Origin: Cellulosilyticum sp.
Lineage (GTDB): Bacteria > Bacillota > Clostridia > Lachnospirales > Cellulosilyticaceae
Length of the DNA stretch: 64,000 nt
Reading direction: 5' to 3'
Assembly: GCA_015058045.1 (NCBI GenBank)
Contig: SVDC01000017.1
Location: 1,327 to 65,326, forward strand
The notes below the pieces were generated by a model that made no database searches, was not told the DNA's origin, and saw only the letters and a program-made list of their open reading frames with translations. Every line of letters starts with the position of its first letter. Position 1 is the stretch's first letter. The position numbers and the translations under genes are program-made. Positions 1 to 64,000 of the stretch are shown one piece after another.

Positions 1-996
1 CCACCAGACCCAGGAGAAAAAAGAGCTACTATTGGAGGGAATATAAGTACCAATGCAGGTGGAATGAGAGCGGTTAAATATGGTGTTACAAGAGATTTTT
101 GTATGGGTCTAGAAGTCGTTATGGCAAATGGAAAGGTGCTGCAGTTAGGAAGTAAAAATATCAAAGATAGCTCAGGGCTATCTTTAAAGAATTTAGTAAT
201 AGGCTCTGAAGGAACATTAGCGGTGATTACAAAATGTATTTTAAAGTTAATTCCAAAGCCTGAAATGAGTTTAAGTGTGGTGGTTCCGTTTGATAGCTTA
301 CAAACAGGTATTAAAAATGTACTTCATATTATCCATCAAAATGCCAATCCAACAGCTATTGAATTTGTAGAAAGAAAAGTCATCCAGTTAGGAGAAGCAT
401 TCTTAGGTTTAAAGTTTCCTTACGAGTCAGCAAATGCGTATATTATTTTAACCTTTGATGGTTATGAAGATGAAGTTTTAAGAAATGTGGAGCGAGTAAA
501 ACAAGTAGTATTAGCGTATGGCGCACTAGACTTTATTGTACTAGAAGATGAACAAACGAAAAGTGACGTTTGGAAGATACGAGGTGCTTTAGTAAAAGCA
601 GTAGAAGTAGTATCAGAACAAGAACCCGTTGATATTGTAGTTCCAATCGATCAAACTGCTCAGTTTATAAAGTATGTTTATGAAGTAGAGCAAGAAACAG
701 GTATGCAAATAGTAAGCTTTGGGCATGCAGGAGATGGTAATGTACATCTTTGTGTGGTAAGGGGAAATCGAACGGAAGAAGAATGGTTAAGAGAAAAAGA
801 AGTAAATTTATCTAAGCTTTATGCTAAGGCTTATGCACTAGGAGGGCTTACTTCGGGAGAGCATGGGATTGGATTATCTAAAAAAGCTTATTTCCATAGA
901 GAGTCTGACCCTGTATTATTACAGCTTATGCAAAATGTAAAAGATGCCTTTGATGAAAAAAGAATTTTAAATAGTAAGAAGGCCTATAATGCCTAA
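1..996 (+). CDS. FAD-linked oxidase/2-hydroxyacid dehydrogenase (GlcD/LctD-like), 5' end outside window
   Basis: Frame is open from base 1 (PPDPGEKRATIGGNISTNAGGMRAVKYG). HAGDGNVH and SGEHGIG motifs of the FAD-oxidase C-terminal domain are present. Confidence 0.9.
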   Translation, partial: PPDPGEKRATIGGNISTNAGGMRAVKYGVTRDFCMGLEVVMANGKVLQLGSKNIKDSSGLSLKNLVIGSEGTLAVITKCILKLIPKPEMSLSVVVPFDSLQTGIKNVLHIIHQNANPTAIEFVERKVIQLGEAFLGLKFPYESANAYIILTFDGYEDEVLRNVERVKQVVLAYGALDFIVLEDEQTKSDVWKIRGALVKAVEVVSEQEPVDIVVPIDQTAQFIKYVYEVEQETGMQIVSFGHAGDGNVHLCVVRGNRTEEEWLREKEVNLSKLYAKAYALGGLTSGEHGIGLSKKAYFHRESDPVLLQLMQNVKDAFDEKRILNSKKAYNA

Positions 997-1104
997 TAAA
1001 AAATCAAGGGAGTCCTATCTAAAAAAGGTAGGACTATGTGTTTATTATTGAAGAAATGAATGATAAAACACTAGAAATGAGTAAAGAAGAGGTAGGTAAA
1101 GTAG

Positions 1105-2280
1105 ATGGCAGTAAGAAAAGAAGTTATAGAACTAAAGGCATATCTAGTAGAACTTAGAAGAAACTTTCATAGGTATCCTGAGTTAAGTGGAAAAGAGTAT
1201 CAAACAGCTTTAAGGATTGAAAAAGAGCTAGAAGAAATGGGGATTCCACATATACGAGTTGGAGAGACAGGTGTTATTGGGATTTTAGAAAATGATTCTT
1301 GTGAAGAAGAAACCCAGACAATTATTCTAAGGGCTGATATAGATGCTTTAAGTATTGAAGAACAAAATAAGGTGGCTTATAAAAGTCAAAATCCAGGTGT
1401 TATGCATGCTTGTGGGCATGATGGTCATACAGTAGCTCTGTTAGGTGCAGCAAAGGTACTGAGTCAATATAAAGCAAATTTAAAACAGCGTGTCATTTTA
1501 CTATTTCAACAAGCTGAGGAAATTGGAGCAGGTGCTAAGCAGTTTTTAGGAACGAAGTACTGGAAACCTATAGATAAGATTATGGGAATTCACTTTGCTA
1601 GTTTTCTTCCTACAGGTAAAATATTAGTCCAAACAGGAGAAAGTAATGCCAGTTGTGATTATTTTAAAATCATTGTTAAAGGACGAAGCTGTCATGTATC
1701 TAAGCCACAAGATGGTATTGATGCACTTTATATAGGAAGCCAGATTGTAGTGGGTATTCAAGCAGTTGCAGCTAGAATGACCAATCCACTAGACCCGGTT
1801 GTAGTGGGCATTGGTAAAATGTACTCAGGAACAAATTATAATATAGTGGCAAATAGGGCGGTTCTGGAAGGTACAACAAGGGCATTTAATCATACGGTGC
1901 GAAGCAAGATTAATGAGGCAGTTATGGAGATTGCAATTTCTATAGCAAGGGCTTATGGTGCAGAAGTAGAAGTACAATTTGAAAGTTATGCAGCACCTCT
2001 TATTAATCATTGTGATGTAGCAAAAGAAATAGCAGGGATTATGGGACAGATTGTAGGTAAGCAGCAGGTTATTGTAAATGGACCTAAGACAATGATGGCA
2101 GATGATTTTGCAGAGTATTTACAAGTTATGAAGGGAAGTTATATTTTTGTAGGTTCCTCTCATAATGAAGCAACTTCTTATCCTCATCATCATGAGCAAT
2201 TTGATTTAGATGAAGAAGCGCTTTTAATTGCAGCGGATGCTTATATAAGTTTTGTATTAGGTGATGCACCTTGGTCATAG
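1105..2280 (+). CDS. M20D family amidohydrolase
   Basis: LRADIDAL, MHACGHDGH, FQQAEE and HHHEQFDLDE motifs. Confidence 0.9.
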   Translation: MAVRKEVIELKAYLVELRRNFHRYPELSGKEYQTALRIEKELEEMGIPHIRVGETGVIGILENDSCEEETQTIILRADIDALSIEEQNKVAYKSQNPGVMHACGHDGHTVALLGAAKVLSQYKANLKQRVILLFQQAEEIGAGAKQFLGTKYWKPIDKIMGIHFASFLPTGKILVQTGESNASCDYFKIIVKGRSCHVSKPQDGIDALYIGSQIVVGIQAVAARMTNPLDPVVVGIGKMYSGTNYNIVANRAVLEGTTRAFNHTVRSKINEAVMEIAISIARAYGAEVEVQFESYAAPLINHCDVAKEIAGIMGQIVGKQQVIVNGPKTMMADDFAEYLQVMKGSYIFVGSSHNEATSYPHHHEQFDLDEEALLIAADAYISFVLGDAPWS

Positions 2281-2385
2281 GAAAGCGTAGAATAGGTGTG
2301 GCTAGATACGACATTGGGAAGAAGGAAAACAAATTTAGGCTTAAAGTACTTCCAGTGAGTAAAAAAGTCTATAAGGAGGCATAGT

Positions 2386-3540
2386 ATGCGGGAGTTAAGT
2401 TTACGCACAGCAAGTTTTACAGATTCAGTTATAAGAAGAATGACAAGGGTATCGAATCAATATGGAGCAGTTAATCTTTCTCAGGGTTTTCCTGATTTTG
2501 ATCCACCAAAGGCTATTACAGAACGCTTAGCTAAGGTGGCAAAGGAAGGTCCTCATCAATATGCATTAACTTGGGGTGCACAAAATTTTAGGGAGGCATT
2601 AGCTAAGAAACATGAGCATTTTTCAGGAATGGCAATTGATCCTAATCAAGAAATCGTTGTAACTTGTGGTGGAACAGAAGCCATGATGGCTGTTATGATG
2701 ACTATTGTAAATCCAGGAGATAAGGTAGTCATTTTCTCACCTTTTTATGAAAACTACGGCGCAGATGCAATTCTTTCAGGGGCAGAGCCCATTTATGTGC
2801 CATTAGTACCACCAGAATTTAATTTTGATGCCAATGTATTAGAGGAGGCTTTTAAGCAAGGGGCAAAGGCGTTAATTCTATGTAATCCTTCTAATCCATG
2901 TGGTAAGGTATTTACATATGAAGAACTTAAAGTCATTGCAGACTTAGCCACTAAATACGATGCGTATATTGTAACAGATGAAGTTTATGAACATATCATT
3001 TATGAACCCTATCAGCATGTTTATATGGTTTCTTTGCCAGGTATGAAAGAAAGAACGATTATTTGTAGTTCGTTATCAAAAACATATTCTATAACAGGAT
3101 GGCGACTAGGCTATGTCATTGCATCACCAGAAATTACAGAAAGAGTAAAGAAAGTCCATGACTTTTTAACAGTTGGTGCAGCTGCACCACTTATGGAAGC
3201 GGCAACTGTGGGGCTTTTGTTTGGAGACGAATACTATAAAGAACTTAGAGCGCACTATACACATATGAAGGAGCTGTTTGTAGGGGGTCTTAGAAATATA
3301 GGATTAAGCTTTACAGAGCCTCAGGGGGCATATTATGTAATGATAGATATAAGACGATTTCTTAATAAAGGAGAGACAGATACTGAGTATTGTGAGCGAT
3401 TAGCAAGAGAAGTTGGCGTGGGGGCAGTACCAGGTTCAAGTTTCTTTAGAGAACCTGTTAATCACCTTATTCGGTTACATTTTGCTAAGAAGGATGAAAC
3501 TTTAAATGAAGCTTTAAACCGACTAGAAAAGTTAAGATAA
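2386..3540 (+). CDS. PLP-dependent aminotransferase class I/II (YbdL/MtnE-like)
   Basis: NLSQGFPDFD, NPSNPCG, DEVYE and SLSKTYSITGWRLG motifs; AGGAGG RBS. Confidence 0.9.
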   Translation: MRELSLRTASFTDSVIRRMTRVSNQYGAVNLSQGFPDFDPPKAITERLAKVAKEGPHQYALTWGAQNFREALAKKHEHFSGMAIDPNQEIVVTCGGTEAMMAVMMTIVNPGDKVVIFSPFYENYGADAILSGAEPIYVPLVPPEFNFDANVLEEAFKQGAKALILCNPSNPCGKVFTYEELKVIADLATKYDAYIVTDEVYEHIIYEPYQHVYMVSLPGMKERTIICSSLSKTYSITGWRLGYVIASPEITERVKKVHDFLTVGAAAPLMEAATVGLLFGDEYYKELRAHYTHMKELFVGGLRNIGLSFTEPQGAYYVMIDIRRFLNKGETDTEYCERLAREVGVGAVPGSSFFREPVNHLIRLHFAKKDETLNEALNRLEKLR

Positions 3541-3569
3541 ATAGAGTAGAGGTGTATAAAATCACATCT

Positions 3570-3609
3570 AAAGGAGGTGCCGCGAAATGCGACAGCCTTT
3601 TTCTTTTTT
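3570..3609 (+). terminator. Intrinsic terminator
   Basis: Imperfect GC stem AAAGGAGGTGCCGC-GAAAT-GCGACAGCCTTT followed by a T tract, 30 nt after the aminotransferase stop. Confidence 0.65.
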
Positions 3610-3653
3610 CTGAAACAAACTTAAGGTGGAGATAGACAGGAGGGGATTTTATA

Positions 3654-3983
3654 ATGAGATCATAAGAGGGAGTTATCCCATTATTCAAAGAAACCATTTA
3701 GGGGAATAAGGTAGAGATTGATACAAATCATATAGCATATGAAGTCATTGGTGTAGGACAAGAAAAGTTAGATAGTGGAGGTTGTATTGAAATAGAAAAC
3801 CCCTATCCAATCAAAATAAGAACGGACAAGATAGCTGCTGAGATTTTTCATATAACTAGAGAGCAGATTAAACGGCTAGAAAAAGAAGGTATCATTATTT
3901 TAGAGAAAAGATATTTAGGTAGCCAAACAAAAATATTTATGTCCCATGCCCCATCTAATGAAACTTTAGAGTTTGGTAAATAA
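3654..3983 (+). pseudogene. DUF1062-like gene remnant
   Basis: RBS AGGAGGGG and ATG 3654 are in frame with an open stretch 3702-3983 (PYPIKIRTDKIAAEIFHITREQIKRLEKEGII, resembling the DUF1062 C-terminus). In-frame stops lie at 3663 (TAA) and 3699 (TAG). Confidence 0.55.
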
Positions 3984-4063
3984 TAGAAGCTTAATGGAGA
4001 TGTAACCTAATTGTAAACTTTATTATGCTAAAATAGAAGGGAGAGTAGAAGGGGTGAGGGTTT

Positions 4064-4663
4064 GTGATTAAGGAGATTATTAATCATAATGGATTTGAGA
4101 TTAAAACAAATAGATTAAGAATAGTGCCAGTCACTGAAACAGAAGCAGAAAATTACTTTAGGGAATTTACAGATGAAATTGCTAGGTATCAGTATCCAGA
4201 GCCTTTTAGTGATTTAGAGGCAACAAAGAAGTTTATTGGAGATTTTACATGGGCTAAAAAAGAAGGATTGCATTTAGTATGTAGTCTTTTTAATGAAGAA
4301 AATCAGTTTATTGGAAGTATAGAAGTTTATAAATTAGGGCAAGAATGGCCAGAGCTTGGTATATGGATTTGTAAGGCTTATCAAAGACAGGGTTATGCCT
4401 ATGAAGCCATTAATGGGGTTATACAATTTTTTAAAGTGCATGATGTTGCAACTAAAGGCTTTATTTATGAAGCAGATAGAAGAAATCCTAGTAGCTTGAA
4501 ACTTGTTCAAAAACTTCAAGGTGTTGAGGTAGGTTATCAAGAAGTACCAAGTGACGCAGGAGAGATATTGGAACTAAAGAAATATATTATAGGATCTTAC
4601 GAACATCGAACATATTTAAGAAGACATATAATAAGTAAAATTTGTGATGATGTAGAAAGATGA
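4064..4663 (+). CDS. GNAT (RimJ/RimL-type) N-acetyltransferase
   Basis: TNRLRIVP N-terminus, ELGIWICKAYQRQGYAYEA acetyl-CoA loop, NPSSLKLVQKL. Confidence 0.8.
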   Translation: MIKEIINHNGFEIKTNRLRIVPVTETEAENYFREFTDEIARYQYPEPFSDLEATKKFIGDFTWAKKEGLHLVCSLFNEENQFIGSIEVYKLGQEWPELGIWICKAYQRQGYAYEAINGVIQFFKVHDVATKGFIYEADRRNPSSLKLVQKLQGVEVGYQEVPSDAGEILELKKYIIGSYEHRTYLRRHIISKICDDVER

Positions 4664-4695
4664 TGAAAATAGATGGGCCCTAAAAAAGAAGCAAT

Positions 4696-4737
4696 AAAAG
4701 GAACAAATGAGCGATAGTGAGCATTTGTTCCTTTTTT
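4696..4737. terminator. Bidirectional terminator between convergent genes
   Basis: AAAAGGAACAAATG...CATTTGTTCCTTTT, a 14-bp inverted repeat. Confidence 0.8.
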
Positions 4738-4743
4738 GAAGTT

Positions 4744-5178
4744 TTATACATAAGTGTCTAGTTTATCATGAAATTCCCGTTCAATAGCAATAAGTCTTTC
4801 AGTCAATTTTTTAGTTTCTGCATTGGCAGTAGGATATTGTTCCAAGTATTGTTGTAATGATTTAATCCCCATATCACAGCCATCACGCATGAGTTTTGCA
4901 ATTTCTTCGCTAGAGGAATCCATTAAAAGATTGAGATGGATTTTTGTCCAAGACATAGCTTTAGCAACAGGATGAGGTGATTTTTCATCATCATGATAAG
5001 TGTCAAGTTTTTTGCTAATTTCATCTCTGAGGGTTTGGTGCTTGGTGAGATAGTCTTGAAGAATGGAATGAAGAGATTCTTCTTTTGCATGATCAATGAC
5101 ATCATTGATACTAGCAATTGCCATTTCAGCGCCAGCGCTACATTCTCTTAAAAGTTTAATTGTATCATCATTAGGCAT
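4744..5178 (-). CDS. Conserved clostridial helical-bundle (ferritin-like/DUF2383-like) protein
   Basis: Start reassigned to ATG 5178 behind the AAGGAG RBS. DTIKLLREC.AG..MAI and IAKLM.DG.DMGIKSL pattern. Confidence 0.65.
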   Translation of the reverse strand: MPNDDTIKLLRECSAGAEMAIASINDVIDHAKEESLHSILQDYLTKHQTLRDEISKKLDTYHDDEKSPHPVAKAMSWTKIHLNLLMDSSSEEIAKLMRDGCDMGIKSLQQYLEQYPTANAETKKLTERLIAIEREFHDKLDTYV

Positions 5179-5211
5179 AAAAAGATGCTCCTTTATATAT
5201 AAGTCTGTAGT

Positions 5212-5240
5212 TAGTTTTGCAATATAAAGCAAAATTATAC
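5212..5240 (-). promoter_or_regulatory. Candidate forespore (sigmaG/sigmaF-type) promoter
   Basis: Minus strand reads GTATA-N17-AAAACTA; the approximate Bacillus sigmaG consensus is GHATR-N17/18-CATWHTA. Confidence 0.4.
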
Positions 5241-5310
5241 CTTAAATTTATATTGAAAATTTAAAATATATAGAATAATATAGTATATAATTAAATCATA
5301 GCAGAAGGTA

Positions 5311-6282
5311 GTGAAGGAAATGGAATACTTTATAGCATTTTTATTATCATTAATGAGTATGTTATGGATTACACCAAAACTAAGAGCCATTGCTTTTAAA
5401 ACAAATTATGTGGAGCAACCTAAAAAGGATTGTGAACGTAAAATTCATAAAGAGCCTAAACCTTACCTTGCGGCAGTGGGGATATTTGGTGTATTTTGGA
5501 TCGTTTATTTTTTAGTCAGTAAAAATATAGATCGAAAAATTTTATGTATTTGTATTGGTGCAACACTTGTTTTTACAGTTGGAATGTTAGATGATTGGAT
5601 TAAAATTAGAGGAAAAGATTTATCAGCTTTGCCTAAAATGTTAGTACAACTTTTAGCTTGTGTTATAGTTTACTTTGGAGGCGTACAATTTATAGGTTTT
5701 ACGAATCCAGTAGATGGTACATATGTTTTACTCCCTACAATAATGCAGTTTATTTTAACCATTGTGTGGCTATTTGGTGTCACAACAGTTATTAACTTTA
5801 CAGATGGTATGGATGGATTAGCAGGTGGGGTATCTTGCATTTCATCTTTTACATTATTTATTGTGGCTTTTGGAATGGGCGATGAACACTCCGCAATGAT
5901 GGCCATTATTTTAGTAGGTGTTTGTTTGGGTTATTTAAGATACAATAAGTTTCCAGCCAAAATTTTGATGGGAGATGCAGGGGCTACCTTTATTGGTTTT
6001 ATATTAGGGGTAATTGCATTAGATGGTGCTTTTAAGCAGGCTACTATGCTTTCTATTTTTGTTCCGATTCTAGCATTAGGTTTACCTATTTTTGATAACA
6101 TTTATGTGGTATTAAAAAGGATGAAAGAAGGAAAACCTATTTATGTAGGGGATGCTTCACAAGTTCATTTTAGATTAGTGGCGCAAGGACTTACTCAGAA
6201 ACAAGCAGTTTATGTACTTTACTTAGTTACAGCATGTTTTAATTTAAGTGCCATTATTTTATATATGATTAATCGGATGTAA
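5311..6282 (+). CDS. MraY/TagO/WecA-family (GT4) undecaprenyl-phosphate GlcNAc-1-P transferase
   Basis: GMLDD, NFTDGMDGLA and MGDAG motifs; multiple TM segments. Confidence 0.9.
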   Translation: MKEMEYFIAFLLSLMSMLWITPKLRAIAFKTNYVEQPKKDCERKIHKEPKPYLAAVGIFGVFWIVYFLVSKNIDRKILCICIGATLVFTVGMLDDWIKIRGKDLSALPKMLVQLLACVIVYFGGVQFIGFTNPVDGTYVLLPTIMQFILTIVWLFGVTTVINFTDGMDGLAGGVSCISSFTLFIVAFGMGDEHSAMMAIILVGVCLGYLRYNKFPAKILMGDAGATFIGFILGVIALDGAFKQATMLSIFVPILALGLPIFDNIYVVLKRMKEGKPIYVGDASQVHFRLVAQGLTQKQAVYVLYLVTACFNLSAIILYMINRM

Positions 6283-6360
6283 ATGCTATACAAAATATAG
6301 ATTAATTTGAATCCATATAGTAGCAATATTGAGAGAAAATGAAATGTAAAGATATAGGTA

Positions 6361-6400
6361 TAAATAAAAAAAGGTGTCCTTGGACACCTTTTTTTATTTA
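6361..6400 (+). terminator. Intrinsic terminator (perfect 19-bp inverted repeat)
   Basis: TAAATAAAAAAAGGTGTCC-TT-GGACACCTTTTTTTATTTA. Confidence 0.85.
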
Positions 6401-6567
6401 AAATTTGTAAAATAAGCATAATGTATAGTATAATGGTAATAATTTCAAATATTGGGTAAATGATTTTAAAAATATATAACTAAAATTTAATATATTAGTT
6501 CAAATTCAATAAAGTTATTTGAATATAAAGTATGATATAATAAATTGTGTATAGGGGTGCTATGCAA

Positions 6568-7794
6568 ATGAAAAGAGATAAATTAGGTGCAGTAGGAAGT
6601 TATTATCAGTATCAGCAAGAAAAAATAAGAAAGAAACAATATGGGGTTTTAATCCTCATATCTATTTTTTTAGTGAGTGTATTTGTAGTAACAGGAAGAT
6701 TTAATACAGATTTAGACGCATTACTTTCTATAGGGAGAATGAAGATAGAGCCTATAGAAGAAAGTGTATACCTAATGGCACCAGAAATTGATTACTCAGA
6801 ATATGCAGCACCTGAGATAGCTAAAGGTATTTATATTTCAGCAAGTAAAGCAAAGAACTATGAAAGCTTTATTCAGCTTGCAAAGGAAACAGATGTAAAT
6901 AGCTTTGTAATTGATGTAAAGGATGATCAAGGTTATTTAACTTTTGAATCTAATAATGAGATATTGGTACAAAAAGGAGCTATATTAGCTAATCCACCTA
7001 TTAAGGATATAGAGAAGATGATGAGTCGTTTATGTGAAGCTAATATTTATCCTATTGCTAGAATAGTAGCTTTTAAAGATGATGTGGCAGCTAGGCATAA
7101 TCCAGAATTAGCTGTGAAAAGTCTAGATGGTTCAAGCTATGAAACAAGAGGTGGAAATACTTGGCTAGATCCATATAATAAAGAAAATTGGGAGTATCTT
7201 TTAGAGATGTGTAAGGAAGCAATTAAAATGGGGTTCAAGGAAATTCAATTTGACTATGTACGTTTTCATGAGTCTATGAATTCAAATAGAGTGATACTAG
7301 ATGATAAGCTATCTAAAAGTGAAATTATCACATCATTTACAAAGTATATGTGTGAGCAGTTACAAAGTGAAGGAATTAAGGTATCAGCTGATGTATTTGG
7401 AGCAGTGGTATTAAGTGATTTGGATGCTGAGATAGTAGGACAAAACTTTAAAGACATGAGTCAGTATTTAGACTATATTTGTCCAATGGTTTACCCATCT
7501 CATTATGCAGAAGGTACATTTGGTATAGAATATCCCCATTTGGATGCTTATCAAATTATTTATAAAACAATGCAATATGGTATGAAGAGGCTTGCAAATG
7601 AAAATGGAGAAAAAACGGCAATCATTAGACCTTGGTTACAGGATTTTACTTTAAAAAATACGATGCCTTATTTAGAATATGGTCCAGAAGAAATTAAAGC
7701 ACAAATCAAAGGTGCAAATGCAGCAGGTGTAGAGGAATGGCTTTTTTGGAATGCAGCAGGAAACTATACTAAAGAAGGCTTAATGGGAGAGTAA
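6568..7794 (+). CDS. Membrane-anchored putative glycoside hydrolase (DUF4015, TIM-barrel)
   Basis: N-terminal TM; KGIYI, VIDVKDD.G, IARIVAFKD, EIQFDYVRF, PMVYPSHY and RPWLQDF motifs. ATG 6568 preferred over GTG 6547 by RBS spacing. Confidence 0.8.
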   Translation: MKRDKLGAVGSYYQYQQEKIRKKQYGVLILISIFLVSVFVVTGRFNTDLDALLSIGRMKIEPIEESVYLMAPEIDYSEYAAPEIAKGIYISASKAKNYESFIQLAKETDVNSFVIDVKDDQGYLTFESNNEILVQKGAILANPPIKDIEKMMSRLCEANIYPIARIVAFKDDVAARHNPELAVKSLDGSSYETRGGNTWLDPYNKENWEYLLEMCKEAIKMGFKEIQFDYVRFHESMNSNRVILDDKLSKSEIITSFTKYMCEQLQSEGIKVSADVFGAVVLSDLDAEIVGQNFKDMSQYLDYICPMVYPSHYAEGTFGIEYPHLDAYQIIYKTMQYGMKRLANENGEKTAIIRPWLQDFTLKNTMPYLEYGPEEIKAQIKGANAAGVEEWLFWNAAGNYTKEGLMGE

Positions 7795-7807
7795 AGGACG
7801 TGAAAAA

Positions 7808-8233
7808 ATGGTAGACCAAAATAAGATTGTTCTTATGAGTAAATTGGCTTTATATGAAAAGAAGTATATGAGGCGAGATCAAAGAATAATCCATTACTTT
7901 GTGGAAGATTATGTGTATATTAATAATTTTATAACCAGATTAGGAATAAGCGTAATAACCCTTTTTTTTATAGCGGTAGGGGCATTTCGTATTATTTATG
8001 ATGGTATTATTTTTCCAACATCGTTAGAGCATTTTATAGAGGTTTATTTAGGTCCTTATATAGGACCATGGCTTATTGCAATGATAGGCTACACAATGCT
8101 CTCTTCAATTGTTTATGGAGCGCGATATCGAAAAGTACAGAAGCGATTTGGCGCATATAAAAAAATAATGAAGGAACTAGGAAAATATGAACAGCAAACT
8201 GTAAATGAAGAGGGGGCTACCGATGAAATCTAG
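7808..8233 (+). CDS. Hypothetical two-TM membrane protein
   Basis: ORF with RBS; MSKLALYEK...DYV N-terminal pattern; two hydrophobic segments; overlaps the next gene. Confidence 0.7.
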   Translation: MVDQNKIVLMSKLALYEKKYMRRDQRIIHYFVEDYVYINNFITRLGISVITLFFIAVGAFRIIYDGIIFPTSLEHFIEVYLGPYIGPWLIAMIGYTMLSSIVYGARYRKVQKRFGAYKKIMKELGKYEQQTVNEEGATDEI

Positions 8234-9233
8234 TGAGACGTTATTAATTATAAGGCAGAATCTAATTGATTTATTTAAGCGATATGAAGTCATTTTACTT
8301 CCCATTCTGAGATTTATAATGAGTTTAATGGGAATACATATGTTAAAAGAGGCAACAGGATATAGTGGGGGATTAAGTCATATTTGTGCTATGCTTGCAA
8401 TTGCCTTAATAGGTAGTTTCGTATCTGCTGAGGGGATTGTAATAGGAAGTATATTATTAACAGTCATTTTTCTAATACCCTCTAATTTTATTTTGGCAAT
8501 TATGTTATTTTTAGTGCTTACTATGATTTATATTTTATTTGGAAGATTATTTCCTAGGGAATGTATATTGGTCATAGTTACACTTGCGGCATTTTCTACT
8601 CATCTAGAATTAATGCTTTCTATAGGGGGAGCTTTGTTTGGAAGCTATGTAAGTATTGTAGCTATTATTATTGGAACTATGCTGTGGTTTATGATGCCTG
8701 AAATAAGAGCAAACATGCCGAGTGGCAACGTGGATAAAGGGCAGATAATAGATACAATCAATCAATTATTTTCGATAGATTTTAAAGGCCTATTAGTGAA
8801 TCAGAACATGATGGTGACAATCATTGTTTTCTTTATTGTTTTTTCAACCATTTATTTTATTAGAAAGCTTTCTGTGGACTATGGTGCTTATATTGCAATT
8901 ACAATAGGCGCAGCTATGAACATTATTGGCTTTGGACTAGCTAGTATGTTTTTTATGGACCTTCAAATCAATATGATTGAACTTATACTTAAGACAGTGC
9001 TTTTTAGTGTGATTGCCGTGGTAATGCAATTTTTTGCTATTGCACTAGATTATCAACGAGCTGAGACAGTAGAGTTTCAGGATGATGACAATTATTACTA
9101 TGTAAAGATTGTACCTAAAATTAAATTACATGCAAAACATAAAAAAGTAAAAAAGGTTTATACAGACTTATCACAAACAATGAGTGGAAAACAAAGACAT
9201 ATAAAAGAAGATGATTTTACAAGTGGGTTATAA
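8223..9233 (+). CDS. Hypothetical polytopic membrane protein
   Basis: Many TM segments; C-terminal LDYQRAETVEFQDDDNYYYVKIVPK; ATG 8223 follows GAGGGGG. Confidence 0.75.
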   Translation: MKSSETLLIIRQNLIDLFKRYEVILLPILRFIMSLMGIHMLKEATGYSGGLSHICAMLAIALIGSFVSAEGIVIGSILLTVIFLIPSNFILAIMLFLVLTMIYILFGRLFPRECILVIVTLAAFSTHLELMLSIGGALFGSYVSIVAIIIGTMLWFMMPEIRANMPSGNVDKGQIIDTINQLFSIDFKGLLVNQNMMVTIIVFFIVFSTIYFIRKLSVDYGAYIAITIGAAMNIIGFGLASMFFMDLQINMIELILKTVLFSVIAVVMQFFAIALDYQRAETVEFQDDDNYYYVKIVPKIKLHAKHKKVKKVYTDLSQTMSGKQRHIKEDDFTSGL

Positions 9234-9246
9234 GTATATAATTCTG

Positions 9247-9285
9247 AAAGTGCAAGCATATTATAAATGATGTTTGCACTTTTTT
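9247..9285 (+). terminator. Intrinsic terminator
   Basis: AAAGTGCAAGCAT...ATGTTTGCACTTT followed by T residues. Confidence 0.75.
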
Positions 9286-9437
9286 ATGACTAGAGCAAAG
9301 TGTATTTTTAGATGGAATGAAACAAAGAGATTTTCGTTAATTTGAACAAATTCCAATACTAGTAAAAATAAAATATACTGGACACTTAAAACATGATATA
9401 ATAAAGAAGAAAATACGTATAGAAGGAGTTTGGGTCA

Positions 9438-10313
9438 GTGAACGCAATTAAAGAGGCACTGGATAAGATACCATATATAGGTTTTCCTAATATCGGCATT
9501 AGGGACGTTGTAGATATTCTGGTCGTGGCATATCTCATTTATTTGGTGATGATATGGATAAAAGATACTAGAACATGGACTCTTTTTAAGGGTGTAGTCA
9601 TTGTACTTGCAGTAGCAATTATTGCTTATATATTTCAGCTTCATACTTTATGGTTTGTTATTTCAAAAACAATTACAGTGGGAGCCTTTGCAATAATAGT
9701 TGTATTCCAACCCGAGTTAAGAAGAGCATTAGAGCAAATTGGGCAAGGTAAACTTTTTGAGTCTATACTAAATACCTCTGAGGAAGCAGATGACGCGTTA
9801 AGTAATGAATCAATTGAGGGTATTGCAAAAGCTTGCATGCATATGGCGAAGCTTAAAACAGGGGCACTCATCGTGATTGAACAAGATACAAAACTAGGGG
9901 ATGTAGAAAGAACAGGAATTAAAATAGATGCGGTGATTTCAAGTCAATTACTTATTAATATTTTTGAAAAAAATACACCACTCCATGATGGTGCTGTGAT
10001 TATTAAAAATAATAGAGTAGCTGCTGCAACATGCTTTATACAAAATCTTTCTGATAGTATGGAAATTAGTATGGATTTAGGAACAAGACATAGAGCAGCC
10101 ATTGGTATTACTGAAGGAACAGATGCCTTGGTTTTAGTTGTTTCCGAAGAAACAGGAATTGTTTCTAGCGTACGAAATGGAAAAATAAAAAGAGGATTAG
10201 ATGCTGAAATTATTAAAAAAATCCTACTTGCAACTAAAAAGAGAAAGCGTTCGGACAAGAAACGTTTAGAGAGAAAAAAGGTTATATGGAAAGGAAAGAG
10301 TAAACATGAATAA
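9438..10313 (+). CDS. cdaA: Diadenylate cyclase CdaA
   Basis: Three N-terminal TMs, FQPELRRALE, LHDGAVII (DGA) and GTRHRAA (RHR) catalytic motifs. Extended -10 TGATATAAT at 9394-9402. Confidence 0.95.
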   Translation: MNAIKEALDKIPYIGFPNIGIRDVVDILVVAYLIYLVMIWIKDTRTWTLFKGVVIVLAVAIIAYIFQLHTLWFVISKTITVGAFAIIVVFQPELRRALEQIGQGKLFESILNTSEEADDALSNESIEGIAKACMHMAKLKTGALIVIEQDTKLGDVERTGIKIDAVISSQLLINIFEKNTPLHDGAVIIKNNRVAAATCFIQNLSDSMEISMDLGTRHRAAIGITEGTDALVLVVSEETGIVSSVRNGKIKRGLDAEIIKKILLATKKRKRSDKKRLERKKVIWKGKSKHE

Positions 10314-11691
10314 ATTATTTACAGAAAACCTTCCATGGAAAATAGCTGCATTAGTCATTGCAGCTATGCTTTGGGTATTTGTTATTAATACACAAAATCC
10401 CACACAACCTCAAGAAATATCAGGCATTCCGATTCAAATTCTAGGAGAAGATGAATTACAAGAACAGGGATATGAATTAACCAATAGGCAAGAAATTTTG
10501 AACCAGAATTTCCAAGTGATTGTAAGTGGACCAAGACTAGATGTAGATAAACTGGTAAGAGATCCAAGCTTAATCAAAGTCACTTTAAACTTGGCAGATT
10601 ATATGGATGATTTAGAACAGGATTCTATTTCTGATAATGCCAATTACACCGTAAAAATCAATTTAGACGGTGGTAGTGTTATCGTTAAAGATAAAAGGCC
10701 AATAGTAACAAAAGTACGTATTGATAAGATTGGCAGTAAAGAACAAAAGATTACTTATCAATTAGCAGGAGATATAGTAAGTCAATATACTTTGCTAGGA
10801 GATGGCCAGCCGATTATCTCACCAGAAATAGTCACGATTACGGGTGCTAAATCACAAATTGATCGTGTAGCAGAGGCTAGAGTTTATATTGAGGCCAAAG
10901 ATTTTTCAGAAGAGAAATTAGTAGGCAATATTCCAATTAAACTTTATGATATAGATGGGGTGGAGATTACAGGTCTTAAACTATCTAGTGAAACGGCAGA
11001 AGTCAAACTCCCTATAGGAAGCCAAAAAGTAGTACCAATTAAGCTTAATTATACAGGAGCAATGCCGGAGGGCTATATTTTAACAAAGGTAGATGCCGCC
11101 TTATCAGAGGTAACTGTTATTGGCAGACCGGAAGTTTTAGATACTATTTCAAAAATTGAGTTAGAGCCAATTGACTTAACACATATAACAGAATCTAGCC
11201 TATTGCAGGTAGCTATGAAGTTACCAGAGGGTGTTGTCTCATTAGAAAATGACAAGGTAAGTGTGAGTTTACAGGTAAGTGAAGAAAATACATTAACTTA
11301 TCCAATACCAATGAATGAGTTAAATTTATCTGTTACGGGAATAGGAGAAGGATTAACTTATGAAATTTTAACGGGTGCTATTAATATTGAGTTAAGTGGA
11401 TTATCAGATGATCTCATTATAACGGATAAATCGGATATTAAAGCAACACTAGATTTAACAGGTTATACAGAAGGAGAGTATACTCTACCACTCACCATTA
11501 TTCCACCACAGAATATTAAAGTTAAAAATAGCCCAATTAGTATTAAAGTAAGTATTAAGCAATTGATGACTGAGAGTCCAAGTCCTTCCCCTGATTTAGG
11601 CGATACAGGTACAAATGACAATACAGATGAGGTTGGCGGTAGTGAAGCCAATAATGGGCAGAATAAAGAAGAAATAGCAGAAAATGAATAA
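10306..11691 (+). CDS. cdaR: CdaR (YbbR-repeat) regulator of CdaA
   Basis: Overlaps the cdaA stop; N-terminal TM (WKIAALVIAAMLWVFV); repeated YbbR-like V.v.G..s.i segments. Confidence 0.9.
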   Translation: MNKLFTENLPWKIAALVIAAMLWVFVINTQNPTQPQEISGIPIQILGEDELQEQGYELTNRQEILNQNFQVIVSGPRLDVDKLVRDPSLIKVTLNLADYMDDLEQDSISDNANYTVKINLDGGSVIVKDKRPIVTKVRIDKIGSKEQKITYQLAGDIVSQYTLLGDGQPIISPEIVTITGAKSQIDRVAEARVYIEAKDFSEEKLVGNIPIKLYDIDGVEITGLKLSSETAEVKLPIGSQKVVPIKLNYTGAMPEGYILTKVDAALSEVTVIGRPEVLDTISKIELEPIDLTHITESSLLQVAMKLPEGVVSLENDKVSVSLQVSEENTLTYPIPMNELNLSVTGIGEGLTYEILTGAINIELSGLSDDLIITDKSDIKATLDLTGYTEGEYTLPLTIIPPQNIKVKNSPISIKVSIKQLMTESPSPSPDLGDTGTNDNTDEVGGSEANNGQNKEEIAENE

Positions 11692-11704
11692 AAGTTTAAA
11701 GTAT

Positions 11705-11753
11705 AGAGGAGAGTCTTTGGTTAATTTGACCAAATTCTTTCCTCTGTTTTTTT
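11705..11753 (+). terminator. Intrinsic terminator
   Basis: AGAGGA..TTTGGTT-AATTT-GACCAAA..TCCTCT followed by a T7 tract. Confidence 0.7.
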
Positions 11754-11865
11754 AACGGAATATAGATTTAAATGTTGTAATTTTCTGTTAATAATATATA
11801 ATTAATTTAACTAAAAAAAACTAAAAAAAATAAAATCCTAACTAATTAAGCTAAGGAGGTATATT

Positions 11866-12936
11866 ATGGTACATCATTTTGAATATGTACAAAAGTTAAC
11901 GAATGTACTAAAGAAGGCAAAGCAAGATGGAAAGTTGAAAATAGGTTTTATTGGTGGTTCTATTACACAAGGATGTAATCCGTCTCTTCCAGAAAATGCT
12001 TATGTAGAACGTGTTACTAAATGGTTTAAAGAAAAGTTTCCTAATATGCAGATTGAAAGTATTAACGCAGGGGTAGGTGCAACAGGTTCACTGATTGGTG
12101 TACATAGGGTAGAAAGAGATATTATTGCTTATAAGCCAGATTTAGTATTTGTAGAATTTGCAGCTAATGATGTTTCACCTAAGCAAGATACTAATATTTC
12201 ATATGAATCTTTAATTAGAAAACTAGTAATCAATCTTCCAGATACTGCCATAGTTGAAATTTTTATGACTTTAGAAACGGGAGAGAGCGCGGAAGAAGAG
12301 GAAGCACAGATTGCTAGACACTATCATATTCCGACAGTAAGTTATCGACAGGAAGTCTTTAGACAAATGAAATTAGGTTCCTATACTTGGAAAGACATTG
12401 AAACAGATGAAGTGCACCCTAATGATAAGGGACATGGGATTGTAGCTGGACTTATTGCAGAGCTGATGGAAGCTGCATTAAGTAAAGAGGCAGGTCGTAC
12501 CTTTGATGAAGAGGTGCCAAAGGCAAGCCTATTTGGAGTACCTTATATAGAGGGAAATCTAATAGAGTTTAAAGATCTTAAGATTTTAGAATCAGTAGGA
12601 TTTGAGCATACAGAGGAAAGTTTTAGAACAATCAATACAGGGTATGCAGTAATAGAAGATGCAGATGAAGCACGATTTACCTGCGAAGTAGAAGGGAAAA
12701 ATGTATTTTTATTATATGTAAACGGTATTGAAGAAAATAGAGCAGAAGTTGAAATACAGGTAAATGGAAAATCTATTATGCCATTAGATACTTTCTTTGA
12801 AAATGGATGGGGTAATTATCCAGAGACTTATCCATTGTTTTCAAGTGATGCCAAACAAAAGGTAACGATTGAAATTAAAATGCCAGCCAGTGAAAAAGGT
12901 AAAAAACTTAATTTATTAGGATTTCTTGTATCTTAG
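11866..12936 (+). CDS. SGNH acetylesterase, CE17-like mannan esterase
   Basis: GFIGGSITQG (Ser), NAGVGAT, EFAAND and DEVHPND (DxxH) blocks plus a C-terminal beta-sandwich-like domain; first gene of the mannan locus. Confidence 0.75.
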   Translation: MVHHFEYVQKLTNVLKKAKQDGKLKIGFIGGSITQGCNPSLPENAYVERVTKWFKEKFPNMQIESINAGVGATGSLIGVHRVERDIIAYKPDLVFVEFAANDVSPKQDTNISYESLIRKLVINLPDTAIVEIFMTLETGESAEEEEAQIARHYHIPTVSYRQEVFRQMKLGSYTWKDIETDEVHPNDKGHGIVAGLIAELMEAALSKEAGRTFDEEVPKASLFGVPYIEGNLIEFKDLKILESVGFEHTEESFRTINTGYAVIEDADEARFTCEVEGKNVFLLYVNGIEENRAEVEIQVNGKSIMPLDTFFENGWGNYPETYPLFSSDAKQKVTIEIKMPASEKGKKLNLLGFLVS

Positions 12937-12956
12937 AAGATAATAGGGAGGGTATT

Positions 12957-15152
12957 ATGAGTATTAAATACTATGCAGATGAACGTGTATTTAAATTAGA
13001 CACCCCAAGTTCTACTTATATGATTGGTATTGTGGATGATGAACAGTTTGTAGGTCATATTTATTATGGCAGAAGAATAGAGGATTATCATTTATCTTAT
13101 TTAATGAGAATAAATGAATTACCTTATGTGCCTTCTCAAAATAATAGAGATCGTACTTCGTTTTTAGATTGTTTCCCTATGGAGTATCCAACCCATGGTT
13201 TAGGAGATTATAGAGAAGATTGTTTGGCAGTAAAAACAGATAAGGGACATACAGCATGTGGATTAAACTATGTAAGTCATAGCATCTATGAAGGGAAGAA
13301 ACCTTTAGAAGGCTTACCAGCTACGTTTGGTAGTAAGGAAGACTGCACAACCTTAGAGTTAGTATGTATGGATCAAATCTTAAAATTAGAGGTTACATTA
13401 AGTTATACCGTATTTGAAAAGTTAGATGTCATCACAAGAAGTGTACAGATAAGAAATCTTAATACAGAATCTATTGTACTAACTAAGGTACTTTCTACCT
13501 GTCTAGATTTAGAAAATAAGGATTATGAAATGATGACACTACATGGTTCATGGGCAAGAGAACGTCATATTCAGAAAAGGAAGATTGGACATGGTAAACA
13601 AAGTACTTCTTCTGTTAGGGGAGCATCTAGTCATCAAGACCATCCTTTTATGGGTATTGCAAGTAAAGGCATTAACGAAGATCAAGGCGAAGTTTATGGG
13701 TTTAGCTTTGTGTACTCAGGCAACTTTATTGCTCAGACAGAGTTAGATCAATTCAATAGGGTTCGTGCCGTGATGGGTATTCATCCAAGTGATTTTGCTT
13801 GGATCTTAAAAGAACAAGAAGTTTTTACAGCACCAGAAGTTATTATGGTTTATTCAGCAGAAGGCTTAGGTCATATGACAAGGACATATCATGATTTATT
13901 CCGTAATCATTTAATTAGAGGGGAGTATACCCACAAGAAACGCCCAATTTTAATTAATAACTGGGAGGCTACATACTTTGATTTTAATACCGATAAACTT
14001 TTAGATATTGCAAGAGAAGCTTCTAGATTAGGTATTGAGATGCTTGTTATGGATGATGGCTGGTTTGGCAATAGAAGCAGTGATAATTGTGCCCTTGGTG
14101 ATTGGCAAGTCAATGAAAATAAGCTTAAAGGTGGCTTAAGATATCTTGTAAATGAAGTCAATAAGTTGGGCATGAAATTTGGGATTTGGTTTGAGCCAGA
14201 GATGATTTCGCCAGATTCTAACCTATATAGAGCACATCCAGATTGGGCAATTCAAATTCCTGGGCGTACAGCTAGTTTATCTAGAAATCAATATGTTCTA
14301 GATTTGTCTAGAAAAGAGATTAGAGACTATGTATATGAGATGATTAGTAGCGTCTTAAAGAGTGCTAATATTACCTATGTTAAGTGGGATATGAATAGAC
14401 AACTTAGTGACCTTGGTAGTTTCTATTTAGAGAAGGAAAAACAAGGAGAACTTTATCATCGATATGTCTTAGGTGTTTATGAATTACAAGAAAGATTAAT
14501 ACATGATTTTCCTTACCTGCTTCTTGAGAACTGCTCTGGTGGAGGCGCTAGATTCGATCCGGGTATGCTTTACTACAGTCCGCAGATTTGGTGCTCAGAC
14601 GATACAGATGCTATCGAAAGATTATATATTCAAGAAGGTACGGCTATGATTTATCCGCTTTCTAGTATAGGGGCTCATGTTAGTGATTGTCCAAACCATA
14701 CAGTAGGTAGGGGCACACCTTTTGAAACAAGAGGCTATGTAGCACTTTTAGGTACTTTTGGATATGAGTTAGATGTAACCCGAATTCCAGAGGAAGATAG
14801 AAAGATGATTCCAGACCAAGTGGCAATGTATCACAAATATAATGATTTAGTAAGAGAAGGCGATTATTATCGCATTGCTTCTTATAGTGAAAATCATACA
14901 CATGATGCATGGTCAGTCGTTTCAAAAGATAAAAAAGAGGCACTAGTTACCTTTATTCAGGTGATGGCGGAGCCCAATTATCATAGCAGAAGAATTCAAC
15001 TAAAAGGATTAGATGCCCACACTTTTTATTGCATAGAAGAAACTAAGGAAGTTTATAGTGGTGAAGCGCTAATGTATGCAGGACTTAATATAGAACGTAT
15101 TTTTGGAGATTTTAAAGGAAAATTAATTCATTTAACAGCAGTTAATCATTAA
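12957..15152 (+). CDS. GH36 alpha-galactosidase
   Basis: LINNWEATYFDF, VMDDGWFG, FGIWFEPEM, YVKWDMNR, CSGGGARFD and WCSDDTD motifs. Confidence 0.95.
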   Translation: MSIKYYADERVFKLDTPSSTYMIGIVDDEQFVGHIYYGRRIEDYHLSYLMRINELPYVPSQNNRDRTSFLDCFPMEYPTHGLGDYREDCLAVKTDKGHTACGLNYVSHSIYEGKKPLEGLPATFGSKEDCTTLELVCMDQILKLEVTLSYTVFEKLDVITRSVQIRNLNTESIVLTKVLSTCLDLENKDYEMMTLHGSWARERHIQKRKIGHGKQSTSSVRGASSHQDHPFMGIASKGINEDQGEVYGFSFVYSGNFIAQTELDQFNRVRAVMGIHPSDFAWILKEQEVFTAPEVIMVYSAEGLGHMTRTYHDLFRNHLIRGEYTHKKRPILINNWEATYFDFNTDKLLDIAREASRLGIEMLVMDDGWFGNRSSDNCALGDWQVNENKLKGGLRYLVNEVNKLGMKFGIWFEPEMISPDSNLYRAHPDWAIQIPGRTASLSRNQYVLDLSRKEIRDYVYEMISSVLKSANITYVKWDMNRQLSDLGSFYLEKEKQGELYHRYVLGVYELQERLIHDFPYLLLENCSGGGARFDPGMLYYSPQIWCSDDTDAIERLYIQEGTAMIYPLSSIGAHVSDCPNHTVGRGTPFETRGYVALLGTFGYELDVTRIPEEDRKMIPDQVAMYHKYNDLVREGDYYRIASYSENHTHDAWSVVSKDKKEALVTFIQVMAEPNYHSRRIQLKGLDAHTFYCIEETKEVYSGEALMYAGLNIERIFGDFKGKLIHLTAVNH

Positions 15153-15195
15153 ATCATTGAGAACGAGTGTGACATGAAAATAGGAGGATAAGTAT

Positions 15196-15426
15196 ATGGT
15201 GCAATTCATATTTGGCTTATTTTGTATTGTCTTTGGAGGGACCGTTGCATTTATGAAAAAGGATCAAATTTGGGATCTTGTTTTGCTAGGAAAACGTTAT
15301 CAATATGAAAAACAGCTGTATAAACTAGATCGCTTCATTTTACTTATAAGAGGATTAAGTGCAGTTATTGGCTTATTGGGTATTTATATCTGCATAGTAG
15401 ATGGAATGAGACTTATAGGGCTATAA
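15196..15426 (+). CDS. Small two-TM hypothetical protein
   Basis: AGGAGG RBS; 76 aa with two hydrophobic helices. Confidence 0.65.
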   Translation: MVQFIFGLFCIVFGGTVAFMKKDQIWDLVLLGKRYQYEKQLYKLDRFILLIRGLSAVIGLLGIYICIVDGMRLIGL

Positions 15427-15471
15427 GGAATAAAAAAGACATTAGATTAACCTGAAAGGTGGAGGATTAAA

Positions 15472-16476
15472 GTGGCAAAAGCAGTTAAGCTAGAAGATAT
15501 TGCAAAACGACTAGGGGTAAGTAATGTAACGGTTTCTAAAGCATTGTCGGATAAAAGTGGTGTAAGTGAAGAAATGAGAAAACGTATTAAGGGGCTTGCT
15601 CAGCAGATGGGATATATCCCCCTATCTTCTCAGAAGACAAAAGAAAATAAAGGAACAGGGAATATAGGGGTTTTAGTACCTAGTCGATTTATAGATGGTA
15701 GTACATCCTTTTATTGGGCAATTTATCAGATGGTCGTTACAAAATTACAGGCTAGAGGATATTATGCTATATTAGAAATTCTAGATGATGTAGATGAAGA
15801 AAATTGCCAGCTACCTAAGATGATACAAGATGAAAAAATAGATGGTCTCATTATGATAGGACAAGTTAATGCAAAGTACTCAGAGTATATTTGGAAAAAT
15901 AATATAGTCCCTGTTATTTTCTTAGATTTTTATGATACACATATGGAGTATGATACGATTATTTCTGATGGATTTTATGGCATGTATGTTTTAACAGATT
16001 ATCTTATTAAGATGGGACATAGAGACATTGGATTTGTAGGAAAGGTACTCTATACAAGCAGTATCACAGATCGTTTCTTTGGCTATCAAAAGGCATTATT
16101 AGAAAACCATATTCCTATGAGAAAAGAATGGGTTATTGATGACAGGGATATGGAAAATAATATTAAAATAGAACTACCCAATAAATTACCAACAGCATTT
16201 GCTTGTAATAGTGATCTTGCTGCCAATATGATGATTTCTACTTTGGCAACAAGAGGACTTATCGTACCAGATGATATTTCTATTGTAGGATTTGATAATT
16301 ATCTTTACTCAACATTATCTACAGCACAAATTACTACTTATGAGGTAAAAATCGATAAGATGGCAGAGCTAGGGGTAAAAACACTACTTAGAAAAATTAA
16401 TCATAAAGAATATACAAAAGGGGTTCAAATTATTACTGGACAAATGGTTGTTAAAGATACGGTTAAAGCACGATAA
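15472..16476 (+). CDS. LacI-family transcriptional regulator
   Basis: HTH LEDIAKRLGVSNVTVSKAL; VPDDISIVGFD periplasmic-binding-type C-terminal domain. Confidence 0.95.
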   Translation: MAKAVKLEDIAKRLGVSNVTVSKALSDKSGVSEEMRKRIKGLAQQMGYIPLSSQKTKENKGTGNIGVLVPSRFIDGSTSFYWAIYQMVVTKLQARGYYAILEILDDVDEENCQLPKMIQDEKIDGLIMIGQVNAKYSEYIWKNNIVPVIFLDFYDTHMEYDTIISDGFYGMYVLTDYLIKMGHRDIGFVGKVLYTSSITDRFFGYQKALLENHIPMRKEWVIDDRDMENNIKIELPNKLPTAFACNSDLAANMMISTLATRGLIVPDDISIVGFDNYLYSTLSTAQITTYEVKIDKMAELGVKTLLRKINHKEYTKGVQIITGQMVVKDTVKAR

Positions 16477-16524
16477 AAAATATAAGGCTGTCATACATAT
16501 AATGTTACGAATAGATAGATAATG

Positions 16525-16585
16525 AAAAAAGGCTATTTCATGTAAAGCTTAGAATAAATCTAAACTTTGATGAAGTAGCCTTTTT
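16525..16585. terminator. Long bidirectional terminator hairpin
   Basis: AAAAAAGGCTATTTCAT..AAAG.TTAGA-ATAAA-TCTAA.CTTT.ATGAAGTAGCCTTTTT between convergent LacI and AraC genes. Confidence 0.8.
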
Positions 16586-16588
16586 AGT

Positions 16589-17494
16589 TTAGTCGTCTAG
16601 GTACTCAGTAACTTCTAGTTGACCTATTTTACGATAGTTATTAGGGGTGAGATGCGTGCTTTTTTTAAATAGGTTAGTGAAATGATTGATATTGTCAATC
16701 CCTACCTTTGAAGCAATCTCATAAATAGGATCATCTGTTTCTAATAATAGACGTTTAGCAGCGGCGATTCTTTTTTCAATAAGGTAGTGAATAGGAGAAT
16801 CGTGTAGATAAGTAGAAAAATCACGTATGATTTTATATTTACTAACATGATATTCTTGAGCAAGATAATCTAGATTGAAATGCTCATTATAATGGTCATC
16901 AAAGAGTGATTTAATTTGTAGCAGGTATTTAGGGAGGTTAGTTGTGTGATAAATATCAGCATCTTTAGCCAGCATAAGTTCAGTTAATAGATCCGTAATG
17001 AGTTTAGAAATAATAAAATCATTTTCGTTTAAGTTTGAAGAAGTAGATTGTAAGAGTTTATGAATAATAGGTGGAATATTAGAAAGTGGTGTAAGGTGGC
17101 AGAGGCAGTAGCTATTTAGATGATACGTATTAAAGTAAGCAGCAATGCTAGAACCATTTATAAAAAGTAAATCAAAATGCCAGAAACTACACTTTTCTAA
17201 ATCTAGTCGAAAGGCTTGATGGCAGTCTATAAATACAATGGTATTAGGTGTTAAGGCATAATGTTCTCCTAAATAAGTAAGAATGCCTTCACCTTCAGTT
17301 GTATAGAGCATGATATAGCCATCAAAGGGATGGCATTCCAAGTAAAAAGGAAATTGTACATGGACAGATTTTGCTGAAATTAAATAGTATAAATAGTTTT
17401 TTGCAAAAGATGAAGGCGTCAATATGGGTAGCTCAGAAGTACTATATAAAGGTGATAAAGTCAAAATAATATGATTTATGTCTTTAAGTTGCAT
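16589..17494 (-). CDS. AraC-family transcriptional regulator
   Basis: C-terminal double HTH (LDYLAQEYHVSKY...IYEIASKVGIDNINHFTNLFKK...TPNNYRK). Confidence 0.92.
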   Translation of the reverse strand: MQLKDINHIILTLSPLYSTSELPILTPSSFAKNYLYYLISAKSVHVQFPFYLECHPFDGYIMLYTTEGEGILTYLGEHYALTPNTIVFIDCHQAFRLDLEKCSFWHFDLLFINGSSIAAYFNTYHLNSYCLCHLTPLSNIPPIIHKLLQSTSSNLNENDFIISKLITDLLTELMLAKDADIYHTTNLPKYLLQIKSLFDDHYNEHFNLDYLAQEYHVSKYKIIRDFSTYLHDSPIHYLIEKRIAAAKRLLLETDDPIYEIASKVGIDNINHFTNLFKKSTHLTPNNYRKIGQLEVTEYLDD

Positions 17495-17849
17495 AGAAAT
17501 CTCCCCCCATAAATTAAAAGGATATGAAATAGTAATGAAAAAGTTAAAAAAGAATATTCTGTCGAGTTAAAAATAATATATCATAAAGCTATAGTAAAAA
17601 AAAGAAGTTAATAACTTAAATATTATAAAGCAATATTAAGGTAATAAGGTAAAGAGATATATAAAAGTTAACAATAACATTTGAAATAAACAAAATATTA
17701 GGTATAAAATAAACAAAAAATAAAATATAGTGTGAAAAATTAAAATATAATGTGATGTAATTAATTAACCTATATATTAAAATTAATTTAAGCTAGAAAA
17801 AAGAATTAATTAGCTAAAAGTGAAGTATTACATATAAGGGGGAAATAAA

Positions 17850-19295
17850 ATGATTAAATGGAAACAAATATCTAGTTTAGTTTTAGCGACTGGTATGGCA
17901 TTATCAATGGCTGGATGTGGCGGCTCTACAAGTGAAACAACAGCTAGTGCATCTCCTGAAACAAGTACAGAAACAAAAACAGAGACAAAAGAAGAAGCAG
18001 TAGCTACAGAAACAAGTGAAGCTGTACCGAAAGGTGTAACAATTGATCAGCTAACATTAGGGGATAATGCAGACTTAACAGCTACTTTAAAAATATTAAC
18101 ACATAGAACAGATATCGTAGATACTGTTTTCCAAGACTATGTTAAACAATTTAATGAAATTTACCCAAACATCACAATTCAATATGAAGGAACAACAGAT
18201 TATGCAGAAAATATTCTTCTTCGCTTAACGACTAACGATTGGGGACAAATCTGTATGGTACCTTCTAATTTGGATAAAGATGAGCTTCCAAATTACTTTG
18301 AATCATTTGGTGATTTAAGTACAATTAGTGAACAATATATGTTTGTTAATAACAGGGAATATGAAAATAAAGTATATGGTATTCCTTCTACAGGTAATGC
18401 TCAAGGTATTGTATATAATAAGAAAGTTTTTGAACAAGCTGGAATCACAGAAATGCCAAAAACACCAGATGAATTCTTAGATGCACTTCAAAAGATTAAA
18501 GATAACACAGATGCTGTTCCAATGTATTCAAACTTTAGTGCTGGTTGGACTATGGGAGCTTGGGATGCTTATATTGGTGGTTCAGCTACAGGTGATGCAG
18601 ACTTTATGAATGTGAAGTTACCACATATGAAAGATCCATTCTCTAAGAGGGATGATATGACAGGACCATATTCTGTTTACTATGTATTATACGAAGCAAC
18701 TGCTAGAGGTTTAATTGAAGATGACCCTACTACATCTGACTGGGAAGGATGTAAAGGTATGATTAACAATGGAGAAATTGGTACGATGGTACTTGGTTCA
18801 TGGGCTGTAACTCAAATGCAAGAAGCTGGTCCAAATCCAGATGATATCGGTTATATGCCATTCCCAATTACACAACCTGATGGAAAACAATATGCATCTG
18901 CTGGTCCAGACTACTGCTATGGTATCAATGTTCATGCAACAGATGAAGAAAAATTAGCATCTATGTACTATATTAAATGGCTTACAGAAGAATCAGGATT
19001 CTCTTATGATCAAGGCGGTATTCCAATTCAAAAAGGTGATGAATACCCAGCAATTTATGACGCATTTGATGGTATTGATTTAATTGTAGATAATCCATCT
19101 CCAGTAGGTGAAGAAACTTTATTTACGGATATTAATAATGAGTCTGAAGTTGGTCTTAACACAGATAATACTCCAGATAGTGCAATCCTTGAAGCAGCGC
19201 TTACTGGTTCTAAAACATTAGATGAAATTATGGCTGAATGGAATGAAAAATGGGCTAAGGGACAAGAAAAATATAACGCTGAGATCAAATACTAA
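17850..19295 (+). CDS. Sugar ABC transporter solute-binding lipoprotein (manno-oligosaccharide, putative)
   Basis: Lipobox MAGC, Thr/Glu-rich linker, GIVYNKKVFEQAG motif; locus context. Confidence 0.9.
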   Translation: MIKWKQISSLVLATGMALSMAGCGGSTSETTASASPETSTETKTETKEEAVATETSEAVPKGVTIDQLTLGDNADLTATLKILTHRTDIVDTVFQDYVKQFNEIYPNITIQYEGTTDYAENILLRLTTNDWGQICMVPSNLDKDELPNYFESFGDLSTISEQYMFVNNREYENKVYGIPSTGNAQGIVYNKKVFEQAGITEMPKTPDEFLDALQKIKDNTDAVPMYSNFSAGWTMGAWDAYIGGSATGDADFMNVKLPHMKDPFSKRDDMTGPYSVYYVLYEATARGLIEDDPTTSDWEGCKGMINNGEIGTMVLGSWAVTQMQEAGPNPDDIGYMPFPITQPDGKQYASAGPDYCYGINVHATDEEKLASMYYIKWLTEESGFSYDQGGIPIQKGDEYPAIYDAFDGIDLIVDNPSPVGEETLFTDINNESEVGLNTDNTPDSAILEAALTGSKTLDEIMAEWNEKWAKGQEKYNAEIKY

Positions 19296-19315
19296 TCCAT
19301 GAAAAGAGGAACTTT

Positions 19316-19347
19316 GAGAAGCCAGAGATGTATTGCTCTGGCTTTTC
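19316..19347 (+). other. Intra-operon stem-loop after the binding-protein gene
   Basis: GAGAAGCCAGAG-ATGTATTG-CTCTGGCTTTTC. Confidence 0.7.
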
Positions 19348-19365
19348 TTAAAATAGGAGGGGCAT

Positions 19366-20385
19366 ATGAATGCAAAAACAGAAAGTATAGTAGCCACCAA
19401 AAGTGAAGGTAAGTTTTCAAAATGGATAAAGCGTGGTGGATGGCAAAAGCCTCTTGTTATTGTAACTTTTTTGTTTATTCCACTACTATTACTATTTACA
19501 TTTACTTATCTACCGTTTTTTAAAATGATTCAATTTAGCTTTTTTGATATGAAGTATCTAGGCGCAAGAGAGTTTGTAGGACTTGAGAATTACCAAGAAG
19601 TATTTACAAGGGATGATTGTTTTAAGGCTTTATATTTAAGTTTATATTATATGGCAGGTTCATTTGTGCAATTAGCTTTAGCTCTTTATTTTGCAACACT
19701 TCTTAGTTTTAAAACAAAAGGAAACGCCTTTTTTAAAGGAACTATGTTTTTCCCTTCATTAATCTGCGGGATTGCTGTAGGTTATATCTTTAAATTCTTC
19801 TATACAAGGGGATTTGTACTAGATACCCTTCTTTCTTGGATTGGTTTTAACCCAGAAAATTTACCTTATTGGTTAAAAGATACACGTATTAATAATATGT
19901 CATTGGTTGCAACTTCACTTTGGAGATATATGGGACAGAATATGGTGCTCTTTATTGGAGCGATTATGTCTGTAGATCAAGAAATGTATGAAGCAGCTGA
20001 TTTAGATGGTGCTAATAAGTGGCAACGTTTTAAATATATTATTTTACCTAGCATTAAAACCATTGTTGTGCTCAATTTAATTCTTTCCATTTCGGGCTCA
20101 TTAAGTGCTTTTGAACCACCATTTGTTATTACCAAAGGTACCATGGGGACAGGAACTTATTTTGTTATTATGCATAAAATTGCTCATGAAAATCAAAAAG
20201 TAGGGCTTGCTTCAGCTATGGCAGTTGTGCTTCTTGTGATTATTGTACTGGTTACTATTTTCCAAAAGGTAACGATGAATTATCTCTTTAATGATGGCGA
20301 TGAGGATGAATCAAGAGCAGCTAAGAAGAAGAGAAAGCAAGCAGAAAAACAAAAAAAATTAGCATCTAAAGGAATGGGGGCATAA
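19366..20385 (+). CDS. Carbohydrate ABC transporter permease 1
   Basis: EAA motif EMYEAADLDGANKWQRFKYIILP. Confidence 0.93.
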   Translation: MNAKTESIVATKSEGKFSKWIKRGGWQKPLVIVTFLFIPLLLLFTFTYLPFFKMIQFSFFDMKYLGAREFVGLENYQEVFTRDDCFKALYLSLYYMAGSFVQLALALYFATLLSFKTKGNAFFKGTMFFPSLICGIAVGYIFKFFYTRGFVLDTLLSWIGFNPENLPYWLKDTRINNMSLVATSLWRYMGQNMVLFIGAIMSVDQEMYEAADLDGANKWQRFKYIILPSIKTIVVLNLILSISGSLSAFEPPFVITKGTMGTGTYFVIMHKIAHENQKVGLASAMAVVLLVIIVLVTIFQKVTMNYLFNDGDEDESRAAKKKRKQAEKQKKLASKGMGA

Positions 20386-20387
20386 AG

Positions 20388-21224
20388 ATGAGTATTGGAA
20401 AAAAAATCGAAAATATTATCCTTACATTTATAAAGTATTTTAGTTTATGTCTGGGTGCTTTTATAGCAGTTATTCCTGTAGTTGTTTGTTTATTTACTGC
20501 CTTTAAAACGGATGAAGAGTATGCCACAACTAATGTTATGCAGTTACCACAAAGCTGGACATATCTAGAAAACTTTAAGATTGCATGGACTAAGGCGAAA
20601 ATGTTCAATGGGTTTAAGAATACCTTTATTATTATGATTGTTGTGGTATGTGGCTCTATTATGATAGGGGCAATGCTAGCCTATGTTTTAAACCGCTTTA
20701 AATTCCCGGGAAATGCACTGATTAGAAATCTCTTTTTATTCGCAACTTTAATCCCTGGAGTAGCAACTCAAGTTACAGTTTATCAAATTATGCACTCATT
20801 AGGTTTCATTAATAAAATTTACGGCTACATAATTTTGATGCTAGGAACGGATGTCATATCCATCTATGTATTCTTACAGTTCTTTGAAAATATATCTGTT
20901 TCTTTAGATGAATCAGCGATTATGGATGGCTGTACATACTATGGGGTATTTATTAAGATTTTACTACCTCTTTTAAAACCTGCTATGGTAACTTGTATGA
21001 TTTTAAAAGGTGTAGGTATTTATAACGAATATTATTGTTCTAATCTATATATTCCATCACAAACTATTTCCACAGCCCTTTATACCTTTACCGGTCCATA
21101 TGGTAGTCAATATAACTATATTTGTGCAGGCGTTATTATAACCATTATACCTGCTTTAATTATATTTATTTGTTGTCAAAAACAAATTTATAGTGGCTTA
21201 GCAGCAGGCGCTGTTAAAGGTTAG
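20388..21224 (+). CDS. Carbohydrate ABC transporter permease 2
   Basis: EAA motif SLDESAIMDGCT; ends GLAAGAVKG. Confidence 0.93.
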   Translation: MSIGKKIENIILTFIKYFSLCLGAFIAVIPVVVCLFTAFKTDEEYATTNVMQLPQSWTYLENFKIAWTKAKMFNGFKNTFIIMIVVVCGSIMIGAMLAYVLNRFKFPGNALIRNLFLFATLIPGVATQVTVYQIMHSLGFINKIYGYIILMLGTDVISIYVFLQFFENISVSLDESAIMDGCTYYGVFIKILLPLLKPAMVTCMILKGVGIYNEYYCSNLYIPSQTISTALYTFTGPYGSQYNYICAGVIITIIPALIIFICCQKQIYSGLAAGAVKG

Positions 21225-21367
21225 GTGGTTATAAATCACTATATAGAGAAAAAGAGAGAGTTAGATTATAGGGATTGATATATAAGTGATGTGAAGTGAA
21301 AGCTATAAATAAAGACCTAAATATGATGTTTATATACTAAAAATATAAGGAAATCGAGGGGAAAACA

Positions 21368-22390
21368 ATGAGTAAAGTACAACTAATCTGCCCAGAAGTA
21401 AGTAATATGCCTTGGCAAGAAAATCCAGGGAATTTAGTGAATGCACCTATTTGGCGCTATACAGAAAATCCGATTATTGGAAGAAATCCAGTTAAAAATG
21501 TAGCCAGAATCTTTAACAGTGCGGTTATACCATATGAAGGTGAATTCATTGGTGTATTCCGTGGTGAACAAACCAATGGGATTTCATTTATTTATTTAGG
21601 AAGAAGTAAAGATGGTATTCATTGGGACTTTGATGAAAATAAGATTCCATTTGTAGATGAAGAAGGCAATCCATTTATGCCAATCTACGCTTACGATCCA
21701 AGACTTGTAAAAATAGAAGATACATACTACATCATGTGGTGTCAAGATTTCTATGGTGCAGCTATTGGTATGGCTAAAACAACAGATTTTAAGACCTTTA
21801 CAAGAATTGAAAATCCATTCTTACCCTATAACAGAAATGCTGTTTTATTCCCAAGAAAAGTCAATGGCAAGTTTATGATGCTGAGCCGTCCAAGTGATAC
21901 AGGGCATACACCATTTGGAGATATTTTTGTGAGCGAAAGTCCTGATATGGTTTACTGGGGTAAACATAGACATGTTATGAGTAAGAGTAGAGAATGGTGG
22001 GAATCTCTTAAGATTGGTGGCGGTGCAGCACCTATTGAAACCAGTGAAGGATGGCTTTTATTCTACCATGGTGTAGCAGGAACTTGTAATGGTTATGTAT
22101 ATAGCATTGGTGGTGCCATCTTAGATATTGATAACCCATCTATTGTGAAATATCGCTGTGAGAACTTCTTACTGACTCCAGAAGCATGGTATGAAGAAAG
22201 AGGTTTTGTACCTAATGTATGTTTCCCATGTGCAACGATTTGTGATAGCGCAACAGGTAGAATTGCTATTTACTATGGCGCAGCAGACAGCTATGTAGGT
22301 CTTGCTTTTACTACAGCTGATCAGGTTATAGATTACATTAAAGCACATAGTGTTGTAACAAGTGATGATACAGAAATTGGTATAAGATAA
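21368..22390 (+). CDS. GH130 subfamily 2 beta-1,4-mannooligosaccharide phosphorylase
   Basis: NMPWQE..P, IWRYTENPII, IFNSAV, YDPRL, NRNAVLFP, KIGGGAAP and VPNVCFP motifs. Confidence 0.88.
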   Translation: MSKVQLICPEVSNMPWQENPGNLVNAPIWRYTENPIIGRNPVKNVARIFNSAVIPYEGEFIGVFRGEQTNGISFIYLGRSKDGIHWDFDENKIPFVDEEGNPFMPIYAYDPRLVKIEDTYYIMWCQDFYGAAIGMAKTTDFKTFTRIENPFLPYNRNAVLFPRKVNGKFMMLSRPSDTGHTPFGDIFVSESPDMVYWGKHRHVMSKSREWWESLKIGGGAAPIETSEGWLLFYHGVAGTCNGYVYSIGGAILDIDNPSIVKYRCENFLLTPEAWYEERGFVPNVCFPCATICDSATGRIAIYYGAADSYVGLAFTTADQVIDYIKAHSVVTSDDTEIGIR

Positions 22391-22405
22391 TCTATAAAAA
22401 TAAGT

Positions 22406-22434
22406 GGCTCATAGGAGACTATAGCCTATGGGCC
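22406..22434 (+). other. Intra-operon stem-loop
   Basis: GGCTCATAGG-N9-CCTATGGGCC with no long U tract. Confidence 0.6.
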
Positions 22435-22453
22435 TTTATAAGAAGGTGATGAA

Positions 22454-23641
22454 GTGTTTATTGCAGAAGTGAAGCAACACTTGGAAACAAAGATTATCCC
22501 ATTTTGGATGAAGCTTAGAGATAACCAATATGGTGGCTATTATGGCTATATGGATTATGATTTAAATCTGGATAAAGAAGCAATCAAAGGCTGCATTTTA
22601 AATAGTAGAATCCTGTGGTTTTTCTCAAATGCCTATAAGACTTTACAAGATGCCTCATTATTAGATGAAGCAACCCATGCTTTTAACTTTATGAAGACCC
22701 ACTGCATAGATCGTGAGTATGGTGGGGTCTTTTGGATGTTAGATTATAAAGGCGAAGTGGTAGAAGATATGAAGCATACATATAATCAAGCCTTTGCCAT
22801 TTATGCACTATCTTCTTATTATGAAGTTTCTAAAAATCAGGAAGCATTAGATTTGGCATTAGGCTTATTTCATATGATAGAAGAAACTTGTAAGGATGAG
22901 TATGGCTATTTAGAAGCCTTTGATAGAAAGTGGCACCTTATTGATAATGAAAAATTATGTGATGACCCTCATATGAAAGCTGAAGGTAAGGTCGCAGAAA
23001 AAACCATGAATACAATTCTTCATGTTTTAGAGGCATATACAGAACTGTATAGAGTAAGCCATGAAGCAGAGGTAGGAACATGCTTAAAGGCTATTTTAGA
23101 AATGGTAAGGGTAAAAGTATATAGTCCAGAGAAAAAGCAGTTAGAAGTCTTTTTTGATACGCGTTTAAACTCTATTGCTGATATGCATTCTTATGGTCAT
23201 GATATTGAAGCAGCATGGCTGATAGATAGAGGAGCAGAAGTATTAAAAGATCAGGCATTAATAGAGCAAACTAAAGCCTATACAGTGGATATTGCTTATA
23301 AAGTAAAGGAAGTTGCCTTTAAAAATGGGACACTTAATAATGAACGATTTAATGAAGAGATTGATACCACAAAGATTTGGTGGGTGCAGGCAGAAACAGT
23401 AGTCGGCTTTTTAAATGCCTATGAAAAATCAGGAGATAGCCAATTTAAAACAGCAGCATTAGAGGAATGGCATTATATAAAAACCTATCTTATGGACCCA
23501 AGAGAAGGTTCAGAGTGGTATTGGCAACTTAATGACTATAATGAACCCAATAAAGATTTTCCAATTGTAGAACCTTGGAAGTGTCCATATCACAATGGAA
23601 GAATGTGCTTAGAAGTGATTAGGAGGGGAATCGATGCATAA
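22454..23641 (+). CDS. AGE-family cellobiose/mannobiose 2-epimerase
   Basis: [47 protein letters not shown] and [11 protein letters not shown] motifs. Confidence 0.92.
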
Positions 23642-24812
23642 CGAAGCGTTTAAACAAAACTACCAAAGGGAAAATGCTAAATATGAAGAGCTTATAACAA
23701 AACCTAATAAGCCACTTGATTTATATAATGGGGTTTACACACGTTATGAAAATCCCGTATTAACCAAAGCACATGCACCACTTATTTGGCGTTATGATTT
23801 AAATCCAGTAACGAATCCTTATTTTATGGAGCGTCTGGGTATTAATGCTGTTTTTAATGCAGGTGCGATAGAGTTAAATGGGAAGTTTTATGTGGTAGCA
23901 CGTGTGGAAGGTAATGATAGAAAATCTTTCTTTGCAGTAGCAGAAAGTCCAAATGGTATAGATCACTTTAGATTTTGGGACTATCCTATTTTACTTCCTG
24001 ATACAGAAAAAGAAGAAACGAATGTTTACGATATGCGTCTTACAAAACATGAGGATGGTTATATATACGGTGTATTTTGCTCAGAAAGCAAAGATTCTGA
24101 TAATCCAGAGCTTTCAGCAGCTATTGCACAAGCAGGGATTGTACGTACCAAAGATCTTAAAACTTGGGAGAGACTTCCTAACCTTAAGACAAGTTCTGCC
24201 CAGCAAAGAAATGTGGTGCTACACCCAGAGTTTGTAAATGGTAAATATGCTTTTTATACAAGACCACAAGACAGCTTTATTGATACGGGAAGTGGTGGGG
24301 GTATTGGGTTTGGATTATGTGACGATATTACCCATGCTTACATAGAAGAAGAAATGATTACAAGTAGACGTAAATACCACACGATTACAGAAGTTAAAAA
24401 TGGTGCAGGTGCTGTACCGATTAAAACAGATAGAGGCTGGATTCATATTGCCCATGGTGTAAGAAATACAGCAGCAGGGTTAAGATATGTTATTTATGTG
24501 TTTGCAACTGCATTAGATGACCCAACTAAGGTGATTGCAGAGCCTTCTGGTTTCTTTATTGCGCCACATGAATTAGAGCTTATTGGAGATGTAGGGAATG
24601 TAGCTTTTACCAATGGTGCCATAGCACGTGATAATGGAGAAGTTTATATTTACTATGCTACAGCAGATACTCGGTTACATGTAGCGACAACAACCATTGA
24701 AAGATTAGTAGATTACACATTTAATACACCAGAAGACCCTCTTCGTTCAGTGGATTGTGTAAAACAAAGATGTGAACTAATAGAAAAAAATTTAGCTTAT
24801 TTAAATCAGTAG
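23634..24812 (+). CDS. GH130 subfamily 1 4-O-beta-D-mannosyl-D-glucose phosphorylase
   Basis: [55 protein letters not shown] and GDVGNV motifs. Confidence 0.92.
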
Positions 24813-24822
24813 TACATTGAAT

Positions 24823-24880
24823 GGCTCAGTAGTGTAGAAAGATTGGCTTTTGCTTATTTTTCTTTCGACTGAGCTTTTTT
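24823..24880 (+). terminator. Intrinsic terminator
   Basis: GGCTCAGT...ACTGAGCT outer stem followed by a T6 tract. Confidence 0.6.
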
Positions 24881-25057
24881 AGGTAGAGAGGAACGAGTTT
24901 GTTCTAGAGACCACTATTAGATAGATAAAATACAGAGACAGAATATAAACAGGCAGTGAGACAACAAAGTGTACCTAAAGTTGACAAATTAAGCTCATAT
25001 AAAAGCTATGGAAATAAGAATGAGCCCATGAAAAAGAAGGCAATAAGGAGGAGACTT

Positions 25058-26008
25058 ATGTTTAAGATTCAGCCAGTTTATAAGGATTATATTTGGGGAG
25101 GAAATAAGTTAAAAGAGGCATATGGAAAAGAAAGTGATTTAGATATTGTAGCAGAAAGCTGGGAACTTTCCACCCATCCATCAGGGATTTGTGAAATTGA
25201 AATAGATGGAGAAAAGAAGAGTCTAGCAGAGTATATTAAGGAAAATGGAAAGAAGGTATTAGGAACAAAATCTATGACAGAGGATGAACTCCCTATTTTA
25301 ATTAAGCTCATTGATGCAAGGGACAATTTATCTGTGCAAGTGCATCCAGATGATGATTATGCAAAAGTCTATGAGAATGACTTAGGTAAAACAGAGATGT
25401 GGTATGTTTTAGAAGCAGAAGAAGGGGCCCAGCTTGTTTATGGATTTAAGAAAGACTTAAGTAAGGAAACGTTTAAGGCAGCCATTGAAGAAAATACCCT
25501 AAGTGAATTATTAAATTATGTCGAGGTACATAAAGGTGATGTGTTTTTTATTAAGCCAGGAACTATGCATGCCATTGGTAAAGGCATTGTCATAGCTGAA
25601 ATACAGGAAAGTTCCAATGTGACTTATCGCGTATACGATTATGGTAGAGTAGGTACTGATGGTAAACCTAGAGAGCTGCATATTGATAAGGCATTGGAAG
25701 TTACTCAGTTCAATAAAGCAGAAGAATTAAGTACACCTTATGTGATGAAAATGCTAGAAGGTGTGAGTATAGGAACATTAGCAAGTTGTCCTTATTTCAC
25801 AGTGAAGCGTATTCAACTAGAAAAAGAAATGCATGTTTTAGCTAGTGAGGAGTCTTTTCATGATTTATTAATTGTAGAAGGTACTGTAGAAATAGTAGAA
25901 GGAAGCAAAAAATGGATAGGGAAAAAGGGGGATAGCTTCTTTGTACCAGCAGGTAGTGGAAACTATACTATTAGTGGGCAAGGGGAGCTCATCTTATCCA
26001 CTCTATAA
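25058..26008 (+). CDS. manA: Mannose-6-phosphate isomerase, class I
   Basis: YIWGGNKL, AESWE.S.HP, LSVQVHPDD, GKTEMWY and GTMHAIG motifs. Start reassigned to ATG 25058 (AGGAGG RBS). Confidence 0.9.
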   Translation: MFKIQPVYKDYIWGGNKLKEAYGKESDLDIVAESWELSTHPSGICEIEIDGEKKSLAEYIKENGKKVLGTKSMTEDELPILIKLIDARDNLSVQVHPDDDYAKVYENDLGKTEMWYVLEAEEGAQLVYGFKKDLSKETFKAAIEENTLSELLNYVEVHKGDVFFIKPGTMHAIGKGIVIAEIQESSNVTYRVYDYGRVGTDGKPRELHIDKALEVTQFNKAEELSTPYVMKMLEGVSIGTLASCPYFTVKRIQLEKEMHVLASEESFHDLLIVEGTVEIVEGSKKWIGKKGDSFFVPAGSGNYTISGQGELILSTL

Positions 26009-26142
26009 TAGCATCAGTATAATAGATAAAATCTAAATTTGTGTAGGCGTGGTCTACAATGCGTATCATTAGAGAAATAAATCGTTACAATGATACTCAA
26101 GTTTCAGACATCTTTATGCTTTTAGATTTGGAAAGGAAGAGT

Positions 26143-27012
26143 ATGGAATATCAATTAAGCAATAATTTTTTGACTGTATCTATAAAAAGTGCAGGTGCAG
26201 AAATAACCAGTATTCAATCAAAGGATGGATTAGAATATATATGGTGTGGTGATGAAAAATTTTGGGGAAGGCATGCACCTATTTTATTTCCTATTGTAGG
26301 GAAAGTATTAGAAAATGAGTATACATACCAAGGTCAAAGCTATGGTTTATCACAACATGGTTTTGCAAGAGATAGTGAATTTGAAGTAGAAGCCTATAGC
26401 AATCATCAAATCACTTTTTTACTGCATTCCAATGAAAAGACTAAAGAAAAATATCCTTTTGATTTTATTTTAAAGCTTCATTATGAACTCCAAGAAAATA
26501 AGGTTAAAGTGGGATATGAAGTACAAAATATAGATCAAAAAGAAATCTACTTTTCTATAGGAGGGCATCCAGCCTTCAATTGCCCAGCTTTTGAAGATGA
26601 AACATTGGAAGATTATGTAATTGAATTTGAAGTGGAAGAAGAAGCGCAGAAATTGGGCATTACACCTGAAGTTTATTTAAGTGGAGAGCGTGAAGATTAC
26701 AAAGTTAAAACCATTCCACTTTGCCATCATTTCTTTAAAGACGGTGTGACCATCTTAACTAAGCTTCAAAGTCAAACGGTAACACTAAAATCCTTGAAAC
26801 ATGACTATCGTATGACTATGAGTAGAGAACAGCTCCCTTTCTTAGGCTTATGGTCACCAGAAAAAGGTGCACCTTTTGTATGTATTGAACCATGGGTTGG
26901 GCATACCGACTACATAACAGCTTCTAAGGAAATCAGTGAGAAAAAAGATTTTGTGAGCTTAGAGGTAGGAGAAACCTTTAAGTGTGATTATACAATGACA
27001 TTTGAAAAGTAA
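26143..27012 (+). CDS. Aldose 1-epimerase family protein (LacX-like)
   Basis: FWGRHAPILFPIVG, HGFARD, GGHPAFN and FVCIEPW motifs. Start reassigned to ATG 26143. Confidence 0.88.
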   Translation: MEYQLSNNFLTVSIKSAGAEITSIQSKDGLEYIWCGDEKFWGRHAPILFPIVGKVLENEYTYQGQSYGLSQHGFARDSEFEVEAYSNHQITFLLHSNEKTKEKYPFDFILKLHYELQENKVKVGYEVQNIDQKEIYFSIGGHPAFNCPAFEDETLEDYVIEFEVEEEAQKLGITPEVYLSGEREDYKVKTIPLCHHFFKDGVTILTKLQSQTVTLKSLKHDYRMTMSREQLPFLGLWSPEKGAPFVCIEPWVGHTDYITASKEISEKKDFVSLEVGETFKCDYTMTFEK

Positions 27013-27155
27013 AAGATGATGGATTGTGAATGGGTAAGTGAGGGGCACAAATGAAAAAAATTAGACACCTATGATACAATGTAAGAAATAAATAGGGATT
27101 TGTTGAAGATAAGCTTCAATGGATAGTTTCCCTGCGCAGAAAGAGGAATATAAAA

Positions 27156-27719
27156 ATGAAATATATGGGTGATAGTGACTGGTGGAATGCACGATTTAGG
27201 CATAGGGAATTAAATATTATGGGACATGAAAAGTCTTTAGAGGATGACATTGGATTTTTCCCAAAGAAGGGACCAATCTTAGATATTGCCTGTGGTGATG
27301 GAAGGAATACTATTTATTTAGCAAGGCTAGGATATGAAGTGCTTGCTATAGATTTTTGTGAAGAAGCTCTAAAAAGGCTAAACTACTTTGCTGAAAAAGA
27401 GTCGCTTAAAATTAAAACCAGGTTATTAGATTTATCAAAAGAAGAGAGTTTTACTGGTTTAAATAATATGGAAGCAGTTGTAATAAATCATTACAGATTA
27501 AAACCACAGTTCTATACTAACTTAATGAATAGCCTTAATACAGGTGGTATTCTATGGGTTAATGGATTTAGTGAAGTGCCAGCTGACCATCCTAATATTA
27601 ATGAATCGGATATTTTAAAAGAAAGTGACTTTGTATTTTTAGATAGTAATAAGTTAGAACATATAAATAGGTATAGCATAAATCAAAGAAAATTTTTAAG
27701 AGGTATATGGAAAAAGTAA
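27156..27719 (+). CDS. Class I SAM-dependent methyltransferase (TehB-like)
   Basis: WWNARF N-terminus; ILDIACGDGRN motif I. Confidence 0.85.
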   Translation: MKYMGDSDWWNARFRHRELNIMGHEKSLEDDIGFFPKKGPILDIACGDGRNTIYLARLGYEVLAIDFCEEALKRLNYFAEKESLKIKTRLLDLSKEESFTGLNNMEAVVINHYRLKPQFYTNLMNSLNTGGILWVNGFSEVPADHPNINESDILKESDFVFLDSNKLEHINRYSINQRKFLRGIWKK

Positions 27720-27756
27720 TACCTCAATTTGAAAAGGCAAAATAAGGCGTGATATG

Positions 27757-27786
27757 ATTTTTATAAAATAGTTATTTTATAAAAAT
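27757..27786. repeat. Perfect 14-bp inverted repeat with 2-nt spacer
   Basis: ATTTTTATAAAATA-GT-TATTTTATAAAAAT. Confidence 0.6.
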
Positions 27787-27803
27787 GCAAAACTACATAA
27801 AGC

Positions 27804-27845
27804 ATAAAAAGGTGATTCATAAATGTGTATGAATCACCTTTTTAT
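27804..27845 (+). terminator. Intrinsic terminator
   Basis: ATAAAAAGGTGATTCATA-AATGTG-TATGAATCACCTTTTTAT. Confidence 0.85.
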
Positions 27846-27942
27846 AGATACAACAATAAAATATAAAATACTAGTTATAGAAATATAAATAAAGGAAATA
27901 ATCTACTTAATAAATGAAATAGAGTAGAAGGGTGTGATTGGA

Positions 27943-28398
27943 ATGAGAGTCTATCATGCAAGTACGCATATTGTGGAGTTTCCTTCAATAAGGGTGACAC
28001 GTCATACAAAAGATTTTTCATGGGGATTTTATTGTATAGATCGTTTAATGGCAGTAAAGCAATGGGCACAACATAATTCTAAAACACCTATTATTAATAT
28101 TTATGAGTATGAGGAAGATAATAATTTGAATTTCCTTTATTTTGATAAAATGACAGATGAGTGGCTTGATTTTATAGTCAAATGTAGAAAAGGTTTCGTA
28201 CATCATTATGATGTGGTAAAGGGTCCTTTATTAGAAGAGGACATAAACATAGATGTAGAAAATTATTTAAATGGGAAAATCTCTAGTATTGAATTTTGGG
28301 AAAAGATGCAATCAAAGAAACCTATTGGGCTCATTAGTTTTCATACAGTAAGGGCACTAAGTCATTTAAAATATGTTGCTAGCGAAAATGTAGAGTAG
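27943..28398 (+). CDS. DUF3990-family protein
   Basis: VYHAS...KDFSWGFY, DEWLDFIVKCR and YDVVKGP resemble the DUF3990 blocks. ATG 27943 preferred over GTG 27934. Confidence 0.75.
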   Translation: MRVYHASTHIVEFPSIRVTRHTKDFSWGFYCIDRLMAVKQWAQHNSKTPIINIYEYEEDNNLNFLYFDKMTDEWLDFIVKCRKGFVHHYDVVKGPLLEEDINIDVENYLNGKISSIEFWEKMQSKKPIGLISFHTVRALSHLKYVASENVE

Positions 28399-28493
28399 CA
28401 TCATGATGTTCAATATAAAGTTTTGAAAATGTCAGAAAATGAGTTATGATAAGATAAAGTAAATTAATATAGAACTAAGAAGGGAGTTAGAAA

Positions 28494-29684
28494 ATGGTAT
28501 CAGAAAAAATGTATCAGTTAGGAAGTAAACGGTCTACTATTAGAGAGTTATTTGAATATGGAAAAAAACGTGCACAAGAAGTTGGAAAAGAAAATGTTTA
28601 TGATTTTAGTATTGGAAATCCTACTGTTCCTTCACCAGCTTGCGTAAAAGAATCCATTATGGAAATTTTAGATACCGTAGATTCTTCGACTATTCATGGT
28701 TACACTTCAGCACAGGGAGATTTAGAGACAAGAGCGGCAATTGCTACATATTTAAATAATACATATGATTTAAATGTTAAGGCAGATAATTTTTATATGA
28801 CTTGTGGGGCAGCAGCTTCTTTATGTATTAGTATTAAGGCATTAACTGAGACAAAAGAAGATGAGTTTGTAGTCATTGCACCATTTTTCCCAGAGTATCG
28901 TGTTTTTATTGAAGCTCAAGGTGCTACTTTTAAAATGGTACCTGCTGATACAAAAGCTTTTCAAATTAACTTTGAGGCATTAGAAGAAGCGATTAATATA
29001 CATACAAAGGCTATTATTATTAATTCACCTAATAACCCATCAGGCACAATCTATTCTGAGGAAACGATTAAGCAATTAGCAAGCTTACTAGATAGAAAGT
29101 CTGATGAATATGGGCATGCTATTGTACTACTTTCAGATGAACCCTATAGAGAAATTGCTTATGATGATGTAGTCGTTCCTTATGTAACAAGATACTATAA
29201 GAATACTATTGTATGCTATTCCTATAGTAAATCTTTATCTTTACCAGGGGAACGTATTGGTTATATTTTAGTTCCAGATGAAGTGGAAAATAGTAAGGCT
29301 GTATATGCAGCAGTCTGTGGTGCAGGTAGAGCATTAGGTTATGTCTGTGCACCAAGTTTATTCCAAAAAGTGATTGCTAAGTGTGTTGGACAAACTGGAG
29401 ATATTGATTTATATAAGAAAAACAGAGATTTACTTTATGAAAACTTAACAGCAATGGGTTATGAATGCGTGAAACCACAGGGTGCTTTTTATCTTTTCAT
29501 GAAAGCGATGGAGGAAGACTCTGTGGCCTTTTGTGAAAAAGCAAAAGCCTGTGATTTACTATTAGTAGCAGCAGATGATTTTGGTTGCCCTGGATATGTG
29601 AGAATATCTTATTGTGTAGAAGAAGATATGATTAGACGTTCTTTTAAGGCTTTTGAAAAACTTGCAAGTATTTATAAAGCATAG
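28494..29684 (+). CDS. PLP-dependent aminotransferase class I/II (aspartate aminotransferase-like)
   Basis: DFSIGNP, NSPNNPSG, DEPYRE and SYSKSLSLPGERIG motifs. Confidence 0.92.
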   Translation: MVSEKMYQLGSKRSTIRELFEYGKKRAQEVGKENVYDFSIGNPTVPSPACVKESIMEILDTVDSSTIHGYTSAQGDLETRAAIATYLNNTYDLNVKADNFYMTCGAAASLCISIKALTETKEDEFVVIAPFFPEYRVFIEAQGATFKMVPADTKAFQINFEALEEAINIHTKAIIINSPNNPSGTIYSEETIKQLASLLDRKSDEYGHAIVLLSDEPYREIAYDDVVVPYVTRYYKNTIVCYSYSKSLSLPGERIGYILVPDEVENSKAVYAAVCGAGRALGYVCAPSLFQKVIAKCVGQTGDIDLYKKNRDLLYENLTAMGYECVKPQGAFYLFMKAMEEDSVAFCEKAKACDLLLVAADDFGCPGYVRISYCVEEDMIRRSFKAFEKLASIYKA

Positions 29685-29690
29685 AAAATA

Positions 29691-29725
29691 AAAAAGAGAG
29701 GAAATGCCAATGCATCCTCTCTTTT
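29691..29725. terminator. Bidirectional terminator
   Basis: AAAAGAGAGGAAATGC-CAAT-GCATCCTCTCTTTT between convergent genes. Confidence 0.75.
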
Positions 29726-29732
29726 AAGCATA

Positions 29733-31076
29733 TTAACAGGATATAAATCTCCCTTTTTTCATTTTTACATAGTAGACGATTACAAGGAATACGCCAGCAC
29801 TAAGCCAAGCAGCCTGAGTTGCAAGATAAATGGCTGTATATCCTAAGGTAGATGTAAAGAAAAGTGCAACAATACATCTAGAAACGAGCTCAATCATACC
29901 AGCAATTAAGGTGATAAGGCCTTCACCTAGACCTTGCAGGCTATTACGATAAATAAAGATAGCGCCAACAGGAATAAGGAATGGAACGACTGCAATAAGA
30001 TATTCTCTAGACGTTTCTATAACAGCCATAGCTTCAGGCGATGGTGTAATAAATAGACCAACTAAAGCATCACCCAAGAAGAAAATCATCAGCCCGCTTA
30101 TGATACAGCAAATGGTGCAGATGACCATACCACTTGTGACACCTTTTTTTATACGCTCCATTTTGCCAGCACCTAAGTTTTGACCTGTATAAGTAGCCAT
30201 AGTAATACCTAGTGTTTTAAAAGGTTGCAGTGCTAATTGTTCTACTTTAGAAGCGGCTGTATAGGCTGCCACAACAGTAGAACCTAAAGAGTTAACGGCT
30301 GATTGAAGAACCATAATACCGATGGCTGTAATGGAGTATTGAAGTGCCATAGGAAATCCTAATCGAAGTAGTTTGTAAATAGAACCAGACTGATAGCGAA
30401 AATCTTCGGCTGTTAAATGTAAAATTTTATAACGCTTAATGGCATAAAATAAACAAAGTACCCCTGAAATACCTTGTGAAATCACTGTAGCATAAGCTGC
30501 TCCAGCAACACCCATTTGAAACTTAAGAATGAAGACAAGGTCTAAGATAACATTTAAAATAGCCGAAAGAATTAAAAAATAGAGTGGTGTTTTGCTATCT
30601 CCGATAGAGCGAAGTACACCAGCTACCATATTGTAAAGTACAGTTGTACAAAGTCCAGCGAAAATAATCACTATGTAAGTATAGGCATCGTCTATAATAT
30701 CTACAGGTGTATTCATAAGTTCCAATAATGGTTTAGCAAAACATACAGCAAGAATGGTAACCACAATGGAAAGTGCTATAGATAAGTAAATGGACATAGC
30801 CACATAATGACGCATTTTATCTTTATCATTAGCGCCAAAGGTTTGAGCGATAGGGATAGCAAAACCAGCAGTTAGTCCTATAACAAAATCAACAATTAAA
30901 AAAGACATACTACCGGTAGCACCTACTGCAGCTAGGGCATTTACACCTACAAAACGCCCTACAATGGCGGTATCTACCATACTATAGAACTGTTGAAATA
31001 AGTTTCCTATGAGTAGGGGGATAGAAAACATACAAATAAGTTTGGCTGGATTTCCAGCAGTCAAATCTTTTGTCAT
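29733..31076 (-). CDS. MATE-family efflux transporter
   Basis: PLLIGNLFQQFYSMVDTAIVG, GDSKTPL and GQNLGAG motifs; about 12 TM segments. Confidence 0.93.
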   Translation of the reverse strand: MTKDLTAGNPAKLICMFSIPLLIGNLFQQFYSMVDTAIVGRFVGVNALAAVGATGSMSFLIVDFVIGLTAGFAIPIAQTFGANDKDKMRHYVAMSIYLSIALSIVVTILAVCFAKPLLELMNTPVDIIDDAYTYIVIIFAGLCTTVLYNMVAGVLRSIGDSKTPLYFLILSAILNVILDLVFILKFQMGVAGAAYATVISQGISGVLCLFYAIKRYKILHLTAEDFRYQSGSIYKLLRLGFPMALQYSITAIGIMVLQSAVNSLGSTVVAAYTAASKVEQLALQPFKTLGITMATYTGQNLGAGKMERIKKGVTSGMVICTICCIISGLMIFFLGDALVGLFITPSPEAMAVIETSREYLIAVVPFLIPVGAIFIYRNSLQGLGEGLITLIAGMIELVSRCIVALFFTSTLGYTAIYLATQAAWLSAGVFLVIVYYVKMKKGRFISC

Positions 31077-31189
31077 AAAATCTCCTTATTGTGCACTAAA
31101 ATTTGGTTATTAATTATAGCTGTAATGAGCGTAAGATGCAAGCAAAGAATAGACATTGATTAAAATTTACAACTCAGGAAGGTGAAAAG

Positions 31190-32110
31190 ATGTTTTTAAA
31201 GAAACTTTTTCGGAAGTCAGAAGACTACTCATCGCAAATTGATACAGCAAGAAAATGGATTCATGAAGCAGATGCACTAGTGATTGGGATTGGAGAAGGC
31301 GTATCAGCAGCTAGTGGTCTAGACCATGCTAGGTATCATTTAGTAAAAGCGTATTTTTATGACTATTACCGAATGGGATTTAGAAGCCTTGCAGAACTCA
31401 ATCGAATGTATACTCAGATTACACCTGAAAATGCAAAGGCATATTGGGGCTACTGGGCAAGATATATTAAGTACATAAGTTATGAAAGAGAAGTAGGAAA
31501 TGGTTATAGAGACTTATTACGCCTTATTAGAAATAAGAATTATATGATTTATACTACTAATATAGATAGCCAAGTTCAAAAAGTAGGATTTAAAGAGGAG
31601 AGAGTATTTGCCCAAGGAGGAGATGGGCGCTTTTTAAAATGTAGTCAGTCTTGTACCCAAAAACTCTATGATAGTATGGAGATTCTAGAGTCAATGATTA
31701 AAAGTATGGAGGGAAATTTAGAGATTAAAGCTAATAAAATGCCACGTTGTCCGCATTGCGGTGGGTATTTAATTCCTAATATACAAGATGTAGATTGGAA
31801 TAGGCAGCGAGAACAAGAGGCCAAAGAGACTGTTAATGAACAGCCTATGCAAAATGAAAGTGCTTTTTATGATTTTGTACAAAAATATAGTCAAGAAAAA
31901 ATAGTATTTCTAGAACTAGGGATGGATCCATCGATTAGGATGAGAACATTTTTTGAAGAGCAAAGCCGACAATATGATTTGGCACGTTTGATTAGAGTTC
32001 ATGAAGAAGAGGTTAGTTTATCAGATGATTTAAAGACTAAGGCAATTGGCATTAGGATGAATTTAGAAGAAGCTATAGCTGAAGTAGCAAGTGGTATAGT
32101 GAGCTTATAG
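31190..32110 (+). CDS. Sir2-family protein resembling class M sirtuins (SirTM), degenerate
   Basis: EADALVIGIGEGVS, YWGYWARYI, TTNID, FAQG, CxxxC and CPHC zinc ligands, FLELG. Confidence 0.75.
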   Translation: MFLKKLFRKSEDYSSQIDTARKWIHEADALVIGIGEGVSAASGLDHARYHLVKAYFYDYYRMGFRSLAELNRMYTQITPENAKAYWGYWARYIKYISYEREVGNGYRDLLRLIRNKNYMIYTTNIDSQVQKVGFKEERVFAQGGDGRFLKCSQSCTQKLYDSMEILESMIKSMEGNLEIKANKMPRCPHCGGYLIPNIQDVDWNRQREQEAKETVNEQPMQNESAFYDFVQKYSQEKIVFLELGMDPSIRMRTFFEEQSRQYDLARLIRVHEEEVSLSDDLKTKAIGIRMNLEEAIAEVASGIVSL

Positions 32111-32161
32111 TAATTGAGAAGAGCTGAATATTTTACTGTTTTTAATAACAGGAGGATAGAA

Positions 32162-32419
32162 ATGAAGCAGAATAAATGTATGATGTTAGGCAAGATAGGT
32201 ATTGCATTAGTAAGTATAGTAATAGTGGGCTTATACATAAAGGAAAAGATGATAGTACATGAAGCAAGTTCTATAGGGATTATTGGGGGAGCAGATGGTC
32301 CGACAGCCATTTTTGTGACTTCGAAGGTTAGTCCAACTCTCATTATGAGTATAGGATTAACACTAGTAGTCTTGAGCACTGTATTTGCAATATGTAAATT
32401 TAGTAAAGGGAAAAAATAG
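32162..32419 (+). CDS. Small two-TM protein carrying the OadB signature IGIIGGADGPTAIF
   Basis: AGGAGG RBS and ATG 32162; 85 aa; the motif lies between two hydrophobic helices. Confidence 0.75.
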   Translation: MKQNKCMMLGKIGIALVSIVIVGLYIKEKMIVHEASSIGIIGGADGPTAIFVTSKVSPTLIMSIGLTLVVLSTVFAICKFSKGKK

Positions 32420-32505
32420 AGTAATGGATGTTAATAAAATAAAGAAGGAATGGCTATACTTTAAAAGAATGTGAGACAGGCAGTTTTTGAGAGAGGAGGG
32501 CCAAG

Positions 32506-34947
32506 ATGGAGCAGATAGAGAAGCTTGTACAAGAAGAGGAAGTCTATGAGCAAGATTTTAAGAGGATAAGGCAAGGATTATCTCGTGATGAAGTGGAAAG
32601 ACGAATAGAGGCAAATCAAACCAATGCACCTGTTAAGCCACCTTCAAAAACGGAAAAAGAAATCATTATAAATAACATATGTACCTATTTTAATCTTATT
32701 TTTGCAGTGATTACTGTACTACTTATTATAGTAGGCTCTTATCGAGACCTGACTTTTTTACCGATTATTATAGCCAATACACTCATTGGAATTGTACAGC
32801 AAATTCGTTCCAAGAAAACACTTGATCAGCTTTCTGTATTAAATACACCTAGGGCAAGAGTTGTAAGAGAAGGCGAAGAGATGGACTTACCTATAGAACA
32901 GCTAGTTTTAGATGATATCGTTATTTTTTCAGCAGGTAATCAGATTTGTGCAGATGCCATTGTGTTAGAGGGAGAAGTACAAGTTAATGAATCTCTTATT
33001 ACAGGAGAAGCAGATGAAATTACGAAACGAATGGATGATGCCTTATTATCAGGAAGTTTTATTGTATCGGGAAAATGTTATGCTAGATTAAATAAGGTAG
33101 GTGCAGATTCCTATGCATCTAAACTTACTCTTGAAGCAAAGGCTGTAAAAGAGGGGGAACAGTCAGAGATGATGCGTTCTCTAAATGTTATTGTTAAATC
33201 AGTAGGTATTGCCATTATTCCCATTAGCATCATTTTATTTTATCAGCAATACTTTATTGGGGGAGATAGTTTTAAGGATAGCGTGACTTCAACAGTAGCT
33301 GCTGTTATTGGCATGATTCCAGAGGGGCTATATCTGTTAACTAGTGTAGCTTTAGCTGTTAGTGTAAGGCATTTAGCCAAACGAAAAGTCCTTGTACATG
33401 ATATGAAGTGTATAGAAACCTTGGCAAGAGTAGATGTCCTCTGTGTAGATAAAACAGGGACCATTACGGAAAATAAAATGACTGTAAGTGAACTTGTGAC
33501 ATTAGAAGGCTATGAAGCGATAGAGCTTACTGAATTAATGGGAGACTTTACGGATAATATGGCAAGAGATAATGCTACCATGGAGGCTTTAGCTGCATAC
33601 TTTACCCAGACAACAGGAAGAAAAGCTGATCAGGTAAGTTCCTTTTCTTCAGCGACTAAATATAGTGGGGTAAGATTTGGAGAAGAAGTGTATGTATTAG
33701 GCGCACCAGAATTTGTGCTTCGTAAGCAATATGAAGCGTACAAGGAACAGATTACGAGTTTAAGTGGCGAGGGTTATAGAGTTGTGGTATTTGGAAGATA
33801 TGAGGGGAATCTAGATGGTAAGCCATTGGTAGGTAAAGTAGAGCCTATGGCATTTGTTTTACTTTCTAATCCTATACGAAAAGAAGCTATGAAAACTTTT
33901 TCATATTTTGCAAAGCAGGATGTGGAGATTAAGGTGATTTCAGGTGACCATCCGATAACCGTCTCTAAGATTGCTGAAAAAGCAGGAATTCAAAATGCCA
34001 GTCGATATATAGATGCTTCCACCTTAAAGACAGAGGAGGATATTAGACAAGCGATTTTAAAGTATACAGTGTTTGGACGAGTTACACCTAATCAAAAAAG
34101 GAGCTTTGTAAGAGCCTTAAAAGAAGCAGGACATACAGTAGCTATGACGGGAGACGGTGTCAATGATGTACTGGCCTTAAAAGATGCAGATTGTAGTATT
34201 GCTATGGCATCAGGAAGTGATGTAGCAGCTCAGGCTTCACAACTTGTACTATTAGAATCTAACTTTGCGTGCATGCCTTCTGTGGTTAAGGAAGGGCGTA
34301 GAGTCGTGAATAATATTGAACGTTCTGCTAGCTTGTTTTTAGTAAAGAATCTATTTTCTTTTATGATGTCACTCTTTGCAATTTGTTTTATGGTGAATTA
34401 CCCATTAAAACCTTCTCAAGTTTCACTTATTAGCATGTTTACTATAGGCATACCAGCTTTTCTATTGGCATTGGAGCGTAACACAAGTCGCATCAAAGGG
34501 CGCTTTATGACTAATGTTTTATTTAAAGCACTTCCAGCAGGGCTAACAGACTTCTTTATTGTTAGTGCGCTGATTATCTTTGGGGTTGAATTTGGCGTGG
34601 ATCAAGATGACGTATCTACAGCAAGTGTTATGCTTATGGCAATAGTAGGCTTTATGATTTTATACCGCTCAAGTGTTCCGATGAATAGATGGCGACTTGG
34701 TATATTTCTTACAATGCTTGTAGGCTTTTTATTCTGTATTGCGTTTATGAGTAACCTATTTGCCATTAGTTCTATATCTATAAGATGTGGTATGCTCCTA
34801 GCTGTATTTGCTATTGCATCAGAGCCAATCTTTAGGTATTTGAGTGTTGGGATTTATTGGATTAATAAAACGTATGTGAAGTTTAAAATGAATAAAGAAT
34901 CTATACTAGGGAACTTCGATAAAGATAAAGAAGAGGATAATGGATAA
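32506..34947 (+). CDS. Cation-transporting P-type ATPase (HAD-IC, CtpE-like)
   Basis: NESLITGEA, IPEGL, DKTGT, ISGD and MTGDGVND motifs. Confidence 0.93.
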   Translation: MEQIEKLVQEEEVYEQDFKRIRQGLSRDEVERRIEANQTNAPVKPPSKTEKEIIINNICTYFNLIFAVITVLLIIVGSYRDLTFLPIIIANTLIGIVQQIRSKKTLDQLSVLNTPRARVVREGEEMDLPIEQLVLDDIVIFSAGNQICADAIVLEGEVQVNESLITGEADEITKRMDDALLSGSFIVSGKCYARLNKVGADSYASKLTLEAKAVKEGEQSEMMRSLNVIVKSVGIAIIPISIILFYQQYFIGGDSFKDSVTSTVAAVIGMIPEGLYLLTSVALAVSVRHLAKRKVLVHDMKCIETLARVDVLCVDKTGTITENKMTVSELVTLEGYEAIELTELMGDFTDNMARDNATMEALAAYFTQTTGRKADQVSSFSSATKYSGVRFGEEVYVLGAPEFVLRKQYEAYKEQITSLSGEGYRVVVFGRYEGNLDGKPLVGKVEPMAFVLLSNPIRKEAMKTFSYFAKQDVEIKVISGDHPITVSKIAEKAGIQNASRYIDASTLKTEEDIRQAILKYTVFGRVTPNQKRSFVRALKEAGHTVAMTGDGVNDVLALKDADCSIAMASGSDVAAQASQLVLLESNFACMPSVVKEGRRVVNNIERSASLFLVKNLFSFMMSLFAICFMVNYPLKPSQVSLISMFTIGIPAFLLALERNTSRIKGRFMTNVLFKALPAGLTDFFIVSALIIFGVEFGVDQDDVSTASVMLMAIVGFMILYRSSVPMNRWRLGIFLTMLVGFLFCIAFMSNLFAISSISIRCGMLLAVFAIASEPIFRYLSVGIYWINKTYVKFKMNKESILGNFDKDKEEDNG

Positions 34948-35116
34948 CCAGAGCAATGGTTGCTCCAAATGGATTCAAACAATAGAGAAAGATATAGAGC
35001 TATTGGAGCCAGATGTAGCAATAGGGGTAAGTGCAAAAAATGAAATAGAAGGTAAAGATGACGTTATAGAGTGGATGAGTGGCACTAATGATAAAAATGG
35101 AAAAGTATATAGATAA
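34940..35116 (+). CDS. Unannotated 58-aa ORF overlapping the ATPase stop
   Basis: AAGAGGA RBS and ATG 34940; MDNQSNGCSKWIQTIEKDIELLEPDVAIGVSAKNEIEGKDDVIEWMSGTNDKNGKVYR. Confidence 0.4.
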   Translation: MDNQSNGCSKWIQTIEKDIELLEPDVAIGVSAKNEIEGKDDVIEWMSGTNDKNGKVYR

Positions 35117-35168
35117 AAATAACAAATAATGGAAGTTAATTATGGTAGTAAACACAATAGGAAGAATA

Positions 35169-35197
35169 TGGAAATTCTGTAAGGATAGTGATATAAT
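35169..35197 (+). promoter_or_regulatory. sigmaA-like promoter directly upstream of a terminator
   Basis: TGGAAA-N17-TATAAT with extended TG (TGATATAAT). Confidence 0.45.
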
Positions 35198-35207
35198 AAT
35201 AAGGACT

Positions 35208-35243
35208 AATCCTAGCACATAAATAAATGTGCTAGGATTTTTT
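35208..35243 (+). terminator. Intrinsic terminator
   Basis: AATCCTAGCACAT-AAATAA-ATGTGCTAGGATT followed by T residues. Confidence 0.85.
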
Positions 35244-35373
35244 ATTTGTTGAATATTATAGAATTACACATACAAATCTGGGGATTGTGTGGATTATTGT
35301 AATAGACAACTAAAAGTAATGTGAATAAATCATACATAGAAAATGAGTAATGAGATAATGGGGGTAATAAAGT

Positions 35374-35598
35374 ATGGGGAATGTTATGACACACATTATA
35401 AATAATGGAATGGTATTGTTATCAGCTGTAGAAGATGAGGAAGCAAAGGGACAATTTCCTTTTTTAGCAGCACTGGTATTAATAGCTATTATTTTAATTG
35501 TTAGTATTGGGGATATGGTGGCTGTTAACAAGAGTAAAGAAAATGAGGAAAAACAAAAAAATAAAAATAAAGACTCTAACCAGGATACTCAGATGTAA
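35374..35598 (+). CDS. Small single-TM hypothetical protein
   Basis: GGGGG RBS; one TM followed by a Lys/Asn/Glu-rich tail. Confidence 0.55.
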   Translation: MGNVMTHIINNGMVLLSAVEDEEAKGQFPFLAALVLIAIILIVSIGDMVAVNKSKENEEKQKNKNKDSNQDTQM

Positions 35599-35643
35599 CG
35601 CTATGCAATAGGGATATGGACTATTAGGGAGAATATGAAATAG

Positions 35644-35672
35644 TTGTAAATCAAGGTATTTATGTATATAAT
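35644..35672 (+). promoter_or_regulatory. sigmaA promoter of glmM
   Basis: TTGTAA-N17-TATAAT. Confidence 0.65.
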
Positions 35673-35721
35673 AAATACAAATGATTAAAAATTCCCTCAG
35701 GAGAAAGTGAGGCCATATCAA

Positions 35722-37074
35722 ATGGGTAAATTATTTGGAACAGATGGCGTAAGAGGTGTAGCTAATACAGAACTTACGGGACAGCTTGCATACCAAGTAG
35801 GTCAAGCTGGCGCTTATGTTTTAACAAAAGAAACAAAGAAACAACCAAAAATTTTAGTAGCAAGAGATACACGTATTTCTGGAACAATGCTTGAAGCAGC
35901 TCTTGTTGCAGGGATTTGTTCAGTAGGTGCAAAAGCTATTTCTATTGGAGTCGTGCCTACACCAGCAGTAGCATACTTAGTAAGAGAATTAGGTGCAGAT
36001 GCAGGGGTTATGATTTCAGCATCTCACAATCCAGTTGAATTTAATGGTATTAAATTCTTTAATGGTGAAGGTTATAAATTACGTGATGAATTAGAAGAGG
36101 AAATTGAAAATTTAATTTTAGCTAGAAGTGAAAGTATTCCATTACCAACAGGTGAAGAAATTGGTACTTGGGAAATGGATCACTCAGTGATTGATAAATA
36201 TATTGATTATGTATGTAATACAATTTCAGGAGACTTAAAAGGACTTAAAGTTCTTGTAGACTGTGCAAATGGAGCAGCTTCAGAGGTGGCACCAATTGCT
36301 CTTGAAAGACTTGGTGCAGAGGTTGAACTCATTCACCACAAACCAAATGGTATTAACATTAACAGAATGTGTGGTTCAACACATATGAATGACCTTCAAA
36401 GTCAAGTTGTTGGACGTAGAATGGAAGCTGGTATTGCCTTTGATGGTGATGCAGACCGTTGTCTTGCAGTTGATGAAAAAGGTGAATTAATCGATGGAGA
36501 CCAAATCTTAAGTATTGTTGGTTTAGACATGAAACAACGTGGTATCTTAAAAGGAGATACAATCGTTGCAACAGTTATGAGTAACCTTGGTTTAACCATT
36601 ATGAGTAAAGAACAAGATGTAAATCTTATTCAAACAAGGGTAGGAGACCGTTATGTTCTTGAAAAAATGCTTAAACATGGTTACAACCTTGGTGGAGAAC
36701 AATCAGGACACGTTATCTTCCTTGATTACAATACAACAGGAGATGGTTTAATTACTGCGATTCAATTACTTTATGTAATGAAGAAGACAGGTATGCCATT
36801 ATCAGAGCTTAAAAATTGCATGCAAATCTTCCCACAAGTTCTTATAAATGCAAAAGTTAAAAATGAAAATAAACATGCATATAGCGAAGATCCAGAAATT
36901 CAAGAGCAAATTGATGCCCTTGAAGCAAAATTCAATGGTGAAGGTAGAGTCCTTATTAGACCTTCAGGTACAGAACCACTTGTACGTGTAATGATTGAAG
37001 GAAAAGATAAAGCTGTAATGCAAGAAGAGGCTGAGAAATTAGCTCGATTTATCGAAGAAAGATTAGGCGAATAA
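35722..37074 (+). CDS. glmM: Phosphoglucosamine mutase
   Basis: [31 protein letters not shown] and [12 protein letters not shown] motifs. Start reassigned to ATG 35722. Confidence 0.96.
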
Positions 37075-37091
37075 CTGAGTAGTTATTCATT

Positions 37092-37143
37092 AAAAATAAA
37101 AGTGCTAAAAACTAATTGAAGTTTTTAGCACTTTTTATTTTTT
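37092..37143. terminator. Bidirectional terminator
   Basis: AAAAGTGCTAAAAACT-N6-AGTTTTTAGCACTTTT flanked by A and T tracts. Confidence 0.85.
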
Positions 37144-37168
37144 GAAGCTTAATGATAAGAATAGGTTC

Positions 37169-38647
37169 TTAATAAATATCCTTAAATTCTTCTCCAGCTT
37201 TAGCAGCTTTAAGGGTATCTTTTAAGTTAACGAGTTGTGTTTTTGTAACGCCTACTAATAAAACATCATTTAAATAAGTTTGATAATATTGGTTATTAGT
37301 AGATGGTGTTAAAGTTGCTGATAATGTACTACCATCTGAAAGGGTGTAGGTAATAGTAGCTACTGCTGTAGAATCTGTACTTTTTTCATCTAATTCAATC
37401 TCTGCTGTAAGGCCACAAATATTACGATAAAGCTTTTTAAAGAGGTCTTTTTCCATTTCTTTATCATCTAAGCTATATTTTTGATTAGCTTCGTCAACAG
37501 TCATATGATATGAAGCATCATCAAAAGTAACATCAATGGCTGTTACTTTATTAATGTTAGGCATCGCTATATATTTACTCACTAAGAAGAATGGTGAAGC
37601 AGTTTCTTTTAAGCCTGTTAAGAAAGTCGCATCCATAGAGTAAACACTACTATCGCCAACTTTCATAAAGGCAATTTCTCCATTTTCTAAGGTGTTCCCC
37701 CAGATATAATCTGCTTGTCCAATAATATTAAAGGTATTATCACTACTTGGTGTATCAGATGTAGTAGAATTTGGGTCATAGTAGTTAACTGTTAAATGGA
37801 GACGAGGATTATCCAGTCCATATGTAGATAAATCTGTTACATCATCAGCTACAAAATTGTTAACTGTGAATTTTGGTAGTGCTGCTTTTAATTGTTCTGT
37901 ACTGTAGGTATTGGCAAGGACATTTTCAAAGTCGTCTGTTGAGAGATTATAGGTTGTAGAATAACCATTTTGTTCAGGACTAAGTGCTAATGTGATATGA
38001 TCGAACTCACTACCACTAATAATAATATCGTGGATAGATGCAGACTCATAGTTTTCTAGTTCTTTTGTTCTATAGGAATTAATATCTCCAATCATACAAT
38101 TGTAAACCATGCTATTTACTACATAAACTGTAGTTGGATCATTATCTAACATGGCATAAACGCTCATTTGATCCAATGAAAGATTTCCTAAAGAAATACC
38201 TACTGTAGAGCCATCTTTTAAATGATAAGTGGCTTTTTTAGAAGGTGCATCTAAACCATATTCGGCAAGATTGGCATCTTTGATAGAACGAGTTGCATCA
38301 ATATCTAACATAACTTTAGACTTATAGTTTAATCCAGATTGGTCAAGGGCATAATCCTCAAATCCTTCAAGTGTCCAATTTTCGCCATCATATAAATAGT
38401 TTAAAGTGTTACTTCCTACAGTTACTTCAATAGAAGCAATATTGGAAGGTTCAAGTTTTAAAACAGAAACGGCTTCAGTTTCTGTAGAGGATGTAATATC
38501 ACTAGTTTGGGTCACATCAGCTTCAGCAGTTGTTTCTTGAGTGTTGGAAGCTGATTCTTCTGTTTTGTTAGTAGTTGTATACCAAAGGGCAACTGAAAGT
38601 GCTCCTAAAGTTAATACAGCTAAAGTGATAGTTAGTGATTTTTTCAT
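37169..38647 (-). CDS. DUF4340-domain membrane-anchored protein
   Basis: N-terminal TM; repeated NLAEYGLDAP/DLSTYGLDNP motifs each followed by a G-n-x-G..Y segment. Confidence 0.8.
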   Translation of the reverse strand: MKKSLTITLAVLTLGALSVALWYTTTNKTEESASNTQETTAEADVTQTSDITSSTETEAVSVLKLEPSNIASIEVTVGSNTLNYLYDGENWTLEGFEDYALDQSGLNYKSKVMLDIDATRSIKDANLAEYGLDAPSKKATYHLKDGSTVGISLGNLSLDQMSVYAMLDNDPTTVYVVNSMVYNCMIGDINSYRTKELENYESASIHDIIISGSEFDHITLALSPEQNGYSTTYNLSTDDFENVLANTYSTEQLKAALPKFTVNNFVADDVTDLSTYGLDNPRLHLTVNYYDPNSTTSDTPSSDNTFNIIGQADYIWGNTLENGEIAFMKVGDSSVYSMDATFLTGLKETASPFFLVSKYIAMPNINKVTAIDVTFDDASYHMTVDEANQKYSLDDKEMEKDLFKKLYRNICGLTAEIELDEKSTDSTAVATITYTLSDGSTLSATLTPSTNNQYYQTYLNDVLLVGVTKTQLVNLKDTLKAAKAGEEFKDIY

Positions 38648-40065
38648 TATAAATGTCTCCTTTTAATCCAAACGGTAATACCTGTAATAATAATAATAAG
38701 TGGGATGAGAACAATAACAACTAATTCAATAATTAAAACTTCTGTGGTAGAAAGTGCCTTAATGGTATAGACATCTTCTGTTTTTCCTTCAATGGCATAG
38801 CTTGTATCTAAAGAGAAAAGCCAACCTAAAACGCTGTTGATATAGCTTGTATTACCTGTAGCAGATACATTAATAGTGTTTGTATCTAAGAAGTAAGTAT
38901 TTGCCATAACAAAAAGCTTGGTATCTGCATTTGCAGTGTTTTCTTCAATAGCACAAGAAATGACAATAGGCCCATCAATATCGCCTTCTTCTTTAGAAAA
39001 GGTATTGCTTGCTTGATTTTTCTTTAGGAAAGCACCATCAGAAGTACCGAGAAGTGGACTAAGTGTTACTGTACTTCTGCCACCTTCAAGTTTGGTTAGT
39101 CCTGAAGAAACAGGAATAATAATTGCTGAATTATTTGCTATATTATCTAGTAATTCATGGTCTCCTTCACTAGGTAATAAAATTGCTGGTGAATTAGATG
39201 CCATATTACCAGAATTTGTTTCTACTACAACACCTGCTTCATGAGCGACGCTATAGTAATTTAGAATTTCATTAAAGTGTAAGAGCTCTGGGGTATCATA
39301 ATCTAAGAAGATCATTGCTTTACCACCAGCCGCTAAGAAGTCAATTACCTTACTAACTTCATCTTCTGTAAAGTCAGAGTGAGGAGAGTAAATTAAAAGA
39401 GCAGACTCACCTGGAGTTGGCATATCATCTGTTAATAAATCAATGGCACTAGAGGTCAGATTGGCACGATCGAAGCAATCTGTGAGTGCATTTGGTAAAG
39501 CAAGCTCATTATGTCCCGTAGTATAGTAAATGAGTCCATCATTTTCTGTCATGACATAACCCAAGCCATTGGTAATAGCATTTTCTAGTGTAATAGCCAT
39601 TCCATCAGAACCATCAGTAGAGATAAACTCTGTAGGAGGAATGATTTTAAATTTACCAGTTGCTTGATTTTCAATAATAATGGTGCTATTGCTGATATTA
39701 GAAATATTTTGTTTGGTTTTTTCTAAATAGGAAGAACCAAAGGCTGGATAAAGAACAGGATCTTTATACACTAGCTCGAGTTGATGATTGAGTTTAGTAT
39801 AATTTGTAAGTACCTCTTTAATCCAATCGGTTTCATAGCCAGTTTCTTCAAGTACATAAATGTTGACTGGTACATTAATGGTATTTACTACTTCTTTGGT
39901 TTCATCAGAAATAGAGTAGAGTTTTTCACTGGTGGTATCAATTTTTAGGTTAAGATTGGTCATTACAATATTGAGCACGATGGTAATGGCAATGACTAAG
40001 AGTGTGAGTAGTGCGCCATAGCCACCATAGCGTAAATGTTTATCTTTTAAATTGATTTTACTCAT
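38647..40065 (-). CDS. GldG-like ABC-associated protein (GIFT domain)
   Basis: DTTSEKLYSIS, YKDPVLYP, IYYTTGHNE and DFTEDE motifs; N- and C-terminal TMs; ends VWIKRR. Confidence 0.85.
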   Translation of the reverse strand: MSKINLKDKHLRYGGYGALLTLLVIAITIVLNIVMTNLNLKIDTTSEKLYSISDETKEVVNTINVPVNIYVLEETGYETDWIKEVLTNYTKLNHQLELVYKDPVLYPAFGSSYLEKTKQNISNISNSTIIIENQATGKFKIIPPTEFISTDGSDGMAITLENAITNGLGYVMTENDGLIYYTTGHNELALPNALTDCFDRANLTSSAIDLLTDDMPTPGESALLIYSPHSDFTEDEVSKVIDFLAAGGKAMIFLDYDTPELLHFNEILNYYSVAHEAGVVVETNSGNMASNSPAILLPSEGDHELLDNIANNSAIIIPVSSGLTKLEGGRSTVTLSPLLGTSDGAFLKKNQASNTFSKEEGDIDGPIVISCAIEENTANADTKLFVMANTYFLDTNTINVSATGNTSYINSVLGWLFSLDTSYAIEGKTEDVYTIKALSTTEVLIIELVVIVLIPLIIIITGITVWIKRRHL

Positions 40066-40076
40066 GGATTAGCCTC

Positions 40077-40940
40077 CTAGCTCCAACGGCGTTTTTCGAT
40101 AGTTTGATTGGTTAAGAATAAGAATACAAAGATAAAGGATAAGTAATAAACAATAGAGCCAATATCTAATAATCCGCTACTAAAATTATTGTAGCGTGAA
40201 AAAAGAGAAAACCATTGTAATATCTTTGTACAAAGCCCATCAAAAAGTGTGCCGTTAAATTTATACATAAGGGTAGTTATAATAGCGCATATAAAACCAA
40301 CAATTAAACTGATATAAATATCTTTAATAGAAAGGTAAATATAGAGCGTTACTATAGCAATAATCACTAAAATAAAGATAAATGAAGATAAACGTTGTGC
40401 TGGAATAAGGGTTGCGATGGCATCTACTAAAAGTAAAAATAAGAAGATTCCAATGGACCCAATTGCAGCAATAATTTGATTTTCTGTATGTGCAGAAATA
40501 AATAAACTAATTGAAATAAGTGTTGCACCTAATAAAAAATATCCAATATATGTACTGATTACTGCTGGCCAAGGTACATCTCCAAGCACTTCTAAAATAA
40601 GAGGTTGGATGAGTGTCAGACCTAAGGTCAGTACAAGTAATAAAACAGCTGCCAAGTATTTGCCAAGAATAATACCCCATACACTGACAGGACTAGTAAG
40701 AAGTAATTGGTCGGTTTTATTTTTTCGCTCCTCTGATAAAAGACGCATGGTCACAAGAGGAATAGTGAAAAGTAATAAGTTAACTAAGTAGCTGAAAATA
40801 ATACTGTAGTCACCCAGTTGTTGGGAAAGATTAATACCTGCAAAATAGAAGCCAAATATAAAAAGATAAAAGGTTAAAAATACATAACCAATGGGAGAAG
40901 TAAAGTAGGCTTTAAACTCCCTAGATAGTATACTCTTCAT
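40077..40940 (-). CDS. GldF-like ABC-2 permease
   Basis: REFKAYFTSPIGY, TMRLLSEERKNKTDQLLLTSP and ILGKYLA motifs. Confidence 0.9.
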   Translation of the reverse strand: MKSILSREFKAYFTSPIGYVFLTFYLFIFGFYFAGINLSQQLGDYSIIFSYLVNLLLFTIPLVTMRLLSEERKNKTDQLLLTSPVSVWGIILGKYLAAVLLLVLTLGLTLIQPLILEVLGDVPWPAVISTYIGYFLLGATLISISLFISAHTENQIIAAIGSIGIFLFLLLVDAIATLIPAQRLSSFIFILVIIAIVTLYIYLSIKDIYISLIVGFICAIITTLMYKFNGTLFDGLCTKILQWFSLFSRYNNFSSGLLDIGSIVYYLSFIFVFLFLTNQTIEKRRWS

Positions 40941-41976
40941 CTTTTACACCTTCTTTCGAGTTTTGTTTTTCCGCAGTCAGTGAATCTAAAGATGTCGTAG
41001 TTTCTGGAGTGTTTTCTAAAGTAGCAGTGTTTTCCATACTCATTGTTGCTTTTAAGAAGATATCTTCAAGAGATATAGTTTCAGATTGCATCATCAGTAA
41101 GGGGTGGTTTGTTTCAGAACATAATTTAAAGATGGCTTCACGTACATCCATCCCTTGATTTGCATCAACAGCCAACTCAGTAGTGTTTTCTTCCACTGTT
41201 TCAAGTACTTTTACCTGAACAACGCCTTCAATTTGTGAAAGTGCAGTCGTAAAGGCTTCGTCTATAGAACGCAAGCGTAAAACTGTACGTACATTTTGAG
41301 TAAAGAGATGCTGTAAATTCTCAGGACTATCTAAGGCAACCATATTTCCTTTATTAATAATCATAATCTTATCGCAGATGGCACTAATTTCAGGCAAAAT
41401 GTGAGAGCTTAAGATAATCGTATGCTTTTTACTTAATTCTTTAATGAGTGCACGCATTTCAATTATTTGTTTAGGGTCAAGGCCAACAGTTGGTTCATCT
41501 AAAATAAGAAGTTTAGGATTTCCAATTAAAGCACAGGCAAGTCCAACTCTTTGTTTATAACCTTTAGATAAGTTTTTAATCAGCCTATTTCTAACATGTT
41601 CAATTTCAGCTCGTTTTAGGATTTCTTCAATATGTACTTTTAACTCTGTTTTTTTAACTTTTTTGAGCTTTGCTACAAAAATTAAATAGTCTTCAATGGT
41701 CATGTCCATATATAATGGAGGAATTTCAGGTAAATAACCTATATTTTTTTTGGCTTCTATAGGATTTTCTAAAATATCAATACCATTAATTTTAATACTA
41801 CCACTTGTAGAAGAAAGATAGCCGGTCATCATATTCATAGTAGTAGACTTACCTGCACCATTAGGACCAAGAAAACCTAATATTTCACCTTCTTTAACGC
41901 TAAAGGAAATGTCATTTACAGCAATATGCTTACCATATTTTTTGACTAGATGTGTCACTTCAATCAAAATCTTCAT
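40921..41976 (-). CDS. GldA-like ABC ATP-binding protein
   Basis: GPNGAGKST, LSKGYKQRV and LILDEPTVGLDP motifs. The true start may be TTG 41967 by RBS spacing. Confidence 0.92.
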   Translation of the reverse strand: MKILIEVTHLVKKYGKHIAVNDISFSVKEGEILGFLGPNGAGKSTTMNMMTGYLSSTSGSIKINGIDILENPIEAKKNIGYLPEIPPLYMDMTIEDYLIFVAKLKKVKKTELKVHIEEILKRAEIEHVRNRLIKNLSKGYKQRVGLACALIGNPKLLILDEPTVGLDPKQIIEMRALIKELSKKHTIILSSHILPEISAICDKIMIINKGNMVALDSPENLQHLFTQNVRTVLRLRSIDEAFTTALSQIEGVVQVKVLETVEENTTELAVDANQGMDVREAIFKLCSETNHPLLMMQSETISLEDIFLKATMSMENTATLENTPETTTSLDSLTAEKQNSKEGVKDEEYTI

Positions 41977-42122
41977 CCTCCCTAATGCTATATTAAGATT
42001 ACTTTCATATTCTAATCTATTTTTGTGACTAATGGGTGAAAAATAATCAAATATACAAAAAAATCCTTAATTGAGTGCAATAATATACAAAAGCATGCAA
42101 GGAAATATCCATAAAATCTTAT

Positions 42123-42151
42123 GCATAATTATATGGGATTGTAAAATAATA
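42123..42151 (+). promoter_or_regulatory. Candidate sigmaG-type promoter of the DUF3892 gene
   Basis: GCATA-N17-AATAATA. Confidence 0.4.
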
Positions 42152-42241
42152 ACTGAGTAAAAGTACGAAGTAATAGAATATAATCCGTATCAGTATTACT
42201 TTGTAAATAAAATATATAGAGGTAGAATAGGAGATTATATC

Positions 42242-42550
42242 ATGGCAGAAGAAGATAGAGGTAATATGATTTTTTCTAATGTAGTGAATCGGGTGGTTTC
42301 AGAAGGTGGAGCCAATGCACAGGCCATTACAAAGCTTATTAAATCTGGAGGAGAAGTTGTAGGCTATGAACTAGAATCTGGTCAACATATTTCTGTTCAT
42401 CAAGCTATAGAAATGGCAAAAGGTAATATGCTTAAACATGTTGGGGTATCTACTTCAAAGGATGGCAGTGAATATATTAGGTCACTAGCTGATGGTGATG
42501 AATCTAACAATCTTGGCAACTTACCATCCATTACATCAGACTATCAATAA
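42242..42550 (+). CDS. DUF3892-family protein
   Basis: ITKLIKSGGEVVGYEL..G, QAIEMAK and EYIRSLADGDESNNLGNLP pattern; AGGAG RBS. Confidence 0.8.
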   Translation: MAEEDRGNMIFSNVVNRVVSEGGANAQAITKLIKSGGEVVGYELESGQHISVHQAIEMAKGNMLKHVGVSTSKDGSEYIRSLADGDESNNLGNLPSITSDYQ

Positions 42551-42554
42551 AAGT

Positions 42555-42594
42555 AAAAGGCTACCTAGTGAGAAATATGATTAGGTAGTTTTTT
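42555..42594 (+). terminator. Intrinsic terminator
   Basis: AAAAGGCTACCTAG...TTAGGTAGTTTTTT. Confidence 0.65.
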
Positions 42595-42732
42595 ATGTGA
42601 AGTTATGAGTTGATAAATTGTAAAAAATAGGATAAAATATAAAAGTATGTAAGGTTTTATATAATCTGTTTATGTAGATATATTCCAACAACCTATAATA
42701 GGTAGCATGAAATAGCGTTATTATTGAATATT

Positions 42733-42834
42733 AAAAAAGAAGCGATAGGGGGGCTATCGCTTTAATGAATAAGAACTATATAATATTGGGGTTTATGAGA
42801 TAATTGGAATGGGGAGGAATCATAATTATCTCAT
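42733..42834 (-). ncRNA. Candidate ~100-nt small RNA with C-rich (anti-SD) loop
   Basis: Minus strand: perfect 11-bp stem ATGAGATAATT/AATTATCTCAT enclosing ATGATTCCTCCCCATTCC, a second AACCCCAA motif, then a terminator AAGCGATAG-CCCCC-CTATCGCTT followed by CTTTTTT. Confidence 0.7.
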
Positions 42835-42838
42835 GAAT

Positions 42839-42867
42839 TAGTATGGTTCAATAAAAAAATATTATTC
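42839..42867 (-). promoter_or_regulatory. sigmaG-consensus promoter driving the candidate sRNA
   Basis: Minus strand reads GAATA-N17-CATACTA, an exact fit to GHATR-N17/18-CATWHTA. Confidence 0.65.
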
Positions 42868-43088
42868 TTTAATAAGCGAGTATCCAAATAGTGACAATTT
42901 CTTATAAAGTGGCTAGAAATATATTGGAAATTTATAGATATTACTTATAAACTCCATAAAATTTCCTATGTACTTAAAAACATGAAGGCGTTATAATATT
43001 AGGGGATATATACCTATTAAATATAAAAGAATCAAGCGTAAGATAGTAAAGCATGTAACCGCATATTTACTGAGGGGGTGCCATAATA

Positions 43089-43376
43089 TTGGAACATTTA
43101 GAAGGGGCAAAGCAATATTGTAATAGTTGCGGTCGAGTAATAAATGTAGAGGGTAGTAGTCAAGAGGATCATTTGCAGATAAGAAAGGTTTGGAGTTACT
43201 TTTCTTCAAATGAATTAGTGGGGCAAAGCTTTAATATGTGTCAGGCATGTTATAACAAGATGATATCAAATTTTAAAATACCAGTAGAAGAAATTGTGAT
43301 TGATGATATGCCTATCTATTCAGATGAGCAAATTGACGAGATGAATGCAGCTTACGCAGCAGAGTTATGTAAGTAG
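43089..43376 (+). CDS. Small CxxC...CxxC putative zinc-binding protein
   Basis: GAGGGGG RBS and TTG start; YCNSCG, WSYFS and MCQACY..MI..FKIPV. Confidence 0.7.
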   Translation: MEHLEGAKQYCNSCGRVINVEGSSQEDHLQIRKVWSYFSSNELVGQSFNMCQACYNKMISNFKIPVEEIVIDDMPIYSDEQIDEMNAAYAAELCK

Positions 43377-43379
43377 GAT

Positions 43380-43424
43380 AAAAGAGTGTTTAAAAGACAG
43401 TAGAGACTTTTAAACACTCTTTTT
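43380..43424 (+). terminator. Intrinsic terminator
   Basis: AAAGAGTGTTTAAAAG-N10-CTTTTAAACACTCTTT. Confidence 0.85.
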
Positions 43425-43666
43425 GTTATTTTATTAGAGATATAAAAGTTTCAGATGATTGTGTGTCATGATCTTATAAAAATGAATAGAGAGTGTGTGA
43501 ATAAATGGAGTTAAAATGGAAAAAATTATAAAGAATAAAATTGAACTTAAATATAATAATTTAGATGAGTTAGAGTTGGAAATGCTACTTAGGAATTAAG
43601 GTTGATGATTGTAACAAATGAGTGAAAGGGATATAATAACAGTAGTACAAGAAAGGAATTAAAATT

Positions 43667-44578
43667 ATGTTAGACATTTGTTTACTTGGGACAGGAGGGA
43701 TGCTTCCACTTCCTGATCGCTATTTAACAGCAATGCTTGCTAGATTTAATGGAAGAAAGCTTTTAATTGATTGTGGAGAGGGTACGCAAGTAACGATGCG
43801 TCTTCTTGGATGGGGATATAAAACTTTAGATATTATCTGTTTTACACATTATCATGGGGACCATGTTACAGGACTTCCAGGACTTTTACTCACACTGAAT
43901 AATACAGGTAGAACAGAACCGCTAACACTGATTGGGCCGCCAGGACTTAGAAAAGTAGTAGAAGGATTAACAGTCGTTTCACGTGATATTGGGTTTGAAC
44001 TAAAATTTATGGAGTTAAGTTATGAGAAGCAAAGTCTTCAAGTAGGTGATTTTCATATTACCGTGCTGCCAGTACCACACAATGTAAAATGTTTTGCTTA
44101 TACCATTGAGAATCATCGTTTACCAAAGTTCTTAGTAGAAAAAGCGAGAGAAAATGAAGTACCACAACGTATTTGGAAAGCGCTGCAACAAGGAAATACG
44201 CTAGAGTTTGAAGGGAAAACTTATACACCAGATATGGTATTAGGAGAGGCGAGAAAAGGGATTAAGATTTCTTATAGTACAGATTGTAGACCAACACAAG
44301 AATTGCAGGAAATGATTGCAGGTTCAGACTTATTTATTTGTGAAGGAATGTATACAGATGATGAGTACTTATCACAGGTGAAAAAGCATAAACATATGCT
44401 AGCCTCTGAAGCAGCTACTCTTGCAAAAAATGCGCAGGTAAAGGAATTATGGCTTACACACTTTAGTCCAGCCCTACCAACAGCATATATTAATGTAAAT
44501 GATGTTAAGAAGATTTTCCCCAATACTATAGCGGGTACTGATCGTATGATCACAACAATTGATTTTGAAGAAGAATAA
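43667..44578 (+). CDS. rnz: Ribonuclease Z
   Basis: LGTGG..P, LIDCGEGTQ, THYHGDH, TDCRP and LTHFSP motifs; flexible-arm GP-like segment. Confidence 0.92.
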   Translation: MLDICLLGTGGMLPLPDRYLTAMLARFNGRKLLIDCGEGTQVTMRLLGWGYKTLDIICFTHYHGDHVTGLPGLLLTLNNTGRTEPLTLIGPPGLRKVVEGLTVVSRDIGFELKFMELSYEKQSLQVGDFHITVLPVPHNVKCFAYTIENHRLPKFLVEKARENEVPQRIWKALQQGNTLEFEGKTYTPDMVLGEARKGIKISYSTDCRPTQELQEMIAGSDLFICEGMYTDDEYLSQVKKHKHMLASEAATLAKNAQVKELWLTHFSPALPTAYINVNDVKKIFPNTIAGTDRMITTIDFEEE

Positions 44579-44620
44579 AAGAAAATAATCTAAAACTTGA
44601 GGGGGAAATGGGGGATAGTT

Positions 44621-45184
44621 ATGAAAAAAGGAATAGGTATTTTAGTAATAGTAGCAATAGTTGGTATATCTGTAGTATGGATGACGATGGATAGGGTTTC
44701 TAATGAAGGTGATATGAAGCAGGCTGCGAGTGGATCTTCAAAAGAAATAGATGTAAAGAAAGAAATCAATCAAATTGCTGATGAACTGAATCAGGAATAT
44801 CCTACTGAAGCAGATCAAGTAGTAGAAATCCATAACCAGTTGATGGGAATAGCTTATAAATATCCTATGGATGATGAAGCCATTAAAAGTTATGTAGAAA
44901 CTATTAGAGAGCTTTATAGCAATGAATTTAAAGAATTAAATCCACAAGAGAGCCAGATTGAAGCCCTTAAGAAAGAACATGAAACCATGAGTGGTGAGCA
45001 GATGGAACTGGTAATAAGTGAAGTGACAGAAGTTTATGTGGCTCAAAATGATCAGGGAGAGGCTATTGGGGCAGAAGTTAATGTACTTCATGCAACAAAC
45101 CAGGGGAGTACGGTAAGAACATATTTATTAACTAAGGAAGATGGTAAATGGAAGATTAACGGTTGGGAGAATGAAAAATCATAA
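44621..45184 (+). CDS. Membrane-anchored hypothetical protein (DUF6715-like, NTF2-type fold suspected)
   Basis: N-terminal TM; EYPT..DQVV, IRELYS.EF..LNP and [14 protein letters not shown]. Start at ATG 44621. Confidence 0.6.
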
Positions 45185-45215
45185 AACAAAAGAAATTAGG
45201 TTGGAGGAAGAAAAG

Positions 45216-46232
45216 ATGAAAGACATAACTGTACTGGCTATTGAAACTTCATGTGATGAAACATCGGTAGCAGTTGTGAGAAACGGGAGAGAAGTATTGG
45301 CTAATACTATATCAACGCAAATCCCATTACATGAGCAATATGGTGGGGTTGTACCTGAAATCGCATCTAGAATGCATGTTGAAAAAATTAATTTAGTGAT
45401 CAAAGAAGCATTAGCAGAGGCAAATGTAACATTAGATGATATAGATGTAGTAGGTGTAACTTATGGTCCAGGTTTAGTAGGTGCATTATTGGTAGGTGTT
45501 ATGGCAGCTAAATCTATTGCTTTTGCTAAGAATAAACCATTGGTAGGTGTGCACCATATCGAAGGACATATTGCAGCAAACTATATTGCACATCCAGAGC
45601 TTGAACCACCATTTTTATGCTTAGTGGTATCAGGTGGGCATACACATCTTGTACATGTAAAAGATTATACAACTTATGAAATTATTGGACGCACAAGAGA
45701 TGATGCAGCTGGAGAAGCTTATGATAAAGTGGCAAGAGCAATTGGGCTAACTTATCCAGGTGGACCAAAGATTGATAAGTTAGCTAAAGAAGGAAATAAA
45801 GATGCTATTAAATTCCCAAGAGCCATGCAAGATGGCAGCTATGATTTTAGCTTTAGTGGTTTAAAATCAGCAGTGCTAAACTACATCAATGGTGCTAAGA
45901 TGAAAGGTGAAGAAATTAATCCAGCAGATGTGGCAGCAGCTTTTCAGTCTAGTGTAACAGATGTTTTAGTAGGGAAAACAATGGCATTAGCTGAGGAAAA
46001 AGGCATTACAAAAATTGCGCTTGCAGGTGGTGTGGCAGCTAATAAAGGTTTAAGAGAGGCTATGGAGAAAGCTTGTAAGGAGCAAGGCAGAACATTATAT
46101 TACCCAGATTTAATTTTATGTACGGATAATGCGGCAATGATTGGTTGTGCAGCTTATTATGAATATCTTAAAGGAACAAGAGCTGGCATGGACTTAAATG
46201 CTGTACCGAATCTACCGCTTGGTCAAAGATAA
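45216..46232 (+). CDS. tsaD: tRNA N6-threonylcarbamoyladenosine synthase TsaD
   Basis: [44 protein letters not shown] and CTDNAAMI motifs. Start at ATG 45216. Confidence 0.97.
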
Positions 46233-46247
46233 GGGAGGAGATCGCTC

Positions 46248-47303
46248 ATGAAAGGTATTCTGAGATTTTTAGGCTCTGGAATACTTGCTGGCATTTTTGC
46301 TTCAGGGATAATGGAACTTGAAAAAATAGGTGTTATCCCTGGAGATATTGCAGGACCACTGAATATTGTGTATATCAATAAAGAAATTATCCTGTTTATA
46401 TTATTTTTTGGACTTATTTATTTTACAGTGGCAGGTCTTATTGCAAATAAAGTGGCTAGTAAGTTAGAAGAAGTTCTAAATGGATGTTCCATGCAGGAAA
46501 TCCTAATGTATATTATAGGTCTTGGAATTGGGTTATATGTGGCAAATCTATCAACCAACGCTTTTAAGATGACTAGAACGACACTCATTAGTGAGATGTT
46601 TATTTTACTATTATATATTGGACTTGGTTTTTTTGGGGTTTATTTGGTACATCTCAAGAAAAGTGAAATTAAAGGTTGGCTCAGTAAGACAGGAGATATT
46701 TTAACTCATTCAGAACCGAAGATTTTAGATACAAGTGTTATTATTGATGGACGTATACTAGATATTATTAGTACTGGATTTATAGAAGGTAAGGTTATCA
46801 TACCTTCTTTTGTATTAGATGAACTTAGACATATTGCGGATTCTTCTGATTCATTAAAAAGAAATAGAGGAAGACGTGGGCTAGATATTTTAAATGAACT
46901 AAAAAGTACTAAGATCATACCTGTAGAAGTGATGGAAATTGATTATCCTGAGCTTATGGAAGTGGATAGTAAGCTTTTAAAACTAGCACAAGCCGTACAA
47001 GGTAAAGTAGTGACTAATGACTTTAATTTAAATAAAGTAGCTAAATTACAAAAAGTACAGGTGTTAAATATTAATGATTTAGCTAATGCCATTAAGCAAG
47101 TGGTATTACCAAATGAAGAGATGACGGTAAGCATTGTCAAAGAAGGTAAAGAACATGATCAAGGTCTTGCTTATTTAAATGATGGTACCATGATTGTTGT
47201 TGAGGGTGGTAAAAAGTATGTAGGTACTACTATTAAAGTAGTAGTTAGTACAGTGTTGCAAACCTCAGCAGGACGCATGATTTTTGCAAAAGTTTTAGGA
47301 TAG
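46248..47303 (+). CDS. yacL: Membrane PIN/TRAM-domain protein
   Basis: TM N-terminus; KILDTSVIIDGRI, NRGRRGLDIL, TNDFNL and YLNDGTMIVVEGG motifs. Confidence 0.9.
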   Translation: MKGILRFLGSGILAGIFASGIMELEKIGVIPGDIAGPLNIVYINKEIILFILFFGLIYFTVAGLIANKVASKLEEVLNGCSMQEILMYIIGLGIGLYVANLSTNAFKMTRTTLISEMFILLLYIGLGFFGVYLVHLKKSEIKGWLSKTGDILTHSEPKILDTSVIIDGRILDIISTGFIEGKVIIPSFVLDELRHIADSSDSLKRNRGRRGLDILNELKSTKIIPVEVMEIDYPELMEVDSKLLKLAQAVQGKVVTNDFNLNKVAKLQKVQVLNINDLANAIKQVVLPNEEMTVSIVKEGKEHDQGLAYLNDGTMIVVEGGKKYVGTTIKVVVSTVLQTSAGRMIFAKVLG

Positions 47304-47312
47304 GGGAAAGCC

Positions 47313-47681
47313 GTGAAAAGATTTATAAGTCAATATAAGTTTACGATATTATCAGTAATATTAGTATTAATAGGTATTATGATGCCAGGAGACGATGTAC
47401 CATCTGTTGGTATTCCGCATTTAGATAAAGTAGTACATTGTAGTATGTTTGGTTTTGTTACTGTATGCTTTTATTGGGATTATTTGAAAGCAGAACGAAA
47501 GATGCCCCATCTAATTTATACTATAATATGTATTATGATATTTGGAGCATTAACTGAAGTAATACAAATGTATGTACCAGGAAGAAGCTGTGATTATAGA
47601 GATTTAATAGCAGATACCATAGGGATTTTATTAGCAACAGCCATATCTAGATGGATAGTTAAAAAGGGCATAGTAAAATAA
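47313..47681 (+). CDS. VanZ-like membrane protein
   Basis: HLDKVVH..MF, EVIQMYVPGRS..D.IAD.IG. Confidence 0.85.
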   Translation: MKRFISQYKFTILSVILVLIGIMMPGDDVPSVGIPHLDKVVHCSMFGFVTVCFYWDYLKAERKMPHLIYTIICIMIFGALTEVIQMYVPGRSCDYRDLIADTIGILLATAISRWIVKKGIVK

Positions 47682-47695
47682 TAGATAGAATAAAT

Positions 47696-47727
47696 AAGTG
47701 AAAGCCAAAAGAGACTTTCACTTTTTT
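47696..47727. terminator. Terminator between convergent genes
   Basis: AAGTGAAAG-N10-CTTTCACTT followed by T residues. Confidence 0.65.
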
Positions 47728-47744
47728 TATTCTATCTATAGTTA

Positions 47745-48782
47745 CTAAAGTAACTTTACAAGTTGCTCTATAATGCTACTACAATGTTCCTGAGTTATTC
47801 CAAAATCCATCTCTTTATATGTCCATGCAGCTCTTGAAATATTATATTTCTCAAATACACTATGAATATCTTTGTACCAATTTAAAGTAGAGATTGGGTC
47901 AGCCTTGTCAATAACACCATATTCTCCACAATAAAGTGGGACATTTCTCTCTTCTGCAATATGGATAGCTTCTATAAATAATTTCTCAAAAAAGTGCGTA
48001 TCTAGATTAGTTGTAGGGTCTTGTGAATGTGTTATATAAATTTGCTCACTTCCAGGTGAAAGAAATTGCTTAGAACTATCTATATAGTTTTGGGTTTGAT
48101 TTGGATAAGGAGTAGAAAAGTTGGTTGACATTTCTTTAATCCAACACGCAGATTGATGCGTAAAGATTAGTGGCTCATAAAAATGGAAATTATATACAAT
48201 ATATTCATCATAAGGCATATCAAGCATTTTTAGTGCTTCAATACTATTATTTCTTACCCCTCCAACTAAAATATGAGTAGTTGGTGCATATTTTCTTATT
48301 GATTGTATAGTACGTTTGGTAAGAGTGTTCCATATATCAGATATATTGCTATCAACAATCTCATTTAATAATTCAAATGAAATGCAGTCGCTATATTTCC
48401 CATAACGTTTTGCAAGTTCTACCCAAAGAGAAATAAACATATTTTGTAGTTTTTCACTTTGAAAAAAGTCAGTTGAAGTTTCATATTCATCAAAACAATA
48501 TCCAAGGGCTTTATGTAGGTCAAGAATCATATTCAAATGATATGTTTTACACCATTTAATACAATTATCAATATACACAAATCCTTCCGCAATAAATTCT
48601 CCATTATTTGCTTGAACTAATTCATAATCAATAGGTAACCTAATATGATCAAGACCCCATGACGCAATACGTTGGATATCTTTTTCACCTATAAAAGTAT
48701 CATAATGATCTTTTGAATGTTTGCATTGTGAGAGCCATCCACCAAGATTAATGCCTTTTTTAAATCCTTGGAATGATTTCAT
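47745..48782 (-). CDS. GH5 intracellular cellodextrinase/endoglucanase (CelC-like)
   Basis: GINLGGWLSQ, DHIRLPIDY, FELLNE (acid/base) and LYCGEYG (nucleophile); no signal peptide. Confidence 0.9.
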   Translation of the reverse strand: MKSFQGFKKGINLGGWLSQCKHSKDHYDTFIGEKDIQRIASWGLDHIRLPIDYELVQANNGEFIAEGFVYIDNCIKWCKTYHLNMILDLHKALGYCFDEYETSTDFFQSEKLQNMFISLWVELAKRYGKYSDCISFELLNEIVDSNISDIWNTLTKRTIQSIRKYAPTTHILVGGVRNNSIEALKMLDMPYDEYIVYNFHFYEPLIFTHQSACWIKEMSTNFSTPYPNQTQNYIDSSKQFLSPGSEQIYITHSQDPTTNLDTHFFEKLFIEAIHIAEERNVPLYCGEYGVIDKADPISTLNWYKDIHSVFEKYNISRAAWTYKEMDFGITQEHCSSIIEQLVKLL

Positions 48783-48977
48783 AAATTATCTCCTTGTTTA
48801 ATTTTATTTTCAAGGTTCTTTTATCTAACACACCCTTGTTATTTAATTAGTTTTATAAAGAAAAATATTTAGAATATTAGCATAGATAAATGATACAAAA
48901 ATTAAGAGATAGGAACAATGTAGAATCTTATATAATCAGGTAAGTCAGAAGCATAAATTATATCATTTAATGCATTT

Positions 48978-49028
48978 AAGGGTCTATTAACTAGTTAATT
49001 CCATGAATTAATAAGTTAATAGACCCTT
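48978..49028 (-). terminator. Long hairpin terminator of the APC permease gene
   Basis: AAGGGTCTATTAACT...AGTTAATAGACCCTT with an inner TTAATTC/GAATTAA stem. Confidence 0.7.
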
Positions 49029-49044
49029 TTATGATATTTTTTTA

Positions 49045-50397
49045 TTAATCTTCAGTAGGCAATGTTTCAGAAACCGTACCATTTTTTCTATGATAATAGA
49101 TATATGCACTTACTAGAATGCAAGCACAAATTAATACATAGACAATAAACAGTTTGTTTTGGAAGCCTACATATAAAATGATTAAGGAACCTAAAATAGC
49201 TAAGATTGGTGTTACCTTGCCTTTAAAGAAACTTTTAATTTCACCTTTAAATGCAAGACGTAATACTTCGTAATAGAGACCAATGAATAGTACATAATTA
49301 AGTGTAACGGCAATCTCAGATATATCAGAGTTTGGTAATATGTTATATGCTTGAGTTACATAATGAACCAAAATCCAGAAGAACATAATAAGACCACCAA
49401 TTATATATGAATACAATGGTACATTATATTTTTTATTAATTTGTACAATCTTAGGAGAGGCAGGGAACATATTTCTAATTGCTAATGAATAAGGAACTTG
49501 GAATAAGGCAGTTGCTAGTCCGTTAGCAGTTGCTACTACAGAAATAATAACAAATACCAAGATCCCTTTAGCAGCCCATGGTCCCAAAAGACTAGCAGTA
49601 GCCAATTCCACGTGATGATCACCTGAACTCATAATAGCTTCTGGACCTAAGTAAACACTCATACCAACAAAGTATAATAAGTACATAAATAAAATAATAA
49701 GTGGTGATATAATGAGTGCTAATGGTACATTTTTCTTTGCATTTCTTACATTATGTGAGATACCTGTTGCTACAATCCAACCATCAAAGGCAAATACAAT
49801 AGGAATTAAGGCGCTTAACCAAGATCCACTTACTAATTCAGGTGAAGTAACCGTAACAGCAGATGATGGATTTCCAAAAAGAAAACCTGCAATCCCAATT
49901 AAAAATAGAGGAATCAGTTTGATAAAAGTAGCAGCAGTTTGGAAATAAGTAGCAACTTGTTTTGTAAGAATGTTGACTACAATAATAGCTAAAGCAACAA
50001 TAATACCAATTATCATTTGAGTTTTTAATGTAGCTGTAATACCAAATAGCATGCAAGTGTAAATACCTACAACATAGCATACGACAGCAATTGTAGTTGG
50101 ATAATAAAGAAGTAGTTGGAACCAACCTAGTGCACAAGCTGCGCCATTACCATAAGCATCTTCTGCATAGGAAACAATACCACCAGGTTTATCTGTTCTG
50201 GCAGCAAGTTCGGATAAGGTTAAACTACCGAAGATAATACTAATAGCAGCAATACAAAATGCTAAGACACCAAGGAAAATATTCCCATTAGTTGCCATTA
50301 GGATATTATCACTTTTAAAGAAGATCCCCGAACCAATTACAACACCAACAATCATGCTGATGCAGGTCAGGAGATTATATTGACTTTTGTTTGTCAT
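49045..50397 (-). CDS. APC-family amino acid permease
   Basis: VIGSGIFFK, ELAAR...GG and FAFDGW motifs; about 12 TM segments. Confidence 0.9.
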   Translation of the reverse strand: MTNKSQYNLLTCISMIVGVVIGSGIFFKSDNILMATNGNIFLGVLAFCIAAISIIFGSLTLSELAARTDKPGGIVSYAEDAYGNGAACALGWFQLLLYYPTTIAVVCYVVGIYTCMLFGITATLKTQMIIGIIVALAIIVVNILTKQVATYFQTAATFIKLIPLFLIGIAGFLFGNPSSAVTVTSPELVSGSWLSALIPIVFAFDGWIVATGISHNVRNAKKNVPLALIISPLIILFMYLLYFVGMSVYLGPEAIMSSGDHHVELATASLLGPWAAKGILVFVIISVVATANGLATALFQVPYSLAIRNMFPASPKIVQINKKYNVPLYSYIIGGLIMFFWILVHYVTQAYNILPNSDISEIAVTLNYVLFIGLYYEVLRLAFKGEIKSFFKGKVTPILAILGSLIILYVGFQNKLFIVYVLICACILVSAYIYYHRKNGTVSETLPTED

Positions 50398-50553
50398 ATT
50401 AAAGTCCTCCGTGTTGTCATAAGTCTATAGCATGTTCTATTATAATGGTAAAGAATAGGGAGTACAATTACTTTTTCATAAAAATATGATAAGGTCTTAT
50501 GAAGAGGAGAATGTATACTTTGTATAAGATAAGATGAAAAGGAGAAAAGGATT

Positions 50554-51249
50554 ATGACAAAGATAGCAGCTATTATTGTAGCAGGTGGCAGTGGGAAACG
50601 TATGGGGACTGCGATAAAAAAACAATTTATTAAATTACAAGATAAAGAAGTATTAGCACATACAATTGAAGCATTTAATGCTTTAGAGGAAATCTCAGAG
50701 GTTATAGTAGTAACAGGAGAAGAAGATATTCATAAAGTTCAAACAGAAATTGTAGAAGCTTATCACTTTAATAAAGTAAGTAAAGTAGTTGCAGGTGGTA
50801 AAGAAAGACAAGACTCTGTCTATAATGGGCTTATGGCAACGAGTGAGGAAATAGAGTATGTTATGATACATGATGGTGCTAGACCATTTATATCTAAAGA
50901 GCTATTGAAAAGAGCTATTGAAAAAACTATAGAATGTAAAGCAACCATTATAGCAGTTCCAGTAAAAGATACCATTAAGGTGGTGGAACCAAAAGTGGGA
51001 ATAGTAGAGAGAACGCCAGAAAGAGAAAAGCTATGGGCAGTTCAAACACCACAATCCTTTGAGAAAAAGTTATTAATAGAAGCTTATGAAGATGCTCAGC
51101 AGAAAGGATTACAAGTAACAGATGATAGTATGATTGTAGAAGCATATGGAAATAGAGTTCATGTAGTGTTAGGGGATTATACCAATATTAAAATTACAAC
51201 ACCAGAGGATTTAGTTATTGGAGAAAGTATTTTAAGCAATAAGCAGTAA
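50554..51249 (+). CDS. ispD: 2-C-methyl-D-erythritol 4-phosphate cytidylyltransferase
   Basis: AGGSGKRMG, KKQF, GGKERQDSV, HDGARPF, VQTPQ and NIKITTPED motifs. Confidence 0.96.
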   Translation: MTKIAAIIVAGGSGKRMGTAIKKQFIKLQDKEVLAHTIEAFNALEEISEVIVVTGEEDIHKVQTEIVEAYHFNKVSKVVAGGKERQDSVYNGLMATSEEIEYVMIHDGARPFISKELLKRAIEKTIECKATIIAVPVKDTIKVVEPKVGIVERTPEREKLWAVQTPQSFEKKLLIEAYEDAQQKGLQVTDDSMIVEAYGNRVHVVLGDYTNIKITTPEDLVIGESILSNKQ

Positions 51250-51262
51250 AATGAATGGCGTA

Positions 51263-51326
51263 CTAAAAAAAAGATACCTTTAGAGAAATTTAAGTCATCA
51301 TCATACATGTTTAACCTTGTTATACT
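51263..51326 (+). promoter_or_regulatory. Activator box plus extended -10 of the GH161 operon
   Basis: CTAAAAAAAAGATACCT (51263-51279) and TGTTATACT; -10 starts at 51321. Confidence 0.6.
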
Positions 51327-51376
51327 AAAGTAAAAAGTATAAGTATACAAAAAAATTGTATACGGAGGAGGAAATA

Positions 51377-54300
51377 ATGTTTGATGAACAAGGGCGCTTT
51401 ATAATAAATGATTATGCTAAAAAAACTACTTTTTCAAGTTTTCTTCCAGGGATTAGTGGGAAGCAAGGTATACCCATTTGGTGTTTTTATGTGAATAGAG
51501 GACAAGGTGTAGCCAGCTTTGGAGTAGAAGATAAAGAGCATTCTATTATGGAATTCTATCCTGCTCATCAGGCCTATGCTTTGGTAAGTAAATTAGGTTT
51601 TCGTACTTTTATGAAAATAGATGGTAATTATTATGAGGCTTTTGCTAAAGATGATACGCAGCAAACTATGTATATAGGAATGAATGAGTTTGAAGTAGAA
51701 GAAAACAATGAGACAAATCATATAAAGACAAATGCCCTATACTTTACATTACCTAATGAGAATCTAGGGGCTCTTATGCGTAAGCTTACCGTAAAGAATA
51801 CAGATACTATAGAAAAAGAAATAGAAATAATAGATGGAATGGCAGCTATATTACCTTATGGCATTGGTATTAGTTCTATGAAAGCAATGGGACAAACATC
51901 AAAGGCTTGGATGCAAGTTGAAGATGTAGAGAAGAAGCTACCTTATTTTAGGGTGCCTATGACTATGGGAGATACAGCTGATGTTAAAGAGATTGACGCA
52001 GGGCATTTCTATTTTTGTATAGATCAAAGAGGAGAACTCTTACCTGTTATTGTAGATCCTGATGTGGTTTTTGAATATGATACGACCATGAATACTGCAG
52101 TAGGACTAAAAGAAGCAACTTTAGAGGAAATGTATCAAAGAAAACAAGTTACTAGAAATCATGTGCCTTGTAGCTTCTTTGGCAAGAAAGTCAAACTAAA
52201 TGCTGGTGAATCGATAACTTTCTATGAAGTAATTGGGCAAGTAGCTCATAAAACTGTTTTACAGCAGTTTTATAAGAAATGCCAATCACCAGCATATTTT
52301 GAAATGAAAAGAAAAGAAAATAATGATTTAACAGAAGCACTTTGCAAAGGTATTATGACCAGAACAGGAGATAAAGTTTTTGATGAATACTGTAAACAAA
52401 CTTATTTAGATAACTTGCTACGTGGTGGTTATCCTATGGTTTTAGGTGAAAATAAAATCTTCTATCTTTATTCAAGAAAGCATGGCGATATAGAGCGTGA
52501 CTATAATTTCTTTAGTATGTTGCCAGAGTATTATTCACAAGGAAATGCAAACTATAGAGACGTCAATCAAAATAGAAGGTGTGATGTATTATTTAATCCT
52601 TATGTCAAAGACTATAATGTAAAAACATTTTTCAATATGATACAGTTAGATGGTTATAATCCATTATCGGTTCAGAAGACTACTTATTATGTAGATGAAA
52701 AAGGGCAACTTCAATTAGTAGAGCTTATCCTAAGTGATTATAAGGCAGAGTTTAAAGAGCTTCTAGCAAAACCATTTACACCAGGGCAGATTAAGATGTA
52801 CCTAGAGAAGAGACAAGAAGCGCTTACGGATGATAAAGAAATAGTCTTTAATAAAGTATTCAAAGAAGCGAAAGAAAGCGTCAATGCAGAACTAGGAGAA
52901 GGTTACTGGACTGACCACTGGACTTATAACCTAGACTTAATAGAATCTTATCTCATGGTTTATCCTGAAAAAGAGCATGAGTTGCTGTTTAGGGATAATA
53001 CATATACTTATTTTGAATCAAAAGCAGTAATTAATCCAAGAGGTAAACGCTATACTTTAACAGATAAAGGTATAAGACAATATAATGCTGTTGATTATGA
53101 ACTCAAACAAAATATTACGCATAAAGAAGCTAAAACGCAAAATGGTAAAGGAGAGATTTTTACATCTAATTTAATGGCTAAAATTATTTTATTAGATGTT
53201 GTGAAGTTTACTAATTTAGATCCTTACGGTATGGGAATTGAAATGGAGGGCGGTAAACCAGGGTGGTATGATGCCCTGAATGGTTTACCAGGTTTATTAG
53301 GTTCATCTATGTGCGAGACATACGAATTATCTAGGTTATTAACCTTTACTATTGAAAAGCTGAAAAAATACAAAGAACCAGTATGTATGAGTACAGAAAT
53401 GATCTGGCTCATGTGTCAATTAGAAGATATATTAGAGGAAGTTAGTAGCATACAAGATGAAGAAGAGCGTATGCAAACGAGATGGCAAAAAGTTAATGAA
53501 GCTAAAGAACATTATCGTGAATTAATTCAATTTGGTGTAAAAGGTACAACGCAGCAGGTTATGTATAGTGATCTCATTCGTATACTTGAAGCATTGCTAG
53601 AGCAAGTTATACAAGGAATAGAAAAAGCAAAAGAATATGGAGATGGTATATGTCCAACATATTTTAGATATGATGTAGAAGAATATGAGAACATAGATGA
53701 TGAAATTCAGATTAAGAAAGTAAAAGTACATAAAATGCCAGATTTTCTAGAAGGACCTGTTCGCTATTTGAAACTAGATGCATCTAAAGAAGATAAGAAA
53801 GCGTTATATGAACATGTTAAAGCAAGTGATTTATACGATAAAAAACTCAAAATGTATAAAGTGAATGCACCATTAAAAGATGAACCTTATGAAATTGGTA
53901 GAGCAAGAGCCTTTACAGCAGGATGGTTAGAGAATGAATCCATCTGGCTACATATGGAGTACAAGTATTTGTTAGAATTACTTCGCTCAGAAATGTATAA
54001 AGAGTTTATAGTAGACTTTAAAACAACAGGTGTACCATTTTTAGATGAAAATATGTATGGACGTAGCTTATTGGAAAATTCCTCTTTTATAGTAAGTAGT
54101 GCAAATCCTGATGAGAAAATTCATGGAAAGGGATATGTGGCAAGACTAAGTGGGTCAACAGCGGAGTTTTTACATATCTGGCAGTTAATGATGTTTGGTA
54201 AGCAGCTTTTTACTGTAGAGAATGAAAATCTAGTATTAAGACTACAACCTTGTTTACCGAAATATCTGATAGATGATAAACAAGAGGTTGAGTGTACTTT

Positions 54301-54499
54301 ATTAGGAAGAATTAGTGTGATCTATCGTGTAAATAAGTGTGCAGATTTTATACCTGGAAGCTATAAGATTACCCAAATTAAAGTAGTAGATGATGCTCAA
54401 ATAGAGACAGTATATGAAAAAGATATCTTATTAAATGAGGTAGCTGAAAAAGTACGTCAAGGAAAAGTGATTAGAATGGAAGTAAATCTTGAAGCATAA
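51377..54499 (+). CDS. GH161-type beta-1,3-glucan phosphorylase (often labelled cellobiose phosphorylase)
   Basis: SSFLPGISG..GIP.WCFYVNRGQ, RKHGDIERDYN, QGNANYRDVNQNRR, GEGYWTDHWTY, GGKPGWYDALNGLPG, GWLENESIWLHMEYKY and ARLSGSTAEF. Start at ATG 51377 after GGAGGAGG. Confidence 0.75.
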   Translation: MFDEQGRFIINDYAKKTTFSSFLPGISGKQGIPIWCFYVNRGQGVASFGVEDKEHSIMEFYPAHQAYALVSKLGFRTFMKIDGNYYEAFAKDDTQQTMYIGMNEFEVEENNETNHIKTNALYFTLPNENLGALMRKLTVKNTDTIEKEIEIIDGMAAILPYGIGISSMKAMGQTSKAWMQVEDVEKKLPYFRVPMTMGDTADVKEIDAGHFYFCIDQRGELLPVIVDPDVVFEYDTTMNTAVGLKEATLEEMYQRKQVTRNHVPCSFFGKKVKLNAGESITFYEVIGQVAHKTVLQQFYKKCQSPAYFEMKRKENNDLTEALCKGIMTRTGDKVFDEYCKQTYLDNLLRGGYPMVLGENKIFYLYSRKHGDIERDYNFFSMLPEYYSQGNANYRDVNQNRRCDVLFNPYVKDYNVKTFFNMIQLDGYNPLSVQKTTYYVDEKGQLQLVELILSDYKAEFKELLAKPFTPGQIKMYLEKRQEALTDDKEIVFNKVFKEAKESVNAELGEGYWTDHWTYNLDLIESYLMVYPEKEHELLFRDNTYTYFESKAVINPRGKRYTLTDKGIRQYNAVDYELKQNITHKEAKTQNGKGEIFTSNLMAKIILLDVVKFTNLDPYGMGIEMEGGKPGWYDALNGLPGLLGSSMCETYELSRLLTFTIEKLKKYKEPVCMSTEMIWLMCQLEDILEEVSSIQDEEERMQTRWQKVNEAKEHYRELIQFGVKGTTQQVMYSDLIRILEALLEQVIQGIEKAKEYGDGICPTYFRYDVEEYENIDDEIQIKKVKVHKMPDFLEGPVRYLKLDASKEDKKALYEHVKASDLYDKKLKMYKVNAPLKDEPYEIGRARAFTAGWLENESIWLHMEYKYLLELLRSEMYKEFIVDFKTTGVPFLDENMYGRSLLENSSFIVSSANPDEKIHGKGYVARLSGSTAEFLHIWQLMMFGKQLFTVENENLVLRLQPCLPKYLIDDKQEVECTLLGRISVIYRVNKCADFIPGSYKITQIKVVDDAQIETVYEKDILLNEVAEKVRQGKVIRMEVNLEA

Positions 54500-54523
54500 T
54501 TAATGAGACAAAAGAGGTGCGAC

Positions 54524-55561
54524 ATGAATCAGTTAAAAAGAATATTAAGCATACTATTTATAAGTTTGATAGGGGTCATTAGTTTTAGTGGATGCCAGAA
54601 AAGTGTAAAGCCTTATAAGGAACAAAATGTAGTAACAGTAGGAGAAAATCAGATTTATCTAGATGAGATGATGTATCATATTATGATTGCAGAATTTCAA
54701 GGACAACTCATAAACTCTTATTTTGGAAATAAAAAAGACTACTGGGAAGGTGAACACGAAAAAGGCATAACAGTAAGCGAAGCTATGAAAGCTCAAGTGA
54801 TGGAAGATGTTATTAGATATGAAGTGCTTTATCAAGAAGCAATAAATGAAAATATGACTTTGACTGAGGAAGAGAAAAATATAGCTCATAGCACGGTAAT
54901 GAATATGCAAAAGGACATTATGGAGCAACAACTGACCGCTACTCAATTATCTAGAGAAGATATGGAAGCGATTCAAGAGAAGATGGCACTTGCTAATAAG
55001 TATTACATAGAAAGTCTAAAAAGATTAAAGGTTGATGAAGAGACAATTAAAAAGCAGATTAACCTTAAGGATTATGTGACATATGATCTACAATATCTTT
55101 TTGTACCAACAACAAAAGGAAATCTAGACGCTATGACACAAGAAGAAAAGAAGCAACGTTATACTGTAATCAATAGTTATCTTGAAGAGGCTAAAAAGAT
55201 AGAGGAGTTTGAGAAAATAGATTATGAAAAGGATAAAGATATAGGCGTAAAATCGGGTGAAGTATCCTTTATAATGAATGAGCAGCCATTTGGTGAAGAG
55301 GTGGAAATCTTAGAGCAAGTTTTAAAGTTAGAAGTAGGTCAAGTAAGTGATGTGTTTGAAACATGTAAAGGGTATTACATTATTAAGTGCTCACAGAAGG
55401 ATGATACGACTCAATATGATGAGGTAGTTAAAGCGCAACAGCAAGAAACTTTTGATGCTTTTTATGAGGAGCTAAAAACGAAGTATCAGATTAAAATTAA
55501 CCAACCTGTATGGAAGACTGTTAAGTTAGGGTATATGACAATTAATACATCGGAGAATTAA
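54524..55561 (+). CDS. PrsA/SurA-like parvulin-domain lipoprotein
   Basis: Lipobox FSGC; parvulin C-terminal pattern LEVGQVSDVFETCKGYYIIK. Start at ATG 54524. Confidence 0.75.
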   Translation: MNQLKRILSILFISLIGVISFSGCQKSVKPYKEQNVVTVGENQIYLDEMMYHIMIAEFQGQLINSYFGNKKDYWEGEHEKGITVSEAMKAQVMEDVIRYEVLYQEAINENMTLTEEEKNIAHSTVMNMQKDIMEQQLTATQLSREDMEAIQEKMALANKYYIESLKRLKVDEETIKKQINLKDYVTYDLQYLFVPTTKGNLDAMTQEEKKQRYTVINSYLEEAKKIEEFEKIDYEKDKDIGVKSGEVSFIMNEQPFGEEVEILEQVLKLEVGQVSDVFETCKGYYIIKCSQKDDTTQYDEVVKAQQQETFDAFYEELKTKYQIKINQPVWKTVKLGYMTINTSEN

Positions 55562-55610
55562 ATAAAGAATAGTAAATCAATTAGGTGCATCTTTTTTGTA
55601 AAAGATGCAC

Positions 55611-55674
55611 CTAAAAAAATGATACCTAAAACAAAAAAATATACATTATATTATAAAAATCAAAATTATATAAT
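55611..55674 (+). promoter_or_regulatory. Activator box plus -10 of the ABC importer operon
   Basis: CTAAAAAAATGATACCT (55611-55627) and TATAAT starting at 55669; same spacing as at the GH161 promoter. Confidence 0.6.
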
Positions 55675-55708
55675 AAATACAACAGAAAAACGTATGGGAG
55701 GTATTCTT

Positions 55709-56659
55709 ATGGCGAAAGTAGCAGTGGTAAAAATGCCGAAAAGTAAAAATGGAACAGTGCTATTAAAAAAACTTTGGGAACAAAGAGGTTTACAATTGAT
55801 GGCAGTACCAGGGTTAATTTGGATTTTGGTATTTAATTATATACCTATGGCAGGACTTGTAATAGCCTTTAAAAAATTTAAAATTACAGAATCCATTTTT
55901 AGTGGAGAGTGGGTAGGACTTAAATACTTTAAGGAGTTTATACAAGATACTAACTTTGCAAGTATCATGACGAATACGCTGGGGATTAGCTTGCTAAAGT
56001 TAGTTATTGGTTTTCCGCTTCCTATTATTTTTGCCTTACTTTTAAATGAGATTAGAGGAACAAGATTTAAAAAACTCACACAAACCATTTCATACTTACC
56101 TCACTTTCTTTCTTGGGTTGTACTTGGAGGTATTATGGTATCCTGGTTATCAAAAGAAGGCGTAATTAATGATTTCCTTGTAGCGATGAACATTATCAAA
56201 GAACCAATTTCTCTACTAGGAGAGCCGAAATACTTCTGGGGCATTGCATTGATTTCAGATACTTGGAAAGAGATGGGATGGTCGGCGATTATTTACCTAG
56301 CAGCAATTGCAGGTGTAGATCAGCAATTATATGAAGCGGCCACAGTAGATGGCGCAACTAAACTTCAAAAGATTAAAGCAATTACGATTCCTTGTATTGC
56401 AGGTACAATTGCGATTATGTTAATTTTACAAGTTGCATCTTTATTAAATTCTAACTTTGATCAAATTCTGATCTTAAAGAATCAAATTAACATAGAGCGT
56501 AGCCAAGTAATTGATACCTACGTTTATCAAGTAGGTATGACAATGGGAAAATATTCTTATGCTACAGCAGTTGGTTTATTTAAATCAGTGATCGCTCTAT
56601 TCTTACTACTTGTTTCAAATACAGTTAGTAAGAAATTCTTAGGAAGATCATTATACTAG
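55709..56659 (+). CDS. Oligosaccharide ABC permease 1 (LplB-type)
   Basis: YIPMAGLVIAFK, LPHFLSWVV and EAA motif LYEAATVDGA. Start at ATG 55709 after GGAGG. Confidence 0.92.
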   Translation: MAKVAVVKMPKSKNGTVLLKKLWEQRGLQLMAVPGLIWILVFNYIPMAGLVIAFKKFKITESIFSGEWVGLKYFKEFIQDTNFASIMTNTLGISLLKLVIGFPLPIIFALLLNEIRGTRFKKLTQTISYLPHFLSWVVLGGIMVSWLSKEGVINDFLVAMNIIKEPISLLGEPKYFWGIALISDTWKEMGWSAIIYLAAIAGVDQQLYEAATVDGATKLQKIKAITIPCIAGTIAIMLILQVASLLNSNFDQILILKNQINIERSQVIDTYVYQVGMTMGKYSYATAVGLFKSVIALFLLLVSNTVSKKFLGRSLY

Positions 56660-56671
56660 GGAGGCAGAAAA

Positions 56672-57568
56672 ATGAAAAATATTAGTTTTAGTAAACCTAG
56701 CGGAGAGAAAGTTTTTGATATTATTAATACGCTTATTATGCTACTAATTTGTTTCTTATGTGTCTATCCTATTTGGTATGTAGTGGTTAATTCATTTAAT
56801 GATGCAACAGACGCTATGAAGGGTGGTATATATTGGTGGCCAAGAAAGTTCTCGCTTGAAAATTACATAAAAGTATTTAAAGATGATAGGTTATTACAAT
56901 CCTTTAAAATAACAATAGTAAAAACGGTTATTGGGACAGCTTGTAATGTGTTCTTTACAGCGATGGTAGCTTATCCACTTTCTAAAAAGTACTTAGTAGG
57001 TAGAAAAGTATACATGGGAATTGGGACGATTACAATGTTCTTTTCAGGAGGATTAATTCCAACATTTATTCTTTTAAAGAACTTAAATTTACTTAACAAT
57101 TTCCTTGTGTATATTATCCCAGCAGCTTTTAACTTCTTTAACTTAATTATATTTGGAAACTTCTTTAATGAACTTCCGTCAGCACTAGAAGAATCTGCTA
57201 AAATGGATGGAGCCAGTGACTGGACCATTTTTATGAAGATTATTTTACCATTATCTAAGCCAGTACTTGCAACTATTGCACTGTTTGCAGGTGTTGGTCA
57301 ATGGAATGATTATTTTTCAGGACTCATGTATATGACAAATCGTACAGATTTGGAACCAGTTCAAACATTTCTTTATCGCCTTGTAGCACAAGTACAATCT
57401 AATCAAATGGCAGGTATAGCGGCTACAAATATTACGGCGAATACAACAACAGCAACTTCTATTAAGTTAGCTGCTATGGTAATTACAACATTGCCTATAT
57501 GCTGCGTCTATCCATTCCTTCAAAAATATTTTGTTAAAGGAATGTTGGTAGGAGCAGTTAAGGAATAA
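56672..57568 (+). CDS. Oligosaccharide ABC permease 2 (LplC-type)
   Basis: MFFSGGLIP, LEESAKMDGA and YPFLQKYFVKGMLVGAVKE. Confidence 0.92.
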   Translation: MKNISFSKPSGEKVFDIINTLIMLLICFLCVYPIWYVVVNSFNDATDAMKGGIYWWPRKFSLENYIKVFKDDRLLQSFKITIVKTVIGTACNVFFTAMVAYPLSKKYLVGRKVYMGIGTITMFFSGGLIPTFILLKNLNLLNNFLVYIIPAAFNFFNLIIFGNFFNELPSALEESAKMDGASDWTIFMKIILPLSKPVLATIALFAGVGQWNDYFSGLMYMTNRTDLEPVQTFLYRLVAQVQSNQMAGIAATNITANTTTATSIKLAAMVITTLPICCVYPFLQKYFVKGMLVGAVKE

Positions 57569-57596
57569 ATTTAGGTGTTATTAAGGGGGAGAAAAT

Positions 57597-59327
57597 ATGA
57601 ATAAAAAGCATAAGCAAATGAGTGCACTTTTAATGGCATGCGCAATGGTTGTTTCAATGACAGCATGTGGTAATAGTCAAGAGAAAACTAATACTAGCAC
57701 TGATTCAAACACAACAGAAAAAGTAGAGACATCAGAAGGTGAAGTAGCAGAAGCTGTGGCAGTTGTTGAAGGAGACACACCAGCTGAAAAAGCTAAGATT
57801 GAAGATACAGGTGAGATTGTACCTGGCTGGCAACAAAATGCAGACGATAAAGTTAAATTAAGTTGGTATATGCACTTCTCATGGTTTAATACACCTTGGG
57901 GTGAAAACTTAGTTTCTAAAACAATTACTGAAGAAACGGGTGTAGACATTGAGTTTATCATACCAGCAGGTAATGAGGCTGAAAAATTAAACTCTCTTAT
58001 TGCATCTGATACGCTACCAGACTTAATCACACTTGGATTCTATGAACAACAAGTAAATCAGATGATTGATGCAGGACTTGTATATCCACTAGATGAATTA
58101 GCTGATCAATATGATCCATACTGGTATGCCGTAGCAGCACCAGAAAAAGTAGGTTGGTATACACAAAGTGACGGACATATTTATGGCTATCCTAACTCTT
58201 CATATACTGCCGCAGATAATGAAAAATATGATAATATTTCTTCTAACCAAACATTCCTTGTAAGAAAAGATATTTATGAAGCAATTGGTAGTCCAGATAT
58301 GTCAACACCAGAAGGATTTAAAGCTGCTGTAAAAGCTGCTGCTGAAAAATACCCAACTATAAATGATCAACCACTTATTCCAATTGGTGCGCATGAATTT
58401 ACTTCAATTGGTTGTACATCATTTGACGACTACTTATGTAATTTCTTAGCAATCCCTTATGAAAAAGATGGTAAGTTCCATGACCGTTATACAGATCCAG
58501 AATTAGTAACTTGGTTAAAAACATTTAGGGAATTAGGACAAGAGGGTTACTTGGCAGATGATATTTTCATTGACAAACGTGCACAAATGTCTGAGAAAAT
58601 AGCACAAGGCCGTTACTTCTGTATGCTTTTCCAATACACAGATTTAGCTAACGAAGAAAAAATCCTTTATGATAACGATCCAAACAGTATATATATTGCT
58701 GTAGATGGTCCAAAGAACTCAAAAGGTGATGATCATACATTACCTAACTCTGGTATTAGTGGATGGACAGTTACAATGATTTCTAAAAATTGTGAGCGTC
58801 CAGATAGAGCAATTCAACTTTGCTCATACTTAATGAGTGAACACGGACAACATATGACATGGTTAGGTGTTGAAGGTGAGACTTGGGATTATGTAGATGG
58901 TGTACCTACAATGAAACCAGAAATTAAAGAATTACTTCAAAATGACCGTACGGCATACGATAAGCAATATGGTGCAGATTCATGTTACTGGATGTTCCAA
59001 GATAATGCAATGGCACTTTCTTGGGCAGAACCAAAGCCAGAACCAATGGGACAGTTAGAAAGATGGTCTTATCCATATGTAATCTCTACTTCTGAATATA
59101 ATATGACACTTGAGGCAGATACTGAAGAAAGTGATATTAAAAATAAGATTAATAATGAATGGGGTATTGTCCTTCCAAAATTACTTTTAGCTCCATCAGA
59201 AGAAGAATTTGACCAAATCTGGAATGATTTTATGACAAAACGTGAAGAGTGGGGTAACCAACAACTTATAGAGAAACAAACAGAGTTAATGAATGAAGCT
59301 AAAGTAAAACTTGGAATAACAGAATAA
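57597..59327 (+). CDS. Oligosaccharide ABC solute-binding lipoprotein
   Basis: Lipobox MTAC; KTITEETGVDIEF, LIASDTLPDL and ISKNCERPDRAI. Confidence 0.9.
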   Translation: MNKKHKQMSALLMACAMVVSMTACGNSQEKTNTSTDSNTTEKVETSEGEVAEAVAVVEGDTPAEKAKIEDTGEIVPGWQQNADDKVKLSWYMHFSWFNTPWGENLVSKTITEETGVDIEFIIPAGNEAEKLNSLIASDTLPDLITLGFYEQQVNQMIDAGLVYPLDELADQYDPYWYAVAAPEKVGWYTQSDGHIYGYPNSSYTAADNEKYDNISSNQTFLVRKDIYEAIGSPDMSTPEGFKAAVKAAAEKYPTINDQPLIPIGAHEFTSIGCTSFDDYLCNFLAIPYEKDGKFHDRYTDPELVTWLKTFRELGQEGYLADDIFIDKRAQMSEKIAQGRYFCMLFQYTDLANEEKILYDNDPNSIYIAVDGPKNSKGDDHTLPNSGISGWTVTMISKNCERPDRAIQLCSYLMSEHGQHMTWLGVEGETWDYVDGVPTMKPEIKELLQNDRTAYDKQYGADSCYWMFQDNAMALSWAEPKPEPMGQLERWSYPYVISTSEYNMTLEADTEESDIKNKINNEWGIVLPKLLLAPSEEEFDQIWNDFMTKREEWGNQQLIEKQTELMNEAKVKLGITE

Positions 59328-59338
59328 AACATAATGAC

Positions 59339-59376
59339 AATAGGCAATCATATTTTAAATGGTTGCCTATTGGTTT
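59339..59376 (+). terminator. Stem-loop/terminator after the binding-protein gene
   Basis: AATAGGCAATCAT-N7-ATGGTTGCCTATT. Confidence 0.65.
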
Positions 59377-59377
59377 A

Positions 59378-59407
59378 TTGTAAAAAGAAAAATAAATATG
59401 ATAAAAT
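59378..59407 (+). promoter_or_regulatory. sigmaA promoter of the two-component system
   Basis: TTGTAA-N18-TAAAAT with extended TG. Confidence 0.5.
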
Positions 59408-59480
59408 AGTTAGAAGCGTTTAACTAAAATGAAATGTTCTAATATTTTTGTGGTGATATTAAATTTGAGGCGGGATATAA

Positions 59481-61283
59481 GTGGAAGCATTAAGAAAAAG
59501 ATCTAGACAATTAAAGCTTAATCAAAAGATAACATTATTTGTTATTAGTTGCTTAGTGATTCCTATTATTATTTTCTATGTTATTATCCTACAAAACATT
59601 GAGCAATCTAGTGTAGATAATAGGATGAAAGAGCTAAAGGCATCCATGGTACAAAGTCAAAATACTATCCAAAAAAATGTAGAAATGTGCAATATGTCTA
59701 CGAAAGTATTTCTCAATAGTAAAAACTTGATGGATTATATTAGTCAAGTAAAAGAAGAAAGCGTACCTATTCAGCAGAATCTAGAGTTCTATAAAAATGA
59801 TATAGGGAATTTAGAGAAGATTGTAAATAGTAATCCATATCTACATCAAATCCGTATTTATGTAGATTCACCTTCCGTATTAGAAATGGTACCTATTCTC
59901 TATAGCTACGATAGATTAAAACGGCTATCTTGGTATGGGAATGGAGAGATTGAATCAGGGAGTTGGCAATTTGATTATAGTGATACCATATTTCCTACCT
60001 ATATATCTGAGTACCATCTTGTTTCATTAGTTACCGAAATAAGTAATTATCATCAAGGAACACTAGGGATTATAGAAGTGGCAACAAGGATGGATTTAAT
60101 GTTTCCCGATATTTATACATCAGATGAGAACCAATGGACTTGTTTTATTGATGATAAGGGACACTATTATTATGATACAGATGTTAAAGCAGAGTGGTTA
60201 CAGGAGCCAGTTAAGTTATTGGATGGGATTAAGATAGATAAAAATAAGCCGCATTATGATCGAGTACAGATAGATGGGGAGGATGTTTTAATTGCTTATC
60301 AACCCATTAAAGAATTGAATGGCCATTTATTAAAAATAGTATCTTTAAAGAATGATACCCAATATTTAAAAAGGTTGGAGGGTATTTATTTAGGGGTACT
60401 AGTAATAGGGCTATTTATACTCACCTTTTTTATTGACTATATTGTAAAAATTATCTTAAGAAGATTTTACTGTATTATGGAGACAATACATCAAGTAAAA
60501 GAAGGAGATTTACAGGTGCAAGTACCACCATGTGGTGGTGATGAAATTGGAGAATTGGGAAATCAAATTAATGAAATGTTGTCTAGAATTTCTGATTTAA
60601 TGGAGGAAGGAATCAGAGGAGAAAGACTGGTAAAAGACTCTGAAATTAGAGCATTGCAAAATCAAATCAATGCACATTTTATTTATAATGTCCTAGAATC
60701 TATCAAGATGATGGCAGAGATTAATGAAGAATATGATATTTCCGATGCACTAACCTCACTTGGAAAGCTTTTAAGATATAGTATGAAATGGGTTTCGCAT
60801 AATGTAGTGATATCTGAAGAAATAGAATACATAAAGAACTATTTAGCGCTGATTAACTTAAGATTTGATTATAATATTATTTTAAGTATTAATTTACAAG
60901 AAGAAATTTTGATTCAAGAGATTCCGAAGATGTCATTACAACCTATTGTTGAAAATGCCATCTGTCATGGGATTGAAGATTTAGCAGAAGATACAACAAT
61001 TTATATTAAGAGCTATAGAAATGTGGAATTTTGCTTCATTGAAATTACGGATTCAGGAAAAGGAATGAGTGAAGAACAGGTTACTAAGTTAAGAAAAAAA
61101 ATAGCAGGAGAGATAGAGACATCAGGAGCAGCAGGTAATGGGCTTGGACTAAAAAATGTTCAAGACCGCATTCAAATTAGCTTTGGTAAGTCATGCGGTA
61201 TTAATGTAATTTCAAAAGAAGGGTGTTATACCAAAGTAATTGTAAAGATACCGTATAAGGATAAAGTGGGTGAAAAGAGATGA
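59481..61283 (+). CDS. YesM/LytS-type sensor histidine kinase
   Basis: Two TMs, HAMP (DEIGELG), LQNQINAHFIYNVLE, LQPIVENAICHG and GLGLKNVQDRI. Confidence 0.95.
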   Translation: MEALRKRSRQLKLNQKITLFVISCLVIPIIIFYVIILQNIEQSSVDNRMKELKASMVQSQNTIQKNVEMCNMSTKVFLNSKNLMDYISQVKEESVPIQQNLEFYKNDIGNLEKIVNSNPYLHQIRIYVDSPSVLEMVPILYSYDRLKRLSWYGNGEIESGSWQFDYSDTIFPTYISEYHLVSLVTEISNYHQGTLGIIEVATRMDLMFPDIYTSDENQWTCFIDDKGHYYYDTDVKAEWLQEPVKLLDGIKIDKNKPHYDRVQIDGEDVLIAYQPIKELNGHLLKIVSLKNDTQYLKRLEGIYLGVLVIGLFILTFFIDYIVKIILRRFYCIMETIHQVKEGDLQVQVPPCGGDEIGELGNQINEMLSRISDLMEEGIRGERLVKDSEIRALQNQINAHFIYNVLESIKMMAEINEEYDISDALTSLGKLLRYSMKWVSHNVVISEEIEYIKNYLALINLRFDYNIILSINLQEEILIQEIPKMSLQPIVENAICHGIEDLAEDTTIYIKSYRNVEFCFIEITDSGKGMSEEQVTKLRKKIAGEIETSGAAGNGLGLKNVQDRIQISFGKSCGINVISKEGCYTKVIVKIPYKDKVGEKR

Positions 61284-62716
61284 ATAAGCTTTTAATAGTT
61301 GAAGATGAAAAGGTGATTCGTCAAGGTATTAAAGTAATGGTCATGCGATCAGGTGTTCCAATACATGAAATTATTGACTGTAGAAATGGGTTAGAAGCAT
61401 TAGAAATTGTAAAGAATCAAGAGATTGATGTTATGATTACCGATATACGTATGCCTAAAATGGATGGAATTACGCTTGTAAAAGAAATACAAAAAATGGC
61501 TGTAAAACCTAAGGTTATAGTGGTTAGTGGTTATGATGATTTTTCCTATGCAGTAGAACTTTTAAGAAATGGTGCAAGGGAGTATTTGTTAAAACCTGTA
61601 GAAAGAGAGAAAATCACAAGTATATTAGAAAAGCTTCAAAAAGAAATAGAAGAAGAAGAACATCAAAAGGTTAATAAAGTAAAACTAGCACGTAAACAGC
61701 TTAAATACTTTTTATTAGATAAAACAGATGATGCACCTTATGAAGTAGAAGAAGAAATGAGCTGTTTACTTGAAGAACAAAATTACTTTGTAATTTGTGT
61801 GAATTGTAAAGGCTACAAATCATTTTTGGGATCGATTGTTGATATAGAAAATATAGAGGAACAAGAAATTTTTATTATTACTGAAAATCAAAAAAGTGAA
61901 TTTATTACACAGGTACTAAAAGATGCTGTTTATGGTGAAAGTAAGCGACATAGAGGTATCAATGAATTAAGACAAGCATATAAAGAAGCTATTATGGCAA
62001 GAAAAGAAGCTTTTTTAAAGAAAAAGAAAACGACTATAGAGTGTGATCAAAATAATAAAAAAATGGATGAAGTGATTGAACGTCTTGTACAACTTATTGG
62101 AACAGATAAGGTAGAGGAGTCTATAAAAGCTATACGTATTTTTCAGTATAAGATTGAGGAGGGAAAAGTGAGTGTACAAGAATTTGAAAGTTTTGTGCAG
62201 CGCTTAATGGGTAAGATTGAAGAAACCTACCAAAATATTATTGACCGTGAAAGTGACAGTTTGAAAGACTTGAAAATCATTTACAGATTTGATAGTCAAA
62301 TTGAATACTTTGAAGCGTTAATCCAATGGCTTAAGGAATTACATGAGACAATAGAAAAAGAATTTAATGATTATAAGAACAAACAAAAAATCCAAAAAGC
62401 TATTACCTACATACATGAGAATTATAGTAAGGATTTAAATATGGCAGTTGTTTCAAATTATATTTCTATGAATTATTCGTTGTTTTCTGTAGTATTTAAA
62501 CAGTATACAGGGATGAACTTTGTGAACTATTTAAAAAAAATAAGGTTTGATGAAGCAAAAAGATTACTTACTTCAACTGATAAAAAGATTATAGAAATAA
62601 GTGAAATGATTGGCTATGAAAATGAAAAACATTTTATGAAAGTCTTTAAAAGTAATTTTGGGGTATCGCCTACTGAATATCGTAAAAATACTCAGATTGG
62701 ATGTAGAGAAAACTAA
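61280..62716 (+). CDS. YesN-type response regulator (receiver domain + AraC)
   Basis: LIVEDE, ITDIRMPKMDG, YLLKPV and C-terminal AraC HTH ending GVSPTEYRK. Confidence 0.95.
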   Translation: MNKLLIVEDEKVIRQGIKVMVMRSGVPIHEIIDCRNGLEALEIVKNQEIDVMITDIRMPKMDGITLVKEIQKMAVKPKVIVVSGYDDFSYAVELLRNGAREYLLKPVEREKITSILEKLQKEIEEEEHQKVNKVKLARKQLKYFLLDKTDDAPYEVEEEMSCLLEEQNYFVICVNCKGYKSFLGSIVDIENIEEQEIFIITENQKSEFITQVLKDAVYGESKRHRGINELRQAYKEAIMARKEAFLKKKKTTIECDQNNKKMDEVIERLVQLIGTDKVEESIKAIRIFQYKIEEGKVSVQEFESFVQRLMGKIEETYQNIIDRESDSLKDLKIIYRFDSQIEYFEALIQWLKELHETIEKEFNDYKNKQKIQKAITYIHENYSKDLNMAVVSNYISMNYSLFSVVFKQYTGMNFVNYLKKIRFDEAKRLLTSTDKKIIEISEMIGYENEKHFMKVFKSNFGVSPTEYRKNTQIGCREN

Positions 62717-62729
62717 AGGGGTAGATGCG

Positions 62730-64000
62730 ATGAATGGAAAAGTAACAAGGCAAAATAGTATAAAGACAAAATTAGTGCTTGTATTTTTGCTACCAGTAGT
62801 ATTAATGATTATATTAGGTATTATTTCATTTAATCAATCATCAACAAGTATGACCGAGACATACGAAAAGAATGCACTTATGACCCTAAACATGATGGGA
62901 ACCTATTTGGATTTGGGATTTCAGACAGTAGAAGGTAAGGGGATACAACTTAATACCAATGAAATCATCAAAAAGTATTACTCAGCAGATGATACTGAAA
63001 AAAATCATTCATCTGTGGAGCAATATAAGAATGTGCAAAATATGGTGAGTAGTGTAGTACTTAATGATAATATTATCTCTAATATATACATATTAACGGA
63101 CTCAAAAGCCGGAGTATCTGCGCATAGTTCCTTATCACCTGGTTTATATACAGAATATATGAATTCAGAAGAAGGAAAAATGTTCGTAGAATCTAACCAA
63201 AAATATATGTGGACAGGATATCATCCACATTTAGATGAGGTGCTTAAAATTGATTCAGCAGATTATGGTGCGACTTTAAACTATTACCTATATAACAATA
63301 ACAATAAAAAAGTAGGACTAATTGTGTTGGATATAAATTCTTCTTTTATAGATGAGGTCTTAGAAAAAGTTGATTTTGGACAACAAAGCATAGTAGGATT
63401 AGTAACTCAAGATGGTCGCGAAATATTGAAAGGAAGTAACACGGAAGACTTTAGTATTAAAGAAACGGAATTTGGCAAGCAGTTAATAAATGGTACCCTA
63501 TCAGAAGAAAATGGGGTTTCTTATGTAACTTATAATAATCAAAAGTATCTTTTTGTACATCAACCAGTTTCTAAAGGGGCAATGTATCTTTGGACATTAA
63601 TTCCTGAGCAAATGATCATTTCACAATCTTCAAAAATGCTAAAGATAACTGTTAGTTTTGTAATAATGGCAAGCTTAATTGGAATGATTGTAGTAGGATT
63701 CATGGTAAGAGATATAAGTAAGGCGATTTATCAGATGAATAATGTAACAAGTAGTGCGGCTGAGGGAAATCTTCGACAGGAAATAAAGCTAAAAAGAAAA
63801 GATGAATTTTACCTGTTAGGAAAGGGCATTAGCTATATGATTAGCAGTATGAGAAAGCTTATTGGTGGCATGAAAGAAGAAAGTCAAGAAGTAGCAGAGG
63901 CAGCAGCAAAAGTAGATGCAAGTACTACAAAGTTACATAGTGCAACGATGAAAATTACAGAGGTTGTAAATAATATATCAGGTATAACACAAAATCAGGC
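62730..64000 (+). CDS. Methyl-accepting chemotaxis protein, 3' end outside window
   Basis: ATG 62730 with an open frame to the window end: TM1, extracellular Cache-like region, TM2, HAMP (GNL..E...KRKDEF..LG) and the start of the signalling helices. Absent from the supplied ORF track. Confidence 0.88.
   Translation, partial: MNGKVTRQNSIKTKLVLVFLLPVVLMIILGIISFNQSSTSMTETYEKNALMTLNMMGTYLDLGFQTVEGKGIQLNTNEIIKKYYSADDTEKNHSSVEQYKNVQNMVSSVVLNDNIISNIYILTDSKAGVSAHSSLSPGLYTEYMNSEEGKMFVESNQKYMWTGYHPHLDEVLKIDSADYGATLNYYLYNNNNKKVGLIVLDINSSFIDEVLEKVDFGQQSIVGLVTQDGREILKGSNTEDFSIKETEFGKQLINGTLSEENGVSYVTYNNQKYLFVHQPVSKGAMYLWTLIPEQMIISQSSKMLKITVSFVIMASLIGMIVVGFMVRDISKAIYQMNNVTSSAAEGNLRQEIKLKRKDEFYLLGKGISYMISSMRKLIGGMKEESQEVAEAAAKVDASTTKLHSATMKITEVVNNISGITQNQ

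Follow-up and report, generated by a model that had tools for sequence, protein, structure and literature searches.

A probable new family of C-rich small RNAs with a forespore-type promoter in Cellulosilyticaceae

Post-transcriptional control inside the forespore is almost unexplored, and a gene-free interval of a Cellulosilyticum genome raises the question of whether a small RNA (sRNA) could be made from it in this compartment, to which family such an RNA would belong, and what it would do. The window, i.e., the whole stretch of 64,000 nucleotides that was analysed, holds no gene between 42551 and 43088 in its ORF listing. An earlier note, written from the sequence, had proposed that the minus strand of this interval carries an independent sRNA gene, comprising a forespore-type promoter, an anti-Shine-Dalgarno (anti-SD)-like loop and its own terminator. 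The relevant features, in window coordinates, are as follows.

42242-42550, plus strand: DUF3892 gene, flanking the sRNA interval on one side
43089-43376, plus strand: Zn-ribbon ORF (95 aa), flanking the interval on the other side
42863..42867, minus strand: -35 box GAATA, read directly; family consensus G[ACT]ATA
42839..42845, minus strand: -10 box CATACTA, separated from the -35 box by 17 nt; consensus of the family [CT]A[TAC]A[CA]TA
42733..42835, minus strand: predicted sRNA transcript of ~100 nt, from fold and covariance model, both ends being predicted
42833-42835, minus strand: probable start, about 5-7 nt past the -10 box; the 3' end would lie within the T-run
42824..42834, minus strand: 5' arm of stem-loop 1, ATGAGATAATT, with conserved core GAGATAATT
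42806..42823, minus strand: 18-nt loop AUGAUUCCUCCCCAUUCC, the first C-rich region, complement of GGAAUGGGGAGGAAUCAU
42795..42805, minus strand: 3' arm of stem-loop 1, AATTATCTCAT, in perfect 11-bp pairing with ATGAGATAATT
42786..42794, minus strand: second C-rich region AAACCCCAA, unpaired in all predicted folds
42763..42785, minus strand: variable AU-rich linker, longer in most other genera, with an extra AAAACCCUAAA motif
42733..42762, minus strand: intrinsic terminator AAGCGATAG-CCCCC-CTATCGCTT (42762-42740), then CTTTTTT; its loop provides the third C-rich region of most members

The individual elements listed in the earlier note were all recovered. GAATA-N17-CATACTA reads as described on the minus strand at 42867-42839, the perfect 11-bp stem with its C-rich loop begins four nt past the -10 box, and the second C-rich motif lies at 42794-42786. 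The CCCCC terminator loop is likewise present in the window, but it is not universal, at least three consecutive C being found in 16 of the 21 aligned sequences. An automatic scan lists this terminator as the sole terminator-like site of positions 42000-43700. The 106-nt RNA folds at -20.8 kcal/mol, versus -5.6 +/- 2.1 for 200 dinucleotide shuffles (z = -7.2), and the predicted folds of all members follow a common plan, in which an unpaired C-rich middle separates the 5' hairpin from the terminator. The loop is the exact complement of GGAAUGGGGAGGAAUCA (the loop complement is also noted as GGGGAGGAAUCA) and has CCUCC in common with the anti-SD at the 16S rRNA 3' end, GAUCACCUCCUU, or GAU..CCUCC when the shared positions upstream are counted. 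Since the sRNA overlaps no gene, it is neither an antisense RNA nor a leader. A paralogue search found the 156-nt stretch to be single-copy in its own genome.

On the plus strand, a hairpin and T-run of the DUF3892 gene (CTACCTAGTGAGAAATATGATTAGGTAGTTTTTT, 42555-42600) faces the sRNA terminator; it is absent from the automatic terminator scan, whose limit on loop length it exceeds. Together, the two would constitute convergent terminators ~140 nt apart.

How far the element extends among relatives was addressed by several searches. BLAST detected it in 12 of 13 congeneric genomes and in six further genera of Cellulosilyticaceae. With a covariance model built from the 21-sequence alignment (model R1, alignment A3), exactly one copy was found in 30 of the 47 Cellulosilyticaceae genomes, belonging to 9 of 14 genera, at 72-127 bits (114 bits at the window locus); the same model returned nothing credible in 254 other genomes of the order, merely 28-33-bit matches driven by the terminator. 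An exact-pattern scan of 185,579 species' genomes recovered Cellulosilyticum, Sporanaerobium, Niameybacter, Zhenhengia, Holtiella and other Cellulosilyticaceae, as well as a few chance matches in unrelated phyla that have none of the other features. Three true members, and no more, were added by a metagenome scan; one metagenomic member (L169) keeps stem-loop 1 and ACCCCAAUAU, and its terminator is unrelated. Judged by these genome searches, the sRNA family is confined to Cellulosilyticaceae, a family of gut and rumen bacteria. A degenerate look-alike, UGAUUUCUUCCGAUUC ... AAAACUCUAAUAUUA, is present in another family of the order (genome G036, L113 101-182, plus strand); it displays C-to-U changes, has no clear stem or terminator, and may be a decayed relative or a chance resemblance.

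Within the family, SpoIVA is encoded in all 14 genera, including the five that are devoid of the sRNA. The presence of the sRNA thus does not track sporulation capacity and, as five spore-forming genera do without it, the sRNA is not essential for sporulation. At the syntenic site of these five genera, a different gene is found upstream of the Zn-ribbon gene, and inspection revealed no related element.

In the Cellulosilyticaceae genera that carry the sRNA, the gene order DUF3892> <sRNA Zn-ribbon(95 aa)> rnz> DUF6715> is kept. The flanking proteins have diverged, RNase Z being 71-94% identical and the Zn-ribbon protein 31-72%; the latter had no match in Pfam or NCBIfam. Other conserved signals at this locus are associated with the Zn-ribbon gene. 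A box of ~20 nt, AAGTA[TC]A[TC]AGG[TA]AA[AT]TTTTAT, lies upstream of it (window 42950-42975, minus-strand reading AAGTACATAGGAAATTTTATGGAG; loci L142-L152) and, being found in all genera, also in those without the sRNA, is part of the Zn-ribbon control region and not of the sRNA; in the window, it forms part of an imperfect inverted repeat. The leader of the Zn-ribbon ORF (window ~43040-43088, plus strand) in turn contains a short hairpin, CCG...CGG, with A/GGGGGGUGCC immediately behind it and then a UUG, AUG or GUG start codon, an arrangement kept in nearly all genera; its ribosome-binding region is G-rich and unusually conserved.

In the alignment of the sRNA itself, the 14-nt loop segment UGAUUCCUCCCCAU is invariant across nine genera, and the single-stranded ACCCCAA is nearly so, ACCC being fixed and the fourth C almost fixed (CCCU in one genus). 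For the 17 stem pairs, 100% of the alignment cells hold a standard pair, versus 30-49% when the 3' partner is slid. In stem-loop 1, nine core pairs are paired in 100% of the 21 sequences and every change is an A-to-G leading to G.U; in the terminator, eight pairs are kept at 100%, and the changes seen there are a compensatory one from CG to GC and another from U-A to U-G. One-sided substitutions amount to 13, at six pair positions (five in stem-loop 1 and one in the terminator), and the number of independent events behind them is probably close to that of the positions, i.e., six. All 13 are A-to-G on the minus strand and give G.U pairs there; an RNA of the opposite strand would instead have A.C mismatches. 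Conservation of loop and stems in relatives was what the earlier note had chosen beforehand as a test of its proposal, and both are kept across nine genera. Formal covariation is weak, with a single compensatory pair and 21 of 500 shuffles reaching the observed score, because the stems barely vary.

These patterns point to selection acting on an RNA of the minus strand while the flanking proteins diverged. The promoter match alone would not be beyond chance, as the 4.16-Mb genome contains 98 occurrences of the relaxed motif; it is the conservation that places the unit as a whole beyond chance. Reading the element as a real stand-alone sRNA gene, in line with the earlier note, is thereby very probable. 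It is extremely improbable that it is instead a micro-peptide gene, or an inverted repeat that acts at the DNA level or arose by chance. No ORF of at least 30 aa is found on the minus strand between promoter and terminator, in agreement with the earlier note's statement that the gene-free interval holds no credible one. The only small frame, which would be the candidate micro-peptide, has 15 codons (AUG AUU CCU CCC ...) and begins inside the loop, but it is not preceded by an SD, starts with GUG in other genera, has no start at all in one of them, and is shifted from genus to genus by indels; it is thus not conserved. As for a repeat that matters only as DNA or by accident, the strand-specific G.U changes and the conserved promoter and terminator favour an RNA, and the element is single-copy and syntenic.

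When such an RNA would be made is suggested by its promoter. Of 28 distinct upstream regions, 27 have the pattern G[ACT]ATA-N17/18-[CT]A[TAC]A[CA]TA in register, at 5-6 nt from the hairpin, whose stem measures 9-11 bp among members; in these regions, the -35 box reads GCATA (15), GTATA (8) or GAATA (4) and the spacer measures 17 nt (21 regions) or 18 nt (6 regions). Both the sequence of the spacer and that upstream of the -35 box have diverged between members. For comparison, the sigmaG consensus, with which the -10 box of the window agrees, is GHATR-17/18-CATXHTA and that of sigmaF is GCATR-15-GGHRARHTX. As the -10 box is preceded at two to three nt by a sigmaF-like GG in several genera, and not in the window, the promoter is described here as "sigmaF and/or sigmaG". 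In the same genome, the motif precedes an alpha/beta-type SASP gene in the form of an almost identical promoter, GAATA-N17-CATATTA, and is also found before DUF1540, DUF378, YetF/DUF421, PdaA-like deacetylase and TepA-like Clp protease genes. In C. difficile, the pdaA and DUF421 genes are sigmaG-dependent, and the study that reported this considers the clostridial forespore consensus to be very similar to that of B. subtilis (PMC3789822). Taken as sequence, the promoter is therefore likely to be of the forespore sigmaF/sigmaG type.

A genuine sRNA that is not sporulation-specific, transcribed either by sigmaA from a -10-driven promoter or by the mother-cell factor sigmaE, is rather unlikely. 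The -10 hexamers TATAAT, TATACT and CATACT would be acceptable for sigmaA, and in some genera the -35 reads TTGCAT or TTGTAT; yet the site was not flagged by a sigma-70 scan, the spacing from TTGCAT would be 18-19 nt, and the -35 hexamers are poor in Cellulosilyticum. For sigmaE, GAATAAT-N15-CATACTAA of the window fits the -35 box and six of the eight -10 positions of the consensus, but a CATACA-T box exists in no member. Against both factors, the hexamer is followed by an invariant A which, together with G-ATA at -35, constitutes the forespore signature, and the genes preceded by the motif in the same genome, that for SASP and others with forespore-regulon relatives, are also at odds with a promoter unrelated to sporulation. 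GTATA-N17-CATACTA was additionally noticed 69 nt upstream of codY (genome G000, contig C25, minus strand, ~83553), where it may be a chance occurrence or a sporulation-specific codY promoter.

The next question is whether this RNA is already catalogued. An Rfam scan at the gathering score gave no match at the locus, and a search of 551 nt with all 4227 Rfam families at E <= 10 yielded only two chance microRNA matches, both outside the element; it is the inverted repeat containing the ~20-nt box that drew them. The covariance models of RsaE (RF01820) and LhrC (RF00616) similarly gave no match at E <= 10. The Rfam check foreseen in the earlier note thus speaks for a new family as opposed to a catalogued one. 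As far as sequence and model comparisons go, this is a previously uncatalogued sRNA family of a known kind.

The known RNA that deserves the closest scrutiny is CsfG, reportedly described in B. subtilis by Marchais and co-workers in 2011. In the literature, CsfG is equated with the reverse strand of the Rfam ylbH leader RF00516 (PMC3574147) and is given three C-rich regions (PMC4409812). Reviews treat it as the one widely conserved forespore sRNA, for which no target is established (among them PMC8583004), and C. difficile is said there to have none (PMC8583004). As seen at loci L115-L141 of other Clostridia, the strand modelled by RF00516 ("ylbH leader", a cis-regulatory type in Rfam) is the opposite one to that of CsfG. 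This model had no match at the window locus (E <= 10), nor in whole-genome scans of 16 genomes of the family; the B. subtilis control scored above the cut-off, the gathering score being 50 bits. In a 400-genome sample of the class, sub-threshold matches of 27-40 bits recur in particular families. Many are evident CsfG genes, in which a forespore-type promoter is followed by a variable 5' hairpin, then by the near-invariant core AUUCCCCAUAGAGCUCUUCCUUCAAUUUCUCCUCUCCC and by a terminator. Because they fall below the 50-bit gathering score, the CsfG genes of these Clostridia are unannotated. No canonical CsfG was found in Cellulosilyticaceae or in the sampled Lachnospirales.

Could the window sRNA then be a highly diverged CsfG orthologue and not a separate family? 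Promoter type, size, the three C-rich regions and the terminator are alike, there is a resemblance between the loop GAUUCCUCCCCAU and the motif GAUUCCCCAU of clostridial CsfG, and an orthologue would occupy a family that, like the sampled Lachnospirales, has no canonical CsfG. In addition, R1 matches clostridial CsfG loci on the CsfG strand, with marginal E-values of 0.03-0.1, about half of its 22 matches being CsfG. Conversely, RF00516 is silent at the locus even at E <= 10, and the CsfG core AUAGAGCUCUUCCUUCAAUUUCUCCUCUCC (...UUCCCCAUAGAGCUCUUCCUUCAAUUUCUCCUCUCC...), near-invariant from Bacillus to several clostridial families, is absent from the window sRNA, only GAUUCC(UC)CCCAU being common to both. 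A clostridial CsfG model (R2) reaches E ~5e-4 on the window sRNA family through the AU-rich part and the terminator only, with the core deleted; the cross-matches of the two models are thus marginal and reflect architecture. UCCCCAU, which in CsfG follows the variable 5' hairpin, is located here inside the loop of a conserved hairpin. There is also no flanking gene in common: none of six window neighbour proteins is encoded beside clostridial CsfG, the only match being an unrelated ABC ATPase at L130, which is not a CsfG locus. Orthology with CsfG is, on balance, decidedly unlikely; membership of the CsfG family is not supported, while an analogy of design is. Of the two options given by the earlier note, a distant CsfG analogue or a new family, the analogue is the better one; neither the CsfG model nor its core was matched.

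Taken together, a new family of forespore C-rich sRNAs that pair with SD regions is the best overall explanation, with a probability of roughly 0.55. Under this explanation, the sRNA would be transcribed in the forespore by RNA polymerase carrying sigmaF and/or sigmaG, and stabilized by its terminator and by the 5' hairpin, which would start essentially at +1. Its C-rich regions would then pair with the G-rich SD regions of mRNAs, so that translation initiation would be blocked while the spore develops or lies dormant. This is the mode of action of C-rich-region sRNAs of Firmicutes such as RsaE/RoxS and LhrC, and probably also of CsfG. By analogy with these RNAs, its function is most plausibly that of an SD-pairing translational repressor; the chances that this precise mechanism applies are about even.

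Candidate targets were also considered. In a duplex scan of 7074 candidate start regions, the real loop bound no better than five shuffled loops. A 10-nt match, AUAAUAUUGG, exists at the start of the neighbouring, divergent Zn-ribbon gene, but this match is specific to the closest relatives of the window and was treated as chance, so that a cis-linked target was not retained. The best long match is at the start of the lysyl-tRNA synthetase gene lysS of genome G000 (contig C109, locus L178), where AUGAGGAGGAAUCAGAAGUG matches the loop complement at 13 of 14 nt; Cellulosilyticum and one other genus retain GAGGAGGAAUCAG, which is shortened to GGAGGAA elsewhere. As the extended pairing is full-length in two genera only, lysS was rejected as a conserved target.

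With 14 invariant nucleotides, the loop is conserved beyond the needs of SD pairing, so that it may also have a protein or the ribosome as its partner, or serve as a general anti-SD decoy. That the sRNA binds or titrates a protein or the ribosome, for instance as a decoy resembling the 16S anti-SD, and does not act on particular mRNAs, is unlikely, even though neither the target scan nor lysS yielded a specific target and GAU..CCUCC is shared with the 16S 3' end. The gene context suggests no protein partner, and the characterized RNAs of like architecture described in PMC4132741 and PMC4409812 all pair with SD regions. A more specific version, still a long shot, is that the invariant loop UGAUUCCUCCCCAU acts as an abundant and stable anti-SD mimic, stored in the forespore and competing with 16S rRNA for strong SDs. 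Should this be true, the sRNA would be a general translational brake and not a gene-specific regulator, lowering global initiation during spore maturation or dormancy, or shaping which mRNAs are translated first at germination.

The sRNA would represent a second, independent family with the promoter type and C-rich design of CsfG, with a loop invariant across nine genera, and the existence of such a second family suggests that RNAs displaying anti-SD-like sequences are a solution to which the forespore has recourse repeatedly. It would also fill a gap, since Lachnospirales, like C. difficile, appear to be without CsfG. Moreover, the 14 invariant loop nucleotides are an obvious segment to mutate, making this a compact system to probe what such RNAs do. 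Its practical importance is modest, given the narrow family and the five spore-forming sister genera without the sRNA.

Like CsfG, the window sRNA is an RNA of ~100 nt from endospore formers, with a sigmaF/sigmaG-type promoter, three C/U-rich unpaired regions, UCCCCAU and a Rho-independent terminator; it is limited to a single family, in contrast to CsfG, which spans Bacilli and several clostridial families. Its closest architectural parallel is LhrC of Listeria monocytogenes, in which C-rich motifs (CUCCC) are similarly present in the 5' hairpin loop, the single strand and the terminator loop, and in which the CU-rich motifs of loop A, of the single strand and of the terminator loop can each bind, redundantly, to the SD region of its targets (PMC4132741, PMC4409812). 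The two differ in that there is no sequence or model match between them and in that LhrC is encoded by five genes and responds to envelope stress via LisRK, whereas the window sRNA has a single gene copy, and this gene a forespore-type promoter. RsaE/RoxS and FsrA also expose several C-rich regions in loops or single strands, and C-rich-region sRNAs such as these pair with G-rich SDs, thereby blocking initiation (PMC4409812). They are distinct from the window sRNA in taxonomic range, the latter has no Rfam match at E <= 10, and control is different as well, by ResDE/NO or Fur for RsaE/RoxS and FsrA and by a sporulation-type promoter here. RsaE/RoxS, FsrA and LhrC form a functional class of trans-acting sRNAs with C-rich regions, not one homologous family, and the window sRNA has several hallmarks of this class: its own promoter and intrinsic terminator, no conserved ORF, and exposed, conserved C-runs.
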